DNA from: Candidatus Latescibacterota bacterium
GTDB taxonomy: Bacteria; Latescibacterota; UBA2968; UBA8231
Length of the DNA stretch: 64,000 bases
Reading direction: 5' to 3'
Assembly: GCA_965248355.1 (NCBI GenBank)
Contig: OZ252098.1
Span: 4,608,001 to 4,672,000 of the forward strand
Shown here: one piece after another, positions 1-64,000 of the stretch
Numbering within the stretch: position 1 is the first letter of the stretch
Layout: the number at the start of each line of letters is the position of its first letter
Notes under the pieces: model-generated
What the model saw: only the letters and a program-made list of their open reading frames with translations
Databases searched by the model: none
Told to the model about the DNA's origin: nothing
Made by a program: the position numbers and the translations under genes

Positions 1-377
1 TCGACCGAATCCCTTGCCAGGATCCACCGCTCGAAGGGAAGGTTTCGTCCGCCCACCTCGATGGGTCCCCCCAGGGTGTCCCCCGGTGCCCGGTGGGGCT
101 CGACACTGTCGGAGACCGCGGAGCGGATGGCATCCGCGCCAAGGGACAGATCCGGCAAACCGCCCTTCACCCTCTCCATGGCAGGCGATTCGGATTCCGG
201 CTCACGCCCAGCGAGACGAGGTGCGGAGAGCGATTGGGGGCGGCGGAAGAAGGGGAGGTGGTCGGGTGAGGGCGAGGGTGCGAGCAGGTGGTATCCGGCT
301 ACGAGAAGCAGATGCAGGCACGCGGACAGGAGGATCGAGAGCCCAAGCCGGAGCCTGCCCGGGGTTCGATACCGCAT
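1..377 (-). CDS. Membrane-anchored protein, partial (runs off the window edge); N-terminal TM helix with a TonB/TolA-like S-x3-H motif
   Basis: Own translation from ATG at 377: MRYRTPGRLRLGLSILLSACLHLLLVAGYHLLAPSP...; open to position 1; absent from the ORF track. Confidence 0.5.
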   Translation of the reverse strand, partial: MRYRTPGRLRLGLSILLSACLHLLLVAGYHLLAPSPSPDHLPFFRRPQSLSAPRLAGREPESESPAMERVKGGLPDLSLGADAIRSAVSDSVEPHRAPGDTLGGPIEVGGRNLPFERWILARDSV

Positions 378-387
378 TGGCGCCCCA

Positions 388-975
388 TCACCGATCGCCG
401 GGGGACCTTGCGGCCAGCATCTCGTAGGCGGAGGTGATGGTCTCCTCCAACAAGCCCTTCAGCTCGACGGGGCTGACCGTAGGGGTAGCGGGTCCCCTTG
501 GCGGCTGAAGCCGATCTCCCGTTTCGACCTCCCGCAACATGAACCGCGTGGACAAGGTGGCGTCTACCCCGGGCGTACGGACGAGGTCCCGCACCTGGAA
601 ATCGAGGACGGTAAGGGTGCCTCGTACAGGCCGCGCCAGTCCGATTTGCGCAACTTCCCACGGGTGATCCTGGCGCGAAGTCCTTCCAGGATGCGGACGT
701 GCAGGTCCTGCAGTTCGTCATCGAGCCTCTTGGCATTTTCGTCATCGAAGGCGGTCTCCGGGATGCCCGGCCGGATGTCCGCCAGTTCCTGCACCAGGCC
801 CTCCCAGTCCCGGGAGGGGCTGTAGGCGTTGACGGCCCACACCACGAGGCCCTGAGACAGGGAGTCCTTCACGGTGATGCCCAGGCTGTCGCCTTGGTGG
901 TGGCTGCCGTGGCGGGCCTGGGCCGTCCGCGGGCGGCAGGGTGTCCCGCATGACCTGTAAGGCATTACTTGACAA
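388..975 (-). pseudogene. Hypothetical protein broken over about three frames
   Basis: Protein-like segments in ORFs 742..975, 564..965 and 388..594 appear to relay across frameshifts; family not recognised. Confidence 0.35.
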
Positions 976-997
976 ACGCGTTACTTCCCGTCATCTT
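969..997 (+). promoter_or_regulatory. Sigma70-type promoter of higBA-1, probably leaderless
   Basis: TTGACA(969)-17 nt-CATCTT(992)-5 nt-ATG(1003); no Shine-Dalgarno; AACGCGTT palindrome in the spacer. Confidence 0.65.
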
Positions 998-1002
998 GAG
1001 TC

Positions 1003-1281
1003 ATGATTGGAGGCATACGGCACAGGGCGCTCAGGAACTACTGGGCGAGCGGCCAGGCGAGGGGTTTGAACGCCGCGTGGATACGGAAGCTGCGACGGAT
1101 CATGTCGGCTCTCGAAGCGGCGGAGCGGCCGGAGCAAATGAACTATCCGGGATCGTACTTCCATCCTCTGAAGGGTGACCGGGAGGGCCGCTACGCAGTT
1201 CGCCTGACCGCCAACGTGCGCGTTACCTTCGGGTGGGACGATGAGGGCGCTGAAAACGTGGACATAGAGGACTATCACTGA
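1003..1281 (+). CDS. higB: HigB (RelE/ParE-like) toxin
   Basis: MIGGIRHRALR...FHPLKGDREGRYAVRLTANVRVTF...IEDYH; TGATG overlap with the antitoxin. Confidence 0.92.
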   Translation: MIGGIRHRALRNYWASGQARGLNAAWIRKLRRIMSALEAAERPEQMNYPGSYFHPLKGDREGRYAVRLTANVRVTFGWDDEGAENVDIEDYH

Positions 1282-1586
1282 TGATCGAGAGACACCCCTC
1301 CATCGACCCCGTGCATCCGGGAGAGATCCTGCGAGAGGACATCCTGCCTGCCCTATCCATGAGCAAGACGGCCGTGGCCAAGGCGATCGGGATATCCCGG
1401 CAGACCCTTTACGACATCCTCCGCGAGAAGCAGCCGGTTACCGCAGAGATGGCGGTCCGCTTCGGCAAGCTCTTCGGCAACGGGGCCGGCTTCTGGGTGA
1501 ACCTCCAGCGAATCCACGATCTGGCGGTTGCGGAGCGCACCGTGGACGTCTCGGGGATACCAACCCTCGAAGTAGGGTCGGGCTAG
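1281..1586 (+). CDS. higA: HigA antitoxin (XRE HTH)
   Basis: PVHPGEILREDIL...HTH...VTAEMAVRFGKLFG...FWVNLQ. Confidence 0.93.
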   Translation: MIERHPSIDPVHPGEILREDILPALSMSKTAVAKAIGISRQTLYDILREKQPVTAEMAVRFGKLFGNGAGFWVNLQRIHDLAVAERTVDVSGIPTLEVGSG

Positions 1587-1980
1587 CCCGCCCCGCGGGC
1601 GATGTCCACGACGAGCTCGTCGTGGCGGGCCAGCGCCAGCGGAGTGCGGCAGGTCTCCCCCTCGGTCACCCAGGCGTGGAAGTGGCGCAGCTCGGCGGCG
1701 AAGAGGCTCTGCGCAGGTCGTCGGGGGAAGGGTCGCGCCTGAGGGCGGCCCGGTAGACGGAGGGCACGAAAGTCTCGGCGTCCGGACCGTCGATCCGGTC
1801 GGCGGGCGTCCTGACGAGAGCCCACAGGGTCCGGGCCAGGCTGGCGGCGAGCAGGTCTTCTCCCATGTCCGTCTCCCAGCAGGCGCTCCAGCTGCACCGG
1901 CTCGCTGTCCAGCGTCAGCGGCCGCTCCACCTCCTCCCCGCGGCTCCCGGCGGCAGGGGCCTGCGACTGGTAGTGTACCC
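1583..1980 (-). pseudogene. Fused fragments: C-terminus of a Gfo/Idh/MocA-like oxidoreductase joined to an unrelated fragment
   Basis: 'QSLFAAELRHFHAWV...TPLALARHDELVVDIA' resembles an oxidoreductase C-terminus; upstream frames break at about 1705 and 1865. Confidence 0.4.
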
Positions 1981-2008
1981 AAGAAACTGAACAGGAGCGC
2001 TTATCTGA

Positions 2009-3966
2009 TCAGAAGTGGAATCCCAGTAGATTCCAGTAGTACAAGAACCAGACGAACCCCAAGGTGATCAGCGTTGCTGCAGAATAGTATAGACGACTTC
2101 CCGTGCTCCAGTACTCGTGCTTCCAGGAAACCGTGGCGCAATAGACCCTCCCGATCGCGAGAATGGAGGTGAGTAGAGGGATGAACAACAGCGCGATCAT
2201 CTCCGGTGGGACCTCGATAACGAGGTCCAGGAATCGATACACCAGCATGAGAATCAGCCCGATGAGAAAGATCAGGTTCAGGCCGCTGCTACTCCACGCC
2301 AGCCATCGCGCCAGATGTACCTTCTGGCCATCTGGTACGGGTCCCTTCCGTCGGCGCCGGCTCAGGTAGACGGCAGGCCATCCCACACACTCTGACAGGA
2401 ATACCAGTACAAAGATCCCCAGAAAGCCCAACTGGTACCGGGTGGCTTCATGCCAGGGTATCTTGTCATAGACTTCTGGCCACTCGTGGTACATATGGGT
2501 GATGCGACCATCTGCTTCTTCGCGAAAGGCCATATGCCGTTCGCCCTTGGTCATACCATCGACTTCGAGGAAGAGAAGCGAATCCACTTCAACCCAGCGC
2601 CAAGGCTCCGGTTGTCCGAAGGACTGCAGGAGAAGCGCTCCATCCCCCACGGCTATTTCGAACTGCGTGGCCAGGCTGATCAGTTTCAGGAAACTCGTTC
2701 GGCTGTACCGATTCACTCGGTAGTAACCCGTATAGCGATCTGCGCGGTGATCGAAACCAGGGGGAGATTGGGGGAGAGCTTGTTCCTCGATCGGGAAATA
2801 GCGCTCCAGGAAGGCGTTGACCAGCGGCCGTCGTACCTTCAATCCTCGAGGAGGGTTAGACTCATCTTGTTGAAGGCGAAGAAAATACCCAGGCCTTCCT
2901 CCGGAATCAGCAACATGCAAGCATAGTGCCCGGGGAGACCTCCACTATGCCAGACCAGACGCTTGCCTCTCTTGTCATGCAGAATGAATGCATACCCGAT
3001 GATGCCCGGAAAGCGGGGATCATTCGTGAATTGCTGCTGCTGCATCGCATGGGCTGAGGACTCCTGCAGAATCCGCGCATCCTTGAAGCGACCCAATTGC
3101 AGGTGGCTGATCATGAAGTGAGCCATGTCCATGGCGGTGGCATCCCAAGCTCCCGCTGATCCATCGTTGATATACAGGTAGGGTTGAGGCTTGTAGGAGC
3201 TGTCCTCGTACGAATACCCGGTCGCCGTATCCGCATGACGCTCATAGTGGGTGCGGTGCATTCCCAGGGGTTGCAGGATGTGCTCCCTCACATACTGGTC
3301 GTACGGTTTTCCGGACACGGCCTCCACCAGGTAGCCTGCCAGCGCTATACCATGGTTCGAATAACTGAAAAATTCACCGGCGGGCATTACTCGGGGAGGC
3401 ATACGGGTTGCCAGGTATTGACCCAATGGAACCACCTCGGTGGCCGAAAGGGCCTGTTTGATATAATCATCGTCGAAGCCGCCCGTGTGGGTGAGCAGGT
3501 GTTTGACGCGGACAGGTTCGGGAAAGGAAGCGTCCAGTTGGAAATCCATCAGATGCTGATTCACATCGTCATCAAGGCCCAGCTTGCCTTGTTCGACCAG
3601 TTGCAGGACCGCCGTGGCGGTGAACACCTTACCGATGGACGCTATACGAACTATGGTTTCATCGGGAACCATCGGACGGTTTGTCTCCAGGTCCGCAAGC
3701 CCGTATCCCTTCTTGAACAGGATATCTTCTCCTTTGACCACTGAAATCACCAGGCCGGGAATGTGCAGCGTATCCATTTGAGCAACCAGGAGGCTGTCCA
3801 GAAAACGCTCAAGTGTCTGCGCGGTGAGAGGGACGGCCTCGAGATCAGCCTGTATTGGTTCCGCCGTCAGGTCGGGGACAACACCTGGACAAGGGAGGTT
3901 GCTCAACATGAGTAGGGGGATGATGGCTGAGACAGATCGAGCTCGGACCGGGGAAGACGCGTTCAT
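2009..3966 (-). pseudogene. Serine hydrolase (beta-lactamase family) with C-terminal TM helices; single frameshift near 2865
   Basis: SxxK (ASIGK), YxN (YSN), WHSGG; frame 2839..3966 continues in frame 2009..2920 after 'FAFNK'; lower-GC codon usage than its flanks. Confidence 0.85.
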
Positions 3967-4106
3967 CGAGTCACCTTCTTCGAGGATGCAGACGGTTTCC
4001 TGGGGCGGCGGGACAGTCGAGCTACCACCGCTCAGGGCGTCTCGGCGCCGGCGCGGGCAAGACGGCGAGCGGCAGTGCAGCAGTGATGACGAGGAGCCTC
4101 TAACCC

Positions 4107-5639
4107 TCACTCCCGCCGCAGGGTGATGTCCTGGCCGGCGTCGATGCTGATCTTCACGGAGCCGTCGCCGATCTTCAGCCGGGCGCTGCGCTGGTCGGTG
4201 GTGGCGGACACGGGAAAGTCGGACTGGATCCGTCCGTGGCGCGTTCGCAGCGAGCCGTTGAACCCGGTGCCGGCGGGAAGGGCGAGGGTGACCGGTTTGC
4301 CGGAGGTGGCCAGCGTGATCCTTCCGCCCTGCCCCAGGCGCTTGATCCGCGAGACCTCGATGGGGCTGTGATTGCCGCGCACGGTGATCGAGCCGGAGGT
4401 CCCGGTGATGTTGACGTCCTTGTAGGAGTTGGACACCACCACGTCGCCCTCGACGAGCCCGGCCGTCACTCTGGACGAGTTGCCGTTCACGGTGAGGTTT
4501 CCGCCCACCTCCTCGACGACCACCGACTTGTACGAGGTGACGATGACGGCGTCGCCCTCCACGGACTGGACCGTCACGCCTGACGAGGTGCCGTTCACGG
4601 TGAGGTTTCCGCTCACGTCCTCGACCCGGATCGGCTTGTACGAGGAGACGATGGCGGCGTCGCCCCCGACCTGGTCCACCTCCACCTCGCTGGAGGTGGC
4701 GCTGACGGCGAGATTCCCGCGCACACGGGAGACGTGGACAGGCTTGTAGCTCGACCTGACCACCGCATCGCCGGTGACGCCGTCGAGACGCACGCTGCCG
4801 CTCTGGCTGACGACCTGCAGGGAGCCGGAGACCTCCTCGAGTTCCACCCTCTTGTAGGAGCTGCGCACCGTGCAGTCGCCTACGATGTCTCGGCCGGTGA
4901 CCTCTCCGCTGAGGCTCTCCACCACCACCTGCCCCCGCACCCCCTCGAGGTGCACGGGCTTGTAGCTGGTGCGGACGTTCACCCGGCCGTCGACCTCGGC
5001 AAGCGTGACCCGGGTGCTGTTGCCGCTCACGTCCACGGGGCCATCGAAACGGCGCACGTTCACGCCGGCGTAGTCGTTGGACACGGAGAGGGAGCCGCCG
5101 GCGTCGAGGATCTCCACATCGCCGGAGCTGTTGTCGACGCGCAGCTCTCCCTCGATCCCCTCCACGCGCACGTCGCCGTAGCGGTTGACGAGATCGAGGG
5201 AACAGCGCGAGGGCACGCGCACCCGCAGCCGCGTGGAGACCGACAGACCGTGGCCCGATCCCTGGTTGTAGAACATCCCGCGCAGGAATCCGATGGCCGT
5301 CGTGCCCTCGCCCTCCGACCGTTCCGGGGTGTCGAGGCGGGCGTACATCCCGTCCCCGTCGCTCTCCAGGACCAGGTCAACGGACTGGAGGTACTCCTCC
5401 ACGGCCGCGGAGTCGCCGCCGGTGATCTCGACCAGGGCCTCCGCGGCCACCGAGTCGCCGCCGGTGCCGGTGATCGTGATCTCGGCGTTGTGGGCTTCGA
5501 GGCGCAGGCGCTCTCCCGCCTGGGCGGGAGCGCTGCGGGCATAGGTGCGCCGCATCGTCTCCCGGTCATCCGCTTTCGCCTGGCTCCACGAGCCCGCGTA
5601 AAGCAGGAGGAGCACCATCAGGGTGGGCATGCGTCGCAT
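4107..5639 (-). CDS. Secreted DUF4097 (toast-rack/adhesin-like) beta-repeat protein
   Basis: Signal peptide; repeats of V.G.L.V...S..V / V.GDA.(IV).(ST)SYK.(IV); C-terminal 'GRIQSDFPV'. Confidence 0.85.
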   Translation of the reverse strand: MRRMPTLMVLLLLYAGSWSQAKADDRETMRRTYARSAPAQAGERLRLEAHNAEITITGTGGDSVAAEALVEITGGDSAAVEEYLQSVDLVLESDGDGMYARLDTPERSEGEGTTAIGFLRGMFYNQGSGHGLSVSTRLRVRVPSRCSLDLVNRYGDVRVEGIEGELRVDNSSGDVEILDAGGSLSVSNDYAGVNVRRFDGPVDVSGNSTRVTLAEVDGRVNVRTSYKPVHLEGVRGQVVVESLSGEVTGRDIVGDCTVRSSYKRVELEEVSGSLQVVSQSGSVRLDGVTGDAVVRSSYKPVHVSRVRGNLAVSATSSEVEVDQVGGDAAIVSSYKPIRVEDVSGNLTVNGTSSGVTVQSVEGDAVIVTSYKSVVVEEVGGNLTVNGNSSRVTAGLVEGDVVVSNSYKDVNITGTSGSITVRGNHSPIEVSRIKRLGQGGRITLATSGKPVTLALPAGTGFNGSLRTRHGRIQSDFPVSATTDQRSARLKIGDGSVKISIDAGQDITLRRE

Positions 5640-5656
5640 GTTGGAAGTTCCTCCTT

Positions 5657-7306
5657 CTACAGGTGCGCGTTGACGAGGGGCAGCAGGCGCGCCCAGCGGG
5701 GGTTGTTGCCGGCGTAGTTGAGCAGGCCGATCTGGACCCCCTTGAGCTCGCGGCTGTAGTTGACCAGTCCGACGGAGAGGCCGGTGAAACGCTCGTTGAC
5801 CGGCTCGAACCAGCGGCCCGAGCCGCCGGGCAGGTGGCGGCCGCCCACGGCGATCCCGTTGGCCGCGCTCACCGAGATCCCGCGCATGCTCGGCGCGAAG
5901 GCGGTGACTCCGCCGGCGATGAGGCCGCTCAGCTGTTCGCCGGCGCCGACTCCGACAAGGCTGACCAGAAGGCCCCGCCCCGAGCCGCCGGCGCCGACGC
6001 CCACCCCGCCGATGGCGAGGCCGGTCAGATCATTCCCCGCCCCGACGATGCCGGCGGAGCAGGCGGCGCCGCGCAGGTCCTGTCCCACCCCGGCGCCCAG
6101 ACCTCCGGCGAGGATTCCCGTGAGATCGTTGCCCACGCCCGCGCCGAGACCGCCGATGACCAGGCCGCGGGCGTCGTGTCCGGCTCCGGCGCCGAGGCCG
6201 CCGCCGAGGATCCCCCTCAGATCGCCCCCCACGCTGGCGCCGGCACCCCCGAGGACGATGCCGCGGGCGTTGCGTCCGACGCCGGCGCCGACCAGGCCGA
6301 TCACGGCGCCCGCTTGCAGGTCGTGTCCGACCCCCGCGCCGAGGCCGCCCGCGGTCACTCCCGCCAGGTCGTGGCCCACGCCGGCACCGAAACCGCCGAC
6401 GATCAGTCCGCGGGCGTCGTGTCCCGCGCCTGCGCCCAGTCCGCCGCCGACGATGCCGGTCAGATCATGTCCCGCTCCCGCGCCGATGCCGCCGAGGACG
6501 ATCCCGCGGGCGTCGCGTCCGACGCCGGCACCCACCAGGCCGACCACGGCGCCGGCCTGCAGGTCGTGCCCGGCTCCGGCGCCGAAGCCGCCGACGATGA
6601 TCCCGCGGGCGTCGTGTCCCGCCCCGGCACCCAGCCCTCCGGCGAGGATCCCCTCCAGGTCGCCCCCCACGCCGGCACCCAGGCCCCCGAGGATCAGCCC
6701 GCTGCCGTCGCCCTCCGTCCAGGCCCCTCCCGCCGACAGCAGGACGCCGCTGGCGTCCTCCCTGGCCCGGGCGGCCAGCCCTCCGGCGAGGATCCCCCGG
6801 GCCCTGCCCCCGGCCGAGGCCAGGCCCGGGGTGACCGCCGCCCCGTGCACGTCGACCCGCGCCCCGGCGCGGACACCGGCCAGCGCGATTCCCCTCAGGT
6901 GGCGGACGGCGACCACGCCCCCGAGGCCGACGCCGATCCCCTGGATGTCGCGGCCGGCGTCGACGCCGATGCCGCCCACGGCGATGCCGGTGAGGTCCTG
7001 CTCGGTGATGGCGAAGAGGCCGCCCAGGGCGATGCCGTCGAGACGGCGGGCGTACGGCCCCACGAGGCCGAGGGCGGCGCCGCGGATCACGGCGTCGGGA
7101 TTCCGGCGCGCCTTCCACAGGGTCAGGTTGAGACCGGTGACGCGCCGCACCTCGTGGTCGACGAGGTTGACGCGCACCCCGGTGATGCGGCTGGAGTTGC
7201 CCAGGCTCAGGCCGACGCCGCCCACGGCGAGATCCAGCGAGTCCGCCTTTCCGGGAAGGGGAAAGGCAAACAGGGGCAGGAGCAGGAGCGCGGTTCGAAT
7301 GGTCAT
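5657..7306 (-). CDS. Secreted Gly-rich repeat protein (LA_2272-like surface repeats)
   Basis: Signal peptide; many 19-20 aa repeats 'G(IL)xxGGLGAG(AV)GxD'; C-terminal 'GLSVGLVNY...GVQIGLLNY...LPLVN'. Confidence 0.75.
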   Translation of the reverse strand: MTIRTALLLLPLFAFPLPGKADSLDLAVGGVGLSLGNSSRITGVRVNLVDHEVRRVTGLNLTLWKARRNPDAVIRGAALGLVGPYARRLDGIALGGLFAITEQDLTGIAVGGIGVDAGRDIQGIGVGLGGVVAVRHLRGIALAGVRAGARVDVHGAAVTPGLASAGGRARGILAGGLAARAREDASGVLLSAGGAWTEGDGSGLILGGLGAGVGGDLEGILAGGLGAGAGHDARGIIVGGFGAGAGHDLQAGAVVGLVGAGVGRDARGIVLGGIGAGAGHDLTGIVGGGLGAGAGHDARGLIVGGFGAGVGHDLAGVTAGGLGAGVGHDLQAGAVIGLVGAGVGRNARGIVLGGAGASVGGDLRGILGGGLGAGAGHDARGLVIGGLGAGVGNDLTGILAGGLGAGVGQDLRGAACSAGIVGAGNDLTGLAIGGVGVGAGGSGRGLLVSLVGVGAGEQLSGLIAGGVTAFAPSMRGISVSAANGIAVGGRHLPGGSGRWFEPVNERFTGLSVGLVNYSRELKGVQIGLLNYAGNNPRWARLLPLVNAHL

Positions 7307-7321
7307 GGCGGAATCCTCTCT

Positions 7322-7924
7322 CTACAGTTGGAGCTGCACGATCTCTTCGAGGGTTTCTCTCTTGTCCCGCAGGGCCAGCAGCAGGTAGCGGCGGATGTGG
7401 GTGTTGGCCGGGTTGCCGCTCAGGGCCTGCAGACAGCGGTCGATCTGGGTGTCGATGGTGGCGATCTTGTCGCGGTAGAGGAGGGCCAGCTCCGCGTCCA
7501 TGCGCTCCATGCGCTCGCCGGCGATCTGCTCCAGCTCCTCGATGGCGGCGGCGTACTCCCGCTCCCGGTCGCGGACCTTCTCCAGGGCCTCGGCCGTGTA
7601 GAGGCCGCTGGCCGGCTCCGGCGCACTCCATCGCTGCTGCTGTTGCACGAGCGCACCCAGCCCCAGCCCCACGACGAGGACCGCTGCGGCGCGGTAGACC
7701 CAGGCCCGCCGGCGGGCGCGCTGCTGCTCGGCGCGCAGACCGGCCTCGACGCGCTCCCACAGGAAGGGAGGCTCGGTCACTTCCGCGAGGTTGGCGGCCA
7801 GTTCATCGATGACCTCGTCCTCGCGCAGGCGCCGCCGGCATTCGGGGCAGTCCTTCAGGTGGGCCTGGAACGCCTCTTCCTCCAGGCGCCCCAACTCGCG
7901 CTCGCGGTAGCGGCCGCAGCTCAT
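7322..7924 (-). CDS. Zinc-finger anti-sigma factor with one TM helix
   Basis: HLxxCxxC (HLKDCPEC), TM helix, ATGA overlap with the sigma gene. Confidence 0.85.
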   Translation of the reverse strand: MSCGRYRERELGRLEEEAFQAHLKDCPECRRRLREDEVIDELAANLAEVTEPPFLWERVEAGLRAEQQRARRRAWVYRAAAVLVVGLGLGALVQQQQRWSAPEPASGLYTAEALEKVRDREREYAAAIEELEQIAGERMERMDAELALLYRDKIATIDTQIDRCLQALSGNPANTHIRRYLLLALRDKRETLEEIVQLQL

Positions 7925-8499
7925 GGCGAGTCCTCCTCATCGGTCAGGATGGCGCGCAGCCGCTCCCTGGCCTGGAAGACCTGGGCCTTCACGGTGCCCT
8001 CGCGGATCTCCAGCATCTCGGCGATCTCCTTCTGGGGGAAGCCCTCCACGGCATACAGCACGAAGCAGGCGCGCATGCGCTCCGGCAGGGAGAGGATGGC
8101 CTCCTCCAATTGCAGCCGCAGGTCCGGCCCGGCGGCCGGCGGGGGCTCGGCGGGCCGAAGTTCGAAACGGCGCTTCCTCGCTCTCAGCATGTCGTGGCAG
8201 ACGTTGATCAGGATGCGCATGAGGTAGGTGCCGATACCGGCCTCGCCGCGGTAGCGGCCGATGTTCCGGTGGAGGCGGATGAAGGCGGTCTGCACGGCGT
8301 CCTCGGCGTCGGCCGGGTCGCCGAGCATGCGCAGGGCCACGCCGAGGAGCCGGCGCCAGTGCTCGCGGAAGAGGCGCTCGTAGGCGCCCACGTCCCCCCG
8401 CCGGCAGGCGGCGATGGTCTCGCGCTCGGCTTGGGATGGATCGGCGGGCAAGGGCCCTCTTCTCGGAAGACTCGCCCCGAGGGCGAGTGCGGCTGGCAT
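7921..8499 (-). CDS. ECF RNA polymerase sigma factor
   Basis: DAEDAVQTAF, TYLMRILINVCHD, region 4 'KEIAEMLEIREGTVKAQVFQAR'. Confidence 0.93.
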   Translation of the reverse strand: MPAALALGASLPRRGPLPADPSQAERETIAACRRGDVGAYERLFREHWRRLLGVALRMLGDPADAEDAVQTAFIRLHRNIGRYRGEAGIGTYLMRILINVCHDMLRARKRRFELRPAEPPPAAGPDLRLQLEEAILSLPERMRACFVLYAVEGFPQKEIAEMLEIREGTVKAQVFQARERLRAILTDEEDSP

Positions 8500-8543
8500 C
8501 GGCGACCGGCTCCGCTGTCGAGGTTTCGGGTTTCTCGACAGTT

Positions 8544-8570
8544 GGACGAAGCCGGAGGGCCGGAGGTTTA
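8544..8570 (-). promoter_or_regulatory. Putative autoregulated ECF promoter
   Basis: Minus strand TAAAC-17 nt-CGTC, matching the common ECF AAC/CGT pattern, about 45 nt upstream of the sigma start. Confidence 0.6.
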
Positions 8571-8629
8571 GACGCTCCTGAGAAACAGCCTCCGGTGCTC
8601 GGCCGGGGTTTCCCGGGGGGCTGCGGGTG

Positions 8630-10225
8630 CTAGGCCAGGAACCGCTGCAGCACGTTGCGGGTGATGCGCGAGACCTGCTCGTCCACGGGCAGCGACGCCG
8701 GCCACGAGATCGAGCCCACGGAGAACACGTGGCCGCCGGAGGGGGTGTCGAAGCAGACGATCTCGGCGCCGCCGTCGTCGGGGTTGAGGCCCTTGGCCAG
8801 CGGTATGGCGTTGGCCGGGGAGCTGGCCGAGACCTTGTCGGTCTCGTGGCCGGAGGCGCCGCCGGGGCAGCGCATGTGCAGGCACTCCTGGCCGAAGAGG
8901 TCGCCCTGCCGCAGGCCCGTGCTCTCGAAGATCCAGTGGTCGGGCTCGATGACGCGGTACGGTGCTCCGGTCATGATTCCGGTCTCGGAGCAGGTCACGC
9001 CGAGGAGGTTGGCCTCCGACTCCTGGCGCAGATGGAAGCGGCTCTCGTAGCCGATCTTCTGCAGGTGGAAGAAGCCGCCCCCGTAGGGTCCGTTGTGGAC
9101 GGTGATCGTCGTGTCGTCGAGGAACTCGACCTCGCAGTTGAGGCCGTTGCCGCCGAGGTAGAGGAGCTTCCCGCCCCCATCGAAGACCCACTCCTTCAGC
9201 GCGTAGTACATCTTCGCCGACCAGTACTCGGGATGGGCGCTGACCGCCAGGGCCTGGTAGGCGCCCAGGTCGAGGGTGCCGTCGTGGAGCTGGGTCTCGG
9301 CGTAGAGGTCGTAGTCGAATCCCTCGCGGTCGAGCCAGCCGAAGAACCGCCACTCCGCAGGCGCCACGTGGCAGTTGCTGCGCCCCTCGATGGGGTCGGT
9401 GATGCGCTCGTCCTCGTCGATGTGGTTGATCGGCTCGGGGCGGTCGAAGGAGAGGGGCGGATAGTGGTCGGCGGCGAAGAGCATGTGGTCGGGGTCGGTG
9501 TAGCGCAGCAGCTCCAGGCGCGCGTTCATCGCCGGCGACGGGGTGAAACCGTCGGCGTGGATGTAGTTGGAGCGGCCCCCGAAGTTGTTGTAGCAGTTCC
9601 AGTTGATGTTGGCCGCCAGGACCGCCAGCGGGGTCCGCGGGCGGTCGGGAGCCACCATCCAGGGGAAGGAGAAGAACGCCCCGGACTCGCCCTTGGCGTG
9701 CAGGTAGTAGAGGCCGGAGCGGTCGGGGGCGGTGAGGAATTGCTTGTGGGCGCCGCGGGCGTATCCCCGGTGGTTGAACTGCACCCCCGTCTGGGTGTAG
9801 TCGCCGTCGGGGGTGATCTGCACCGTCGCCCGGGGCCCGTGCTCGTCGTACCAGCCGATGGTCCGTACCAGCTCCTTCTCCCAGCCGTAGCGCCACAGCT
9901 CGAGCTTGTAGGCCTCGTCGGAGTGGACCCGGAACTCGGACTTCTCTCCGGAGCGGACCCACTTGGGCCACATGTAGCCGATCAGCTGGTCCCGCAGCAG
10001 GCGGAAGTGGTGGGGCTCGGCCAGCGGCAGCTCCAGGGTGGTGCGCTTGGCGCCGTACCCGTCCCGCCCGAGGGCGACGTTCCAGCGCCCCGGCTCCAGG
10101 TCGGCGCGCACGGCGCCGGTGATGCTCGACCGCGTCTCCACGACGCGGCCGCTCTCGTCTTCGAACTCGAAGAGGACGTCGGGGACGGCGACGTAGCGCT
10201 CGTCGCTGACGTATCCGATCAACAA
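8630..10225 (-). CDS. N,N-dimethylformamidase beta-subunit family protein
   Basis: TTG start after RBS GAAAGGAG; NWNCYNNFGGRSNY, LSFDRP, SAHPEYWS, YLGGN, SGHETDK, VFSVGSISW. Confidence 0.8.
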   Translation of the reverse strand: MLIGYVSDERYVAVPDVLFEFEDESGRVVETRSSITGAVRADLEPGRWNVALGRDGYGAKRTTLELPLAEPHHFRLLRDQLIGYMWPKWVRSGEKSEFRVHSDEAYKLELWRYGWEKELVRTIGWYDEHGPRATVQITPDGDYTQTGVQFNHRGYARGAHKQFLTAPDRSGLYYLHAKGESGAFFSFPWMVAPDRPRTPLAVLAANINWNCYNNFGGRSNYIHADGFTPSPAMNARLELLRYTDPDHMLFAADHYPPLSFDRPEPINHIDEDERITDPIEGRSNCHVAPAEWRFFGWLDREGFDYDLYAETQLHDGTLDLGAYQALAVSAHPEYWSAKMYYALKEWVFDGGGKLLYLGGNGLNCEVEFLDDTTITVHNGPYGGGFFHLQKIGYESRFHLRQESEANLLGVTCSETGIMTGAPYRVIEPDHWIFESTGLRQGDLFGQECLHMRCPGGASGHETDKVSASSPANAIPLAKGLNPDDGGAEIVCFDTPSGGHVFSVGSISWPASLPVDEQVSRITRNVLQRFLA

Positions 10226-10238
10226 GGCGGATCTCCTT

Positions 10239-12380
10239 TCAGGGTGGGCCGAGGTCTGCTTCGAGCCCGGCGTACCAGGTGCGGCCGGAGGCGGGCTCGA
10301 AGAAGCGGTCGCCGAAGGCGTTGGGGGTGATGGAGCCGTTGTAGGCGGCGTCGAGGAGGTTGTCGACCCCGACGAAGACGCGCAGGCGCCCGAAGGCGAA
10401 GGACCGGGGCGCCACCAGGCGCAGGCCGGCCACGGCGTAGGCGCCGTTGTGAAAGTCGAGCCGGGCGGCGTCGCTGCCCGGTGGCGGTCCGTTGTGGTCG
10501 TTGGCGTAGTACCCGGCCACCCACTCGGTCTCGACCTCGGCGCGGATGTCGAGAGGCAGTTCCGCCGTGACATCCAGCAGCAGCCGGTGAGGCGGCAGGC
10601 CGGGGACCTGCTTGCCGGAGAGCTGCACGGGTTCGTCGCCGGATCGGATCACGTAGTCGTCGAAGCGGAAGTCTATCCAGGTGTAGGACAGGTCTGCGCC
10701 CCAGGCGCCGTGGCGGGCACCGAGGGCGGCCTCCAGGCCGCGGCTGGATGTGCGCCCGGCGTTGCGGTAGTAGACGGCCTCGCTCGCCGGGTCGTCCACC
10801 TGGAAGGGGATCAGCATGCCGTCCACGGCGAGCCGGTAGATCGCCGCGTCCCAGGTCAGGCGGCCGGCGCGGTCGCTTCCCCGGAGGCCAGCCTCCAGGC
10901 TGGACACGCTCTCCGGGTCCAGGTCGGGGTTGAAGCCGCCGCCGCCGTCGGGACGGTTGCCTAACTCCACCGTGGTCGGCGTCTGGAAGGCGGATCCGTA
11001 CGAGGCGTAGAGCAGCGTCCGCGGCGTCACCTGCCAGCCGAGGCCGGCAGAGGGGCTGAGCTGGGAGAGGTCCCGCGTGCCGGAGTCGTCCCCGTCGCCG
11101 AGGAGGCGGTCCGTGGCCTCGAAGGCGTAGCGGTCCAGGCGCCCCCCGAGGCTGAGGGTCCAGCCCGGCCGGGGGTGGACGGCCAGGGCGGCGAAGGCGC
11201 CGGCGCTGCCCACGGACTCCTCCTGGTCCTGCATGAGGGCCCCGAGGGCCACGCTCTCCGGCACCCGGGCCGGTTCCGTGTCCGCGTCGGCGAGCCCCTC
11301 GTTCTCGTGCTCGCGGCGGTCGTCCCTCTGAGCCTCCAGGTCCACCCCCGCCTTCCAGCTGCCCGGCAGGTTCCCCAGGCGCAGGGTCCGGCCGTGAACG
11401 GCCCTCAAGCCGCCGGCGCGCCGCTCCAGGTCGATGACCGCCCCCGGGATCGGGTTCAGCAGGCTGCGGTCGACCCCGTAGAGGGTCAGCTCGGTCCGCG
11501 CCCCGCCGTCGGTGTGGCGCAGGGTGATCCCGCCCTGGCTCTGCCGCGCCTGCTTGGAGGCGCCCTGGCCGACGATGAAGCCCCGGGCGAAGCGGGGCCG
11601 CTCCCGCGAGTCCGCCCGGTTCAGGGAGCTGGGGTTCAGGAGGTAGGGGGCGTCGTAGAGGTTGAGCACCCAAACCAGCTCCCACGACGGGCGCAGGCGC
11701 GAGCGCACCACCGCGTTCAGCCCGCGTACCCGCGCCTCGGAGTGGTCGCGGTACCCGTCGAGGTCCAGCTGCCGCAGGGAGAGGTGGAAGGAGTGGCGAC
11801 CGCCGCCGCGGAAGGCGAGCTGGCGCAGCCACAGGCCGTCGCTGCCGGCGACCAGTCGCGGCTTCACCCGCACGCCCGCGGCCTCGGGGTGCCGTGTCTG
11901 GATGGAGACCACGCCGCCGCCGGCGTTGCCGTACAGGCTCGAGTTGGGCCCGCGCAGGACCTCCACCCGGCCGGCCGTGGCCAGGTCGATGTTGCCGAGC
12001 TGGGTCTGGCCGTCCGGCGTGGTCAGCGGCACCCCGTCGAGCAGGACCTTGACGCCGCGCACGCCGAAGGCGGCCCTCGCCCCCAGGCCGCGCGCCGTCA
12101 GCCGCGGCCCTTGGGACGGGTTGTTGCGCTCGGACACGTGCAGTCCCGGCACCTGGCGCAGAGCCTCTGCCAGGGAGAGCGACTTTTCACCCGGCGCGAA
12201 GCGCTCCCGCCCGACTGCGGAGACCGCCAGCGGCAGCCGGTCCAGGGGGGCCGCCTCCCGGACGGCGGTGACCACCACCGCCGGCGCCGTGTATTGCGTG
12301 GTGTCCGGGGGATCCGCGTCGGCGGCGAGGGCCGCCGGCAGCAGCAGGCAGACGGCCGTCGAGAGGGAGAAGCGGCGCAT
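10239..12380 (-). CDS. TonB-dependent outer-membrane receptor
   Basis: Signal peptide MRRFSLSTAV..., 'VVVTA', plug 'RVEVLRGPNSSLYGNAGGGVV', C-terminal 'DNLLD..Y...FFEPASGRTWYAG'. Confidence 0.92.
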   Translation of the reverse strand: MRRFSLSTAVCLLLPAALAADADPPDTTQYTAPAVVVTAVREAAPLDRLPLAVSAVGRERFAPGEKSLSLAEALRQVPGLHVSERNNPSQGPRLTARGLGARAAFGVRGVKVLLDGVPLTTPDGQTQLGNIDLATAGRVEVLRGPNSSLYGNAGGGVVSIQTRHPEAAGVRVKPRLVAGSDGLWLRQLAFRGGGRHSFHLSLRQLDLDGYRDHSEARVRGLNAVVRSRLRPSWELVWVLNLYDAPYLLNPSSLNRADSRERPRFARGFIVGQGASKQARQSQGGITLRHTDGGARTELTLYGVDRSLLNPIPGAVIDLERRAGGLRAVHGRTLRLGNLPGSWKAGVDLEAQRDDRREHENEGLADADTEPARVPESVALGALMQDQEESVGSAGAFAALAVHPRPGWTLSLGGRLDRYAFEATDRLLGDGDDSGTRDLSQLSPSAGLGWQVTPRTLLYASYGSAFQTPTTVELGNRPDGGGGFNPDLDPESVSSLEAGLRGSDRAGRLTWDAAIYRLAVDGMLIPFQVDDPASEAVYYRNAGRTSSRGLEAALGARHGAWGADLSYTWIDFRFDDYVIRSGDEPVQLSGKQVPGLPPHRLLLDVTAELPLDIRAEVETEWVAGYYANDHNGPPPGSDAARLDFHNGAYAVAGLRLVAPRSFAFGRLRVFVGVDNLLDAAYNGSITPNAFGDRFFEPASGRTWYAGLEADLGPP

Positions 12381-12720
12381 GTGTCGGCCTGGCGCCGGCA
12401 GTGGGGCGGCCCTCCAGAGCCTGCAGGCCGCAGTCAGCAGCCGGGTGCACGCCGACAGGGAGGACGACCGTGCGCGGCGTCCGGCCGAGGGGGCGGTCCA
12501 GGCGCGCAGGACTGCCGTCAGCCGAGGGGCGGTTCGGACGGCGGTCCACACCCGGATCAACAGCAGCAGGGCCTGCGCCGGGAGCGAGGAGAAGCACCGT
12601 GCGCGGCGTCCTGCCGAGGGGGCGGTCCCGTGGCGAAGGGCCGCCGCCAGCAGGCGGACCGGCCCCAGGAGCGGGGCGCCGCCTCCCCCCGTGGGCGGCG
12701 CGGTCAAGCCGGCGGCTGCC
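12340..12720. repeat. Degenerate direct repeats upstream of, and overlapping, the TonB receptor start
   Basis: 33-bp ACCGTGCGCGGCGTCC(G/T)GCCGAGGGGGCGGTCC at 12467 and 12596 (1 mismatch); more diverged copies near 12365 and 12520. Confidence 0.75.
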
Positions 12721-13055
12721 GGGAGTGAGGGCGCCATCGCCGGCAGGATCGGTGCCCTGGGTGAGGGGGCGCGCCTCATGCGGCAGGCCCCGGGAGCGAG
12801 GGGGCGCACAGCATGGGGCTCCTCGCAGGCGGTGCGAGTACGCGGCCGGCTTCCGTGAGTAGGGGGCCGGCGATCCAGGCATGGGTGGCCGCCCTCCCGT
12901 AACCGCGGTTCAAGCGGGGCATCCGCTGGCAGCAGGCCATCGGTCGGTCCATCCTTCCTCCATCTTGGCGCGGGGCATGCGGCGGCCTATGGTAGTGGCC
13001 CGCGTCGGACCGGCGCCACCAGAGCCGGCGTGCCCTCGCCTCATCCCTCGACCCC

Positions 13056-14060
13056 ATGTCAGACAACCCCATCCCCACCACCGGCCGCCGCGTCGTCGTC
13101 CGCCCCGACGGGCAGGTCGGCACCGAGCCCTTCGAGATCACGCCTCCCGGCCCGGGCCAGGTGCTCGTCGAGACCGTTCGCACCCTCATCAGCGCCGGCA
13201 CCGAGCTCGGCAACCAGGAGCAGCACCGCACGGGGGACTATATCCCCGGCTACTCCAACACGGGCCGGATCATCGCCCTCGGCGGCGGCTGTGACGGCTA
13301 CGCCGTGGGGGACCGGGTCCTCTCCTTGGGGCACCACGCGAGCCACGTCACCGTCTCCACCGCTCCGCAGTCCCTCGCCCGACTCCCGGAGGGCGTCTCA
13401 TTCGACGACGGCGCCTACGGCGTCATGGGCAGCATCTCCATGCACGGGGTCCGCAAGGGGCGCCTGGAGCTCGGGGAGTTCGCCGCCGTCACCGGCATGG
13501 GCCTGGTGGGCCAGCTGGCCCTGCAGCTGGCGGCGCGCACGGGGTGCGAGCTGCTCATCGCCGTCGATCTCAGTGCGGCGCGCCTGGAGATCGCCGCCGC
13601 CTCCGGGGCCAGCTACACAATGCAGCCCGGCGACGACCTTCCCTCCCGCATCGCCGCCATCACCAGGGACCGGGGGCTGGACGTCGCCATCGAGGCCTCG
13701 GGCTATCCCGAGATCCTGCCCGTGCTCTTCGACATGGCCCGCATCGGCGGCCGCATCATGGCCCTCGGGTCGATCTGGCACCGCAAGGTCGAGGTCGACT
13801 TTATGGACTTCCATCAGAAGGAGCTCATCCTGGTGGGCTGCCACCAGCCGAAGTGTCCGACCACGGCGACGCCGGCCTGGCCGTGGACCCAGCAGTACAA
13901 CCGCCGCCAGGTTCTGAAGATGATCGAGCGGGGAGAGCTGGACGTGGCCCGCCTCACCAGCCACCGCCTGCCGTTCACCGAGGCCGCGGAGGCCTACCGG
14001 CTCCTGCGCCACGAGCGGGACCGGGCCCTCGGCGTCCTGCTCACCTGGGGACAGTCATGA
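13056..14060 (+). CDS. Zinc-binding (MDR family) alcohol dehydrogenase
   Basis: ISAGTEL, PGYS, GMGLVG Rossmann motif, DVAIEASG. Confidence 0.88.
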   Translation: MSDNPIPTTGRRVVVRPDGQVGTEPFEITPPGPGQVLVETVRTLISAGTELGNQEQHRTGDYIPGYSNTGRIIALGGGCDGYAVGDRVLSLGHHASHVTVSTAPQSLARLPEGVSFDDGAYGVMGSISMHGVRKGRLELGEFAAVTGMGLVGQLALQLAARTGCELLIAVDLSAARLEIAAASGASYTMQPGDDLPSRIAAITRDRGLDVAIEASGYPEILPVLFDMARIGGRIMALGSIWHRKVEVDFMDFHQKELILVGCHQPKCPTTATPAWPWTQQYNRRQVLKMIERGELDVARLTSHRLPFTEAAEAYRLLRHERDRALGVLLTWGQS

Positions 14061-15292
14061 AGGTCACGGAGATCGAGGTCCACCGGATCAGCCTGCCGTA
14101 CGTCGACTGGATCGCCTACCCGCTCAACCACTACTACGGGCCGACGCAGCGCACCATCTACGTGGCCCACACCGACGACGGCCTCATCGGCCTGGGGGAG
14201 AGCGGCTCCACCGAGCCGCAGGAGACGGTGGACCACTACATCGGCACCAACCCCTTCGACCACGTGGGCGACGAGGTCTCCCTGGGGCTGGGCACGGCCA
14301 TGTACGACCTGATGGGGCAGGCCGCGGGCGTGCCGGTCTACAAGCTCTTCGGACAGAAGCACCGCTCATGGGTGCCGGTGGGTAGCTGGACCGTCTCCAC
14401 CCATCCCGACCGCATGGCCGAGGCCGTGCGCGAGTACTCGGCCCAAGGCTACACCTGGATGAAGTTCCATCTGTCGCCCTTCGAGAACGTCATCGACCAG
14501 ACCGAGGCGATGCAGGCGGTTGCCCCGAAGGGGTTCCGCATCCACTACGACTTCACCATGCACGGCACCGACGACCACATGTTCACCCTCCTGGCGAAGC
14601 TGGCGCGCTATCCGATCGCCGGCTGCTTCGAGGACGCCCTGCCGGCGAACGACCTGCCCGGCTACATGGAACTGCGCAAGCGCAGCCCTCTCCCCGTCGT
14701 CCTTCACCACTCCCCGCTGGGGGCCACCTACGAGGTCCTCATGGGCGCCGCCGACGCCTACATGCTCGGCCACTCGCGAATCGGCGACACCGTGCGCCGG
14801 GCCGGGCTCTTCGCCGCCGGCGACATCCCCTTCATGCTGCAGAACGTGGGCGGCGACATCACCCGCGCCATGACCTGCCACATGATGGCCGCCTTCCCCT
14901 CGGCGCACTTCCACTTCTTCAGCGACTGCGAGACCTGGGCCGACGACGTGGTGCGCGAGCGGTCGCAGCCGGTGAACGGGTTCCTGAGGGTGCCCGAGAG
15001 ACCGGGCCTCGGCGTCACCCTGGACCGCGAGGCCCTGGAGCGCCTGAAGCGGCTCGAGCTGCCCGCTCACTCGCGGTGGATCGTCCGCTCCCGCTTCGCC
15101 AACGGCGCGCGGATGTACAACATCGCCGATCCCGCCGAGTCGATCTTCATGGTGCGCCCCGACCGGCGGCGGCTGATCCCCATGAGCTACGACGCCCCCA
15201 TCGAGACCGACTACTGGGACGACGACGGCTCGCCGGAGTACCGCGCCATGTTCGAGCGGATCGAGCGCGAGGGGATGGTGCTGGAGCGCTGA
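14057..15292 (+). CDS. Mandelate racemase/muconate lactonizing (enolase superfamily) enzyme
   Basis: MKVTEIE start with ATGA overlap; TDDGLIGLGE, AMYDLMGQAAGVPVYKLFG, VPERPGLGV. Confidence 0.85.
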   Translation: MKVTEIEVHRISLPYVDWIAYPLNHYYGPTQRTIYVAHTDDGLIGLGESGSTEPQETVDHYIGTNPFDHVGDEVSLGLGTAMYDLMGQAAGVPVYKLFGQKHRSWVPVGSWTVSTHPDRMAEAVREYSAQGYTWMKFHLSPFENVIDQTEAMQAVAPKGFRIHYDFTMHGTDDHMFTLLAKLARYPIAGCFEDALPANDLPGYMELRKRSPLPVVLHHSPLGATYEVLMGAADAYMLGHSRIGDTVRRAGLFAAGDIPFMLQNVGGDITRAMTCHMMAAFPSAHFHFFSDCETWADDVVRERSQPVNGFLRVPERPGLGVTLDREALERLKRLELPAHSRWIVRSRFANGARMYNIADPAESIFMVRPDRRRLIPMSYDAPIETDYWDDDGSPEYRAMFERIEREGMVLER

Positions 15293-15309
15293 GGTTCCGC
15301 GTCCGCGGC

Positions 15310-16926
15310 TCAGAGCCCGGCCGCGTGCCGTCCCGCCTCGGGATCGCCGGCGGCCAGGAATCCTCCTCCGGCCTCCACCCGCAGCATCACCGGCGCCGAG
15401 ATCGCCCCCGCCTTCGCCTGCAGCGGGTGGCCCCGCCGCTGAAGCTCGGCCCGCACCTCCGCATCCACGGAATCGTTGATCTCCAGGGCCCCGGCGTCGG
15501 TGAAGGTCTCTTCCCGCCGCGGGTTGGGGTCGAAGGAGTTCTGGTGGTGGAAGGAGCTGAACCGGGGCGCACGCACCGCCTCGGCCGGGGTCATGCCGAA
15601 GTCGATGGCGTCGAGCAGGAGGGCCAGGGTGGTCTGGTCCTGGCGGTCGCCGCCGGCGACGCTCACGGCGAAGGCGGGCCTGCCGTCCTTGAGGACCAGC
15701 GTCGGGGTGAGGGTGATGCGGGGTCGCTTGCCGGGCTGGATGCAGTTGGGGTGGCCCGGCGTCGTGTTGAGGCTGCGCAGGCGGTTGCCGTAGGTGACCC
15801 CCGCCTCGCCGCCGTCCATGCGGGTGGTGTCGACGTTGGCGCTCGGGGTCGCCGAGACGACGTTGCCCCAGCGGTCGGCCACGACGCAGGTGGTGGTGCC
15901 CTCGCCGCCGGGCCGGAAGACGCCCCCCGGCGTGACCGCCTCCATGGCCAGCGGATCCCCCGGGCGCGCCTCGGAGGCGGCGGCGGCCATGTCGATCAGC
16001 GGTCGGCGCAGGCTGGTGTAGGCGTCGGAGAGCAGGGACTCCAAGGGCACGTGGACGAACTCCGGGTCGCCGTAGTGGGCGTCGCGGTCGGCGAAAGCCA
16101 GCTTGATCGCCTCCACCACCGCGTGGACGTAGTCGGCCGACAGGTGTCCCATGGCCGCCAGGTCGAAGCCCTCCAGCAGGCGCAGGGCCTGCAGCAGCGC
16201 CGGACCCTGGGTCCAGGTGCTGCACTTGCAGACCGTGTAGCCGCGGTAGTCGGCGGTGGCCGGCTCCTCGATGGTGGTGCGGTGGGCGGACAGATCGGCC
16301 CGGCGCAGGAAGCTGCCGTGCTTGACGAACTCGGCCTCCAGCTCCTCGGCGATGTCGTTGCAGCGTGAGGAGCGGCCGTAGAAGCGGTCGCAGGCGGCCT
16401 GCAGCCGGTCCTCGCGGGAGCCTCCCGCCAGACTTTCCTCCTCCACCATGCGCCGCAGGGTGCGCGCCAGCTTCGGCTCCCACTCGCGGTCTCCGGCGTC
16501 GAGGATCTCGATTGTCGGGGCGACGACCTGCCCAAGGGACATGGTGCCGTAGCGCTGCATGGTGGTGATGCACAGGTCCACCACCGAGGGCACGGGAGCC
16601 ATCTTCATGTCCCCCCGCCCCGGGATGCCGTGGGCCATGTACCAGTCGATGGCCGCCGGGTCCAGGGGCGCGCGGCCCTGGCCCGACAGGGACTTCACCT
16701 CGCCGCGGCCGGCGTCGTAGATCAGCAGCGGCACCTCGCCGCCGATGCAGCAGGCCACGTGGTCGGTGACCTGCAGGGCGAAGATGGTGGCGGCCGCCGC
16801 GTCGGCGGCGTTGCCGCCCTGCTCGAGGATCCGCATGCCCGCGGCCACGGCGCCGGCGCCGCCCGCGGCCACCGCGCCGGCGCCGCTGGACGCCTGCCAA
16901 CCGATCTGATCCGTGCCTTGCGCCAT
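15310..16926 (-). CDS. ggt: Gamma-glutamyltransferase family protein
   Basis: GGNAADAAAA, GTTTCVVADRWGNVVSATPS (catalytic Thr), PGKRPRITLTP, GGDRQDQ. Confidence 0.9.
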   Translation of the reverse strand: MAQGTDQIGWQASSGAGAVAAGGAGAVAAGMRILEQGGNAADAAAATIFALQVTDHVACCIGGEVPLLIYDAGRGEVKSLSGQGRAPLDPAAIDWYMAHGIPGRGDMKMAPVPSVVDLCITTMQRYGTMSLGQVVAPTIEILDAGDREWEPKLARTLRRMVEEESLAGGSREDRLQAACDRFYGRSSRCNDIAEELEAEFVKHGSFLRRADLSAHRTTIEEPATADYRGYTVCKCSTWTQGPALLQALRLLEGFDLAAMGHLSADYVHAVVEAIKLAFADRDAHYGDPEFVHVPLESLLSDAYTSLRRPLIDMAAAASEARPGDPLAMEAVTPGGVFRPGGEGTTTCVVADRWGNVVSATPSANVDTTRMDGGEAGVTYGNRLRSLNTTPGHPNCIQPGKRPRITLTPTLVLKDGRPAFAVSVAGGDRQDQTTLALLLDAIDFGMTPAEAVRAPRFSSFHHQNSFDPNPRREETFTDAGALEINDSVDAEVRAELQRRGHPLQAKAGAISAPVMLRVEAGGGFLAAGDPEAGRHAAGL

Positions 16927-16941
16927 GCTCCTGCGCCTCCC

Positions 16942-17091
16942 TTACGGGTGGCCCTCCAGGTGACGGTCGATCCGGGCGTTCAGGGCATCGAATCGTCGCT
17001 CAAGGCTGTCGATCCTGGCACCCAGAACCTTCCAGAGAAAAACGGTGGCAGCCACTACGACCGCCGGGGTCAAATAGGACTCCAGGCTCAT
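16942..17091 (-). CDS. Small membrane-anchored coiled-coil protein (49 aa)
   Basis: RBS GGAGG and upstream TTGACA; TM helix then RIDSLERRFDALNARIDRHLEGHP; paralog at 29132. Confidence 0.7.
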   Translation of the reverse strand: MSLESYLTPAVVVAATVFLWKVLGARIDSLERRFDALNARIDRHLEGHP

Positions 17092-17166
17092 TGGGTAGCC
17101 CTCCTTCCGCAAGAACCTTCCGGCGGAAAGGCCCCTTGTCAAGCCATCGGAGGAACCGGGGCGCCG

Positions 17167-17622
17167 TCAGCGGCGGGTACTGCCCTTCACCTGGCCCCAG
17201 GACCGGGGCGTCACGGCGGTGGCCGACGAGATCACCAGCGTCACCCGGGGCAGGTCCGCTTCGGCGGGCCCCTCCAGGTAGCGGCCCTCGCGGTCGAAGT
17301 AGCTCTCGTGGCAGGAGCAGGCGATGAGGCCCTCCTCGTCGGGCAGGGAGACCTCGCAGCCCCAGTGAGGACAGGCGCTGCTGAAGGCGATGAGCTCGTC
17401 CTCCGACAGGCGCACCACGATCACGGGCTCGAAGCTGCCCTCGGGGAGCACCTTCATGGAGCCGCCCACCTCGGCCAGGGCGGCGAAGCGCGGGTCGTCG
17501 AGGTCGATGACGACCTGCACCTCCCGCCGCTGCTGCGGTCCGGCGCCGGCGGTCTCCCGCCAGGCGGCGGCCCCGGCCACGGCGAGGGTGACGACGCGGC
17601 GCCCGAAGCACCTGCGGTCCAT
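17167..17622 (-). CDS. Tat-exported Rieske [2Fe-2S] protein with SWGQVK tail
   Basis: RRxF signal, CPHWGC and CSCH ligand boxes, 'FDREGRYLEGPA'. Confidence 0.88.
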   Translation of the reverse strand: MDRRCFGRRVVTLAVAGAAAWRETAGAGPQQRREVQVVIDLDDPRFAALAEVGGSMKVLPEGSFEPVIVVRLSEDELIAFSSACPHWGCEVSLPDEEGLIACSCHESYFDREGRYLEGPAEADLPRVTLVISSATAVTPRSWGQVKGSTRR

Positions 17623-17648
17623 GGGTTGCGGGACGGCGCCCGGTCCGT

Positions 17649-18041
17649 CTACTCGCAGAACAGGCGCACCCGCTCGCCGTCCTCGCCTTCGATGTTGATT
17701 TCCAGATCGGCCAGCGACTCCACCAGCTCCTCGGATGCCATGTTGAAGAACTGGTCGATGTCGAAGCCCTCCTTCTTCAGCTTCCCCTTGGCCGAGTCCG
17801 GCACCAGGGCCCCCAGGCGGATGCCGGTCCGGATGAGGGCTATGGGGATCTGCAACTCCACCTTGTCCTCGCCGTCGGCGATCTGGATGCGCAGATAGCG
17901 GGGTGCACTGCGGGACAGGTCGTCCGAGCGGCCTGCCTGCGCGGGCGGGGCCTCCACCTTGTCGAGCAGGCGCTGGGCGTCGTCGACGCTGATCTGGTCG
18001 GCGGCCAGCATGTCCAGGATCTTGCGGCGGTCCTCACTCAT
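17649..18041 (-). CDS. SHOCT-like (YvlB/LiaX N-terminus) domain protein
   Basis: MSEDRRKILDMLAADQISVDDAQRLL; 'PRYLRIQI...KVELQIPI'; RBS GAAAGGAG. Confidence 0.8.
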   Translation of the reverse strand: MSEDRRKILDMLAADQISVDDAQRLLDKVEAPPAQAGRSDDLSRSAPRYLRIQIADGEDKVELQIPIALIRTGIRLGALVPDSAKGKLKKEGFDIDQFFNMASEELVESLADLEINIEGEDGERVRLFCE

Positions 18042-18063
18042 GAGGGGTCTCCTTTCATAATGG

Positions 18064-18294
18064 TTACAGCACGTGCAGCAGGAAGCGCTCTCGGGAGCCG
18101 CTGCGGACGCTGACGCGCAGACCCCGCGCCGCGGCGGCCAGCCGCAGCAGGGCGATGCCCCGGGGGTCGCGGGCGATCCGGCCATGGGCGATGACGGGCA
18201 GGGCCAGCGGCCAGAGGAGAACCACGGGGATGGGCACGGGGACGACCCAGCGCCCGCGCCCGAAGGCGAGGAGGACGAGCACGGGCGGGATCAA
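18064..18294 (-). CDS. Small membrane protein
   Basis: TTG start overlapping the DUF2089 stop (TTGA); hydrophobic 'VPVPIPVVLLWPLALPV'. Confidence 0.6.
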   Translation of the reverse strand: MIPPVLVLLAFGRGRWVVPVPIPVVLLWPLALPVIAHGRIARDPRGIALLRLAAAARGLRVSVRSGSRERFLLHVL

Positions 18295-18647
18295 GGCAGC
18301 TCCTCGAGGGCCTGATCGAGGGTGATCTCCCCGCGCGACAGCCTGTCGAGCACCGCGGACTTGTCGGAGGACGGGGGCGGAGTGAAGGCCGCGTCGAGCT
18401 GCGCCACGATCCGGTTGAGCCGGTTCTTCACCGTCGGGTAGCTGATCCCGAACAGCGATTCCATGCGCCGGATGGACCCGTGGCCGCGCACGAAGGCGGT
18501 GACGAAGACCTGGTCGTCGAGGTCGAGCTGGCCGAGGGCCGAGACCTCGATCTCGCCCTCCACGGCCACGCCGCAGGCGCGGCAGACCATTCGCTCGACT
18601 TCGAGCGGTTTGGAGCACTCGGGGCATTGCGCCTTTGAAATATCCAT
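18291..18647 (-). CDS. DUF2089 family protein (Zn ribbon + HTH + SHOCT-like)
   Basis: CPEC..CRAC, 'GISYPTVKNRL', 'VLDRLSRGEITLDQALE'. Confidence 0.88.
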   Translation of the reverse strand: MDISKAQCPECSKPLEVERMVCRACGVAVEGEIEVSALGQLDLDDQVFVTAFVRGHGSIRRMESLFGISYPTVKNRLNRIVAQLDAAFTPPPSSDKSAVLDRLSRGEITLDQALEELP

Positions 18648-18669
18648 GGAATCATCCCCTGTTTCGGAC

Positions 18670-18870
18670 ACCAAGGTAAACAGGACATCAAAAAAATCAA
18701 GTTCTGTATTGAATTATTGAATAATTCTGGCTTCGCCAAAGGGAGAGGCGTCGTCGTCAGGGGGAAGCCAGAGGCAACCGAGCGCCAAGAGCGATCCAGT
18801 ACAAAATTTGTCCTGATTGAGAGAAATTATCTTGCAAAGGACATGTTTTTCCGTAGGATAGTCGTCTATT
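18670..18870. promoter_or_regulatory. AT-rich divergent promoter region with a perfect palindrome
   Basis: GAATTATT-G-AATAATTC at 18711-18727; TTGATT..TACCTT (minus) and TTGCAA..TAGGAT (plus) promoter-like pairs. Confidence 0.6.
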
Positions 18871-18885
18871 CGTGGAGATTTTCCA

Positions 18886-19287
18886 TTGAGGAAAGCACTC
18901 GAGCACTGTCCCGCCTGCGGCGGAGAGCTCCGGATCACCCGGCTCAGCTGCGGAAGCTGCGAGACCGAGATCACGGGCCGCTTCGCCGCCACCGTCTTCG
19001 ATCGCCTGTCGCCGGGCTCCCTGGCCTTTGCCGAGGCCTTCCTGCGGGCCCGGGGCAACGTCAAGGAGATGGAGCGCGAGCTGGGCGTCCCCTACGCGGC
19101 GGTGCGCAACCGCCTCGACGAGGTGGTCGCCGAGCTGGGCTTCGAGCGCCGGGGAGAGGCCCAGGCTCCGGCTCCCCCTTCGGAAGACGGCGGGCGCCGC
19201 GGCGTGCTGGAGCGTCTGGAGCGCGGCGAGATCGACGCGGAGACGGCGGTCACCATGCTGGAGCAACTGAAGGAGAAAGGAACATGA
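18886..19287 (+). CDS. DUF2089 family protein
   Basis: CPAC..CGSC, 'GNVKEMERELGVPYAAVRNRLDE', 'VLERLERGEIDAETA'. Confidence 0.88.
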   Translation: MRKALEHCPACGGELRITRLSCGSCETEITGRFAATVFDRLSPGSLAFAEAFLRARGNVKEMERELGVPYAAVRNRLDEVVAELGFERRGEAQAPAPPSEDGGRRGVLERLERGEIDAETAVTMLEQLKEKGT

Positions 19288-21047
19288 GCGACGAACGCGC
19301 CAAGGTGCTGCAGATGCTGGCGGACGGGAAGATCTCGGTGGAGGAGGCCGAGCGGCTGCTCAAGGCCCTCGGGGCGGAGGACCCGCCCCGGCGCGGGGGG
19401 AAGTGGCCCCGGGTGAAGTGGCCGAGGTTCCCCAATCTCGAAGGCCACGTGCCCGTGGAGCTGGAGGACCTCGAGGGCGAGATCCGCGACGGCTTCCAAC
19501 GCGCCCAGCGGACCGTGCGGGCCTCCATGCCGGGGGTGCGCCGCACCGTGCGCGACGCCATCCCCGACGTGGACAACCTGGTGGACGAGGCGTTTGCCGC
19601 CATCCCCGACCTGGGGGAGGCCCTGCACGACGTGGGCCGGACCATCAGCGAGGCCTTCTCCGAGCCCGAAGACGCCGAGGACGACCGCGAGTACGCCTTC
19701 ACCGCCGAGCACAGCCTCTCCGACGAGGCGCCCCTGTCGGCGGGGGAACGCCTGGTGGTGCGCAACCCCCGCGGGTCGATCCAGGTGCGGACCTGGGACC
19801 GGGAGGAGGTCCAGGTGGAGCTGCGCGTCGTCGCCGGCGCCCACAGCGAGGAGACGGCGAGGGCCCGCGCCCGGCGGGTGGGCCTGGGCCTCGACCGCAA
19901 CGAGGGCGCCCTGCGGATCCAGGCCACGGGCACCGGTTCCGTCGACGAGGAGCCGTGCAGGTTGAGCTTTCACTTCGTCCTGCGCGTGCACCCGAAGGTG
20001 ACGGTGGATCTGCGCAACGCCCACGGCGAGGTCGACGTCGCCGGCACTCAGGCCGACGCCCGCGTCGACGCCCGCCACGGCCGCACGACGCTCCACGGCA
20101 TCGGCGGCGACACCGTCCTCCGGCAGCGCCACGGGGAGGCCGACCTGCGCAAGCTGGGGGGCGGTCTCACCCTCGACGCCTATCACTCCAAGGTGGGGGT
20201 GAAGTCGGTGGGGGCCGCGGCCACCCTGCGCCTGCAGCACTCTCCGGCCAGGGTCCGGCGCGTCGAAGGCGCCCTCGAGCTGTCGAGCGGCCACGGGCCG
20301 GTGAGCGTCCGCCGGGTCGGCGGCGAGGCCCGGCTCCGCCTGCGCCACAGTCCCCTGGAGGCCGAGGACCTGGGCGCCGGTCTCTCGGTCGACGGCAGCC
20401 ACTCGCCCATGGCCGTGGCCCGCGTCGCCGGGGACGCGCAGCTGACCACCTCCCACGGCCCCGTAAAGCTCACCGAGGTCGGGCGGGACGCCGTGGTGCG
20501 CGCCAGCCACTCCCCGGTGGCGGCGTCGGCCGTGGGCGGCAAGCTCGTGCTGCGCGGGGCCCGCTCGCCGCTGAAGGCCTCCGCCGTCGGCGGCGGCGCC
20601 ATGGTCCGCAGCGACCGCGGCCCCGTCGAGCTGCGCGAGGTGGCCGGCGGCGTCGCCCTGCGCTCCGGCGGCGGCCGCACCCTCCTCGAGAACCCGGGCT
20701 CGGAGGTCACCGTCCAGAGCCAGCGCGGCGATGTCGAGATCCGCTGGAATCGGCCCGTCGACTCCCCCTGCACGGTGCAGTGCTCCCGAGGCAGCGTCTA
20801 CCTCGGGGTGGCCCGCGATTCGTCGCTGGAGGTGCTCGGGCGCGTGGAGCGCGGCCGGGCGGCCACCGACCTGCCCCTGGAGGTGGCGGCCGACGGCCGC
20901 GGCGGCCACACGGTCAGCGGCCGCCTGGGGTCCGGCGAGGCGGCGATGCAGGTCGAGGTCGACCGGGGCCACCTGTCCCTCATGGCCGCGCCCGCAGAGG
21001 CCGGCGAGGAGGAGGCGGAAACCGCCTCCGCGGGAGAGAGCCGATGA
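19284..21047 (+). CDS. SHOCT-like + DUF4097 beta-repeat protein (LiaX/YvlB-like)
   Basis: MSDERAKVLQMLADGKISVEEAERLL followed by repeats 'V.G.....H(SG)P(VL)'; no signal peptide. Confidence 0.85.
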   Translation: MSDERAKVLQMLADGKISVEEAERLLKALGAEDPPRRGGKWPRVKWPRFPNLEGHVPVELEDLEGEIRDGFQRAQRTVRASMPGVRRTVRDAIPDVDNLVDEAFAAIPDLGEALHDVGRTISEAFSEPEDAEDDREYAFTAEHSLSDEAPLSAGERLVVRNPRGSIQVRTWDREEVQVELRVVAGAHSEETARARARRVGLGLDRNEGALRIQATGTGSVDEEPCRLSFHFVLRVHPKVTVDLRNAHGEVDVAGTQADARVDARHGRTTLHGIGGDTVLRQRHGEADLRKLGGGLTLDAYHSKVGVKSVGAAATLRLQHSPARVRRVEGALELSSGHGPVSVRRVGGEARLRLRHSPLEAEDLGAGLSVDGSHSPMAVARVAGDAQLTTSHGPVKLTEVGRDAVVRASHSPVAASAVGGKLVLRGARSPLKASAVGGGAMVRSDRGPVELREVAGGVALRSGGGRTLLENPGSEVTVQSQRGDVEIRWNRPVDSPCTVQCSRGSVYLGVARDSSLEVLGRVERGRAATDLPLEVAADGRGGHTVSGRLGSGEAAMQVEVDRGHLSLMAAPAEAGEEEAETASAGESR

Positions 21048-23029
21048 TCACCCGGCATCTCTTCCTTATGGCGGCCGGCCTGTGCCTCGCCCTCGAGGCC
21101 GGGGCCGGCGACGTCGACCGCCGCACCGCCAACGACGGACAGGTCGTGCTCGAGAACGTGCCCGAGGTGCCGGCCGAGCTGCGCCAGCGCCTGAACCGCT
21201 ACCTCAACACCCGGGGGGCCGGGGTCCGCGACTGGACCGAGGACGGCGGCGGCCTCTACCTCTCGACCCGCTTCGGCAACGTCTACCAGCTCCACCGCGT
21301 CGACCAGCCCGGCGGCGCCCGCCACCAGCTCACCTTCTTCGAGGAACCCGTGGGCGGCGCCCGGCGGCGTCCCGGCGGCCGCCAGCTGAGCTTCACCATG
21401 GACGCCGGCGGCAACGAGGTCACCCAGATCCACCTCTTCGATCCGGAGACCGGCGATCACCGGATGATCAGCGACGGCCTCTCCCGCCACCGCTCTCCCC
21501 GCTGGAGCCCCGACGGCGAGTGGCTGGCCTTCCAGAGCACCCGCCGTGACGACCGCTCCAACGACGTCTGGGTCATGGACCCGGACGATCCGGAATCCGC
21601 CCGCCTCGTGGTCGAGTCGCCCGACGGCACCTGGTGGGGGCCCATGGACTGGAGCGCCGACGGCGGCCGGCTGCTCATCGCCAACTACGTGAGCATCGCC
21701 GACTCGCGCATCCACCTGCTGGACCTGGCCAGCGGCGAGCTGACCCTCGTGGCCGGCGATCCCGAGAGCCCCGTCAGCGTCCTCGGCGCCGGCGGCTGGT
21801 TCGACGGCGACGACGGGGGCGTGTTCTTCGCCACCGACGAGGACGGCGACTTCCGGCAGCTCGCCCACCTGGACCTGGCCACCGGAGAGCGCACCCTCAT
21901 CACCGCCGGCATCCCCTGGGACGTGGACGACTTCGAGCTCAGCGACGACGGGGAGCGGGCGGTCTTCGCGGTCAACGAGGGGGGCCTCTCCCGACTCTAC
22001 CTGCTCGACCCGCGGAGCCTGGAGTACCGGCCGGTGGAGGGCCTGCCCGTCGGCCTGGCGGGCGGCCTCGACTTCAGTCCCGACGGTTCGCGGCTGGCCA
22101 TGACCCTCAACACCGCCCGCACCCCGAGCGACGTCTTCACCCTCGACCTGGGCGAGGGCCCCCTCGAGCATGGCGACCTCGTGCGCTGGACCTGGAGCGA
22201 GGTGGGCGGCCTCGACACGGACGCCTTCGTCGAGCCCCGGCTCGTCCACTACCCCACCTTCGACGACCGGGAGATCCCGGCCTTCCTCTACCAGCCCGCC
22301 GGCGACGGCCCCTTCCCCGTGATCGTCTACATCCACGGCGGGCCCGAGTCCCAGTACCGCCCCTCCTTCAGCGCCACCTTCCAGGGCTGGATCGCCGAGC
22401 TCGGCGCCGCCGTCATCGCCCCCAACGTGCGCGGCTCCAACGGCTACGGGAAGGCTTACGTCGGCCTCGACAACGGCATGGGCCGCGAGGACTCGGTGCG
22501 CGACATCGGCGCCCTCCTCGACTGGATCGCGGCGCAGCCCGGCCTCGACGGGTCGCGCGTCGCCGTGTACGGGGGCAGCTACGGCGGCTACATGGTCCTG
22601 GCCAGCCTCGTGCACTACGGCGACCGCCTGCGGGCCGGCGTCGAGATCGTCGGCATCAGCAACTTCGTCACCTTCCTGAAGAACACGAAGGCCTATCGGC
22701 GCGACCTGCGGCGGGTGGAGTACGGCGACGAGCGGGATCCGGAGATGGAGGCCCACCTGCAGGAGATCAGCCCCCTCAACAACGCCGACCGGATCACGGC
22801 GCCGCTGTTTGTCGCCCACGGCCAGAACGACCCGCGCGTGCCGGTCACCGAGGCCGGGCAGATCGTCGCCGAGGTCCGCGGCGCCGGGTACGACGTCTGG
22901 TTCATGAACGCCCTCGACGAGGGCCACGGGTACCGCAAGAAGGAGAACTCGGACCTCTACCGGCAGATCGTGGTCATGTTCCTGCGCAGGCACCTGCTCG
23001 GCGAGCCGGCCGATCCGGGCGACGGGTGA
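21044..23029 (+). CDS. S9 family (prolyl oligopeptidase-like) peptidase, secreted
   Basis: Signal peptide, WD40-like propeller, IHGGPE, GGSYGG nucleophile, NDPRVP, EGHG. Confidence 0.93.
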   Translation: MITRHLFLMAAGLCLALEAGAGDVDRRTANDGQVVLENVPEVPAELRQRLNRYLNTRGAGVRDWTEDGGGLYLSTRFGNVYQLHRVDQPGGARHQLTFFEEPVGGARRRPGGRQLSFTMDAGGNEVTQIHLFDPETGDHRMISDGLSRHRSPRWSPDGEWLAFQSTRRDDRSNDVWVMDPDDPESARLVVESPDGTWWGPMDWSADGGRLLIANYVSIADSRIHLLDLASGELTLVAGDPESPVSVLGAGGWFDGDDGGVFFATDEDGDFRQLAHLDLATGERTLITAGIPWDVDDFELSDDGERAVFAVNEGGLSRLYLLDPRSLEYRPVEGLPVGLAGGLDFSPDGSRLAMTLNTARTPSDVFTLDLGEGPLEHGDLVRWTWSEVGGLDTDAFVEPRLVHYPTFDDREIPAFLYQPAGDGPFPVIVYIHGGPESQYRPSFSATFQGWIAELGAAVIAPNVRGSNGYGKAYVGLDNGMGREDSVRDIGALLDWIAAQPGLDGSRVAVYGGSYGGYMVLASLVHYGDRLRAGVEIVGISNFVTFLKNTKAYRRDLRRVEYGDERDPEMEAHLQEISPLNNADRITAPLFVAHGQNDPRVPVTEAGQIVAEVRGAGYDVWFMNALDEGHGYRKKENSDLYRQIVVMFLRRHLLGEPADPGDG

Positions 23030-24162
23030 GCAGGAGGGGGTCCGTCCGGCGGAAGGAGAGTTCCGCAAGGCAGGCCCAGCTCTGGACGGCTTCCGCCCTC
23101 GACGGCACCCAGGACATCCTGCAAGGGGAGCTGGCCCGGCGCTTCGGAGAGGAGTGCCTCCTCGTCCCCCACGACCGGCCGGACGAGGTCCACTTCACCT
23201 TTGCGGGAGAGCCGGAGAGGCTGCTCTCCCTGGCCACGGCCCAGAGCCTGCTGCTGCGCCGGGACTTCGCCGTGCAGCGGCCCCGCACCCTTCTGAGCCC
23301 GGAGCACATGACCGCCCTCGTGGAGCTGATCCGCCGCGCCCAGGGCCTGGGGCGCCCCCCCACCGGGTTCCGCTTCGACGCCGCCGGCGCCGGGTCGCCC
23401 ACCATGCGCCGCATCGCCGCGCGTCTGGAGGAGCGCCTCGGCATGCCCTGGGAGCCGGAGGCGGGGGACTGCCTGATCGCCTTCCGGCCAGGGCGCCGGG
23501 GCTGGGAGGTGCTCTGCCGGGTGGGGAACCGCCCCCTGGCCTCCAGGGCCTGGCGGCGGGTCGACTGGCCCGTCAGCCTGAACGCCGTCATCGCCGCCTG
23601 CATGGTGGAGCTGACCCGCCCCCGGCGGGAGCAGCGCTGCCTCAACCTCATGTGCGGGGGCGGGACCCTGCTGATCGAGCGGCTCCTGCGGCGGGGCGCC
23701 GGCGCCGCCGTGGGCCTCGACATCTCCCGCGAGGCCCTGGCCGCCAGCCGCGGGAACCTGGCCGCCGCCGGTCTGGCGGAGCGGGTGCAGCTGGTCCACG
23801 GCGATGCCCGCGCCACGGGATTCCCCGGCGCCTCCTTCGACGCTCTGACCGCCGACCTGCCGTGGGGGGAGCTTCAGGGATCCCACGGGACCAACCGGGA
23901 CCTCTATGGCGCCACCCTCGCGGAGGCCGGGCGCCTGTGCCGCCCCGGCGGGATCCTGGTCGTGCTGACGCAGGACATCCCCGCGCTGCAGGCGGCCCTC
24001 GCGGAGCTGCGCCCGGCGTGGGCGGTCCTCGACGAGCGGCGGATCGTGCAGCGGGGCTACCGCCCCCTCTGCCTGACCCTGCAGAGGAGGGCGGTAGGGG
24101 TCTCGGCGCCGGGTGTGACTCGGGTGCGCGGCCACCCCGGAGGCGCCGGCGAGGCCTGCTAG
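23026..24162 (+). CDS. THUMP-type RNA methyltransferase (class I SAM-dependent)
   Basis: GTGA overlap; '[11 protein letters not shown]', [12 protein letters not shown], 'ADLPWG', 'LYGATL'. Confidence 0.8.
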
Positions 24163-25508
24163 TACTTGTAGTGCTCCGCCTTGTACGGCCCCCCCGCCTT
24201 GATCCCCAGGTAGCCCGCCTGCCCGCCGCTGAGGCGGTCGAGCCGGATCCCCAGCTTCTTCAGGTGCAGCCGCGCCACCTGCTCGTCCAGCTCCTTCGGC
24301 AGGCGGTAGACGCCGACCTCGTGCCCGCGGTTGAACAGCTCGATCTGGGCTAGCACCTGGTTGCAGAACGACATGGACATGACGAAGGAGGGGTGGCCGG
24401 TGGCGCAGCCGAGGTTGACCAGGCGGCCCTCGGCCAGCAGCAGGATGGAGTGGCCGTCGGGGAAGGTGTACTCGTCGACCTGGGGCTTGATCTCCGTGTG
24501 CCGGATGCCCGGGAACTTCTGCAGCTCCTCCACCTGGATCTCCACGTCGAAGTGGCCGATGTTGCAGACGATGGCGCCGTCCTTCATGGCCTTCATGTGC
24601 TCGATGGTGATCACGTCGCGGCAGCCGGTGGTGGTGACGAAGATGTCCCCCTCCTTCGCCGCCTGCTTCATGGGCATCACCTCCAGGCCCTCCATGGCCG
24701 CCTGCAGGGCGCAGATCGGATCGACCTCGGTGACGATGACGCGGGCGCCGAAGCTCTTCATGGAGCCCACCGAGCCCTTGCCCACGTCTCCGTACCCGGC
24801 GACGATCACGGTCTTGCCCGCCGTCATGATGTCGGTGGCGCGCTTGATGCCGTCGAGGAGTGACTCCCGGCAGCCGTAGAGGTTGTCGAACTTCGACTTG
24901 GTCACCGAGTCGTTGACGTTGATGGCCGGGATCTTCAGGCGGCCCTCCTCCAGCCGCCGGTAGAGGCTGTGGACGCCGGTGGTCGTCTCCTCCGAGGTGC
25001 CGCGGATCTCCGGCAGCAGCTCGGGGCGCTCGTCGTGGACCCAGCCCGTCAGGTCGCCGCCGTCGTCGAGGATCATGTTGGGCCCCTGGCCGCCGGGCCA
25101 GTTCAGGGTCTGGTCCGTGCACCACCAGTACTCCTTCTCCGTCTCCCCCTTCCAGGCGAAGACCGGCGTGCCCGTGGCGGCGATCGCCGCCGCCGCGTGG
25201 TCCTGGGTGGAGAAGATGTTGCACGAGCACCAGCGCACCTCGGCGCCGAGGGCCTGCAGGGTCTCGATGAGCACCGCTGTCTGGATCGTCATGTGCAGGG
25301 AGCCGGCGATGCGCGCCCCCTTCAGGGGCTTCTCCTCGCCGTACTCCTCGCGCAGGGCCATGAGGCCCGGCATCTCCCGCTCGGCCAGGCGGATCTCCTT
25401 GCGGCCCCATCCGGCCAGCCCGATGTCCGCCACTCTGTAATCGTCGGCCCGCCCGTTTCGGCCCTTCGCCTTGCGGGTCTTGCGTGCTGGGGTCGCGGCT
25501 TTGCTCAT
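24159..25508 (-). CDS. ahcY: Adenosylhomocysteinase
   Basis: [57 protein letters not shown]. Confidence 0.98.
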
Positions 25509-26434
25509 GGTTTCCGTCCTCTGAATGTGATGAGTTGAATCGCTTCTGAATCCGGGGCGGCGGTGCCGGCCTCGATCACTTCAAAGCCGGCCGTCTCGAG
25601 CCAGCTGCGCATCTGGTCGGGCTGGAACCCGAGCCACAGATCGGCCAGTTGGTCGCGCAGGCTCTCGTCGGTGTGCGGGGCGAGGTCGATCAGCGCCAGC
25701 TCCCCGCCCGAGGCCAGGGCCCGCCCGGCCTCCTTGAGGGCCTGGGGGGGCGCCGACACGTGGTGCAGGACCATGCAGGCCAGCACCGCGTCGGCCTCGC
25801 CGTCGGCCACGGGAAGGTGCTCCAGATCCCCGAGGCGGAAGTCGCACCGGTGGGCCTCGTCGCCCGCCGACTTGCGCGCCAGGTCGAGCATGGTCGTGGA
25901 GGAGTCGACGGCGATGACCCGCCCGGCGCGCTCCAGCAGGGCGGGCAGCATCAGGCCCGAGCCGGTGCCGAGGTCGAGGATCGTGCCGGCCTGAGCGGGA
26001 AGGACCGAGAGCGCCACGCGGCGGTAGTAGGTGCCGTCGAGGGAGCGGTGGCGCAGCTCGTCGCCGGGGGAGAGGCTGTCGAAGAAGCTGCGCGTCTGCT
26101 CGCGGCGGCGCTCCACCGCCGTCTCCAGCCGCTGCACGTCGGCCTCGTAGTGGGGCATCTCGCGCTCGTGCCCGTCCAGCAGCGCCAGGGTGTGGGCCAC
26201 CAGCGGGGATGCCCCGTCCGCGGCGCGCTCGTAGTAGATCCAGGTGCCCTCGCGCCGGCTGGTCACCAGCCCCGCCTCGGCGAGGATGCGCAGGTGGCGG
26301 GAGATGCGGCTCTGCCCCATGCGCAGGATGCCCAGGATCTCGTTGACGTTCAGCGGCCCCCGCGCCAGCAGGCGCATGAGGCGCAGCCGCGTCTCGTCGG
26401 CGAGGGCCTTGTGGATCTGCAGCAGCTCGGGCAC
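25505..26434 (-). CDS. sahR: ArsR-HTH + methyltransferase regulator (SahR)
   Basis: [34 protein letters not shown]; translationally coupled to ahcY. Confidence 0.9.
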
Positions 26435-26503
26435 GGGGAAGGTCGGCGAGCGGGTTGGGGATCCTTGCGGAGGGAGGGCAGAATGTAGGGCAGGGGGAGC
26501 AAT

Positions 26504-26523
26504 ATATCAAGATTTATTGATGT
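26504..26523. promoter_or_regulatory. SahR operator
   Basis: ATATCAA-gattta-TTGATGT near-perfect inverted repeat about 70 nt upstream of sahR. Confidence 0.8.
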
Positions 26524-26616
26524 ATTCGGGTGGAGCAGAGGCCTGGCTCTGGAATCCGCAGAGGATCGTCACGTACCTTGAACTTGCCTGAACCGCAAAT
26601 CTGCAGGAGTCCAGCA

Positions 26617-27692
26617 ATGAGCAACCAGGGGACCGCCGGGGCAACATCCCCGCGGCTGAGCGGGCAGCAGTACCGCGAGCTGTTCGAAGAGTCGCACGAC
26701 GCCATATTGATCATCGCGCGGGACGGGGTCATTCTCGACGCCAACCACGCGGCGAGCGAGTTGTTCGCCTGGCCCCATGCCGACTTCATCGGCATGAACG
26801 TCCGCCGCATCTACGCCAATGCCAAGGACCGTGAGCGCTTCCAGGAACAGATCGAGCGCGAGGGGTACGTCCGCGACTTCGAAGTCGTCTGCGTTACCCG
26901 CGATGCGCGGCGGCTGGACTGCCTGATCACCACCGTGGTGCGGCGCGCCGCCGACGGCAGCGTCAGCGGGTACCAGGGCATCGTCCGCGACGTCAGCGAG
27001 CGCAAGCAGCTGGAGCGGGAGCGGCGCGAGTACCATGACCAGTTGCGCTCGCTGGCTACCGAGCTCGTGGTGATCGAAGACCGCGAGCGGCGCCGCATCG
27101 CCCTCAATCTGCACGACCGCATCGGGCAGATCCTGGCCGTGTCGCAGATCAAGGTCGAGGCGCTGCGCCAGGCAGCCGGGGACAGCGAGCGTCAAGTCCT
27201 CCTCAATGACCTGCACGGGCTTCTCGACCGGATGAACGAGGACGTGCGCTCGCTGATATCCGACCTCAGCCCCCCCGTGCTTCATGACTTGGGGCTCGTC
27301 CCCGGAGTGCAATGGCTCGCCGGGAAACTCGAAGAGGAGCTGGGTCTGCGGGTGCGTGTTGAGAGCGAGGGGGACTGCGAGGTCCCGGACAAGGATCTGC
27401 GCGCTTCGCTTTTCCGCTGCATTCGCGAGCTACTGCTGAACGTCACTCGGCACGCCGGCACGGAGGCCGCGCGTGTCTCCCTGCGCCGCGAGGAGACTGA
27501 ACTGAGCGTGGTCGTGGAGGACAGCGGCCGGGGCTTCGACCCCTTGCATCCCGAGGGCCTCGGCACCGGTACGGTTTCGGCCTGTTCAGTATCCGGGAGT
27601 GCATGACCCAGGCGGGCGGCTCCTTCCACATCGAATCGACACCGGGCCAGGGGACCCGCTGCCAGCTGACGGTCCCTGGGCCGGGGCGGTAA
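26617..27692 (+). pseudogene. PAS sensor histidine kinase (HisKA_3), frameshift near 27570
   Basis: ERRRIALNLHDRIGQ, ELLLNVTRHA, EDSGRGFD; G2 box 'YGFGLFSIRE...PGQGTR' in another frame ending at TAA 27692. Confidence 0.85.
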
Positions 27693-27704
27693 GAAAGGCT
27701 CCCG

Positions 27705-28117
27705 ATGACGACGCGCGTGGCGCTGGTGGATGATCACGAACTGGTGCGCGACGGTTGCGCGCGCTGTTGGCAAAGGACAGCGAGTTCGAGGTAGTCGGCG
27801 AGGCGGAAACCGCCCGGCAGGCCATCGAGGTGGTGGCCGCCCGCAGACCGGAGGTTGTGGTCATGGATGTCGCCCTCCCTGATCTGAGCGGAGTCGAAGC
27901 GACGAGGCAGGTGCTGGCCCACGCCCCGGGCGTGAAGGTGGTGGCCCTGTCCGTGCACGCCGACCAGCAATACGTGGCCGGCATGCTGCAGGCGGGCGCC
28001 TCGGCGTACGTGCTGAAAGAGGAGGCCGCCGTCGAGTTGCTGAAGGCGATCCGGTCCGCCCTGGCCGGTCGCACCTACCTGAGCCCGGAACTGGCCAGTT
28101 CCTGGAGGATTTCCTGA
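27705..28117 (+). pseudogene. NarL-type response regulator receiver domain, frameshifted, no HTH
   Basis: MTTRVALVDDHELVRDG, then a shift at GGTTGCGC into LRALL...VVVMDV...AYVLK; ends right after YLSPEL. Confidence 0.85.
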
Positions 28118-28461
28118 GTGGCATCCCCGAGGCGACCAACCTCGACCTCATGGCCGTCCTCGCGCAGCCGACGCCCTACCAGATCGCCGGCGACACCATG
28201 ACCATCCTCGGAGAGGAACAGGGAGCGGGCTTCGACGATGTAGCCGATGCCGTACCAGCAGCGGGAGTACGGGTCCTCCAGCTCCGGCGGCGTGAAGGTA
28301 AGCTCGACGTAGGCGCTCCGGCCCACGGGCCGGGCCGACAGGTCCGTGACGCCCCCCAGCTCGACGTCCCAGTGGCGCCAGCACTCGAAGTCGTCCACGA
28401 TGGGGCCGCTTGTGGGCTTGGAGCAGCCGCCCAGCACCAGGACCAACAGCAGGCGTCTCAC
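28075..28461 (-). CDS. Putative lipoprotein, C-terminus possibly chimeric
   Basis: GTG start; lipobox LGGC after 'RRLLLVLV'. Confidence 0.5.
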   Translation of the reverse strand: MRRLLLVLVLGGCSKPTSGPIVDDFECWRHWDVELGGVTDLSARPVGRSAYVELTFTPPELEDPYSRCWYGIGYIVEARSLFLSEDGHGVAGDLVGRRLREDGHEVEVGRLGDATQEILQELASSGLR

Positions 28462-28830
28462 GCCTCGTCTTCGCAGCCGTGGGGGCCGTCGTGCCAGCGG
28501 ACCACCCGCCAGACACCGGACGAGTCCGCCTCCACCCGGATCGACATCTCCTGCTCCACGTGGGTCAGGGAGTAGCGGGTGCGAAACAGGTGCATCTCCG
28601 CCGGTCCGGTGAAGGTCCGGGAGGTGTGTCCGTCGCTGAGCCAGGGATCGCGCAGGGTCCAGGTGATGCCGAGGTAGTGGTCGAAGACGCCGGAGGCGAC
28701 GTCTCCAGCGTCCCAAACGACCTCGTGGTCCCCGGCCTCCCGGAACCTGTCCACCAAGGTACGCACCGGTTGGCCAATGGCGTTGTAGATCACCAGTCGC
28801 ACGTGGCCAGGCTCGACCAGGCGATATGGG
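28458..28830 (-). pseudogene. FlgD-Ig/secretion C-terminal-domain fragment fused to an unrelated C-terminus
   Basis: 'VRLVIYNAIGQPVRTLVD..REAGDHEVVWDA..VASGV' then an abrupt change of sequence character. Confidence 0.6.
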
Positions 28831-29131
28831 ACTTGCGTCGTGGCCCCTCTCAGCCGGTTTCCGCCTGCGCTCGCGCGGCCTCCTGAGTGGATACTATGAA
28901 GTCCGTTACCGCTACCTGGGACTCGTGAATACGACCCAAGGGGTTGAGCGCCACTTCAATCTCGGGGGGTTCTTCCAATACCGGTGGCCAGTCGGTCCCA
29001 CCTGCGGCTTTCCTCGCCCTGCTCTTCCTGGTGGCCGCCGGGGTCTCGGCCTTGCCCGCAGTTCGGCCTCCTCCCTGGTGATGCTGGTCACCGGGGGGAC
29101 CGTGCTCATGGTCGTCTCTTGCGCTTGGACT

Positions 29132-29380
29132 TCATGGGGTTCCCTCCAGATAGCGGTCGAGGCGGTCGTTGACGCGGTCGATGCGGCCGCCCAGATCGGC
29201 GTTGACGCGGTCGATGCGGCTACCCAGATCGGCGTTGACGCGGTCGATGCGGCTACCCAGATCATGGCGCTGGTCTCGGATCTCGGTGCGCAGATCCCGG
29301 ATCTCCGTGCGCATGAAGCGCCATAGCGCCAAGCCGACGGCCACGACCAAGGTCGGGGTGATCCAGTCGATTCCTGTCAT
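29132..29380 (-). CDS. Small membrane-anchored coiled-coil protein (82 aa) with hendecad repeats
   Basis: TM helix, TEIRD x2, DLG(S/G)RIDRVN x3, ends RLDRYLEGTP. Confidence 0.75.
   Translation of the reverse strand: MTGIDWITPTLVVAVGLALWRFMRTEIRDLRTEIRDQRHDLGSRIDRVNADLGSRIDRVNADLGGRIDRVNDRLDRYLEGTP
29167..29313. repeat. 33-bp x3 and 21-bp x2 coding tandem repeats
   Basis: CGTTGACGCGGTCGATGCGGCyrCCCAGATCGG x3 (29167-29263); CGGATCTCsGTGCGCA x2. Confidence 0.9.
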
Positions 29381-29537
29381 GAGTCGTTCCCTCCGCAAAG
29401 CGTGGGATGTGGGGTAGAAGTTACTGACCGGCGACTCCTTGAGGCAGTCGCAGCACCTTGCAGCGAAGCCCGGCTTCGGTGGGCCGCTGGCTTCGCTGCC
29501 ATCGCTGCCATCGGCAGGGCGTAGAGATCGACCTGGG

Positions 29538-29729
29538 TCACGTAGACTTCGCTGCGCGCTTGTCGACTTCGCCCGCGGAGGCGGTCTCGAAGAACAAGGT
29601 GAGCGCCTCGGCCAGGTTGTCGCGCGCTTCGGCCACGGTGTCTCCCTGGCTGGCGACGTCAAGTTCGGGGCACAGGGCGACGTATCCGTCCCCTTCGCGT
29701 TCAACGATGGCGGTCAGCTGTCTGGTCAT
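29538..29729 (-). CDS. hicB: HicB-family antitoxin, short and orphan
   Basis: LTAIVEREGDGYVALCPELDVASQGDTVAEARDNLAEAL; no hicA recognisable beside it. Confidence 0.85.
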   Translation of the reverse strand: MTRQLTAIVEREGDGYVALCPELDVASQGDTVAEARDNLAEALTLFFETASAGEVDKRAAKST

Positions 29730-29754
29730 GCCGTCTCCTGCAGGGGTGTAGCCA

Positions 29755-30435
29755 CTACTCCAGCCCGGCGCGGATCTCCTCGATCCAGGCGACGACCTGT
29801 TTCACCTTGGAGGTGAGCCCGGCGTAGTCGCGGCTGGCCACGATTTCCCGCGTCACCAGGTTGGAGCCGATGCCGACGCAGGCGACGCCGGCGGAGAGCC
29901 AGGCCTCCAGGCTCTCGCGGGTGGCGTCGACGCCGCCGGTGGGCATGATGCGCGTCCACGGGCAGGGGCCGAGGACGGACTTGACGAAGGCGGGGCCGCC
30001 GACCTCGCCGGCGGGGAAGACCTTGACGATCTCCACCCCCAACTCCTCGGCCCGGGCGATCTCGGAGACGGTGCCGCAGCCGGGGGAGTAGGCGACCTTG
30101 CGGCGGTTGCAGAGGCGGGCCACCTCGGGGTTGAGGAGGGGTCCGACGACGAAGTCGGCGCCGCTGGAGATGTAGAGGCCGGCGGTGGGCGCGTCGACGA
30201 TGGAGCCTACGCCCAAGATGATGTCCAGGTCCTCGGCCACGATCCGCTCCATGGCCTCCACGAAGACCTTCCAGGCGAGGTCGCCGCGGTTGGTGAACTC
30301 GACGCAGCGGGCGCCGCCGTCGGCGCAGGCCTTGATGATGTCGATGGCGATCTGGGGGTCCTTGTTGTAGAACACGGGCACGACGCCGATGTCGCCCATG
30401 GCGCCGAGGACGGTCATGCGGTCGTATCTGGCCAT
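29755..30435 (-). CDS. eda: KHG/KDPG aldolase
   Basis: VEFTNR, GVGSIVD, YSPGCGTVSEI, VKVFPA, MPTGGV. Confidence 0.92.
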   Translation of the reverse strand: MARYDRMTVLGAMGDIGVVPVFYNKDPQIAIDIIKACADGGARCVEFTNRGDLAWKVFVEAMERIVAEDLDIILGVGSIVDAPTAGLYISSGADFVVGPLLNPEVARLCNRRKVAYSPGCGTVSEIARAEELGVEIVKVFPAGEVGGPAFVKSVLGPCPWTRIMPTGGVDATRESLEAWLSAGVACVGIGSNLVTREIVASRDYAGLTSKVKQVVAWIEEIRAGLE

Positions 30436-31190
30436 CAGTAGGGAGCCGGGGTGTCGGGGTAGTGGTGGAAGGCGTCCTCGCCGCGCAGCAGGACCGGGCG
30501 CCAGGCGAGGCCTACGGAGTTGGCCTGCACCTGGCGGGCCTGGGGCGGGATGTAGCGCACCGTGAGACCGCAGCGCCGCCGCTGCGAGAGGTTCGGTTGG
30601 CTGGCGTGGAAGAGCTGGCCGTTGTGGATGGAGATCTGCCCGGCCTTCAGCTCCAGCGGCACGGCCTGGCTCGAGTCGACCAGCTCGTCGGGGATCTCCT
30701 GGTTGATGCTCAGCAGGTTGCCGCCGCGGTCGGAGGTGCCGTGCTCGGCGATGCCCTCCCGGTGGGACCCGGGGATGACCTGCATGCAGCCGTTGTCCAC
30801 GTCGGCGTCGTCCACGGCGATCCAGGCGGTGTGGGCCTCGGGCGGCTCCAGCCCCCAGTAGGTGATGTCCTGGTGCCAGGCGACGAACTTCGTCGAATCG
30901 GGGTCGGGGTACTTGCAGAAGAAGTGGGTGGACAGCAGCATGATGTCGTCGCCCATGCAGGCCGCCATCGACTCGACGATGCGCGGGTCGCTGGCCATCT
31001 GCCAGATGAACTCCTCGTCGAAGTGGCGGCCCTGGAGGCCGATCTGGCACTTCTCCCGGCCTTCGCGGGCCTCGAGGTCGTCGAACTGCCCGCGGAAGGC
31101 GGCGATCTCGGGCTCGGTGAAGATGTCGAGGCGGGTGACGAAGCCGTCGCGTTGGTACGTGGCGGCCAGGTCGGTGGTGGTGACGGTCAT
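30435..31190 (-). CDS. Phytanoyl-CoA dioxygenase (PhyH) family protein
   Basis: WHQD, WIAVDDADVDNGCMQVIPGSH, HASQPN, RR. Confidence 0.92.
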   Translation of the reverse strand: MTVTTTDLAATYQRDGFVTRLDIFTEPEIAAFRGQFDDLEAREGREKCQIGLQGRHFDEEFIWQMASDPRIVESMAACMGDDIMLLSTHFFCKYPDPDSTKFVAWHQDITYWGLEPPEAHTAWIAVDDADVDNGCMQVIPGSHREGIAEHGTSDRGGNLLSINQEIPDELVDSSQAVPLELKAGQISIHNGQLFHASQPNLSQRRRCGLTVRYIPPQARQVQANSVGLAWRPVLLRGEDAFHHYPDTPAPY

Positions 31191-31283
31191 GAGGCAGCTC
31201 CTGCGAGGGGGTGAGCACGGCGAGTATAGGCGTCGGGGATCGAGACGGTCAACGGAGCGCGGCAGCATGGAAGGAGGAGGAAG

Positions 31284-32531
31284 GTGAGCACGGAACCGCT
31301 GGTGAACGAGCAGTTGCTGGAGCACGAGGAGTACTTCGCTTCCCCCGGCCGAAGGGAGGAGCTGACGGAGATGTTCGGCTTCGAGCGGCGGCTGCTGCTG
31401 CTCGGGGAGGGGGCCGCGAGCCAGTTGCCGGAGGAGGGCCGGCGCCTCGGCGCCGGGTCGGTGATGGTCGTCCACGACGCTGCCGTGGAGGGGGTGGCCG
31501 CCCCCGTGGTCGAAGGGTTGCGAGAGGCCGGCATTCGGATCGCCGACACCTTCACCGGGATCGTGCCCAACCCGACGGTGGCCTCCGTCGACGCCCTGGC
31601 GGCGGCGGTGGCGGGCAGCGGCGTCGAGGCGGTGGTCGCCATCGGGGGAGGCAGCACCATGGACACCGCCAAGGTGGGGGTGTGCGTGGCGACCTGCGGC
31701 GGTTCCGCGGCCGACTACTTCGGCTTCGACCTCTTCGAGCGGGGGCCGCGCTGGCCGCTGATCTGTCTGCCCACCACCGCCGGCACCGGCGCCGAGGCCA
31801 GCTGCGTGGCCGTGGTCGTGGGCGAGGGCGGCAAGCAGGCGGTCTTTTCCGAGCACATCCAGCCCGCCGCCGCCATCGTCGACCCGCGGCTGTCGGCGGG
31901 CATGCCGCCGGCCCTGACGGCCACCACCGGTCTCGACGCCCTCGGCCACGCCCTGGAGTGCACGGCCTCGAAGAAGAGCGGCCCCCTGGGCGACGCCGTG
32001 GCCCGCGCCTCCCTCGCCGCGGGTCTGCCCCACCTGCGGCGGGCCATCGAGCACGGCGCCGGCGACCCCGAGGCCCGCCGGCAGATGTGCCGCTGCAGCC
32101 TGCTGGCCGGCCTGCTGCTGAGCCCGATCAACACCGGCGCCGCCCACGCCCTGGGCTACGGCATCGAGAAGCTCTCCCACGAGAAGGGCCGGCCCGTGCC
32201 CCACGGCACGGCGGTGGCCCTGGTCCTGCCGGGGGTGATGGAGCACAACGCCCCGGCCGCGGCCGACAAGTACTACTACGCCGCCGGCGCCGCCGGCCTG
32301 GACTTGTCGGGGAAGAGCCGCGAGGCAGGGGCGCGCCTGGCCGCCGGCTGGATCGACGACGTGCGCCGCCGCCACACCCCCTTCGCCTCCCTGGCCGACG
32401 CCGGCCTCGGCGAGGCCGACCTGCCGCGCATGATCGAGGTGGCCCTGCAGGTGCGCCGCCTCCTCGACCCCAACCCGGTGGAGGTGACGGCGGCGGACGC
32501 GGAGCGGATCTACCGGGGCGTGCTCGCCTGA
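31284..32531 (+). CDS. Iron-containing alcohol dehydrogenase
   Basis: GGGSTMDTAK, PTTAGTGAE, DALGHALE, AHAL, HGTAVA. Confidence 0.92.
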   Translation: MSTEPLVNEQLLEHEEYFASPGRREELTEMFGFERRLLLLGEGAASQLPEEGRRLGAGSVMVVHDAAVEGVAAPVVEGLREAGIRIADTFTGIVPNPTVASVDALAAAVAGSGVEAVVAIGGGSTMDTAKVGVCVATCGGSAADYFGFDLFERGPRWPLICLPTTAGTGAEASCVAVVVGEGGKQAVFSEHIQPAAAIVDPRLSAGMPPALTATTGLDALGHALECTASKKSGPLGDAVARASLAAGLPHLRRAIEHGAGDPEARRQMCRCSLLAGLLLSPINTGAAHALGYGIEKLSHEKGRPVPHGTAVALVLPGVMEHNAPAAADKYYYAAGAAGLDLSGKSREAGARLAAGWIDDVRRRHTPFASLADAGLGEADLPRMIEVALQVRRLLDPNPVEVTAADAERIYRGVLA

Positions 32532-33163
32532 TCCAGCGCCCAGGCGATGCCGTTGCGCACCAGGCGCAGGAAGTCCAGCTCCCAGAAGTCGCGCTGGTGG
32601 CCGAGGGAGGTGCAGAAGGCGCGTCCGGCGCGCTCGCAGGTCCAGGCCACCGGCTCGCAATGCTCGTCCTCCCGGCCGATGAGCAGGGTCCTCGTGTCCG
32701 CGGCCAGGGGCGTGTTGCGGTAGAGGGAGCCGTAGGCCTCGAAGGGCTCCACCTCCTCCAGGACCGGGTGCCCCTCGGCGCCGTCGGCCACCGTCACCCG
32801 GGTGATCCCGCCGGCTCCGAAGTGCCCCTCGTAGTTCCCGCCGAGGACCTGCGCGTCGAACTCGAGCCAGTGCTGGAAGGCGTGGCTGGCCGTGCGCAGG
32901 CCGACCACGGGGCGGCCGTCACGGCAGTAGCGCTGGAAGCGCTCCAGCTCGGCGCCGGCGGTGAGCAGCCGCCGCGTGAAGAGCACCACGGCGTCGGCGC
33001 CGTCCAGCGGCTCGAGGGAGAGCTGGTCGTCCTCGCTCCGGAAGATGAGCAGCTCACAGGACCAGGGGGCGTTGGCCAGCAGGTAGTCGCGCAGGATGAC
33101 GAGGGACTCCTCCGAGTCGTACTCGAAGGAGCCGGAGATCAGCAGCAGGCGGGCGCCGCTCAC
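32510..33163 (-). CDS. ThuA domain protein
   Basis: GTGA overlap; VVLFTRR, VVGLRTASHAF, PVAWT, FCTSLGH. Confidence 0.85.
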   Translation of the reverse strand: MSGARLLLISGSFEYDSEESLVILRDYLLANAPWSCELLIFRSEDDQLSLEPLDGADAVVLFTRRLLTAGAELERFQRYCRDGRPVVGLRTASHAFQHWLEFDAQVLGGNYEGHFGAGGITRVTVADGAEGHPVLEEVEPFEAYGSLYRNTPLAADTRTLLIGREDEHCEPVAWTCERAGRAFCTSLGHQRDFWELDFLRLVRNGIAWALDQASTPR

Positions 33164-34110
33164 GGCAGGATCTCGATGGACCGCGGCTCGGTGGGGCGGT
33201 CCCGGCGCCGCGGCCGCTGGGTCAGGGGGATCCGCTCCAGGGCCGTCACCCACTCGCGGCGCCACTGCTCGAAGTCGGTCAGCTCCGACTCCGGCCGGGC
33301 GCGGCTGCGGGCGATGAAGGCCGGGTAGTCGTCCCGGCCGGTGGGGGTGCCGGCCCGCTGGTAGCGCAGGTCGAGGCTCCAGCGGATCCCGTCGGTGCGG
33401 TTCTCGGTGGAGCGGTGCGGGATCAGCTTGTCCATGAGCAGCACGTCGCCGGCGCGCATGGGCAGGGTGACAGCCTCGCCCGCGGGCAGGTTCTCGTCGC
33501 TGACGCCGAAGCCCCCGCCCCAGTAGACGAGGCGCTGCCGGTGCACCCCGGGGATCACCTGCAGGCAGCCGTTGGCCGGTGTCGCGTCGACCAGGGGGAC
33601 CCACACGGTGACGATGGCGTGCGGGTCGGCGGCCTCCAGGTGCACCTGGGCGTCCTGGTGCCAGGGCGCCACGTTCTCGCCCACCATGGCATCCCGCTTC
33701 TGCCGGCCGTCCTCGTCATCGGCGGCCCGGCGCAGCGAGTCGGGGAGCTTGGCCCGGGCGTGCTGGATGGGGCTGCAGGTGATCTCGGGGCCGACGATCC
33801 CCTCGACCAGATCGAGCAAGCGCTCGTTGCGCAGGAACTTGAAGACGCCCCGCAGCCGGCAGTACATCAGGTCGATGCGGTCGTAGATGCTGGTCTCCTG
33901 CTCGCAGATCCGGGCCAGGCGGCGGTGGAAGGGCTCCTCCTCCCAGAGCCGCGTCAGGGCGCCGGCCGCGTGCAGGCGGCGCGCCTCGGCGTCGATGAAG
34001 CGCTCGTAGTCCGCGATCACCGGGGCCAGGTCGCCGGCGGTCAGCCCACCTTCGACCACGACGTACCCCTGCTCGTCATAGTGCTGCCGCTGTCGGCTCG
34101 TGAGGCTCAT
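33160..34110 (-). CDS. PhyH family dioxygenase
   Basis: PWHQD, WVPLVDATPANGCLQVIPG, PHRSTEN, RWSLDLRY. Confidence 0.9.
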   Translation of the reverse strand: MSLTSRQRQHYDEQGYVVVEGGLTAGDLAPVIADYERFIDAEARRLHAAGALTRLWEEEPFHRRLARICEQETSIYDRIDLMYCRLRGVFKFLRNERLLDLVEGIVGPEITCSPIQHARAKLPDSLRRAADDEDGRQKRDAMVGENVAPWHQDAQVHLEAADPHAIVTVWVPLVDATPANGCLQVIPGVHRQRLVYWGGGFGVSDENLPAGEAVTLPMRAGDVLLMDKLIPHRSTENRTDGIRWSLDLRYQRAGTPTGRDDYPAFIARSRARPESELTDFEQWRREWVTALERIPLTQRPRRRDRPTEPRSIEILP

Positions 34111-34283
34111 GGCTATTCTTCGCTCCGCGCGTCCGTCGTCCTCACGATACCCCGCCTCGCCCCGGCCGGCAAAGGCCCCCCCTTGCAGCGTGATACCCAC
34201 CAGAGTCCGCCGCCCCGTGGCGGATCACGCCATACCTCGGGCGGTCCTTGCCCCGGCCCCGGGCCGTTGACTACCCTCGCGCC

Positions 34284-35039
34284 ATGACCTCACCGGACAC
34301 CACGGAGGCCGTCGAGCACCTCGACACCTACGGCTACTGCCTGCTCCCTGGCCTCGTGCCCGCCGAGCTGGCCCGCGGCCTGGCGGAGCGCTGCCTGGAG
34401 CTGCACGCCGAGGAGCGCTGCCGGCCGTTCGTCGTCGGCGACGAGCACTACCAGACCCTCTTCGGGATGCTCAACCTCGACGACCGCACCTGGCCGCTGG
34501 CCTTCCATCCGGCGGCCGTGGCCGTGGCCCGCCACTTCCTGGGCCCGCGCTGCCGCGTGGTGGAGGCCTGCTCCAAGCCGACCTGGCCGGGCGCGCCGCA
34601 CCAGCCCCTGCACGTCGACTCGGCCGGGCACTTCAACGAGCTGCCGGGCGTGCCCTGGATGATCAACTCCATCTGGATGCTCACCGACTTCACCCACGAC
34701 AACGGCGCCACCGGGGTCGTGCCCATGAGCCACCGCTCCGGCCTGCGGTCGCCGCCGCCCGATCTCGACCTGGACGGCCCCCTCGTGCGCACGGTCACCG
34801 GCACGGCCGGCAGCCTGCTCATGTGGCACGGCGGCGCCTTCCACATGGCCCGGGCCAACACCGGCTCCAGCGCGCGCGTCGGTCTCAACGTGGCCTACTA
34901 CCCGAGGTGGTTCAACAACTGGATCGAGAACAACCACCAGCCCGTCTGGCCGGAGACGTTCGCGCGCATGCCGGCCGAGATGCGGGCCCTGTGCACGGGC
35001 CGGCAGGGCCGCAGCCGGGACGAGGCGTACGAGGGCTGA
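34284..35039 (+). CDS. PhyH family dioxygenase
   Basis: PLHVD, IWMLTDFTHDNGAT, HMARAN. Confidence 0.9.
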   Translation: MTSPDTTEAVEHLDTYGYCLLPGLVPAELARGLAERCLELHAEERCRPFVVGDEHYQTLFGMLNLDDRTWPLAFHPAAVAVARHFLGPRCRVVEACSKPTWPGAPHQPLHVDSAGHFNELPGVPWMINSIWMLTDFTHDNGATGVVPMSHRSGLRSPPPDLDLDGPLVRTVTGTAGSLLMWHGGAFHMARANTGSSARVGLNVAYYPRWFNNWIENNHQPVWPETFARMPAEMRALCTGRQGRSRDEAYEG

Positions 35040-35044
35040 GGAGG

Positions 35045-35440
35045 GACCCGCACCGGCTGATTCACCGTGGCCCTGGCGGAGATCCTGCGGTCGGTGGCCG
35101 GGTCCGAAACCGCGGTCCACGCCGTCGAGCCCGGCGCCCGACCCTGCCACTGCCAATCCGTGGCCGACAGACTCCCGTCCGGGTCCATCAGCGTCGCCGT
35201 CCGGGCCTCGTCGACCCGCGGCGGCGTCGGCGAAAGATCCACGCGGCCCTCTTCCTCGATGTTGGTCACCGTCACCGCGTAGTCGGTGACGGCCTGCTGA
35301 CTGTCCACGGCCCGCACCGTCACTTGGTAGGTATTGCCCTGGGAACCGGCCGGCGCCTCGAAGTCGGGTCCGGGTTGCGAGGGGTCGAAGCCGAGCATGC
35401 CCACGCTGGAGATGCTGAACCGCTCCGCATCGGCGCGCGA
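35045..35440 (-). pseudogene. Cadherin-like domain fragment
   Basis: 'PDFEAP....NTYQVTVRAVD....VTVTNIEEEGRVDLS...ATLMDPDG....WQW'; lacks its own start and end. Confidence 0.7.
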
Positions 35441-35624
35441 ATGGGGATCTCCTCGTCATATACATCTGTGGTTCTTCCGTCAGGATCAGGATTGGCGAAA
35501 ACATCTCGGCCAATTCCCTTTTGTCCTCATCACTGATCCCAGCCGTTTCCTCAGATATCAGCATGGCAAGGAGAAGCGCGACAATGATAGTTCGCATGGA
35601 TTGATAATATCCTTTTCTTGACAT
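35440..35624 (-). pseudogene. N-terminal fragment of a secreted protein
   Basis: MRTIIVALLLAML...DKRELAEMFSPILIL, then lost; lower GC. Confidence 0.5.
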
Positions 35625-36256
35625 TCAAAAGCGTAACGTAGCGATGGAGATAAACCCTCGTTTGTGTTGCAGGAGCAGACCGACCAAGATTTGACGGTTT
35701 TCAGGAGAATCGAGCACAGGCGAGTGTGGATTACGCCATAGTTCTGACGCAATCGTTGAACCAATAATAGGACCCAAGAACGCACTCAAGAGTAATAACG
35801 GCCCAGCAAATTCCTCGTCTCGGAAAGTAGATCCTAAAGCAAAAGGCACTCCTACCCCCCCCCCCCCCCCCCCCCCCCCCCCACACTGCCCGCGAGTGTA
35901 ATGCGGAGATTATCATGGGGATCAACTGCGCTCACCCCAACCGCGGTTCCAACCACGTTACCACCCCAAAACCCCATAAGGGCAGGAATCTCCCAACCAA
36001 AACTGCCGTCGTCGATTCCCACCATGATGGCCGCTCCTGCGAGACCGCCAGCCACGCCCCCTAGCGCGCCGGCTAGGCATTTTTTGTCAATGCGGTCATC
36101 GTAGCCTTTTTCTCTCTTCCTTTCTTCTTGCTTCGGCGGGCTGTTCTGTCCAGCAGTGCCCCCCTCGCCGCTTCTCTTGGCCGCCGCCTCCTGCGCCGGC
36201 CACAGCAGCGCCAAGCCGATGCTTGGGATGACAACGAGTCGTCGCAGTGGTCGCAT
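35625..36256 (-). pseudogene. Glycine-zipper membrane protein interrupted by a G28 tract
   Basis: Signal peptide, GxxGG helices, 'GTAVGV'; continues in ORF 35625..35849 after the tract. Confidence 0.65.
35855..35882. repeat. C28 homopolymer (G28 on the coding strand)
   Basis: Counted directly. Confidence 0.95.
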
Positions 36257-36270
36257 GCGGATCGCCTCTT

Positions 36271-37169
36271 TCAGATGGTGCGGTTGGGGCCGGAGCGGTG
36301 CTGGATCAGGCCGTGGTGGAAGGAGCAGCCGCCGGCCCGCAGGGTCACGGGCCGCTCCCGCTCCCGGTCGATGGCGGCGTCGGGGATCTTGTCCTTGCGC
36401 TCGCCCACCATCCACGCCTCGCTGTGGTCGACGGCGCCGAGCTTATGCGCGGCCCGTTTCGGAACGTACAGGTATTCTACGTCATTGGTCAGATTCTGAA
36501 CCTGGTAGAACAGAGGATCGGCCGGATAGCCGGGCAAACGAGCCCACAGCGACGACCAGCGTGTCCAGGTGCTGCCTTCGTCGTTGCTGCGCCGGTAGGA
36601 ATAGTACCTGACCGGAGGCCCGCTCACCGGCGCCGGCGTCCAGCTCAGAGACACGTACTCATCCCGCCCCGTCGCCGCCAGGGTGAACGGGCCGGCCGGG
36701 GTCGCCTGGGCCGGGGCCGGATCGCCGGCCGCCGCCGGGTTCACCGCCCACAACTCGAAGGTATACGGCGTGCCGTTGTCCAGTCCGACAGAGGGGAAAC
36801 ATCCACCACGGAGTTGCCCGAAAGGCGAAGCCAGGCAAGGCGGGTCAGCGCAGAGAGCGGCGTCACATCCGAGATGTCGTTGCTGTTGTCCCAAGGTTCC
36901 TGGGTAGCCTCCGACCCCAGGTCCAAACGGGTCAGACCGGTCGCATACTCCAAACCGGACAAATCGTCAATGCCCGCGTCGGGGGCCTCCAGGACGGTCA
37001 GCGTCGCCAACTCGGACGCAGTGATCGGATCGCCTGACGCCAGGCCGAGGCTGTCCTCCAGCACCGCCCGCAGGGCAGCGTCCGGCACCGTCACCGTCTG
37101 CGCCCAACTGGGCGGTAGGTCCATCAAGGTCAGTCCAACCATGAGTAGCAAGATTCTGCAACTGCGCAC
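36271..37169 (-). pseudogene. Chimeric remnant: signal peptide + internalin-like LRR, fibronectin-III fragments, PhyH C-terminal fragment
   Basis: 'VPDAALRAVLE..LSGLEYATGLTRLDL..NDISDVTPLSALT'; 'GLDNGTPYTFELWAVN'; 'TLRAGGCSFHHGLIQHRSGPN'. Confidence 0.75.
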
Positions 37170-37294
37170 GGTTTTTCTTCTCCTCTATCTGCTTGGCGAT
37201 AGTGTGGGTTGAAGCAGGGAAAAACCGCCCTGCTTGCAGAATGACAAACGCTGAGGAAGGCCCGGTCCCATATCTCAAGTAGTGGGAGCGATGC

Positions 37295-38194
37295 TCATTG
37301 TGCAAAGCTGGCCTTGATCTGTCCCCAGCTCGTGCTCCGGACAGGCGTCCGAGCGTCACCCAGCGGCAACAGCATCCAGTCCATGAGGGCGGAGCTGTCA
37401 TACACCCGGGGGTCCATGTAGCTCTCGTAGGGCGGTAGGGGAGGGGGCCAGGTCTCGAGGCCAGGCCCCCCCCCGTGCGCCATACGGTGCCACCATCAGC
37501 GACGGGTGCACCAGCACGTTGAAGTACCGACTCCACCACTCGGCGGTCAGGGTGGCCTCGGTGCCGTGCTCGCCAACAAGAGTGTAGCCGTCGGGGCAGC
37601 AGGAGTAGGGCTCCTTGTCATGCCAGCTGGCGTTGCTCGTCCACATCCAGTGCCAGCGGGTGCCCCCGCTAACGGGCGGGAAGCCGAACCAGGACTCTTG
37701 GCCGTGGCGGCCGATCAGTCGCCTTCTTTGCTCGCGATCGTGAGAGTCGTGAGGTTCGCCGGGGGGGGGGGGGGGGAGTGATGCCACCACTGTGGTCTGC
37801 GTCGACGTGGACCTCGAAGCTGTCGTCCCCGCCGCAGAGGCCGGGGGACACATAGAACTGGTCACGGTCGAACAGATCGTCGTAGCGATGCTGGGCGAAG
37901 TAGAGACGGTCGGTCTCGTCGTTCCAGGCGACGGTGAAGCGCACCGTGAGGTCCGCCGGGTCGGCCTCGGTGCCGGGTCGGCCGGCTTCCTCCCCCTCCG
38001 GCGCCCAGGGTACTCAGATCCAGCCACAGGCTGTCCGGCACCACCTCCCACTCGGACAGATCCCCGTCGAGGGTCGGCAGCATGTCCGCCGGCCACTGCC
38101 AGATACCGCGGACCGTGCCCTGGAGCACGTGGGCCTGCGTTGGGCCGAGGCCCAGAAGAATCACGGCCAAGGTGAGCTGTTCTCTGATGGTCAT
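37295..38194 (-). pseudogene. Secreted CBM9/DOMON-like protein with SWGQIK tail; several frameshifts
   Basis: 'PTLDGDLSEW', 'VAWNDETDRLYF', 'DDSFEVHVDADHSGG', tail 'TPVRSTSWGQIK'; G16 at 37761-37776 and C9 at 37466-37474. Confidence 0.7.
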
Positions 38195-38957
38195 GTCCCC
38201 CTCTTTGAGACAGGCTCTCCCAGGGCTGGGGAGTCCTGTGCATGGAACGACGCTGTCAGTGGCGTCAGCTTCACGATGGAGTTGTCGGCCAGATCCGGCC
38301 AAGCCAGGCGGTCAGCCCCGAGCGCGGCGACAGGTCGGAGATGTCGTTCGGGCCCTCTCCCAGGACCAAGTGGGTCAGTCCGGTGCGTCGTCCTGCGCCC
38401 AGCCGGCCGGCAGGGAAATCCCGATACCGCGCATGGTCTTCGGCTCCTCAATCTGTCAAGGTCCGGCCTACCGCAGACGGTGCTCTATCGCGCCCCAGGA
38501 CGCCCCTCCGAGAGGCGGAGGGAACGGGGGGAGCGTCCCCAGGTCAAAGGCCTCCGGCGGTGTTCTCCCGGGCCGATTCGCGTCTGCGTACTGCAAACTC
38601 CGTGCCGCTTTCCGAATCAGAAGGGCAACTTATTGTAAACAGAGGCTGTAAACGGAGGTCTAACAAGGACTTGGACGAAGTAGCCAGGAGTGTGTGTAGC
38701 AATTTGCGACTGAAGACGCAATTTGCAACCCATTGGCAGCGTCCTCATCGTCTTCGGGAGCCCTTGCGAGGCGTATGAAACCTGCGGCGGGGGCCAACGT
38801 CGCTCTATGGTCGCCCGTAGCGTGGCGCACGCCCCGACGTGCTCCTTGACGAGCAGGGCGCGAGGTTCTGGAGATGCTGGTCCGCTTCTGCACGACGGAA
38901 GCGACGCCGTGAGACCGGTTCTTTCCTACCCTTCGGGTGTTCCTGGAAGGAGATCCC

Positions 38958-39617
38958 ATGCGCCTGACACCGCAGCAGCTCAACTTCATGGAGACCTTCG
39001 GGTTCCTGCACTTCCCCGGCCGCATCGAGGACCGCATCGAGGCCGTCATCGAGGCCTTCGAGGGGGTCTGGGCATCCCAGGGCGGCGGCCACGACGGCCG
39101 GCCCCACGACGGCACGGGGCGCTCCTGCATCGTGCCCTTCGCCGGGCAGAGCGAGTACCTCTCCAGCCTGCTCGACGACCCGCGCATCGACGGCATCCTG
39201 GGCAGCCTGCTGGGCGACGACTACGTCTACCTCGGCAGCGACGGCAACTATTACGTGGGCGACACCGCCTGGCATTCCGACGGCGGCTGGCCGCGCCCCA
39301 TCATCTACTACAAGATCGCCTTCTACCTCGACCGGCTGACGCGCGGCAGCGGCGCCATCCGCGTGATCCCGGGCAGCCACCGCTACGGCGAGGGCTACTG
39401 CACTCGGCGCCACACCGAGGAAGAGCTGCCCATCATGCGGCAGGAGGTGGCCAACTTCGCCCGCTTCCTCACCGACTCCGTGTACGGGCGGGCCATGGTC
39501 GCCACGGCCCCGCCGGCGCGCATGCGCCACCTGGAGCAGCCCCTGGCCAACCAGGACCACCTGCCGGCGCTGTCGGCGCAGGCGCGCCGGGAGCGGGGCG
39601 TACCTTCCCCCGGCTGA
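38958..39617 (+). pseudogene. PhyH family dioxygenase with in-frame internal deletion
   Basis: WHSD and 'GAIRVIPGSH' present; the distal His strand is missing after GEGY. Confidence 0.75.
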
Positions 39618-40365
39618 TGATTGTCGACGCCCACAGCCACGTCTTCCCCGAGCCCCGGGGGCAGGTGCGGGAGGGGCCGACGCGGGACGGCGGATACGGG
39701 CGCATGCGGGTCGGCGGACGTCTGATGCAGCTCATGCCGCCCCTGAACCGGCGCACCGAGTTCACCACGGAGATGCTGCTGGCGAATCTGGACTGGGCGG
39801 GGGTGGACGCGGCCGTGCTGCTCCAGGGGACCTACTACGGCGAGTGCGATGGCTACGTGGCCGAGGCGGTGGCCGCGAATCCGGGGCGGCTCGTCGGCGC
39901 CCTGTGGTGCGACCCCTGGCGGCCGGGTTTCCGCCGCTACTCGGCGCCGGCAAGATCGAGTTCTCCGAGGGCACGGGGCTGATGGGAGTGCACCCCGGGG
40001 CGCGCCTGGACGACGAGGAGGTGCGGTGGCTGTGGCCGGCGCTGGAGGCGAGCGGCATGGTGCTCACCCTGGATCTCGGCCCCCCGGCCCAGGGGGCCTA
40101 CCAGACCGCGGCGGTGCGGGCCATCGCCGAGGCCCACGAGGGGCTGCGCGTCGTCATCACCCACCTGGCCCACCCGCGGATCGACGACGAGGACGACCCG
40201 GAGTTGCGCCGGCGCCGGGATGAGCAGCTGGCCCTCGGGGAGCGGCCCAACGTCTGGTTCGACTTCGCCTCCTTTCCGGCCCTGCTGGGCGGGGACCAGG
40301 CCCTGGTCCTGGGGGAGACGGCGCGGCAGGTCTACTTTGGAGAACGGAAGGGAGACGAGGGATGA
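39617..40365 (+). pseudogene. Amidohydrolase_2 family protein, deleted and frameshifted
   Basis: MIVDAHSHVF, AAVLLQG, VVITHLAHP, NVWFDFAS; lacks the WG(S/T)D region; frame switch near 39940. Confidence 0.8.
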
Positions 40366-41201
40366 CGGGACTTCTGCCGGATACCAACGCCGACGGCCTG
40401 CCCGTGGTGCCCATGACCGACGAGCAGCGCTACTTCTTCGACCTGAAGGGGTGGCTGCTGCTGCCCTCGCTGCTGGCGGAGGAACAGCTCGGGCCGATCC
40501 AGGAGCACCAGATGCGGTTCCTCCGGGACCGGGAGTCGCTGCCGCCCGAGGAGCGGGACAACCACGGGGGGCCGTCGCAGGTGCTGCTGGATCACCCGGC
40601 CGTGGTGGGCGTGCTCAACGAGATCCTCTCGCACCAGGCCCTGGCCACGCCCAACTGCTACGGCTTCCGCTACGACCACACCTACACCAGCTTCCGCGAG
40701 ACGGGGCACGACAACTTCTCGCCCCACGGCGGCGGCGGATACTTCAACTTCGAGGGCAACTCCCACATCTACCAGATGCTGCCCGGCAAGGTGCACGCGG
40801 GACTCACGCGGGTCGTGTGGGAGCTGAACGAGGTCGTCCACGGCGGGGGCGGGACGCTGCTGCTGTCGGGCAGCCACAAGACGGCCTTCCCGCGCCCCGA
40901 GGGGCTGAGCGGCCGGGACAGCCCCGTGTGGGAGACCTACGGCTGCCCCGCCGGGTCGGCCCTGGTCTTCACCGAGGCCCTGTGCCACTCGGGGACCAAG
41001 TGGACGGGCGCCAACCCCCGGCTGAGCCTGTTCACCTGCTACAACACGGTGAACGCCAAGTGGGGGAAGGGGCGTCCGGCGCCCGAGGTGGTCGCCGCCA
41101 TGCCGCCGAAGCGGCAGACCCTGCTCCGCGGCGTCTGGCACGGCATGAGCGAGGTGCCCGGGATCAACCAGTACCGCGACGAAGCGAACACGGCGGTCTA
41201 G
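40362..41201 (+). CDS. PhyH-fold Fe/2OG enzyme with HxG instead of HxD
   Basis: RYFFDLKGW, FRYDH, SPHGGG, GGTLLLSGSHK, FTEALCHSG. Confidence 0.85.
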   Translation: MTGLLPDTNADGLPVVPMTDEQRYFFDLKGWLLLPSLLAEEQLGPIQEHQMRFLRDRESLPPEERDNHGGPSQVLLDHPAVVGVLNEILSHQALATPNCYGFRYDHTYTSFRETGHDNFSPHGGGGYFNFEGNSHIYQMLPGKVHAGLTRVVWELNEVVHGGGGTLLLSGSHKTAFPRPEGLSGRDSPVWETYGCPAGSALVFTEALCHSGTKWTGANPRLSLFTCYNTVNAKWGKGRPAPEVVAAMPPKRQTLLRGVWHGMSEVPGINQYRDEANTAV

Positions 41202-41205
41202 GCCG

Positions 41206-42603
41206 ATGTACTCGAGGATCCTGAAGTTGTGGCTCGCCCCTGCGAAGTGGACGGCCAGCAAGGACCGCTCCGTACTCTCCGAGCACAGCCTGCTCCGCTA
41301 CGCGGCCTTCACCCTCCTGTACGCCGCCCAGGGATTCCCCTACGGTCTGCTCTCCGTTGCCGTGCCGGCCTACATGGCCCAGCAGGGACTCACCCCGGCC
41401 CAGATCGGCTCCTACATGGGCATCATCCTGCTGCCCTGGAGCCTGAAGCTGATCAACGGCCCCATCATGGACCGCTGGAGCTTCCTGGCCATGGGCCGCC
41501 GCCGGCCCTGGGTGCTGGCCGCCCAGGCGGGGATGATCGGCACCTCGCTGGTCCTGGTCATGTTGCCCGATCCACTCCAGCACCTCGCCTGGCTCACGGC
41601 CTGCGGCTTCGCCATCAACTTCTTCACCGCCTTCCAGGACGTGGCTACCGACGGCATGGCCATCGAGATCGTTCCGGTGGACGAGCAGCCGCGGGCCAAC
41701 AGCTTCATGTGGGGCGGCAAGGCCCTGGGCAAGTCCGGGGCGATCGCCGCCGGCGCCTGGCTGCTGGATGGCTATGGCCTGGCCGGCGCCATGGTGGCCC
41801 ATACCGCGGCGGTGGGCGTGGTGATGCTGGTGCCCCTGCTGCTGCGGGAGCGCCCGGGCGAGCGTCTGCTGCCGTGGACCCGGGGGCAGGCGTCGGAGAT
41901 AGCCCGCCACCTGCAGTTGGAGGGCTGGCGGGACATCGGACGGAGCCTGCTGAAGGTCTTCGTGTGGCCCGTCAGCCTGCGGGCCGCGGCCTGCATGTTC
42001 GTCTTCAACCTGGGGACCGGATTCCTCGACGCCCTGCTGCCGGTGCTCACCGTGCAGGAGCTGGGGTGGGACCACACCGACTACTCCGAGCTCAACGCCA
42101 CCTCCGGCGCCGTCTCCGCCGTCATCGGCGCGCTCACGGGGTGGATGCTGATCGAGCTCCTCGGCCGGCAGCGCACGATCGCCGCCGGCGCCGCCCTGCT
42201 CGGCCTGGCGTCGGTGGCCATGGCCCTGATGCCCGAGCTGTGGGCCCACAAGCTCACGGCGCAGGCCTACATCGCCGCCTACCTGCTGATGGACGTGCTC
42301 GTCACCATCGCCTTCCTGTCGCTGATGATGGCCATCTGCTGGCAGCGGGTGGGCGCCACCCAGTTCTCCCTGTACATGGCGATCTCCAACATGGGGACGT
42401 CGGCGGGCTCGGCGATGCTGGGGCCCCTGGAGGCCGCCTTCTCCTACCCGAACCTGTTCCTCGTCCCGGCGGCGTCGACCGCCATCGTCATCTTCCTCGC
42501 CCTGGGCGTCGACCTGGCGGGGCAGCGCCGGCGCCTGGTCGAGCTGAATGACGGCGGGGACCGATCCTCGGACCGGGCGCCCGATGCGCCCGGCAGGGCC
42601 TGA
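41206..42603 (+). CDS. MFS transporter, AmpG/PAT family
   Basis: LYAAQGFPYG, PWSLK, GRRRPW, QDVATDG, ATQFSLYMA. Confidence 0.9.
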   Translation: MYSRILKLWLAPAKWTASKDRSVLSEHSLLRYAAFTLLYAAQGFPYGLLSVAVPAYMAQQGLTPAQIGSYMGIILLPWSLKLINGPIMDRWSFLAMGRRRPWVLAAQAGMIGTSLVLVMLPDPLQHLAWLTACGFAINFFTAFQDVATDGMAIEIVPVDEQPRANSFMWGGKALGKSGAIAAGAWLLDGYGLAGAMVAHTAAVGVVMLVPLLLRERPGERLLPWTRGQASEIARHLQLEGWRDIGRSLLKVFVWPVSLRAAACMFVFNLGTGFLDALLPVLTVQELGWDHTDYSELNATSGAVSAVIGALTGWMLIELLGRQRTIAAGAALLGLASVAMALMPELWAHKLTAQAYIAAYLLMDVLVTIAFLSLMMAICWQRVGATQFSLYMAISNMGTSAGSAMLGPLEAAFSYPNLFLVPAASTAIVIFLALGVDLAGQRRRLVELNDGGDRSSDRAPDAPGRA

Positions 42604-42702
42604 GCAGGCGGACAAGGCGGCCGGGCCTGGGCCGCAGCAGCGCCGACCCCGCCCCGCAACCGGGAGGCTTGCCATGAGGCTCATCGTGCGAGAAAGTAGA
42701 AG

Positions 42703-43644
42703 GTGCAGTACAACACTCTAGGCCGCACGGGCGTCAAAGTGTCGTCCCTGTGCTACGGTACGATGGCCTTTGGCGGCGATGCGGACGAGGCAACCTCCGG
42801 GCAGATGTATCGCTACTGCCGCGAGTTGGGCATCACTAACGGGCGTTCCGAGGAGATATTGGGCCGGTTGATCCAAGGCGAGCGCGACGAGTTGGTACTC
42901 AGTTCGAAAGTCTCCGCCGCCATGGGCGACGGCCCCAACGACCGAGGCTTGTCGCGGCGGCATATCGTGCAGGCCGTGGAGGCCAGTCTCAGGCGGTTGC
43001 AGACGGACCGCCTCGACCTGTATTTCGTCCACAGCTTCGACGAAGATACGCCGATGGAAGAAACCCTCGCCGCCCTCGACGACTTGGTGCGCGGCGGCAA
43101 AATCCTCTACCCGGCCGTGAGCAACTGGGCGGCCTGGCAGATTGCCAAAGCCCTCGGCCACTGCGCCCGCGAGGGGTTGGCACCCTTTGCGTGCATTCAG
43201 CCCATGTACAGCTTGGCCAAGCGACAAGTAGAAGTGGAAATCCTGCCACTGGCCCGCTCAGAGGGCCTGGGCGTGATTGCCTACAGCCCCTTGGGAGGCG
43301 GCTTGCTGACCGGCAAATACGGGATCGACAAGCGGCCCGAGCGGGGTCGTCTCTTGGAGAAGGACAACTACATCAAGCGCTACGCCAATCCCGTGTTCTA
43401 CGAAGTCGCCGAGCGCTTCGTGCGCTATGCCAGCGACCAGGGCGTACATCCGGCGACCCTGGCCGTCGCTTGGGCCATGGGGCATCCAGACGTGACCGCG
43501 CCGATTATCGGCGGGCGCGACCTGGACCAGCTGAAGCCATCGCTGGCCGCGCTCGACTTTGCCTTGTCGGACGAGATGCGTGCTGAAGTGTCGGCGCTTT
43601 CGATCGAACCGCCGCCAGCCACCGACCGCGACGAGGACAGTTGA
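42703..43644 (+). CDS. Aldo/keto reductase, apparently lacking the catalytic D-x4-Y segment (possible pseudogene)
   Basis: LGRTGVKVS, GLSRRHI, SLRRLQTDRLDLY, YSPLGGG; 'ELGI|TNGRSE' lacks the usual NFFDxAxxY. Confidence 0.8.
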   Translation: MQYNTLGRTGVKVSSLCYGTMAFGGDADEATSGQMYRYCRELGITNGRSEEILGRLIQGERDELVLSSKVSAAMGDGPNDRGLSRRHIVQAVEASLRRLQTDRLDLYFVHSFDEDTPMEETLAALDDLVRGGKILYPAVSNWAAWQIAKALGHCAREGLAPFACIQPMYSLAKRQVEVEILPLARSEGLGVIAYSPLGGGLLTGKYGIDKRPERGRLLEKDNYIKRYANPVFYEVAERFVRYASDQGVHPATLAVAWAMGHPDVTAPIIGGRDLDQLKPSLAALDFALSDEMRAEVSALSIEPPPATDRDEDS

Positions 43645-43647
43645 GCG

Positions 43648-44583
43648 TCATGTCGCTCCTGTTGCACGCCACGCCATCGTCGCCAGCAGGGCGGCGCCGA
43701 TGACGGGCGAATGCCTGGCGATGGGGCGCTGCGGCAAGCCCAGGCGTTGCGTCACCCGCTGCGAAAGCGCGTTGTCATTGTCGAGCAAGCCGCCGGCGAA
43801 AGCGATTGGCGCGTTCTCGTAGTTGAGGCGCGAGCGCATCAGATTGACCTGCCGGGCAAGTTGTTCGGCCGCCGATTCAACGCAGATTGCTGCCCACTTG
43901 CTGCAATCGGCCACCGCGTTGAGAACGAGTTCGGCGAGGCTTGCTATACGTGTGGCAGGCGCCTCCTTCGACCTGTATAGCCAAGCGATCAGCTCGCGCG
44001 GCTCCGTCAGGCCAAGCACGTCCATGCAAGCGCGGGTCAGCGCGTCGTCCTTGCTTGACGCGCCCTGGTCGTGCCGGGCAATGATGTGGCGTAAAAGCTG
44101 CGAACCAATCCAGTAGCCGCTGCCTTCATCGCCCAGCAGGTAGCCCCAGCCGCCGATTTGCAGGCGCTGCCCGCCTGGCGCGACGCCATAGATGGCGCTG
44201 CCGGTGCCGGCCAGGAGCAAGATGCCCTGGCGCTGCCCCAGAGAGCCAACCAAGGCGATCTCGAGATCGGAGCTGGGCACGATCAATGCGTCGGGCAGCG
44301 CCGGCTTTACGGTCTCGAGCAGCCAGTCTTCGCTGTGCAGGTTGGAAGCGCCGGCGAGGCCGATGGCTGCGGCGGCGATGTCCTGCGGCTGGAGGCGCGC
44401 TTGCCGCAAGGCGTCGGCGATCTTGTGTCGTATGAGGGTCCGGGCGTTGTCATGGCCGATGACACTCGGATTGGCGGCCGCGCTCTCAATCGAAGCGAGC
44501 GACCGGAGGTCCGCGTTGGTGATAGCGATACGGAGTTTGCTGCCGCCACCATCGATGCCCATGAAGAGCGGCTCGTTCATCAT
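43648..44583 (-). CDS. BadF/BadG/BcrA/BcrD ATPase family (N-acetylglucosamine kinase-like)
   Basis: GIDGGGSK, AGTGS, GGWGYLLGDEGSGYWIG, FAGG. Confidence 0.9.
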   Translation of the reverse strand: MMNEPLFMGIDGGGSKLRIAITNADLRSLASIESAAANPSVIGHDNARTLIRHKIADALRQARLQPQDIAAAAIGLAGASNLHSEDWLLETVKPALPDALIVPSSDLEIALVGSLGQRQGILLLAGTGSAIYGVAPGGQRLQIGGWGYLLGDEGSGYWIGSQLLRHIIARHDQGASSKDDALTRACMDVLGLTEPRELIAWLYRSKEAPATRIASLAELVLNAVADCSKWAAICVESAAEQLARQVNLMRSRLNYENAPIAFAGGLLDNDNALSQRVTQRLGLPQRPIARHSPVIGAALLATMAWRATGAT

Positions 44584-44602
44584 GCGTCCAATGCCTCAGC
44601 GA

Positions 44603-45475
44603 TCAGGCCGTGGCTTTCCTCAGCGCTCCCCTGAACGCCTTCTCGATCTCGCCGCGTGCGACGATTGCGTCCTTCCACACGTCAGGAAAACAGTCGAGCG
44701 CATAGCCCGAACCCCTCGGCCCCAACTCGACGACCGCCCATAGCTCGGTGGCACCGCGCTGTCCCTTGACCCAGTTGTAGAGCAGGTGCTTGAGGAAGTT
44801 GTCGCGCCAAGTAACAAAATCCGCGTCCAGCACGCCGCGGCCATTGGTGACCGGTGTCTGGCAATGGCTGCCGGTAAAGGTGCGAAAGTGAATCAGCTCA
44901 CTCATCTTCAGCAAGTCAGGGCGGTATTCGGCAATGCGCTCCCAGAAGTCATCGGGCCGTAGCTGTTTGATGATCGCCGGATGCGAATGGTCGAAGTTCG
45001 TGCGCAGCTTTTCCTTGTAGCGCTTCTCGTACTGCTCGGCCAGCGCCAGTCCCTTCTCCGGCGTCTCAGTACACGTATCGCGGTGCCATTCGATCGCCGG
45101 TTTGAGCTTGAGCTTCTTGCCCGCCTGCATCACCGCCCGTGCCACCGTCACCGCCTTGGGAATCGCGGTGTCGTGGTCGCAGAGTTGGACGTTGATGTGC
45201 CTGGCACCGGCTTCCTTGAAGGCCGCCAGTTTCGGCCCGGCTTCTTCTACCGTGGCTATGTCGACTCCACCGACGAGCTGCAGCCCGTGCTTGGCGCAAG
45301 CCGCGGCGATCTCGGGATCAGCCCCGGCGCTGAAGCCGACAAAGCCAGCGTCCTTGGCCGCGCTGACTTTGCGGTCCATCGACCACTGCTCGTCCTCTGA
45401 GGGGTAATTGGTCAACGTCCATGCTGCAGCACAGAGCTTGAGTTGCGGTCTCTGAGCCTGCTTTCTCTTGGCCAT
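44603..45475 (-). CDS. Xylose-isomerase-like TIM barrel protein
   Basis: IEWHRDTCTE, NFDHSH, IHFR, VELGP; RBS GAAAGGAG. Confidence 0.75.
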   Translation of the reverse strand: MAKRKQAQRPQLKLCAAAWTLTNYPSEDEQWSMDRKVSAAKDAGFVGFSAGADPEIAAACAKHGLQLVGGVDIATVEEAGPKLAAFKEAGARHINVQLCDHDTAIPKAVTVARAVMQAGKKLKLKPAIEWHRDTCTETPEKGLALAEQYEKRYKEKLRTNFDHSHPAIIKQLRPDDFWERIAEYRPDLLKMSELIHFRTFTGSHCQTPVTNGRGVLDADFVTWRDNFLKHLLYNWVKGQRGATELWAVVELGPRGSGYALDCFPDVWKDAIVARGEIEKAFRGALRKATA

Positions 45476-45540
45476 GGTTCTCTCCTTTCCATGGAGAAAT
45501 CAAACGACAATCCGTTCTCCTCCGGGACACGACCGGCGCC

Positions 45541-46383
45541 TCACGCTTCGGCCGCCGCCAGCTTGTCATCCCAGGAGCGGTAGCGGCGGTGGGCGTCCTC
45601 CAGCGTGCCCTCCAGCACGAAGAGGATCCCCTGCCGCCGGACCTGGCGCTGCGGCTCGACCGGCCCGAACTCGGGGTCGGAGTGCAGGCAGCGGGCCCGC
45701 CCGGCGCCCAGAAACAGCCGCCGCGCCTGCCGCCACGCGTAGCCGAGCACGAAGCGCCCGTCGAGGGAGACCGCGAACACCGGCGGTTCCGTCAGCCGCC
45801 TCCGGGCCCCGCTCTTCATCGGCAGCTCCTCGCCGACCCAGCCGTAGAGGGAGTCGCGCCGCGGAGGAAAGGCCAACTCGGCCGCGGACACGAACCCCTC
45901 GTCGCTGCAGAGCCAGGTGCGGGTGTCGTCCGCGTCCAGGTAGTCGCGGGCTGCCGGGCGCTGCAGGCAGGTGCTGGTGACCACGCGCCCCCATGCCATC
46001 GGCCCGACATTCGTGATCGTGAGGTCGAGATCGATGTCGACGCCCCGCCACCGCACGCTGCAATCGATCAGCGCCAGGCCGTGGACCGTCTCGACGCTCC
46101 GCAGGGTCTTGCGGAGCGCCCTGCCGCCCTTCATGTCCCCCATCGACTCGTTCACGTAGCGCCAGGAGGGTTGGGATTCGAACGTGTGCTCCCACAGCAG
46201 GTTGTCCCCGGCGTCGCAGGCCTGGAGCGACTCCGGAAACCACAGGCGCAGGAGATTGGCCGGCGCCGCGCGCTCGGGCGCGATCCGCGGCTCGTTCACG
46301 TGGATGTCAAGGGTGGTGGGCGCGTAGACGTTGAGCTGCTGGTGAGGGGTCTGTGCAGACCGCGCTCCGCTGTTCTCAGCCAT
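45541..46383 (-). CDS. Hypothetical protein
   Basis: Protein-like composition ('LRLWFPE', 'CLHSDP'); host-like codon usage. Confidence 0.6.
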   Translation of the reverse strand: MAENSGARSAQTPHQQLNVYAPTTLDIHVNEPRIAPERAAPANLLRLWFPESLQACDAGDNLLWEHTFESQPSWRYVNESMGDMKGGRALRKTLRSVETVHGLALIDCSVRWRGVDIDLDLTITNVGPMAWGRVVTSTCLQRPAARDYLDADDTRTWLCSDEGFVSAAELAFPPRRDSLYGWVGEELPMKSGARRRLTEPPVFAVSLDGRFVLGYAWRQARRLFLGAGRARCLHSDPEFGPVEPQRQVRRQGILFVLEGTLEDAHRRYRSWDDKLAAAEA

Positions 46384-46573
46384 GGCCGTTGGGGCTCCGA
46401 TCATACCCGGGGGCGCGTCCGTCGCACGAACCTTGCCGGTGGGGGTGCGCAGCGCTAACGTCGGATGCCATGCCCGACTACCGTTCCGACGTTCCGCGAT
46501 TCAGAAGTATACTATGCCGTTGTCTGAGAACGTGCGCAAGGGTCCATCAGGGTCCCTGATGAAAGGAGAAGAG

Positions 46574-48016
46574 ATGATCGACGAGAAGATGGAAAGCTAC
46601 CTTGCCGATTGGGCCAAGCGGGAGGAGGTCGCCGAGTCCATGGTCCCGCTCATCGGCAAACTCTATCGGGATTGCGGCGTGGTCACCACGATCTACGGCC
46701 GCTCCCTGGTGCACAACTCCACGATCGACATCCTCAAGGCTCATCGCTTTGCTCGCCAGGTGATCAAGGACGAACTCTGCATGTCTTCGAGCTTTGCGGT
46801 CCTCCAGGCCCTGTCCCGGCTGGATCTGGCCCCGACGCGGATAGATATCGGCAAGTTGACTACCAGGTTCCAGGAAAGTAAAGCGAACGGGGATGTGGAC
46901 GCTTTTGTGCGCCGGGAATTGGCTGAGATCAATGGCGCGAAGACGCTGCTGGACAAGCCGCAGGACGTGGTGCTCTACGGCTTCGGCCGGGTCGGACGCA
47001 TACTGGCGCGGATCCTGATCGCACGCAGCGGCGGGGGGGACAAATGGCGGCTGCGGGCCGTGGTGGTGCGCACGGGCTCGGAGGACGACCTGGTGAAACG
47101 GGCCAGTCTCCTGCGGCGAGACTCCATTCACGGCCCCTTCAGGGGGACCATCGTCATGGACCAGGAAGAAAACGCCATCGTCGCCAATGGCAACATGATC
47201 CGCCTCCTCTATTCAGACACCCCAGAGGACGTGGATTACAGCACCTACGGCATCGAAAACGCCATTGTACTCGACAACACCGGTGTCTGGCGGGACCGCG
47301 AGGGCCTCGAGCGCCACCTCCAGGCCCCAGGGGTCGCCAAGGTCGTCCTGACCGCACCCGGCAAAGGCGATGTTCCCAACATAGTCTACGGCATCAACAA
47401 CGATTGCATTGTGGAGGAAGAGCGGATCCTCTCCGCCGGCAGCTGCACCACCAATGCCATCGCGCCGGTGCTCAAGGTCGTGCATGATCGCTACGGCATC
47501 GCCAGCGTCCACATCGAGACCTGCCATTCCTACACCAACGACCAGAATCTCATCGACAACTATCACAAGCACGAGCGGCGGGGGCGCGGAGCACCGCTGA
47601 ACATGGTCATAACAGACACCGGGGCGGCCAGCGCCGTGGCCAAGGTCCTGCCGGAATTGAAAGGCAGGCTCACGGCCAATGCCATTCGCGTGCCCACCCC
47701 CAATGTCTCCCTCGCCATTCTGAATTTGAACCTGGAACGGGAAGTCGGCACAGAGGAGATCAATACCTACCTGCGGGATATCTCTCTCGATGTGCCCCTG
47801 GGAGGCCAGATCGATTTTACGAGCTCGCCTGAGGTGGTATCGAGCGACTTCGTCGGCAATGAGAAAGCCGGTATCGTCGACTCGGGAGCGACCATTACCC
47901 AAGGCAAACGCTGCGTGCTGTACGTGTGGTACGACAACGAGTACGGGTACAGCGCCCAGGTGATCCGCATCCTGCAGCACATATCCGGTCTCGAACTGCC
48001 CCACTTTCCCAAGTGA
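46574..48016 (+). CDS. gap: Glyceraldehyde-3-phosphate dehydrogenase, long N-terminally extended type
   Basis: VLYGFGRVGR, SAGSCTTNA, HSYTNDQ, RVPTPNVS, WYDNEYGY; RBS AAAGGAG. Confidence 0.95.
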   Translation: MIDEKMESYLADWAKREEVAESMVPLIGKLYRDCGVVTTIYGRSLVHNSTIDILKAHRFARQVIKDELCMSSSFAVLQALSRLDLAPTRIDIGKLTTRFQESKANGDVDAFVRRELAEINGAKTLLDKPQDVVLYGFGRVGRILARILIARSGGGDKWRLRAVVVRTGSEDDLVKRASLLRRDSIHGPFRGTIVMDQEENAIVANGNMIRLLYSDTPEDVDYSTYGIENAIVLDNTGVWRDREGLERHLQAPGVAKVVLTAPGKGDVPNIVYGINNDCIVEEERILSAGSCTTNAIAPVLKVVHDRYGIASVHIETCHSYTNDQNLIDNYHKHERRGRGAPLNMVITDTGAASAVAKVLPELKGRLTANAIRVPTPNVSLAILNLNLEREVGTEEINTYLRDISLDVPLGGQIDFTSSPEVVSSDFVGNEKAGIVDSGATITQGKRCVLYVWYDNEYGYSAQVIRILQHISGLELPHFPK

Positions 48017-48076
48017 AGACATGCGGGCCAGCAGGGCCCTCCAGCCCAGGCGATGGGCGCAGGGCGGAGCGCTCGC

Positions 48077-49402
48077 CTATCCGCCGCTCTGGATCTCCCG
48101 GGCGACGGCCTGCACCTCGTCCAGCACCCTGAGCAGGTTTCCGCTCCAGAGCATGCCGATTTCCTCCTCGGTATAGCCCCTGCGCACCAGCTCGAGCGTC
48201 ACGTTGAAGGTCTCGGACGCATCGTCCCATCCGGCGACCCCACCGCCTCCGTCGAAGTCGGAGCTGATTCCCACGTACTCCAGACCGATGAGCCCGACGA
48301 GGTAGTCGATGTGGTCCACGAAGTCGGAGACGTCCACCGGCGGCGCCACCGAGTTCACCTCCGCCTCCATCCGCGCCGCTACCGCCGCCTCGAGCTCGGC
48401 CATCCTCGCCTGGTAGGTGTCCCTGTCTTCAGCGCTCATGTCGCGAAGCGCAGACCCGTCGACGAGCTCGAAATCCATCTCCTCGGCGACCTTGCTGTGG
48501 AGAGCAGCGATCGCCTCCCGGTGGGCCGCATTCTTCTCAGGGGCGACGTAGTCCCTGAAGGCCACGGTCTGCACGACCCCGCCGTTCTCCTTGAGGGCGA
48601 GCAGTTGCTCATCGTCCAAGTTGCGGCTGTGATCGGCGAGAGCGCGGGCCGAGGAGTGCGAGGCGATCACGGGGGCTTGGGACAGCTCGAGCATTTCCAT
48701 GATCGCCGGCTTGGAGGGGTGGGAGATGTCGACCATGATCCCCCACTTGTTCATCTCGGCCACCGCCTGCCGACCGAGGTCACTCAACCCGTTGTGGAGC
48801 CAGTCGCCATCCCTCTCGCCCGTGTTGGAGTCGGCGAACTGACTGTGCCCGTTGTGGGCCAAGGACATGTAGCGGCCCCCCAGCTCCTGGAATTCCCGGA
48901 TGTTGTCGAGGTCGAGGCCGACCTGATAGGCGTTCTCGATGGCAATCATCGCGACCTTCTTGCCCGAAGCTGCGATCCTCCGGACGTCGTCGGAGGTGTA
49001 GGCCAGCTCGATGCGGTCGGGCGCCTTCTCCTCGGCAAACCAGCGGATGGCGTTGAACTTGCCCATGGCGAATTGGTGGGCCTCGGCATACCCGGCCTCG
49101 GTCAGAGGACCCTGACCCACGAACACCACGAACCAGGCCACGTCAAGCCCTCCCTCCTCCATCTTTGGGAGGGTGACCTGGGTGGGAAGGTCCATAGTGT
49201 AGTTCCGCTCCTCGGTGAAGTTGGCAACGTTGATGTCGGCGTGCGTGTCGAGGGTGATCACGCGGTCGTGAATCCCCCTGGCACGCTCAATGAGCTGCTC
49301 CTCAGTCTCCTCCTGCCCTCCCTCGTCGGCCATGCCGAACGACGCGAGGGGGAGCATCACGAGCAGGAAGGTCAGTGGGGAGAGGTATCTCTTCGTCGTC
49401 AT
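48077..49402 (-). CDS. Membrane dipeptidase (peptidase M19), secreted
   Basis: LDTHAD, IAIEN, SLAHN, VDISH, IASHSS, SSDFDG, GNLLRV. Confidence 0.92.
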   Translation of the reverse strand: MTTKRYLSPLTFLLVMLPLASFGMADEGGQEETEEQLIERARGIHDRVITLDTHADINVANFTEERNYTMDLPTQVTLPKMEEGGLDVAWFVVFVGQGPLTEAGYAEAHQFAMGKFNAIRWFAEEKAPDRIELAYTSDDVRRIAASGKKVAMIAIENAYQVGLDLDNIREFQELGGRYMSLAHNGHSQFADSNTGERDGDWLHNGLSDLGRQAVAEMNKWGIMVDISHPSKPAIMEMLELSQAPVIASHSSARALADHSRNLDDEQLLALKENGGVVQTVAFRDYVAPEKNAAHREAIAALHSKVAEEMDFELVDGSALRDMSAEDRDTYQARMAELEAAVAARMEAEVNSVAPPVDVSDFVDHIDYLVGLIGLEYVGISSDFDGGGGVAGWDDASETFNVTLELVRRGYTEEEIGMLWSGNLLRVLDEVQAVAREIQSGG

Positions 49403-49439
49403 CGGTCCTTGCCCCGGTTGTGGTGCGTGTGAGATGTGG

Positions 49440-50042
49440 CCCCACTCGGACGTCCCGTCTTCGACATTCATGATCGCGGCGGCCGCCTCTGGTGAAATGT
49501 CCCAGATCGCCACCTTGGCGCCTGCGCGGGCGAGGCTGCGGGCGATCTCGCCGCAGCAAAGCCGATGTCCCGGAGCCCCTGCACGATGCGCGGATAGTCG
49601 AGGCTCCCCTGACCGGGTATCTTGTGGTCCCAGTCGGGATAGGTGCCGATGTGGTCCTTGAGATGGGCGTGTACGATGCACCCCTGCCACTGGCGGGCGA
49701 CCGCGACCGGATCCAGGCCGAGGAGCGTCAAATAGCACGGATCGAAATTGACGCCAAAGGACGCGCTGCCGACCCCTTGAGGTCGAGCGGTTCGTCGGTA
49801 AAGAGCGAGTTGGCGAGATTGGCGTGGGTGATGACGGCTTCGATGGTGAGGCCCAGCCGCTCGGCAATGCTCCGCGTCTGCGCGCGCAACTCGGGCGTCA
49901 CCGAGCGCGGATCCGCCGACGGCCCGTGGGTGCCCGAAATGTCGATGCCGTCGTAGCCGGTAGCGGCGATTTTGCCCAGTGTCGGCTCAAGTGGCATTTC
50001 AAGCCGGTCGGTGTAGCTATAGGTGTAAAAGGCAAGGCGCAT
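49440..50042 (-). pseudogene. Sugar-phosphate isomerase/epimerase with internal deletion, fused to an SDR N-terminal fragment
   Basis: 'ATGYDGIDI', then 'HAHLKD...PGQGSLDY' in another frame, then 'GEIARSLARAGAKVAIWD'. Confidence 0.75.
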
Positions 50043-50069
50043 AGCTCAAATTAGCAGAGGAGGCACGGC

Positions 50070-51152
50070 ATGGCACAACCGTTGGGCGAGGCGTACAGAC
50101 AGATTGCGGCGACGCAGCCGCGCGGAACGTATCGCGGCGCAGTGGTCGGCTGCGGACGGATGGGCAGCACTATCGACGACGAGCACCTCGGGATGCCGCA
50201 CTATCCGTGGCCGTGGGCACACGCCCCGGCCATGATCGAAGCGCGGGGCATTGAGCTGATCGGCGGGGCCGACGTGGACCGAGCCAAGTTGGACGACTTT
50301 GCCCAGCGCTGGGGCGTGGACGCCCTGTACGAAGACTACCGCGAGTTGGTCGCCCAGGAGCAGCCCGACGTAGTCGCGGTGACGACGCGGCCCGACGAGC
50401 GAGCCGAGGTGGTCATCGGTCTGGCCGAGGCCGGAGTGCGGGCTGTCTTTGCCACCAAGCCGATGTGCCGCACCTTGGCCGAAGCCGATACCATGATCGC
50501 GGCGTGCAAGGCAAAGGGCACCATTCTGTCCATCGCCTGTCATCTCAACTGGTACAGCTGGTACACCAATGCGCGGCAGGCCATGGCTGACGGAGCGATT
50601 GGCCGGTTGCGCTCCATGGTCTGCCACAGCCCGCACAGCCTGTCGAATCTGCAGAGCCATACGCTGGCCTTGTTTCGGCTGTTTGCCGGAGCGCCGGCCG
50701 AGTGGGTGATGGGCGAGATGGACGACGAGGAGCAGGCCGCGGCCGACCGGGATCTGTCCGGATCGGGCTACATTGCCTACGCCAATGGTGTGCGCGGTTT
50801 CTTGAACTCCCGCGCCGACCGCTCGGGGCGTGCTTGGACTTTGGAGTTTATCGGCGAGCGCGGGAGGATCGTCTCGCGCAACGCCCACGCGCAATTCGAG
50901 CTGTGGGGAGCGCACCCGGAGACCGGCGAGCCGATCCAGCGGCCATTTCCCAACCCGTGGCACCCGCGCTCGTCCATGGTCGATGCGATGGAGGGCGTCT
51001 GTCGGGCGATTGAGGAGGGGGAAGAGCGGATTTGTCCAGGAGAATTCGGGCGCGAGGCGCTGGAAGTCGCCATTGGCTTGCGCGAGTCGCATCGGCAGGG
51101 CCATGGGCGGGTGGATTTGCCGCTGGCGGATCGGGAACTGCGGATGGGATAG
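50070..51152 (+). CDS. Gfo/Idh/MocA family oxidoreductase
   Basis: AVVGCGRMG, PDVVAVTT, TKPM, GREALEVA; RBS GGAGG. Confidence 0.9.
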   Translation: MAQPLGEAYRQIAATQPRGTYRGAVVGCGRMGSTIDDEHLGMPHYPWPWAHAPAMIEARGIELIGGADVDRAKLDDFAQRWGVDALYEDYRELVAQEQPDVVAVTTRPDERAEVVIGLAEAGVRAVFATKPMCRTLAEADTMIAACKAKGTILSIACHLNWYSWYTNARQAMADGAIGRLRSMVCHSPHSLSNLQSHTLALFRLFAGAPAEWVMGEMDDEEQAAADRDLSGSGYIAYANGVRGFLNSRADRSGRAWTLEFIGERGRIVSRNAHAQFELWGAHPETGEPIQRPFPNPWHPRSSMVDAMEGVCRAIEEGEERICPGEFGREALEVAIGLRESHRQGHGRVDLPLADRELRMG

Positions 51153-51186
51153 CAGGCGTGTCAACACGTCGGGCGGCGCGAATCGG

Positions 51187-54183
51187 TCAGGGGGCCAGCA
51201 CCAGCCGGTTGTTGTGCTCGGCGATCTCGGGGATCCGGTCCTCGGGATCCACCTCGATCACGTCACCGGCGCGGGTTCCCTCGAAGCTCACGGTCACCCG
51301 GCGGGGATGGAGGTCGAGGGGGGCCTCGAGCCTCTCGATGGTCCGGCTCCCCACCACCCGGCCCCCGCGCCGGGCCGTGACCCGGACCTCGGCGGCTTCC
51401 ACGCTCCCGATGTTGTGCACCCGCACCCTCCCGGAGTCCGCCTGGGACAGGGCCAGGTCCGGCCGCCGCCGCAGGTCGCCGAGGGCCTGCAGTTGCTCGA
51501 CCCGGACCACCGTCACCTGCCGGGGCGGCAGGGTGAGGGGGATGGCCGAGTACCGGCGCAGGTTGCGCGTGCGGCGGTCGGCCGCCTCCTCGAAGCGTCC
51601 GTCGTCATCGCGGTCGAGGCCGGTCTCGACACGGTAGCGGCCGGGCTCGAGCCGCCAGATCCGCATTCGGCCCCCGACCTCATCCTCCCGGAAGTTGTAG
51701 AGGGCCACCCGCAGCGACCGGGGTCCCGCCTCCCAGACGAGGGCCGCGAAGTCCTCGCCCCGCAGGCCTTCGTAGCTCACCGCGGTCAGGTTCAGCCAGC
51801 GGTTGCGGTTCGGCGCGTCGCCGAGGTAGCAGGAGATGGCGGTGGTGGCCCTGTAGGTCAGGACGCGGTCGGTCTTCTGCTCGGCGGCGGTGGTCATGTA
51901 GCGGTAGCGGCGGTACCAGGTGAGGGAGTCGGAGAGCCAGCGCTCCAGCAGGGCCCGGTCCTGGTTGACGAAGAACCCGGCATAGCCGCTCTCCGGACCG
52001 GAGAGCTTCTCGCGCAGATGGCTCCCATAGGGCTCTTCCCAGGGCACCAGGGCGTGGGGCGTCCGTCCGTACCTCGCCCGGACGCCGGTGAACCCGCCGC
52101 CGTCGACGCCCATGCGGTAGGCCCGGTGCCAGTCGGGGTCCCCGGTCAGCAGGTAGAGCCCCAGCAGCTCGGTCAGGGGAGCGACGTTGGCCGACGCGGG
52201 CAGGTCCGTCACCCGGATGGGCTCGCCGGTGAGGATGTCCACCTTCTCGACGAAGGCCCCCGGCCGCTGGTAGTCGAGCCAGGTGTGGCCCCACCTCGCG
52301 TAGCGCTCCAGGACGGCGGGGTGGCCGTTGTAGTCGGCCACGACGTGCATGGGATGGAGGAACAGGCGCGCCGGAGCCCATCCGAAGGCGCCGGGGCTGG
52401 CGCCGATCTCGGCGAATCCCCGGCGCGCCTCCTCGATCCCGAGGCGGTCGCCGCCGAAGTGCAGGCGGCCGTCGCCGGTCTCCACCATCAGGCGCATGGC
52501 CGAGCGCGCCGACGCCATGACCCGCTCGAAGTGGAGGGGATCGCCGTAGTTCCACCAGGCGTTCAGGGCGAGCTGGTTCACCCCTTCCTCGTAGGCGTGG
52601 AGGGGGTCCATGGAGCGCTTGTTGATGCCCTCCTCCAGGCGGTGCTCCACCACGAGGTCGGCCAGCTTCGCCGCGGCCTCCCGCAGCAGGGCGCCCAGGG
52701 GTTCGCTCTCGATCATGGGCAGGCACTGCCAGACCTGGAACAGGTCGGTGTCGTCCTGCGGCCCTCCGCCCAGCTCCCCGTTGGCGACCAGCCGGTTGTC
52801 CAGCCACCAGCGGACGATGCGGGCCTGCTCCTTCCAGTTCTCCCGCACCAGGACCGCCCAGCGGGGCGCTCCCGGCTCCCCGGGCAGCTCCGGCGGCGGC
52901 AAGGGCTCATGGCGGTCCATGTTCTGGTAGATCCAGTCGTGGTACTCGGCGATGAGGGAGTCCCGCGGCGCCAGCAGACGGGCGGCCTCCACCGTTTCCA
53001 GCAGCTCGGTGAGCGAGGTCCGGTAGCGCTCGATGGGCGGGCTGGAGGCGATCTGCTCCCGCACCGGCTGCCCGTGCCGCAGGTGCATCCACGGGCGGGG
53101 CTCGCTCATGGCCGAGAACAGGCCGCGCAGGAGGAACTTCCGCCAGGCCACCGCCTCGGGCAGGGCCTCGGCGCGCGGGACCGGGTGCGCCTTCAGCTTC
53201 ACCGAGGCGAGCCGGCAGGGGGAGCCGGACTCGATCGACACCCGGACCCGCGGTTCAGGGGCGACGGGTCCGGCCATCCTCGGGGGACGCGTCCACTCGT
53301 CCCGCGGCGGCAGGAACACCTGGTCGGGGAGATCGAGACCGGCCGCGTAGCGGCCCGGCCCCCGGAGGCGGAAGTCGACGCTGATGGCGTCGCGGCGGGC
53401 GTCGAGCACGTCGCCCACGCGGACTGACAGGACTGCCCCGGGATCGGCCGTGGAGACCTCCAGCTCGAGGGTGACCGCCGCGATGGCCAGGGCGGGGTCG
53501 GTCCAGGGAGCGGAAATCTCCGTCGGGGTTCCGGGCGCCAGCTCGAGGCCCTCGGCGCCGGCCAGCTCGCCCAGGTCCATCGCCGGCAGATCGACCTCGC
53601 CCGGGTCGACCCGAAGAACCGTCAGGTCCCGGAGCGCCCCGTCCTGGCCCGGCTCCTGGAAGAAGGACAGGCGGCGAGCCGGGACCCGCCGCTCGAACCG
53701 CCGGCTGAACGCACCGTTGAGGGGCCGCACCTCGCACAGGGGCGGCTCGTCCGGCGGGTGCAGGCCCTCGCGGCCGGCGTAGACCCGGCCCCGCCAGCGG
53801 CCGCGGATCTGGATCGCGTCGAAGCCGGCTTCCGCCAGGGTCACGTGGAGCCCGTCGTTGCCGTTGAACAGGCGGTAGTTCACCGCGGGGGTCCCGTGAA
53901 GCCCCTGCCACTCGCCCACGGTGCCGGTGGGGTAGCGAGTGTCCACGCGCCCGTCCACCGGAGCGTGGGTGAAGCCGCGGACGAGGCGGCAGTCCACGGG
54001 CAGGATCTTGCGCACCTGCAGGGGCTGGCCGGGCTGCAGGTCGATCCCGTCCGAAGCCTCCGGCGCGGCGCCGGCGAGGGCACACCAGAGCCAGCTCAGT
54101 GAGGCCCGCCCGAGACGCGATCTGGCTGTGCGCCTGGCTCGGGCGGGGACGGCGAAGCTCATCGGAGAAGGCAGGTCATGCAC
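51187..54183 (-). CDS. Large probably secreted hypothetical protein with C-terminal CARDB-like domain
   Basis: 998-aa ORF with host codon usage; 'PDLAL..VRVHNIGS...VDPEDRIPEIAEHNN'; start uncertain. Confidence 0.75.
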   Translation of the reverse strand: MHDLPSPMSFAVPARARRTARSRLGRASLSWLWCALAGAAPEASDGIDLQPGQPLQVRKILPVDCRLVRGFTHAPVDGRVDTRYPTGTVGEWQGLHGTPAVNYRLFNGNDGLHVTLAEAGFDAIQIRGRWRGRVYAGREGLHPPDEPPLCEVRPLNGAFSRRFERRVPARRLSFFQEPGQDGALRDLTVLRVDPGEVDLPAMDLGELAGAEGLELAPGTPTEISAPWTDPALAIAAVTLELEVSTADPGAVLSVRVGDVLDARRDAISVDFRLRGPGRYAAGLDLPDQVFLPPRDEWTRPPRMAGPVAPEPRVRVSIESGSPCRLASVKLKAHPVPRAEALPEAVAWRKFLLRGLFSAMSEPRPWMHLRHGQPVREQIASSPPIERYRTSLTELLETVEAARLLAPRDSLIAEYHDWIYQNMDRHEPLPPPELPGEPGAPRWAVLVRENWKEQARIVRWWLDNRLVANGELGGGPQDDTDLFQVWQCLPMIESEPLGALLREAAAKLADLVVEHRLEEGINKRSMDPLHAYEEGVNQLALNAWWNYGDPLHFERVMASARSAMRLMVETGDGRLHFGGDRLGIEEARRGFAEIGASPGAFGWAPARLFLHPMHVVADYNGHPAVLERYARWGHTWLDYQRPGAFVEKVDILTGEPIRVTDLPASANVAPLTELLGLYLLTGDPDWHRAYRMGVDGGGFTGVRARYGRTPHALVPWEEPYGSHLREKLSGPESGYAGFFVNQDRALLERWLSDSLTWYRRYRYMTTAAEQKTDRVLTYRATTAISCYLGDAPNRNRWLNLTAVSYEGLRGEDFAALVWEAGPRSLRVALYNFREDEVGGRMRIWRLEPGRYRVETGLDRDDDGRFEEAADRRTRNLRRYSAIPLTLPPRQVTVVRVEQLQALGDLRRRPDLALSQADSGRVRVHNIGSVEAAEVRVTARRGGRVVGSRTIERLEAPLDLHPRRVTVSFEGTRAGDVIEVDPEDRIPEIAEHNNRLVLAP

Positions 54184-54199
54184 GGGGAAGAGCGGGGCG

Positions 54200-54520
54200 G
54201 CGGGCTGGCCGGACGTGGCCGGGGAAGGTCAGGCAGAGAAGGCCGGTCGCACGAGGCCCGAGCCGCGGACGGGCGTCGGCGAAGGGGAGGCAGATCCTCG
54301 CAGGGGGCCAGGGCCGAGATCGGGCCGCGGGCCAAGGACGGGCGGTACCAGCCCAGGCCGAGTTCGGAGGGCAGGACATGGCACCCGGCGAGAACCCGGA
54401 GCCGGCGGCGGGCCCCGGACGGGCGGCGTCGGCAAAGGTCCAGCAGAGCAGGCGGTTCAGCGCACGAGGCCGGAGCCGCGGTCCGGCGGCGGTCCCCGGT
54501 CCGGCGCCCAGGACGATCCG
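54200..54520. repeat. Degenerate direct repeats in an intergenic region
   Basis: GCACGAGGCC(C/G)GAGCCGCGG near 54249 and 54462; GGACGGGC(GGC)GTCGGCrAAGG near 54267 and 54417. Confidence 0.65.
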
Positions 54521-54543
54521 TCGTGCCAGCGGGCTCCCGCCCT

Positions 54544-55293
54544 TCAGCCGGCCCTCCGCGGAGGCCAGGTGACGAAGTACTCCGGCGCCCAGCGCCGGGA
54601 CAGGTGAAACCGCCGTTCCTGGTAAGCCCCGGCCGCCGGCGCCGTCTCCGCCTCGATCCACGCTTCGGCGCCGGCCAGCTCGGGGAACTCCAGGATCCAG
54701 ACCAGTTCGCCCTCGTCCGCGGTCCCGAGGAGGCGGAAGACCTCCCCGTGCAGGAGGCCATGCTCGCGGGCTATCTCCCGCAGCCGCTGCCGGCGCTCCT
54801 CGTCCCCCCGCGTCCGCGGGTCGATCTCGTCGGAGCCGCGCCGCCAGCCGCCGAAGGCGAGGACCACTACGGAGGAGGGGTCAACGGCCAGGGGCGCGAT
54901 CACGTGCGGATCGGCGTCCGGCGGAACGGGGGGCTCGGGCCTGCGGGGCAGCCAGTCCAGGCTCCGCGGCTGCCAGCGCCGGGCGAGGGAGTAGTCGTGG
55001 AAGCCGTAGCGCCCGTACGGGGGCTCCACCTCCGCCGTCATCCAGGCCTCGGCGCCGGCCAGGTCCGGGAACTCGATCGTCCAGAACCGCACCCAGTCGC
55101 CCAGCGGCGCCAGCAGGCGGTACCCGTGCAGGCCCATCAGGCGGTGCCGCTCGGAGACGGAGAGCATCAGGTCCACGTGCCGGCGCTCGTAGTCGGCCCG
55201 TTCAGCCTCCTTGAGCCGGTGCCACGATGGCAGGCGTCCGCCCCGGAACAGGATGACGACACTGTCGCCTGGCGTCGTGTCGGTTATGGTCAT
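54544..55293 (-). CDS. Tandem two-domain protein of probable dimeric alpha/beta-barrel fold
   Basis: Internal duplication SVV(I/V)L...RLL...W.(I/L)EFP.LAGAEAW..AE..P......L.RRW. Confidence 0.7.
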   Translation of the reverse strand: MTITDTTPGDSVVILFRGGRLPSWHRLKEAERADYERRHVDLMLSVSERHRLMGLHGYRLLAPLGDWVRFWTIEFPDLAGAEAWMTAEVEPPYGRYGFHDYSLARRWQPRSLDWLPRRPEPPVPPDADPHVIAPLAVDPSSVVVLAFGGWRRGSDEIDPRTRGDEERRQRLREIAREHGLLHGEVFRLLGTADEGELVWILEFPELAGAEAWIEAETAPAAGAYQERRFHLSRRWAPEYFVTWPPRRAG

Positions 55294-56125
55294 GAGGGAT
55301 AGGCTCCAGACAGGAATCGAGTGAAACGCTGCTCCAGAAAACCGGGATCCGGCCAATCCTTCCGGTCGGAGGGCAGGTGGAGAGCGGTTCCCTCAAGGTT
55401 CTTGAGGGTGGCAAGCAGGTTGCCGTCCCGTCGTTCCTGGAGGGGCGGCGAGATGTGGATTCGGAAGTCCGGATCAACCCCGATCAAGTGCGTGTCGAAG
55501 GCTGAGTGGTGAAGCGTGGACATGCAGATCCCATTCTTCACGGAGGGAAGCCCTCCATCGGCATCGGGAACAATGTGGGCACCGACCAGCAGTTCACGCA
55601 CCGGAAGGCCACTGAAGGCGCACTGGTACCCGTATGCGGCCTTGGTGCGGGCGCTGAACCATGCCTGATGGTTCCTCGATCGGGCGGTCGTAAGTGCGTA
55701 GGAGCGTGATACTCCGATGGTGAACGACCGGCGAAGTAGATGAGCGGAGCGCCCCGCTCCTTCGCCTTCCTCAGAGAACGGTTGGATGGCTCATCGGGTC
55801 CCCCGCGGGCGAGGTCATACCGCAGAAGGCCGGTTGCCTGATCAGTCCGGGCTGCAAGCGCCTGGTCGCGGTACCAGACCTCGCGTCCGGACCGGGGGAT
55901 GACTGTCTTGATACTGAGGGCGGCGCTCATCTGTCTCGGTTTGAAAATGCCTTTCGCACGGGTGGCGAAATGGACCTGTTCACCCTCGGCGTAGAATCCT
56001 CGCTGGATGTCGGACCATTGGACTCTGCCGCCGTGCTGGCGGGAGAGCCGTTCGATCGCGGCGAGCGCCGCGGCGCGAATGGGCTGGTCCGGATCGCGCG
56101 TGAAGGTGTCTTGTGCCCGGTACAT
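55290..56125 (-). pseudogene. HNH restriction endonuclease with internal deletion/frameshift near 55705
   Basis: N-terminal 'KGIFKPRQM..ALSI..LIYF'; C-terminal 'AYGYQCAFS..LVGAHIVPD..NGICMSTLHHSAFD..IGVDPD' in another frame. Confidence 0.85.
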
Positions 56126-56380
56126 CGCGACTTCAATGAACTGAATTCCCTCGAAGCCGTCATCCGGGGTAGTGGGGTACTGACGCGCTATGTTGACCGC
56201 AGATCCAGGTTCGGGCAGATTCAGCACCAGTGCTCCCGGGGGAGCGCCCACGTCCGCGGTCAGGGCCAAGCCCACCCCATCTCGCTGCATTCATCGACCT
56301 TCTTTCTGCCGGTCCTGGCGAACTCTCCGGCGCTTTGGAAAGAGGGTAGATATGTCCCGTTCCCTTCCCGGTCGTCCAAG

Positions 56381-56701
56381 ATGCGGCCCGATGCCGGCCC
56401 CTTGCTGGAGGGACTGGGCGTTACGCCCGATGAGGTTTGGCGCAGGGCCGGGAACTCCGTGTCCACCGGAAGCTCGCAGGCGAGCGAAGGGCAGAGCTTG
56501 TTCGGACCAGCCGCCAAGAGGGTTGTCCAGTTCGCCGCCGCCGAAGCGAGGGGTTCCGGGGCGGGGGTCGTCCAATGCGAGCACTTCCTTCTCGGCCTGC
56601 TCAAGGATCCGGATGCAGTCGCGGCACGGGTACTGGAGTCCAAGGGCCTGAGCTACGAGTCCGCGAAGAAGCAGTTGACCAGCCAAGCATCGCTACAGTA
56701 A
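56381..56701 (+). CDS. Clp N-terminal repeat domain, probably a fragment
   Basis: 'FGPAAKRVVQFAAAEAR..VQCEHFLLGLL..VAARVLESKG'. Confidence 0.7.
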   Translation: MRPDAGPLLEGLGVTPDEVWRRAGNSVSTGSSQASEGQSLFGPAAKRVVQFAAAEARGSGAGVVQCEHFLLGLLKDPDAVAARVLESKGLSYESAKKQLTSQASLQ

Positions 56702-56738
56702 GGTGCTCGACCGCGATCACGAATCCATGGGAGATCCC

Positions 56739-57050
56739 ATGCCCGCTCTCGACATCGCCGATTGCATCAACGAGACCTGCCCGTGGTCGGGCAAGCCGGT
56801 GAAGGCTGACTCGCTGACAGAGTATGACGGCAAGGTCGTCGGGTTCTGCAATCCCGGGTGCCGCGACCAGTTCGAGGCCGCGATCCGCCACTTCGACCAG
56901 GCGAAGAGCTCGAAAGGAAGCGAGGCCCCCTTGCCGCCAGGCGGCGCCCCGTTGAGGACCTTCAAAGGCCGAGGTGTGAGACCCGGCGTCGATCTTGACG
57001 ATACCTCTTCGCTCCTCGATCTGACGGACCAGGACGGTGGTCCTCCTTGA
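56739..57050 (+). CDS. YHS-like domain protein fused in frame to a VapB-like antitoxin C-terminus
   Basis: 'INETCPWSGKPV..VVGFCNPGCRDQF' + 'LRTFKGRGVRPGVDLDDTSSLLDL'. Confidence 0.7.
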   Translation: MPALDIADCINETCPWSGKPVKADSLTEYDGKVVGFCNPGCRDQFEAAIRHFDQAKSSKGSEAPLPPGGAPLRTFKGRGVRPGVDLDDTSSLLDLTDQDGGPP

Positions 57051-57117
57051 CTTCCATGTGGCTCTCCAGCCCCACCGCGAGGATGCCCCTCGCTTAGCTC
57101 GCCAGACGACACCGTGA
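57037..57117 (+). pseudogene. VapC (PIN) toxin N-terminal remnant
   Basis: VVLLDFHVALQPHREDAPR resembles VapC starts (MILxDVNVLxxAHRxDxPxH) and overlaps the VapB-like tail. Confidence 0.55.
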
Positions 57118-59525
57118 ACCTCGTCGTCGACACGGAGCTGCCGCCGGCCGCACGCTGGGCCCTCGACCAGCTGACGCGCGTCCTCCGCGCCCGAGGGGAA
57201 TCCCCCGAGACCACCGCCGCCACTGGAGCGGATCCCGCCTTCGTCATCGGCCTGGCGGGCTCGCCGGCCGTGGAGGATGGCCTCTCCCGCGGCGGGACAG
57301 ACTGTCCCGCCGCACCTGAATCGCTGGTCCTCCAGCCCCTCGCCGGCGGCGGGTTCCTCATCTGCGGGCGGGACGAACCCGGCCTGACGTACGCCATCCT
57401 CGAAGCGGCGCGCGCCGTCGAGCTGGCCCCGCCGGAGGCCGACGTCTTCGCGGCCATCGCTCCCGCGGTTCAGTCCCCGCATCTGGCCTGGCGCAGCATG
57501 CAGCTCTTCCTCTGCAACCGCCGGCTCGAGGAGACCTGGTTCTACGACGACGAGTTCTGGGAGGACTACCTGGGCCGGCTGGCGCGCTGCCGCTACAACA
57601 ACCTGAGTCTCACCTTCGGCCACCAGATCGCCTACCTGTCCCCGCCCTATCCCTTTCTCCTGGAGGTCCCCGGGTTCCCGCAGGTCCGTCCCACCGGCTT
57701 CACCGCCGAGCAGCGTTCCCGGCACCTGGAGATGCTGATCCGCGTCGCCGGGCTCACCCGCCGGCGCGGCCTGCACTTCACCTTCGGCGTCTGGTCCCAG
57801 CACGCCCACGACTACGGGGACTCCATGGTGGAGGGGCTCACCCCGGAGATCCTGGCGCCGTACAACGCCGCCGGCCTGGCGCGGCTGCTCGCCTCGTGTC
57901 CCGCGATCGACGGCGTGCAGTTCCGCATGAACCACGAGTCCGGCGTCGCCGAGGACCGCCAGGCCGGGTACTACGAGCCGCAGTTCCGCGCCATCGCCGG
58001 GTGCGGCCGGCCCATCCGCCTGGACCTGCGCGCCAAGGGGCTCACCGACGACACCATCCGGCTCGCCCGCGGCCTCGTCCCGGACACGGTGGTCTCCACC
58101 AAGCACTGGTGCGAGCATCTCGGCCTGCCCTACCCCATGCCGGCGATCCAGCGGTTCGACCGCAAGAACTACCGCCGCTACGGCACCTGGGACCTGCTGC
58201 GCAAGCCCCGCTCCTTTGCGCTGATCCACCGACTCTGGAGCGCGGGCAGCCAGCGCGTGCTGCTGTGGGGGGATCCGGAGTGGGTGCGGCGCTTCGCCCG
58301 GTCCTGCACCTTCGGCGGCGACGGTTTCGAGGTGATGGCGCCGCTGACCAACAAGGGCGTCCGCGACGAGGAGCCGCCGTGGTTCGTCAGCACCGATCCC
58401 GCCTTCCGGTCCCCCGCCGCGGAGCACCGGCGGCACTGGCTGTTCCACCTGCTCTTCGGCCGCCTGGGATACGACCCTGACAGCGATCCCGAAGTCTGGC
58501 TGCGCGAGCTGCGCCACCGTTTCGGCGCCTCGGCGGCTTCGGTGGAAGAGCTCTACCGTGCCGGCGGCCAGGTTCTGCCCCTGCTCACCGTGATGCTGCA
58601 GCACTCGGCCAGCCTCTGGACCTTCTGGCCCGAGCGCTTCGCCGGCCGCGGCCTGGAGGAGGACGCTCGCACCGAGCCCAGCGACCCGACCCGGTTCTAC
58701 GGCATCGAGGAGTACGTGGAGGACGCCTTGGGCGGCCGCCTCTGCGGCAAGTGGACGCCGCCCCACGTAGTGCATCATCTGCGCCGGCTCGCCGCAGAGG
58801 TGCGCGGCCTTCTGTCCGGCTTCGGTGGAGATTCAGGGGAGCCGGAGCTACGCCTCACTCTGCTCGACTTCACCCTGCTCACGCACCTGGCGGAGTACCA
58901 TGCCTGCCGCCTGCTGGCGGCCGCCCACCTCGCCTTTCACCGCAGGACGGGAGAGGTCCACCGCCTGCCCGCTGTGCGCGAACTACTGCTGCAGGCGCGG
59001 GACCACTGGACGGCCCTGTCCTCAGCGGCCGAGGGCGCCTACCGCGGCGATCTGGTCTTCGGGTTCCGCGAGAAGGGCCACACCGGCCACTGGAAGGACG
59101 ATCTGGTGGTGATCGAGGGCGACCTGGCCGCAATCGGCGCTCTCATGGCAGGACAGCCGGAGATGCCGTCCGCCGGACCCGTGTCTTTCCCCGGCGGGGA
59201 GGTCCATCCCGATACGCCGGAGGTGGCCTTCTTGCCTCCGGCCTGCGCCACAGCCGGGTGCGATCTGGAACTTCACATCCGGTGCGCATCACCCACGCCG
59301 CGCGCCGTCCGCTGCTATCACCGGATCGCCCATCAGGCCCTGGACTTCGACAGCATCGACATGCATCCCGAGGGCGACGGGAATGCCGTGGTGATCCCCG
59401 GCCATGCCATCGATCCCGCCTGGGACCTGATGGTGTTCTTCGAGTTGTTCTTCGACGATGGCCGGGCCACCCGCTGGCCGGACTGGCGCATCCGCACGCC
59501 CTATTTCGTCATCGGGACGGAATGA
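57114..59525 (+). CDS. Hypothetical glycoside-hydrolase-like protein (GH20/GH67-like N-terminal domain + TIM barrel)
   Basis: 'PESLVL..ICGRDEPGLTYAILE..P.LAWRS..RYNNLSL', 'IDGVQFRMNHESG'. Confidence 0.7.
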   Translation: MNLVVDTELPPAARWALDQLTRVLRARGESPETTAATGADPAFVIGLAGSPAVEDGLSRGGTDCPAAPESLVLQPLAGGGFLICGRDEPGLTYAILEAARAVELAPPEADVFAAIAPAVQSPHLAWRSMQLFLCNRRLEETWFYDDEFWEDYLGRLARCRYNNLSLTFGHQIAYLSPPYPFLLEVPGFPQVRPTGFTAEQRSRHLEMLIRVAGLTRRRGLHFTFGVWSQHAHDYGDSMVEGLTPEILAPYNAAGLARLLASCPAIDGVQFRMNHESGVAEDRQAGYYEPQFRAIAGCGRPIRLDLRAKGLTDDTIRLARGLVPDTVVSTKHWCEHLGLPYPMPAIQRFDRKNYRRYGTWDLLRKPRSFALIHRLWSAGSQRVLLWGDPEWVRRFARSCTFGGDGFEVMAPLTNKGVRDEEPPWFVSTDPAFRSPAAEHRRHWLFHLLFGRLGYDPDSDPEVWLRELRHRFGASAASVEELYRAGGQVLPLLTVMLQHSASLWTFWPERFAGRGLEEDARTEPSDPTRFYGIEEYVEDALGGRLCGKWTPPHVVHHLRRLAAEVRGLLSGFGGDSGEPELRLTLLDFTLLTHLAEYHACRLLAAAHLAFHRRTGEVHRLPAVRELLLQARDHWTALSSAAEGAYRGDLVFGFREKGHTGHWKDDLVVIEGDLAAIGALMAGQPEMPSAGPVSFPGGEVHPDTPEVAFLPPACATAGCDLELHIRCASPTPRAVRCYHRIAHQALDFDSIDMHPEGDGNAVVIPGHAIDPAWDLMVFFELFFDDGRATRWPDWRIRTPYFVIGTE

Positions 59526-59556
59526 GGCTGGACCAAGCGTCGGCCTCCTCCTATGC

Positions 59557-59585
59557 TTGACGTAATACGCAAGGCGTCCTAATCT
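59557..59585 (+). promoter_or_regulatory. Sigma70-type promoter of higBA-2, probably leaderless
   Basis: TTGACG(59557)-17 nt-TAATCT(59580)-6 nt-GTG(59592); no Shine-Dalgarno. Confidence 0.7.
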
Positions 59586-59591
59586 GCATTG

Positions 59592-59879
59592 GTGATCCGG
59601 TCATTCGCCGACAGTGGAACACGGCGCCTGTTCGAGGAAGGCCGGCAACGGGGCTTTCGGGGCCTCGAATACGAGAGGGCGCTCATCCTGCTCGACGCCT
59701 TGGACGCGGCGCCTGGGCTGGCGCCGCTCCGGGCGGTGAGAGCGGCTCGCCTGCATGCGCTGAAGGGCTCGAGACAAGGCCGCTGGGCCATGACCGTGAA
59801 TGGCCGATGGCGTGTCACGTTCCGCTTCCATGACGGCAACGCGCACGACGTGACCATTGAGGACTACCACAAGGGCTGA
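59592..59879 (+). CDS. higB: HigB toxin
   Basis: MIRSFAD..LHALKGSRQGRWAMTVNGRWRVTFRF..IEDYH. Confidence 0.92.
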   Translation: MIRSFADSGTRRLFEEGRQRGFRGLEYERALILLDALDAAPGLAPLRAVRAARLHALKGSRQGRWAMTVNGRWRVTFRFHDGNAHDVTIEDYHKG

Positions 59880-59892
59880 GGAAGGCTTGCCA

Positions 59893-60183
59893 ATGCCACG
59901 CATCAGGACACACCCCGGACAACTCCTCCGGGCGGAACTCGACGCCCGGAACATGAGCGCGAACCAGCTGGCCCTCGCCATCCGGGTGCCCGCAAACCGA
60001 ATCACGACGATCCTTCGCGCCGAGCGGTCGATCACCGCCGATACGGCCGTCCGCCTCGGGCGCTACCTCGGCACTGGGGCCGTCTTCTGGATGAATCTCC
60101 AGAGCCAGTTCGACATATCGCTGATCGAAGCCACAAAGGGCGACGTCATCGACCGGGAGCTCTCCGGCGCAGCGCCAACCTGA
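59893..60183 (+). CDS. higA: HigA antitoxin
   Basis: THPGQLL..MSANQLALAIRVPANRIT..ITADTAVRLGRY..FWMNLQ. Confidence 0.93.
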   Translation: MPRIRTHPGQLLRAELDARNMSANQLALAIRVPANRITTILRAERSITADTAVRLGRYLGTGAVFWMNLQSQFDISLIEATKGDVIDRELSGAAPT

Positions 60184-60272
60184 TCTGACTCAACATCCAC
60201 ACTTGATCCCCGTCCCAGGCCGCGCCCCGGTCCCCGCGGTGGCGTAGCCGTCCCGCTTCCAGCTTGCGCTGG

Positions 60273-61496
60273 TCAGTTCCCTTTCTTCGGATCCGGTCCG
60301 GTGTACCTGGCGCGCGGCCGTATCAGCCGCCCGGTCTGGTACTGCTCGATCGCATGGGCGATCCAGCCGATGGTCCGCCCGAGGCAGAACAGCAGCAGGG
60401 CTGTTCCCTTCTCCAGTCCCAGGGCCCGGCGCAGGGCCACCAGCGCCAGGTCCACATTGTGGGAGAGCCCCGTCCGTTTCCCGACTTCCTCGATCAACTC
60501 CCTTGCGGTTTCCAGTTCCCGGGCCTCGGGGACCGCTTCCTCAAGCAGTTCCATGAGGATCGTCGCGCGTGGGTCGACGCCCCGATAGACCACGTGTCCG
60601 AAACCCTCGATGGCATCCCCTCTCCTCAGCCTGCTAGCGATCGTCTCCCCGGCGCCGTTCGCCTCCGCTTCGTCCCAAAGAGCCTCCAGGCGCCCGGTCG
60701 ATCCGCCGTGACGGGGGCCCTGCAGGGCGCTGAGTCCGGCCGTCACCACCGCGTAGAGGCTGGCCCCGCTCGAGGCCACGGTGCGGCAGGTGAAGGTGGA
60801 GACGTTGAGTTCGTGGTCGGCGCAGAGGATCAGGGCGGCTTCGATGAGCCGGGTGGTTTCCGGCCTTCCGGGCAGCCAGGCGCTCTGCAGGGTCCGGGCG
60901 ATCGGGTGGCCGGTCTGCGCGCGGCCAGCGGCAACCAGCGTCATGAGCCGTAGAATGCGGGCTCCGCAGCGATGGATGTGCGGAGGCGCCGTGGCGTAGG
61001 CCGCGGGATCTGCGGATCCGATCACGGGCAGCAGCGCCTGCATGCGCTCGACGGCTGACAGCGGCGCGAGCTCCGCGCTGAGGCCCGGGCTGACACCCTC
61101 CAGCCGGACTTCACCGGCGAATCCTTCGATGGGCAGAGATCGATCCCCCGTCCACAACAGGGCCGCGACCTCCTCGGCGGTGCTCTCGCGCGCCAGTTCG
61201 CCGACGCTGATCCCCCGGTAGTAGAGGTCGTCGTCGTCGATCCGGCTGAGGGCGGACTCCAGAACCGGGTCCCCGGCCCGCAGGGCCTGGCCGGCGGCTG
61301 CTTCGGGATGCGCTCGAACTTCCTTCTGATGGCGGAGCCGCTCGATGTCCTCGCGGTAGTACTGGCGAGTGCGGCGCCGCTGATCCCCGGTCTCGGAACG
61401 GATCAGGCCGCGGCTCACATAGGAATAGAGGGTCTGCGGCCGGATTCCCAGCTCGGAACAGGCCTCCGTGGAGGACAGGTAGCGCGAAGGAGCCAT
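60273..61496 (-). CDS. Citrate synthase family protein with N-terminal excisionase-like HTH
   Basis: YLSSTEACSELGIRPQTLYSYVSRG; ADHELN, GPRHGG, GFGH, NVD, IRPRARY. Confidence 0.9.
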   Translation of the reverse strand: MAPSRYLSSTEACSELGIRPQTLYSYVSRGLIRSETGDQRRRTRQYYREDIERLRHQKEVRAHPEAAAGQALRAGDPVLESALSRIDDDDLYYRGISVGELARESTAEEVAALLWTGDRSLPIEGFAGEVRLEGVSPGLSAELAPLSAVERMQALLPVIGSADPAAYATAPPHIHRCGARILRLMTLVAAGRAQTGHPIARTLQSAWLPGRPETTRLIEAALILCADHELNVSTFTCRTVASSGASLYAVVTAGLSALQGPRHGGSTGRLEALWDEAEANGAGETIASRLRRGDAIEGFGHVVYRGVDPRATILMELLEEAVPEARELETARELIEEVGKRTGLSHNVDLALVALRRALGLEKGTALLLFCLGRTIGWIAHAIEQYQTGRLIRPRARYTGPDPKKGN

Positions 61497-61505
61497 TCAG
61501 ATAGA

Positions 61506-61558
61506 TTGATTGGTGAATCAACATTGACAAGCTAAGGATCGGTGGTACAATCGTCAAT
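61506..61558. promoter_or_regulatory. Divergent promoter/operator between the citrate synthase paralogs
   Basis: TTGATT-ggtg-AATCAA palindrome (61506-61521); TTGACA(61524)-16 nt-TACAAT(61546) with extended -10 TG. Confidence 0.8.
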
Positions 61559-61559
61559 C

Positions 61560-62693
61560 ATGACCGGCGCGATCGAGGAAGGGCTGGAAGGCGTGGTCGC
61601 CGCCCGCACCCGGTTGAGCGGGATCGACGGCGAGAAGGGCCGACTCTGGCTGGCGGGATTCCCGGTCGAGGAGCTCGCCCCGAGGGCCCGTTTCGAGGAG
61701 ACGGTCTACCTGCTGTGGACCGGTGAGCTTCCGGACGCCGAGCAGCTCCGTTCACTCCAGGGACGGATGTCGAGCTGGACCCTGCCCGGGACCACCCGGT
61801 CCCTGATCGAGGCCGCCGCCGAGGCTGGACAAGGGCCGATCGACGTCCTGCGCCTGGCCCTCGATTCGCTGTGCCTCGAGGGCGCAGAGTCGGATGTCAC
61901 CCTGGTGGGTGCCACCTCCGTCATCGCCGCCGCGGTGTCGAGATCGATGGATGGGAAACCGGTGATTCAGCCGGACCCGTCACTCCGCATGGCGGCGAAC
62001 TTCCTCTACATGCTGTCCGGCCGCCGGCCGCCGGAGGCCAGGGCCCGGGCGCTGGACACCTACTTCAACACCATGGTCGACCACGGCATGAACGCTTCGA
62101 CCTTCACCGCCCGCGTCATCACCTCGACGCGCTCCGATCTGAAGTCGGCCGTCGTCGGCGCCCTCGGCGCCTTGAAAGGCCCTCTCCACGGAGGCGCGCC
62201 GGAGCCGGCGCTAACCATGCTGCAGGAGATCGGTGTTCCCGGCCGGGCGGAGCCGTTCATCCGCAGCGTCCTCGAGCGCGGCGAACGCCTGATGGGCTTC
62301 GGGCATCGCGAGTACAAGGCGCGGGATCCCCGGGCGGCCGTCCTCGCACAAGCCGCTGAGAAGCTGTGCCGGGCCAAGGGAGAGACAGGCCTGCTCGACC
62401 TGGCGGGAATCGTGGAAGCAGAGGCGGTGAGACTATTGGAGGAGTACAAGCCTGGGCGGCGCCTGTATGCCAACGCCGAGTTCTACACGGCGGTGCTGCT
62501 CCACGAGCTCGGAGTGCCGCCTGAGTTGTTCAGCTCCACCTTCGCCGTGAGCCGCATGGCCGGCTGGATCGCTCACTGCCGGGAGCAGGAGGCCGTTGGC
62601 CGGATCTTTCGCCCGCAGTCGGAGTACGTCGGGTGCCAGGATGGAGAGTGGGTGGACCTCGAGGAGCGCTACGCCGTCGCTCGTCAGGGTTGA
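61560..62693 (+). CDS. Citrate/2-methylcitrate synthase family protein
   Basis: GLEGVVAA, DHGMNASTF, GPLHGGA, GFGHREY, NAEFY, RMAGW. Confidence 0.93.
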   Translation: MTGAIEEGLEGVVAARTRLSGIDGEKGRLWLAGFPVEELAPRARFEETVYLLWTGELPDAEQLRSLQGRMSSWTLPGTTRSLIEAAAEAGQGPIDVLRLALDSLCLEGAESDVTLVGATSVIAAAVSRSMDGKPVIQPDPSLRMAANFLYMLSGRRPPEARARALDTYFNTMVDHGMNASTFTARVITSTRSDLKSAVVGALGALKGPLHGGAPEPALTMLQEIGVPGRAEPFIRSVLERGERLMGFGHREYKARDPRAAVLAQAAEKLCRAKGETGLLDLAGIVEAEAVRLLEEYKPGRRLYANAEFYTAVLLHELGVPPELFSSTFAVSRMAGWIAHCREQEAVGRIFRPQSEYVGCQDGEWVDLEERYAVARQG

Positions 62694-62763
62694 TCGGGCA
62701 AGCGCAACGGCAGGGGCCAAGGGCGGCTTTCCCGGCCGGTGTGCCAAGGGGGGCTCCCCTGGC

Positions 62764-63180
62764 CTAACGCTCTTCTTGTTCGAGGGCCGCTGCGCGGCGG
62801 ACGAATTCCGCGAGGGGCTCGAGATCGCGGATCGCGCGGACCACCTGATCGTAGTCCGGGGCGACGTACCCGTGGATCAGAATGTTGCGGAACCCCGGAA
62901 GGCGGGCGAGCTGAGCCACGAGCTCCGGCGGGAACTCCTCGTAGGCCGACAGGCTCCGTACGGCCCCGGTGTAGTCCTCGAAGCGCTGCCCGCGGCGGGC
63001 GCCCAGTTCCCCGGATATGTCGATGACGAGCTGCGCCGCGGTCAACAGGGAGAACAGGACGTCGTTGTGAAGACTCAGATCCCGCTGCAGGGATTCGGGC
63101 CCCTCGACCTTCGGTTCCAGCTCTCTCAGGTGGTCGAGGTGTTTCCGCAACTCCGCGAGCCGTTCCACCAGGTAGGTCAC
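62764..63180 (-). CDS. hepT: HepT-like (DUF86/HEPN) ribonuclease toxin
   Basis: Rx4HxY motif 'FRNILIHGY'; GTGA overlap with the upstream MNT gene. Confidence 0.9.
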   Translation of the reverse strand: MTYLVERLAELRKHLDHLRELEPKVEGPESLQRDLSLHNDVLFSLLTAAQLVIDISGELGARRGQRFEDYTGAVRSLSAYEEFPPELVAQLARLPGFRNILIHGYVAPDYDQVVRAIRDLEPLAEFVRRAAALEQEER

Positions 63181-63620
63181 GAGGAAAGCGCCCGGAGCTT
63201 GATCTGCCGCATCCGCCGCAGGAACGGATCGAGGTCCGCGGCACGCAGCTGCACGTCGCGGCAGAAGGCGTGATCGGCCTCGTGGTCGGCCACGTACACG
63301 CGGACGCCCGCGGTGATCGCATGGCGTCCGAGGCCGGGCGGGACGTCGTTGAGCACGACGAGGTCGATGTCGTTGTTCCCAAGCGCGTGGATCAGCTCGG
63401 AGGTGAGCCGCACGCGCTCCTCCGCCCGCTGCGCCCGGGAGGGGAAGCAGGCGCGGTCCAGGAGCACGGCCACGTCGACGTCGCTCTGCGCGTGCTCTTC
63501 CCCCCGGGCCACGCTTCCATAGAGATAGACCGCGGCTACTCCGGGCGGGCGCTCCCGGTGGAAGAACTCACGCAGGGCCTTCTCGGGCGCTCTCTTGGTT
63601 GTGTGTTCGGGCTGCATCAC
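63177..63620 (-). CDS. mntA: MntA-like minimal nucleotidyltransferase antitoxin
   Basis: GSx10DxD 'YGSVARGEEHAQSDVD', 'IDLVVLN'. Confidence 0.9.
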   Translation of the reverse strand: MMQPEHTTKRAPEKALREFFHRERPPGVAAVYLYGSVARGEEHAQSDVDVAVLLDRACFPSRAQRAEERVRLTSELIHALGNNDIDLVVLNDVPPGLGRHAITAGVRVYVADHEADHAFCRDVQLRAADLDPFLRRMRQIKLRALSS

Positions 63621-63649
63621 CTTGGGTCTTTCCGGATCTGGTGGAATAT

Positions 63650-63930
63650 ATGAAGGCCGTCCTGTTCGATCTCTACGAGACCCTCGTCACCGAGAATCAC
63701 CCGGAATGGCATGCTCCTGCGCCGACGCCGGGCGAGCGGCTCGGAATAGCTCAGGAGGACTTCAACCGCGAGTGGTCGGTCCGCTACCAGGCGCGCATGA
63801 CCGGGAAGCTGCGCAACTACAGCGACGTGTTGAGGGAGATCTGCGGTTCGTGCGGGATCGAGCCGCCTGAAGCGGGATCTCCCTGATGCAGGCGGAGCGG
63901 CTGGCCGCCAAGGCGCGGCCCTTTGGTAGC
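63650..63930 (+). pseudogene. HAD-family hydrolase N-terminus, frameshifted and truncated
   Basis: MKAVLFDLYETLV; stop at 63886 with apparent continuation 'LMQAERLAAKARPF' in another frame. Confidence 0.7.
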
Positions 63931-64000
63931 GGTCCAGGAGGGCGGACCGGCTCATCCACATCTCCCCGACCTCGAAGGAAGCCGTCAGGTCGGGGGGCCG

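What the first reader, a model, noticed from the sequence alone, without database searches (positions are those of the whole stretch)
17167..17230. Shared C-terminal tail TxVxxxSWGQ(V/I)K on unrelated exported proteins: candidate protein-sorting signal
Seen: the Tat-signal Rieske protein ends 'ATAVTPRSWGQVKGSTRR'. The unrelated Sec-signal CBM9-like gene (37295-38194) ends 'RTPVRSTSWGQIKASFAQ'. The motif sits 5 residues from the C-terminus in both, and both have N-terminal export signals. Known: short conserved tails on diverse passengers are typical of dedicated sorting or secretion signals (LPXTG, PEP-CTERM, GlyGly-CTERM, T9SS CTD). This tail has no TM helix, so it does not match the membrane-anchored types. 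From memory, similar 'WG.IK' tails occur in Latescibacterota/Poribacteria proteins, but I know of no assigned machinery. Inference: a lineage-specific surface-targeting or secretion signal. A FlgD/CTD-like fragment near 28700-28830 hints at a T9SS-like apparatus in the same genome.
Basis: partly seen in the sequence, partly recalled or inferred. Interest (0 to 1): 0.8.

Follow-up and report, generated by a model that had tools for sequence, protein, structure and literature searches.

The report
Short C-terminal tag on exported proteins
About forty unrelated exported proteins of this uncultured bacterium end in the same 17-residue peptide, which looks like an undescribed address or anchoring label for the cell envelope whose reader is still unknown.

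Summary
The tail is real and far beyond chance. The Rieske gene (17167-17622, minus strand) ends in it. The second gene also carries it, but is broken into three frames in this assembly.

Across the 5.5-Mb genome, 42 open frames end in T-x-V-x3-[ST]-W-G-x-[IVL]-K, followed by 3-10 residues and the stop. None carries it internally. They span 13 unrelated passenger families, including Rieske, c-type cytochrome, Cache, LTD, lipocalin-like and CBM9-like proteins, mostly with signal peptides.

No Pfam or NCBIfam model and no searchable paper matches the tail. It shows no profile similarity to the genome's own type IX secretion (T9SS) C-terminal domains. AlphaFold2 leaves it as a low-confidence appendage.

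All 68 genomes searched from the window's own family have it, as do six further families. It was not found in families f2 (0/31) and f4 (0/22), which still have SprA and PorV-like genes.

The best co-distributed candidate partner is an unannotated ~900-residue putative outer-membrane family. Canonical PorU also fits in part.

The tail's function as a sorting or anchoring signal is inferred, not shown.

This scan has reported the same kind of tag before on other DNA (Eisenbacteria, Krumholzibacteriota, Latescibacterota).

The parts
17167..17622 (-). Gene for a 151-aa exported Rieske [2Fe-2S] protein that carries the tail
   Evidence: ORF found. Pfam Rieske match at E 1.9e-10 over residues 65-125. 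Nine orthologues down to 52% identity all keep the tail.
17533..17622 (-). N-terminal export signal (MDRRCFGRRVVTLAVAGAAAW...), twin-arginine type by eye
   Evidence: Sequence. The RR-x-F pattern and a short hydrophobic stretch are visible. AF2 pLDDT is below 50 for residues 1-33. No signal-peptide predictor was available.
17248..17430 (-). Rieske domain (residues 65-125)
   Evidence: Pfam PF00355. AF2 pLDDT 81-95 per ten-residue block over about residues 41-120, 79 over 121-130.
17170..17223 (-). The C-terminal tail A134-R151. The core T135-x-V137-x3-S141-W142-G143-x-V145-K146 lies at 17185-17220.
   Evidence: T135, V137, S141, W142, G143 and K146 are invariant in 9 orthologues, while neighbouring positions vary. 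Residues 132-151 have pLDDT below 50. The tail scores 25.5 bits against the genome's tail profile.
37295..38194 (-). Broken CBM9-like gene (second example). Its pieces lie in three reading frames.
   Evidence: Four internal stops in one frame. tblastn against the intact paralogue L004 gives pieces at 38188-37940 (frame -3), 38004-37780 (-1), 37682-37500 (-2) and 37399-37298 (-3). Indel differences in other runs at 37466 and 37760/61.
37298..37348 (-). Tail of the broken CBM9-like gene: TPVRSTSWGQIKASFAQ
   Evidence: It scores 31.5 bits against the tail profile, the second best in the genome.

Best explanation
The tail is a portable linear recognition peptide, T-x-V-x3-[ST]-W-G-x-[IVL]-K plus 3-10 residues. 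It sits on a variable linker at the very end of proteins that the Sec or Tat pathway has already exported.

I read it as an envelope address or anchoring tag that a lineage-specific protein partner reads after export. It occupies the place that folded type IX C-terminal domains occupy on other proteins of the same genome.

Shown here:
- its strict C-terminal position;
- its portability across 13 passenger families;
- its conservation at the protein level;
- its separation from the folded passenger;
- its patchy distribution across families of the phylum.

Inferred: that it is read by a partner, and that the result is sorting or tethering at the outer membrane or cell surface.

My odds for the partner's identity:
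- About 0.25: the unannotated ~900-residue putative outer-membrane family. This family is encoded beside the CBM9-like tail genes and shares the tail's distribution.
- About 0.25: the type IX route (PorV/PorU), with the tail acting as a minimal signal.
- About 0.10: some other, unidentified partner.

Whether the tail is cleaved is unknown.
For: Position.
- 39 of 39 profile hits scoring >=13.4 bits, among 52,426 stop-to-stop frames, end within 7 residues of the stop.
- 42 frames score >=10.5 bits. The independent search found 43 matches in this genome at E<=0.01.
- One search shows four further divergent tails.

Export.
- 38 of 42 have a hydrophobic N-terminal segment after a candidate start, though that start was chosen to maximise the score.
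- With an unbiased crude rule on called starts, 24 of 38 tail genes qualify against 714 of 4463 genes overall (odds ratio 9.3, p 6e-11). The same rule finds only 17 of 47 certain type IX cargo, so it undercounts.

Portability.
- There are 13 passenger families by BLAST linkage.
- Pfam names Rieske, LTD, Temptin_C with a CxxCH site, Lipocalin_4, Cache and CBM9; 31 of 39 proteins get no family.
- In another class of the phylum, an FGE-sulfatase-type protein carries the tail.

Specific recognition rather than mere composition.
- Over one representative of each of the 13 families: W 13/13, K 13/13, G 12/13, V/I at -5 13/13, T at -7 11/13, always at fixed spacing.
- Synonymous codons vary at these sites, e.g. 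Gly GGC 17, GGG 7, GGA 5, GGT 1.

Separate from the fold.
- AF2 gives pLDDT below 50 for Rieske residues 132-151.
- In the CBM9-like model the three ten-residue blocks covering 281-301 average pLDDT 49, 49 and 39, after a last strand at 268-273.
- The linker varies in length.

Same position as known signals.
- LTD + tail (L003) versus LTD + FlgD_ig CTD (L121) in the same genome.
- A 1580-aa CTD protein shares a 100-residue domain, at 44% identity, with a 170-aa tail protein.

Lineage pattern (153 genomes >=80% complete).
- Present: f1 68/68, f6 3/3, f7 1/1, f8 1/1, f9 2/2, f11 1/1, f12 3/3.
- Not found: f2 0/31, f4 0/22, f13 0/1, f14 0/4.
- Single or weak hits only: f10 1/11, f3 1/3, f5 1/1.

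Candidate partner, ~900-aa family.
- At E<=1e-200: f6 3/3, f9 2/2, f11 1/1, f12 3/3, and most f1 genomes (f1 68/68 at E<=1e-20; four have best E 1e-48 to 1e-79).
- At 1e-48 to 1e-75: f5, f7, f8.
- Only 1e-23 to 1e-38: f10, f13.
- None: f2, f3, f4, f14.
- In G000, 9 of the 10 close-subfamily genes have a tail gene within 6 genes, against none of the distant subfamily. The same adjacency is seen in family f9.

Canonical PorU scores over its cut-off in 95 of 153 genomes, none of them in f2, f3 or f4.
Against: No experiment or proteomic datum bears on localisation or cleavage.

No partner is demonstrated.

The type IX system alone does not explain the pattern.
- SprA is present in 41/41 relatives, including f2 12/12.
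- PorV-like genes are present in 153/153 genomes. Copies are more numerous in tail-less f2 and f4 (mostly 7-13 per genome, some as few as 2-6) than in tail-bearing families (1-9).
- Type-A CTDs are present in 41/41 relatives.
- f10, f13 and f14 have full-length PorU but no tail.

The tail profile has no likeness to the genome's own CTDs (hhalign probability 0.06%).

The match with the ~900-aa family has several weaknesses.
- It uses a threshold chosen after seeing the data.
- It rests on about two independent taxonomic contrasts.
- It is confounded, because the largest tail-bearing family (CBM9-like) travels in the same gene cassettes.
- 30 of the 38 tail genes are not near such a gene.
- The family's barrel fold was not tested here.

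Several passengers (Rieske, c-type cytochrome, Cache) look like periplasmic proteins. In one genome of family f8, 7 of 12 tail genes sit beside polytopic inner-membrane DUF6785 genes. That fits a periplasmic tether as well as it fits a surface signal.

Gene starts come from a home-made gene caller.
Confidence: 0.6

Rival explanations
1. Autonomous membrane anchor. The last ~10 residues (S-W-G-x-I-K-A-x-F) form a short amphipathic helix. It holds periplasmic proteins on a membrane surface without any dedicated reader, as the C-terminal helices of some penicillin-binding proteins do (that comparison is recalled).
For: AF2 draws a helix at residues 290-300 of the CBM9-like model, at low confidence. 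W, I/V and F/L fall at i, i+3 and i+7, with K and R beside them (sequences). No dedicated machinery has been found. The passengers include periplasm-type redox and ligand-binding proteins. In G046, 7 of 12 tail genes are adjacent to polytopic DUF6785 genes with 9-12 predicted membrane segments.
Against: The segment is very short. W, G and K are invariant, and the upstream T-x-V sits at fixed spacing in 13 unrelated families. That is more than amphipathicity requires. A reader-free anchor gives no reason for the clean presence and absence between sister families. The Rieske model shows no helix there.
Confidence: 0.15
2. Processing or degradation tag. The tail is recognised by a periplasmic protease or chaperone, for C-terminal processing, quality control or maturation, rather than for placement.
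For: It is a flexible C-terminal peptide on exported proteins. Cofactor-bearing passengers (Rieske, c-type cytochrome) might need a maturation checkpoint.
Against: The extreme C-terminus is not conserved, and the distance from the Lys to the end varies from 3 to 10 residues. This does not suit readers of a free carboxyl end. A degradation signal kept on about 40 proteins, and invariant in Rieske orthologues down to 52% identity, is hard to explain. No candidate protease was tested.
Confidence: 0.07
3. Structural element. The tail is the last strand or helix of a shared domain, or an oligomerisation piece of the passengers.
For: 20 of the 38 called tail genes belong to one CBM9-like superfamily.
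Against: It also ends 12 other families with different folds. It follows a linker of variable length. It is not packed onto the fold in two AF2 models. CBM9-like relatives exist with a PKD domain in its place.
Confidence: 0.03
4. Chance, or a repeated DNA element rather than a protein feature.
For: High G+C content (68.9%) produces many long spurious frames.
Against: 33 of 63 motif occurrences lie 3-8 residues before a stop, against 8.4% background and 1-3 for each of five permuted motifs. Synonymous codons vary at conserved sites. There are 5-57 copies per genome in 68 of 68 family members searched.
Confidence: 0.01

Closest known systems
T9SS type-A C-terminal domain (TIGR04183 / PF18962; FlgD_ig-like form in this genome)
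   Same: It sits at the extreme C-terminus of signal-peptide proteins of many unrelated families. It occurs in a genome with SprA, PorU and a PorV-like gene. An LTD paralogue pair carries either one or the other.
   Different: The CTD is a folded module of about 70-85 residues with its own motifs (NPFNP...GVYxYRL...RKxLLLK in this genome). The tail is about 17 residues, is not confidently folded and has no profile similarity. Its distribution is narrower than that of CTDs.
Short CTDs of Prevotella intermedia, and the 22-residue minimal signal of Hbp35 (PMC11969387; I read passages found by term search)
   Same: They show that type IX signals can be much reduced. The paper reports CTDs of 43-55 residues with three strands. 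It cites earlier mutagenesis in which only the last 22 residues of Hbp35 were absolutely required for secretion and attachment of GFP.
   Different: Those short CTDs keep motifs B, D (GxY) and E and are found by CTD HMMs. The tail here is shorter still, lacks those motifs and is missed by all models.
Tripartite C-terminal sorting signals (LPXTG/sortase, PEP-CTERM/exosortase, GlyGly-CTERM/rhombosortase, MYXO-CTERM/myxosortase). Abstracts seen in the listing; the architecture is recalled.
   Same: A short signature motif at the C-terminus of dozens of unrelated exported proteins per genome, present in some lineages and absent from their relatives.
   Different: Those signals have a membrane helix and a basic cluster after the motif. 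The tail has neither (maximum hydropathy 1.48), so an intramembrane or membrane-bound sortase of those kinds is unlikely.
T9SS type-B CTD cargo with cognate PorP/SprF-type outer-membrane partners (PMC12618676; abstract only, in the listing)
   Same: Cargo genes lie next to genes for their own outer-membrane partner. Here the CBM9-like tail genes lie in cassettes with ~900-aa putative outer-membrane proteins and with FlgD_ig/CHU_C-tailed proteins.
   Different: The tail is not a type-B CTD. The ~900-aa family matches no PorP/SprF or other model. Most tail genes are not in cassettes.

Membership tests
T9SS type-A CTD (TIGR04183 / PF18962 / FlgD_ig) | Match to the family profile | tested here: not met
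   No Pfam hit on the tail in 39 proteins at E<=0.01. No NCBIfam hit in 26 proteins at E<=1. hhalign of the tail profile against 47 of the genome's own CTDs gives probability 0.06%.
T9SS type-A CTD (TIGR04183 / PF18962 / FlgD_ig) | Folded Ig-like beta-sandwich of about 70-100 residues | tested here: not met
   The conserved part is about 17 residues after a variable linker. AF2 pLDDT is below 50 for Rieske 132-151. In the CBM9-like model the blocks covering 281-301 average 49, 49 and 39.
T9SS type-A CTD (TIGR04183 / PF18962 / FlgD_ig) | At the C-terminus of signal-peptide proteins in a genome with T9SS core genes | tested here: met
   for position and signal peptides. SprA and PorU score over their cut-offs, and a PorV-like gene is present.
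T9SS type-A CTD (TIGR04183 / PF18962 / FlgD_ig) | Secretion depends on the T9SS; PorU cleaves the signal | not testable with these tools
   Only co-occurrence is available. All tail-bearing families have canonical PorU, but f10, f13 and f14 have PorU without the tail.
Short CTD of Prevotella intermedia type | 43-55 residues, three strands, motifs B, D (GxY) and E retained | tested here: not met
   The tail's length and motif differ. The criteria come from passages of PMC11969387.
Tripartite sorting signals (PEP-CTERM, LPXTG, GlyGly-CTERM, MYXO-CTERM and kin) | Hydrophobic membrane helix and basic cluster after the signature motif | tested here: not met
   Only 3-10 residues follow the Lys. The maximum 15-residue Kyte-Doolittle mean in the last 35 residues is 1.48, median 0.43.
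Tripartite sorting signals (PEP-CTERM, LPXTG, GlyGly-CTERM, MYXO-CTERM and kin) | Match to one of NCBI's CTERM models | tested here: not met
   NCBIfam scan at E<=1. The only CTERM-model hit (cyano_PEP, 10.2 bits) lies on an N-terminal signal peptide, not on the tail.
Tripartite sorting signals (PEP-CTERM, LPXTG, GlyGly-CTERM, MYXO-CTERM and kin) | Dedicated processing enzyme that co-occurs with the signal | not tested
   No sortase, exosortase, rhombosortase or CPBP family was profiled against the tail's distribution.
Outer-membrane protein beta-signal | Last strand of a membrane barrel, ending in an aromatic residue at the very C-terminus | tested here: not met
   The passengers are small soluble domains. 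The terminal residues are variable.
C-terminal amphipathic-helix membrane anchor | Amphipathic helix long enough to lie in the membrane interface | tested here: inconclusive
   A low-confidence helix at 290-300 in one model and none in the other. The hydrophobic i, i+3, i+7 pattern is present, but the segment is only about 10 residues.

The most novel reading that the evidence does not exclude
The tail is a docking peptide. It plugs already folded, even cofactor-loaded, exported proteins (Rieske, c-type cytochrome, lectin-like and sensor-like modules) onto a new family of ~900-residue outer-membrane proteins. Together they would form a modular surface or periplasm-facing display system of Latescibacterota and neighbouring uncultured phyla. 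That system would be distinct from sortase-type and classical type IX CTD sorting.
Probability: 0.2. Interest if true: 0.85.

Novelty: new variant of a known kind. Interest (0 to 1): 0.62.

Why it matters
Short C-terminal tags have repeatedly led to the discovery of new sorting machines, such as sortases, exosortases, rhombosortase and myxosortase.

This tag marks about 1% of the genes of a 5.5-Mb genome. It is kept in every searched member of the window's own family. According to earlier notes of this scan, it also occurs in other uncultured FCB-group phyla. Yet it has no model in Pfam or NCBIfam, and no paper I could find describes it.

It also lets one annotate dozens of "hypothetical" proteins per genome as envelope-directed.

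If the cargo really includes Tat-exported iron-sulfur and haem proteins, the system handles folded cargo.

Tried and rejected
Structure and look-alike searches
- Complex prediction of the PorV-like protein (alignment A5, residues 25-356) with the tail segment (alignment A4, residues 262-301) returned "no answer". The score was 0.00, the controls were not run, and the partner's fold was uncertain. This is neither support nor evidence against binding.
- ESM Atlas on the tail part alone gave a best score of 0.85, a lead only.
- ESM Atlas on the ~900-aa protein found only unnamed Latescibacterota/Gemmatimonadota clusters. The nearest named cluster (DUF6029, TonB-dependent-receptor-like) scored 0.89, below the trustworthy range.
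- The ~900-aa family has no Pfam hit, no NCBIfam hit and no PDB sequence hit with a 7-row profile at E<=1.

Candidates that did not track the tail
- DUF6785: present in 142 of 153 genomes, including tail-less f2 31/31 and f4 22/22.
- Extra PorV-like paralogues: copies are more numerous in tail-less f2 and f4 (mostly 7-13 per genome) than in tail-bearing families (1-9), and three tail-bearing genomes have a single copy.
- A second PorU paralogue: 25 of the 28 genomes searched from genus g14, which have 8-57 tails, show only one PorU.

Search for a direct replacement of the tail in orthologues
- The CBM9-like protein L019 found nothing in 5 genomes of f2/f4. That query had no positive control among them, so the blank proves little.
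- In f10, 11 of 11 strong CBM9-like matches end in a PKD domain. They are orthologues of a PKD-ended paralogue that G000 also has. So this is a sister subfamily, not a swap within orthologues.

Other attempts
The narrower A6 worked.
- No RNA holder was listed among the sequencing runs.
- Literature: no paper holds SWGRIK, SWGQIK, WGRIKA, SWGxIK, WGxIK or SWGAIK. None holds three of C-terminal / Eisenbacteria / Krumholzibacteriota / Latescibacterota / sorting. None holds DUF6785, DUF6784 or PF20581. Subscription journals and preprint supplements were not searchable.
Full report
**Observation.** The ORF at 17167..17622 on the minus strand encodes a 151-residue protein ending ATAVTPRSWGQVKGSTRR. 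It has an RR-type N-terminal signal and a Rieske domain (Pfam E 1.9e-10, residues 65-125).

The second tail, RTPVRSTSWGQIKASFAQ, is present at 37295..37348, but the gene that carries it is broken.
- Read in one frame, 37295-38194 has four internal stops.
- Against an intact paralogue from elsewhere in the genome, it aligns as four pieces in frames -3, -1, -2 and -3.
- Contigs of four other public runs, from four studies, all lack two letters at 37466.
- Two of those runs also differ by +3 or -4 letters at 37760/61.

So the gene is decaying or mis-assembled here, and at least one frameshift is peculiar to this assembly.

**More than chance.** The window lies in a single-contig genome of 5.50 Mb with 68.9% G+C.
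- In its six-frame translation, WG.[IVLM]K occurs 63 times, and 33 of these lie 3-8 residues before a stop.
- The background for that position is 8.4%.
- Five permuted motifs gave 2/40, 3/38, 1/25, 3/31 and 1/38.
- For [ST]WG.[IVLM]K the count is 27 of 30.

I built a profile from 31 tails and searched it against all 52,426 stop-to-stop frames of at least 50 residues.
- All 39 hits of 13.4 bits or more end within 7 residues of the stop.
- 42 frames reach 10.5 bits.
- An independent search of the genome with a 32-row alignment found 43 matches at E<=0.01.
- Four further divergent tails turned up among paralogues.

Synonymous codons vary at the conserved positions: Gly uses GGC 17, GGG 7, GGA 5 and GGT 1, and Val uses GTC 18, GTG 16 and GTT 2. 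The conservation is therefore at the protein level and does not come from a repeated DNA element.

**Anatomy of the tag.** I took one representative from each of 13 unrelated passenger families.
- W is kept in 13/13, K in 13/13 and the hydrophobic residue before K in 13/13.
- G is kept in 12/13, and V or I five residues before W in 13/13.
- T seven residues before W is kept in 11/13, and S or T just before W in 10/13.
- The spacing is always the same.
- Three to ten residues follow the Lys, most often four or five, and they are poorly conserved.

There is no membrane helix: the maximum 15-residue hydropathy in the last 35 residues is 1.48.

In nine Rieske orthologues, down to 52% identity, T135, V137, S141, W142, G143 and K146 are invariant while their neighbours vary.

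In the CBM9-like family the tail follows a linker of variable length, with an insertion of about 20 residues in one member.

AlphaFold2 leaves the tail at low confidence in both models.
- Rieske residues 132-151 have pLDDT below 50, while the domain blocks over residues 41-120 average 81-95.
- In the CBM9-like model the three ten-residue blocks covering 281-301 average pLDDT 49, 49 and 39, after a last strand at 268-273.
- A low-confidence helix is drawn over S-W-G-R-I-K-D-T-F-T-N.

So the tail is not a strand of the passenger fold.

**Who carries it.** The 38 tail genes present in my home-made gene set fall into 13 families.
- Twenty belong to a CBM9-like superfamily. Foldseek matches it to CBM9 structures 7nwn and 1i82 at E about 1e-8 to 1e-9.
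- Four are lipocalin-like.
- The remaining 14 fall into three pairs, one of them Cache, and eight singletons. The singletons include the Rieske protein, an LTD protein and a Temptin_C-type protein with a CxxCH haem site.
- 31 of 39 proteins scanned have no Pfam family at E<=0.01.

Tail proteins are small, with a median of 278 residues against 618 for the genome's classical type IX cargo.

Signal peptides are obvious by eye at a candidate start in 38 of 42, although that start was chosen to maximise the score. With a crude fixed rule on called starts, 24 of 38 tail genes qualify against 714 of 4463 genes overall (odds ratio 9.3, p 6e-11). The same rule finds only 17 of 47 classical cargo, so it undercounts.

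**Not a catalogued signal.** No Pfam model (39 proteins) and no NCBIfam model (26 proteins at E<=1) touches the tail.

The genome does have a type IX system.
- SprA scores over its cut-off.
- Two PorU genes score over their cut-off.
- A PorV-like gene lies directly after one PorU.
- TIGR04183 matches 80 places.

Those CTDs are about 85-residue modules of the NPFNP...GVYLYRL...RKMLLLK type. hhalign of the tail profile against 47 of them gives a probability of 0.06%.

Full-text searches found no paper with the motif strings. None combined the relevant phyla with C-terminal sorting.

Passages of PMC11969387 show that type IX signals can shrink. They describe CTDs of 43-55 residues in Prevotella intermedia. 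They also cite mutagenesis in which only the last 22 residues of Hbp35 were absolutely required for GFP secretion. Those signals keep the CTD motifs, which the tail lacks.

**Positional equivalence with known signals.** In this genome an LTD protein ends in the tail (L003), while its paralogue ends in a FlgD_ig-type CTD (L121, E 3e-7). A 1580-residue CTD protein shares a 100-residue domain, at 44% identity, with a 170-residue tail protein.

CBM9-like relatives with a terminal PKD domain instead of the tail also exist.
- G000 has one (L122).
- Two genomes of the tail-less family f10 gave 11 of 11 strong matches of this kind.
- These are orthologues of the PKD-ended paralogue, so they form a sister subfamily rather than a swap within orthologues.

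**Distribution.** Record titles of close relatives read "Candidatus Latescibacterota bacterium"; one reads "Gemmatimonadaceae bacterium".

The tail profile matched 24 of 24 genomes of the window's own family (5-48 hits each). It matched 0 of 12 in sister family f2.

The wider sample was 153 genomes of the phylum, each at least 80% complete.
- Tail present: f1 68/68, f6 3/3, f7 1/1, f8 1/1, f9 2/2, f11 1/1, f12 3/3.
- Single or weak hits only: f5 1/1, f3 1/3, f10 1/11.
- None: f2 0/31, f4 0/22, f13 0/1, f14 0/4.

Family f1 shares its class with the tail-less f2, f3 and f4. The other tail-bearing families sit among tail-less ones elsewhere in the phylum. The pattern therefore needs at least two gains or losses.

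**Testing candidate readers against that pattern.**
- SprA: 41 of 41 relatives, including f2 12/12.
- PorV-like, always below NCBI's cut-off: 153 of 153. Tail-less f2 and f4 mostly have 7-13 copies, though some have as few as 2-6. Tail-bearing families have 1-9, and three tail-bearing genomes have a single copy.
- Type-A CTDs: 41 of 41 relatives, with 23-106 per genome in f1 and 7-16 in f2.
- DUF6785: 142 of 153, including f2 and f4.

None of these discriminates.

Canonical full-length PorU scores over its cut-off in 95 of 153 genomes, none of them in f2, f3 or f4. In those families the best hits are 1e-61 to 1e-83; the rows listed are partial matches (about 260-280 bits, model positions 5-737) inside ORFs that are mostly about 1900 residues long. 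Every tail-bearing family has PorU, but so do the tail-less f10, f13 and f14. PorU is therefore at most necessary.

The best fit is an unannotated family of about 900 residues (query L039:2455-5085).
- E<=1e-200 in f6, f9, f11, f12 and most f1 genomes. All 68 f1 genomes match at E<=1e-20, and four have best E of 1e-48 to 1e-79.
- 1e-48 to 1e-75 in f5, f7 and f8.
- Only 1e-23 to 1e-38 in f10 and f13.
- Nothing in f2, f3, f4 or f14.

Its members have signal peptides and end in an F-I-T-V-Y-A-G-L strand-like segment. They have no Pfam, NCBIfam or PDB sequence match. In G000, nine of the ten close-subfamily members have a tail gene within six genes, and none of the distant-subfamily members does. 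The same adjacency recurs in a genome of family f9.

Caveats on this fit:
- The threshold was chosen after seeing the data.
- Related genomes are not independent samples.
- The CBM9-like tail genes travel in the same cassettes, so the two distributions are partly the same fact.
- 30 of the 38 tail genes are not near such a gene.
- The family's fold was not tested here.

**What argues for a periplasmic tether instead.** Rieske, c-type cytochrome and Cache passengers are typical periplasmic modules.

In genome G046 (family f8), 7 of 12 tail genes lie directly beside DUF6785/DUF6784 genes. In G000, three proteins of that family have 9-12 predicted membrane segments.

The W/I/F spacing fits a short amphipathic helix.

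Against this stand the strict conservation of G, W, K and T-x-V at fixed spacing, and the clean lineage pattern. I rate this rival at 0.15.

**Verdict.** The tail is a portable, protein-level, strictly C-terminal tag on about 42-46 exported proteins of 13 families. It is kept throughout the window's own family and in six further families of the phylum. No curated model or searchable paper describes it.

This scan has reported the same kind of tag before on other DNA, with an L-Y-R ending, in Eisenbacteria, Krumholzibacteriota and Latescibacterota. I did not re-test those notes.

- A complete census in one closed genome.
- A family-level presence/absence map.
- The exclusion of SprA, PorV-like copies, CTDs and DUF6785 as discriminating partners.
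- A partial fit for PorU.
- A new best candidate partner, the ~900-residue family.

That the tail is an address or anchoring label read by a partner remains an inference (confidence 0.6). The partner's identity, the tail's cleavage and the final location are open.

Noticed in passing
Alignment A4 (loci L002-L038 and L062-L065); the window copy is 37295-38194: In the CBM9-like tail family, a His directly after the predicted signal-peptide cleavage site (A21, H22) is kept in at least 90% of 23 sequences. So is a second His in the DGDHSGG motif (H127). D47, G48, W53, D105, E199, D239 and D241 are invariant. An N-terminal His on the mature protein together with a second His suggests a metal site (a recalled analogy with histidine-brace copper proteins). 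The fold also resembles haem-binding subunits 2ivf_C and 7b04_O.
   Followed up: no
window 28458-28802 (-): An ORF begins with the middle of a type-A T9SS C-terminal domain (VRLVIYNAIGQPVRTLVD...VVWDAGDVASGVF) and then diverges. It is a CTD remnant without a passenger and has no Pfam hit at E<=0.001.
   Followed up: partly
window 36271-40365: A stretch of apparent gene decay. It holds a 157-aa PhyH fragment, an LRR fragment, the three-frame CBM9-like gene, another PhyH piece, and an Amidohydro_2 gene split into 121- and 153-aa pieces.
   Followed up: partly
G000:C1:2806492-2808426 and about 25 paralogues; G046 loci L053, L057-L060: DUF6785+DUF6784 proteins are about 650 aa long. In three G000 members checked, 9-12 membrane segments are predicted. 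They form a family of about 26 paralogues in this genome and occur in 142 of 153 genomes of the phylum. No searchable paper mentions them. In G046 they are paired one-to-one with CBM9-like tail genes.
   Followed up: partly
Families f2, f3 and f4 of the same class (e.g. G025-G040): The relatives searched from these families have SprA and 7-29 type-A CTD matches per genome, and all 56 of their genomes in the phylum sample have PorV-like genes. No canonical PorU was found in any of the 56. They show only a partial PorU-like match, which in the rows listed lies inside ORFs mostly about 1900 aa long. How their type IX cargo is processed is unclear.
   Followed up: partly
G000:C1:225455-228088 and 29 paralogues; the distant subfamily forms triplets at 147-164 kb, 500-508 kb, 554-563 kb, 1579-1588 kb and 1959-1968 kb: A family of unannotated secreted proteins of about 900-1050 aa, with Asp/Asn-rich repeats (DDNDDQDR, DENNDF, NQND). 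It has no Pfam, NCBIfam or PDB match. One subfamily sits in cassettes with FlgD_ig/CHU_C-tailed proteins, TPR proteins and CBM9-like tail genes. The other forms tandem triplets with no tail gene nearby.
   Followed up: partly
window 16942-17112 (-) and 29132-29704 (-): Two small ORFs end in similar coiled-coil-like repeats and a shared ending: ...RIDSLERRFDALNARIDRHLEGHP and ...RIDRVNADLGGRIDRVNDRLDRYLEGTP. The first lies directly downstream of the Rieske gene. They may be a family of small membrane or coiled-coil proteins.
   Followed up: no
G049 and G056 (family f10) loci L107-L118; G000:C1:2796827-2797876: A CBM9-like subfamily ends in a terminal PKD domain (PKD_4, E 1e-7 to 1e-15) with a ...V-x-D-V-x-V-K ending. 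It accounts for 11 of the 11 strong matches (E<=1e-42) in the two f10 genomes. The domain sits at the extreme C-terminus, where the tail sits in the sister subfamily.
   Followed up: partly
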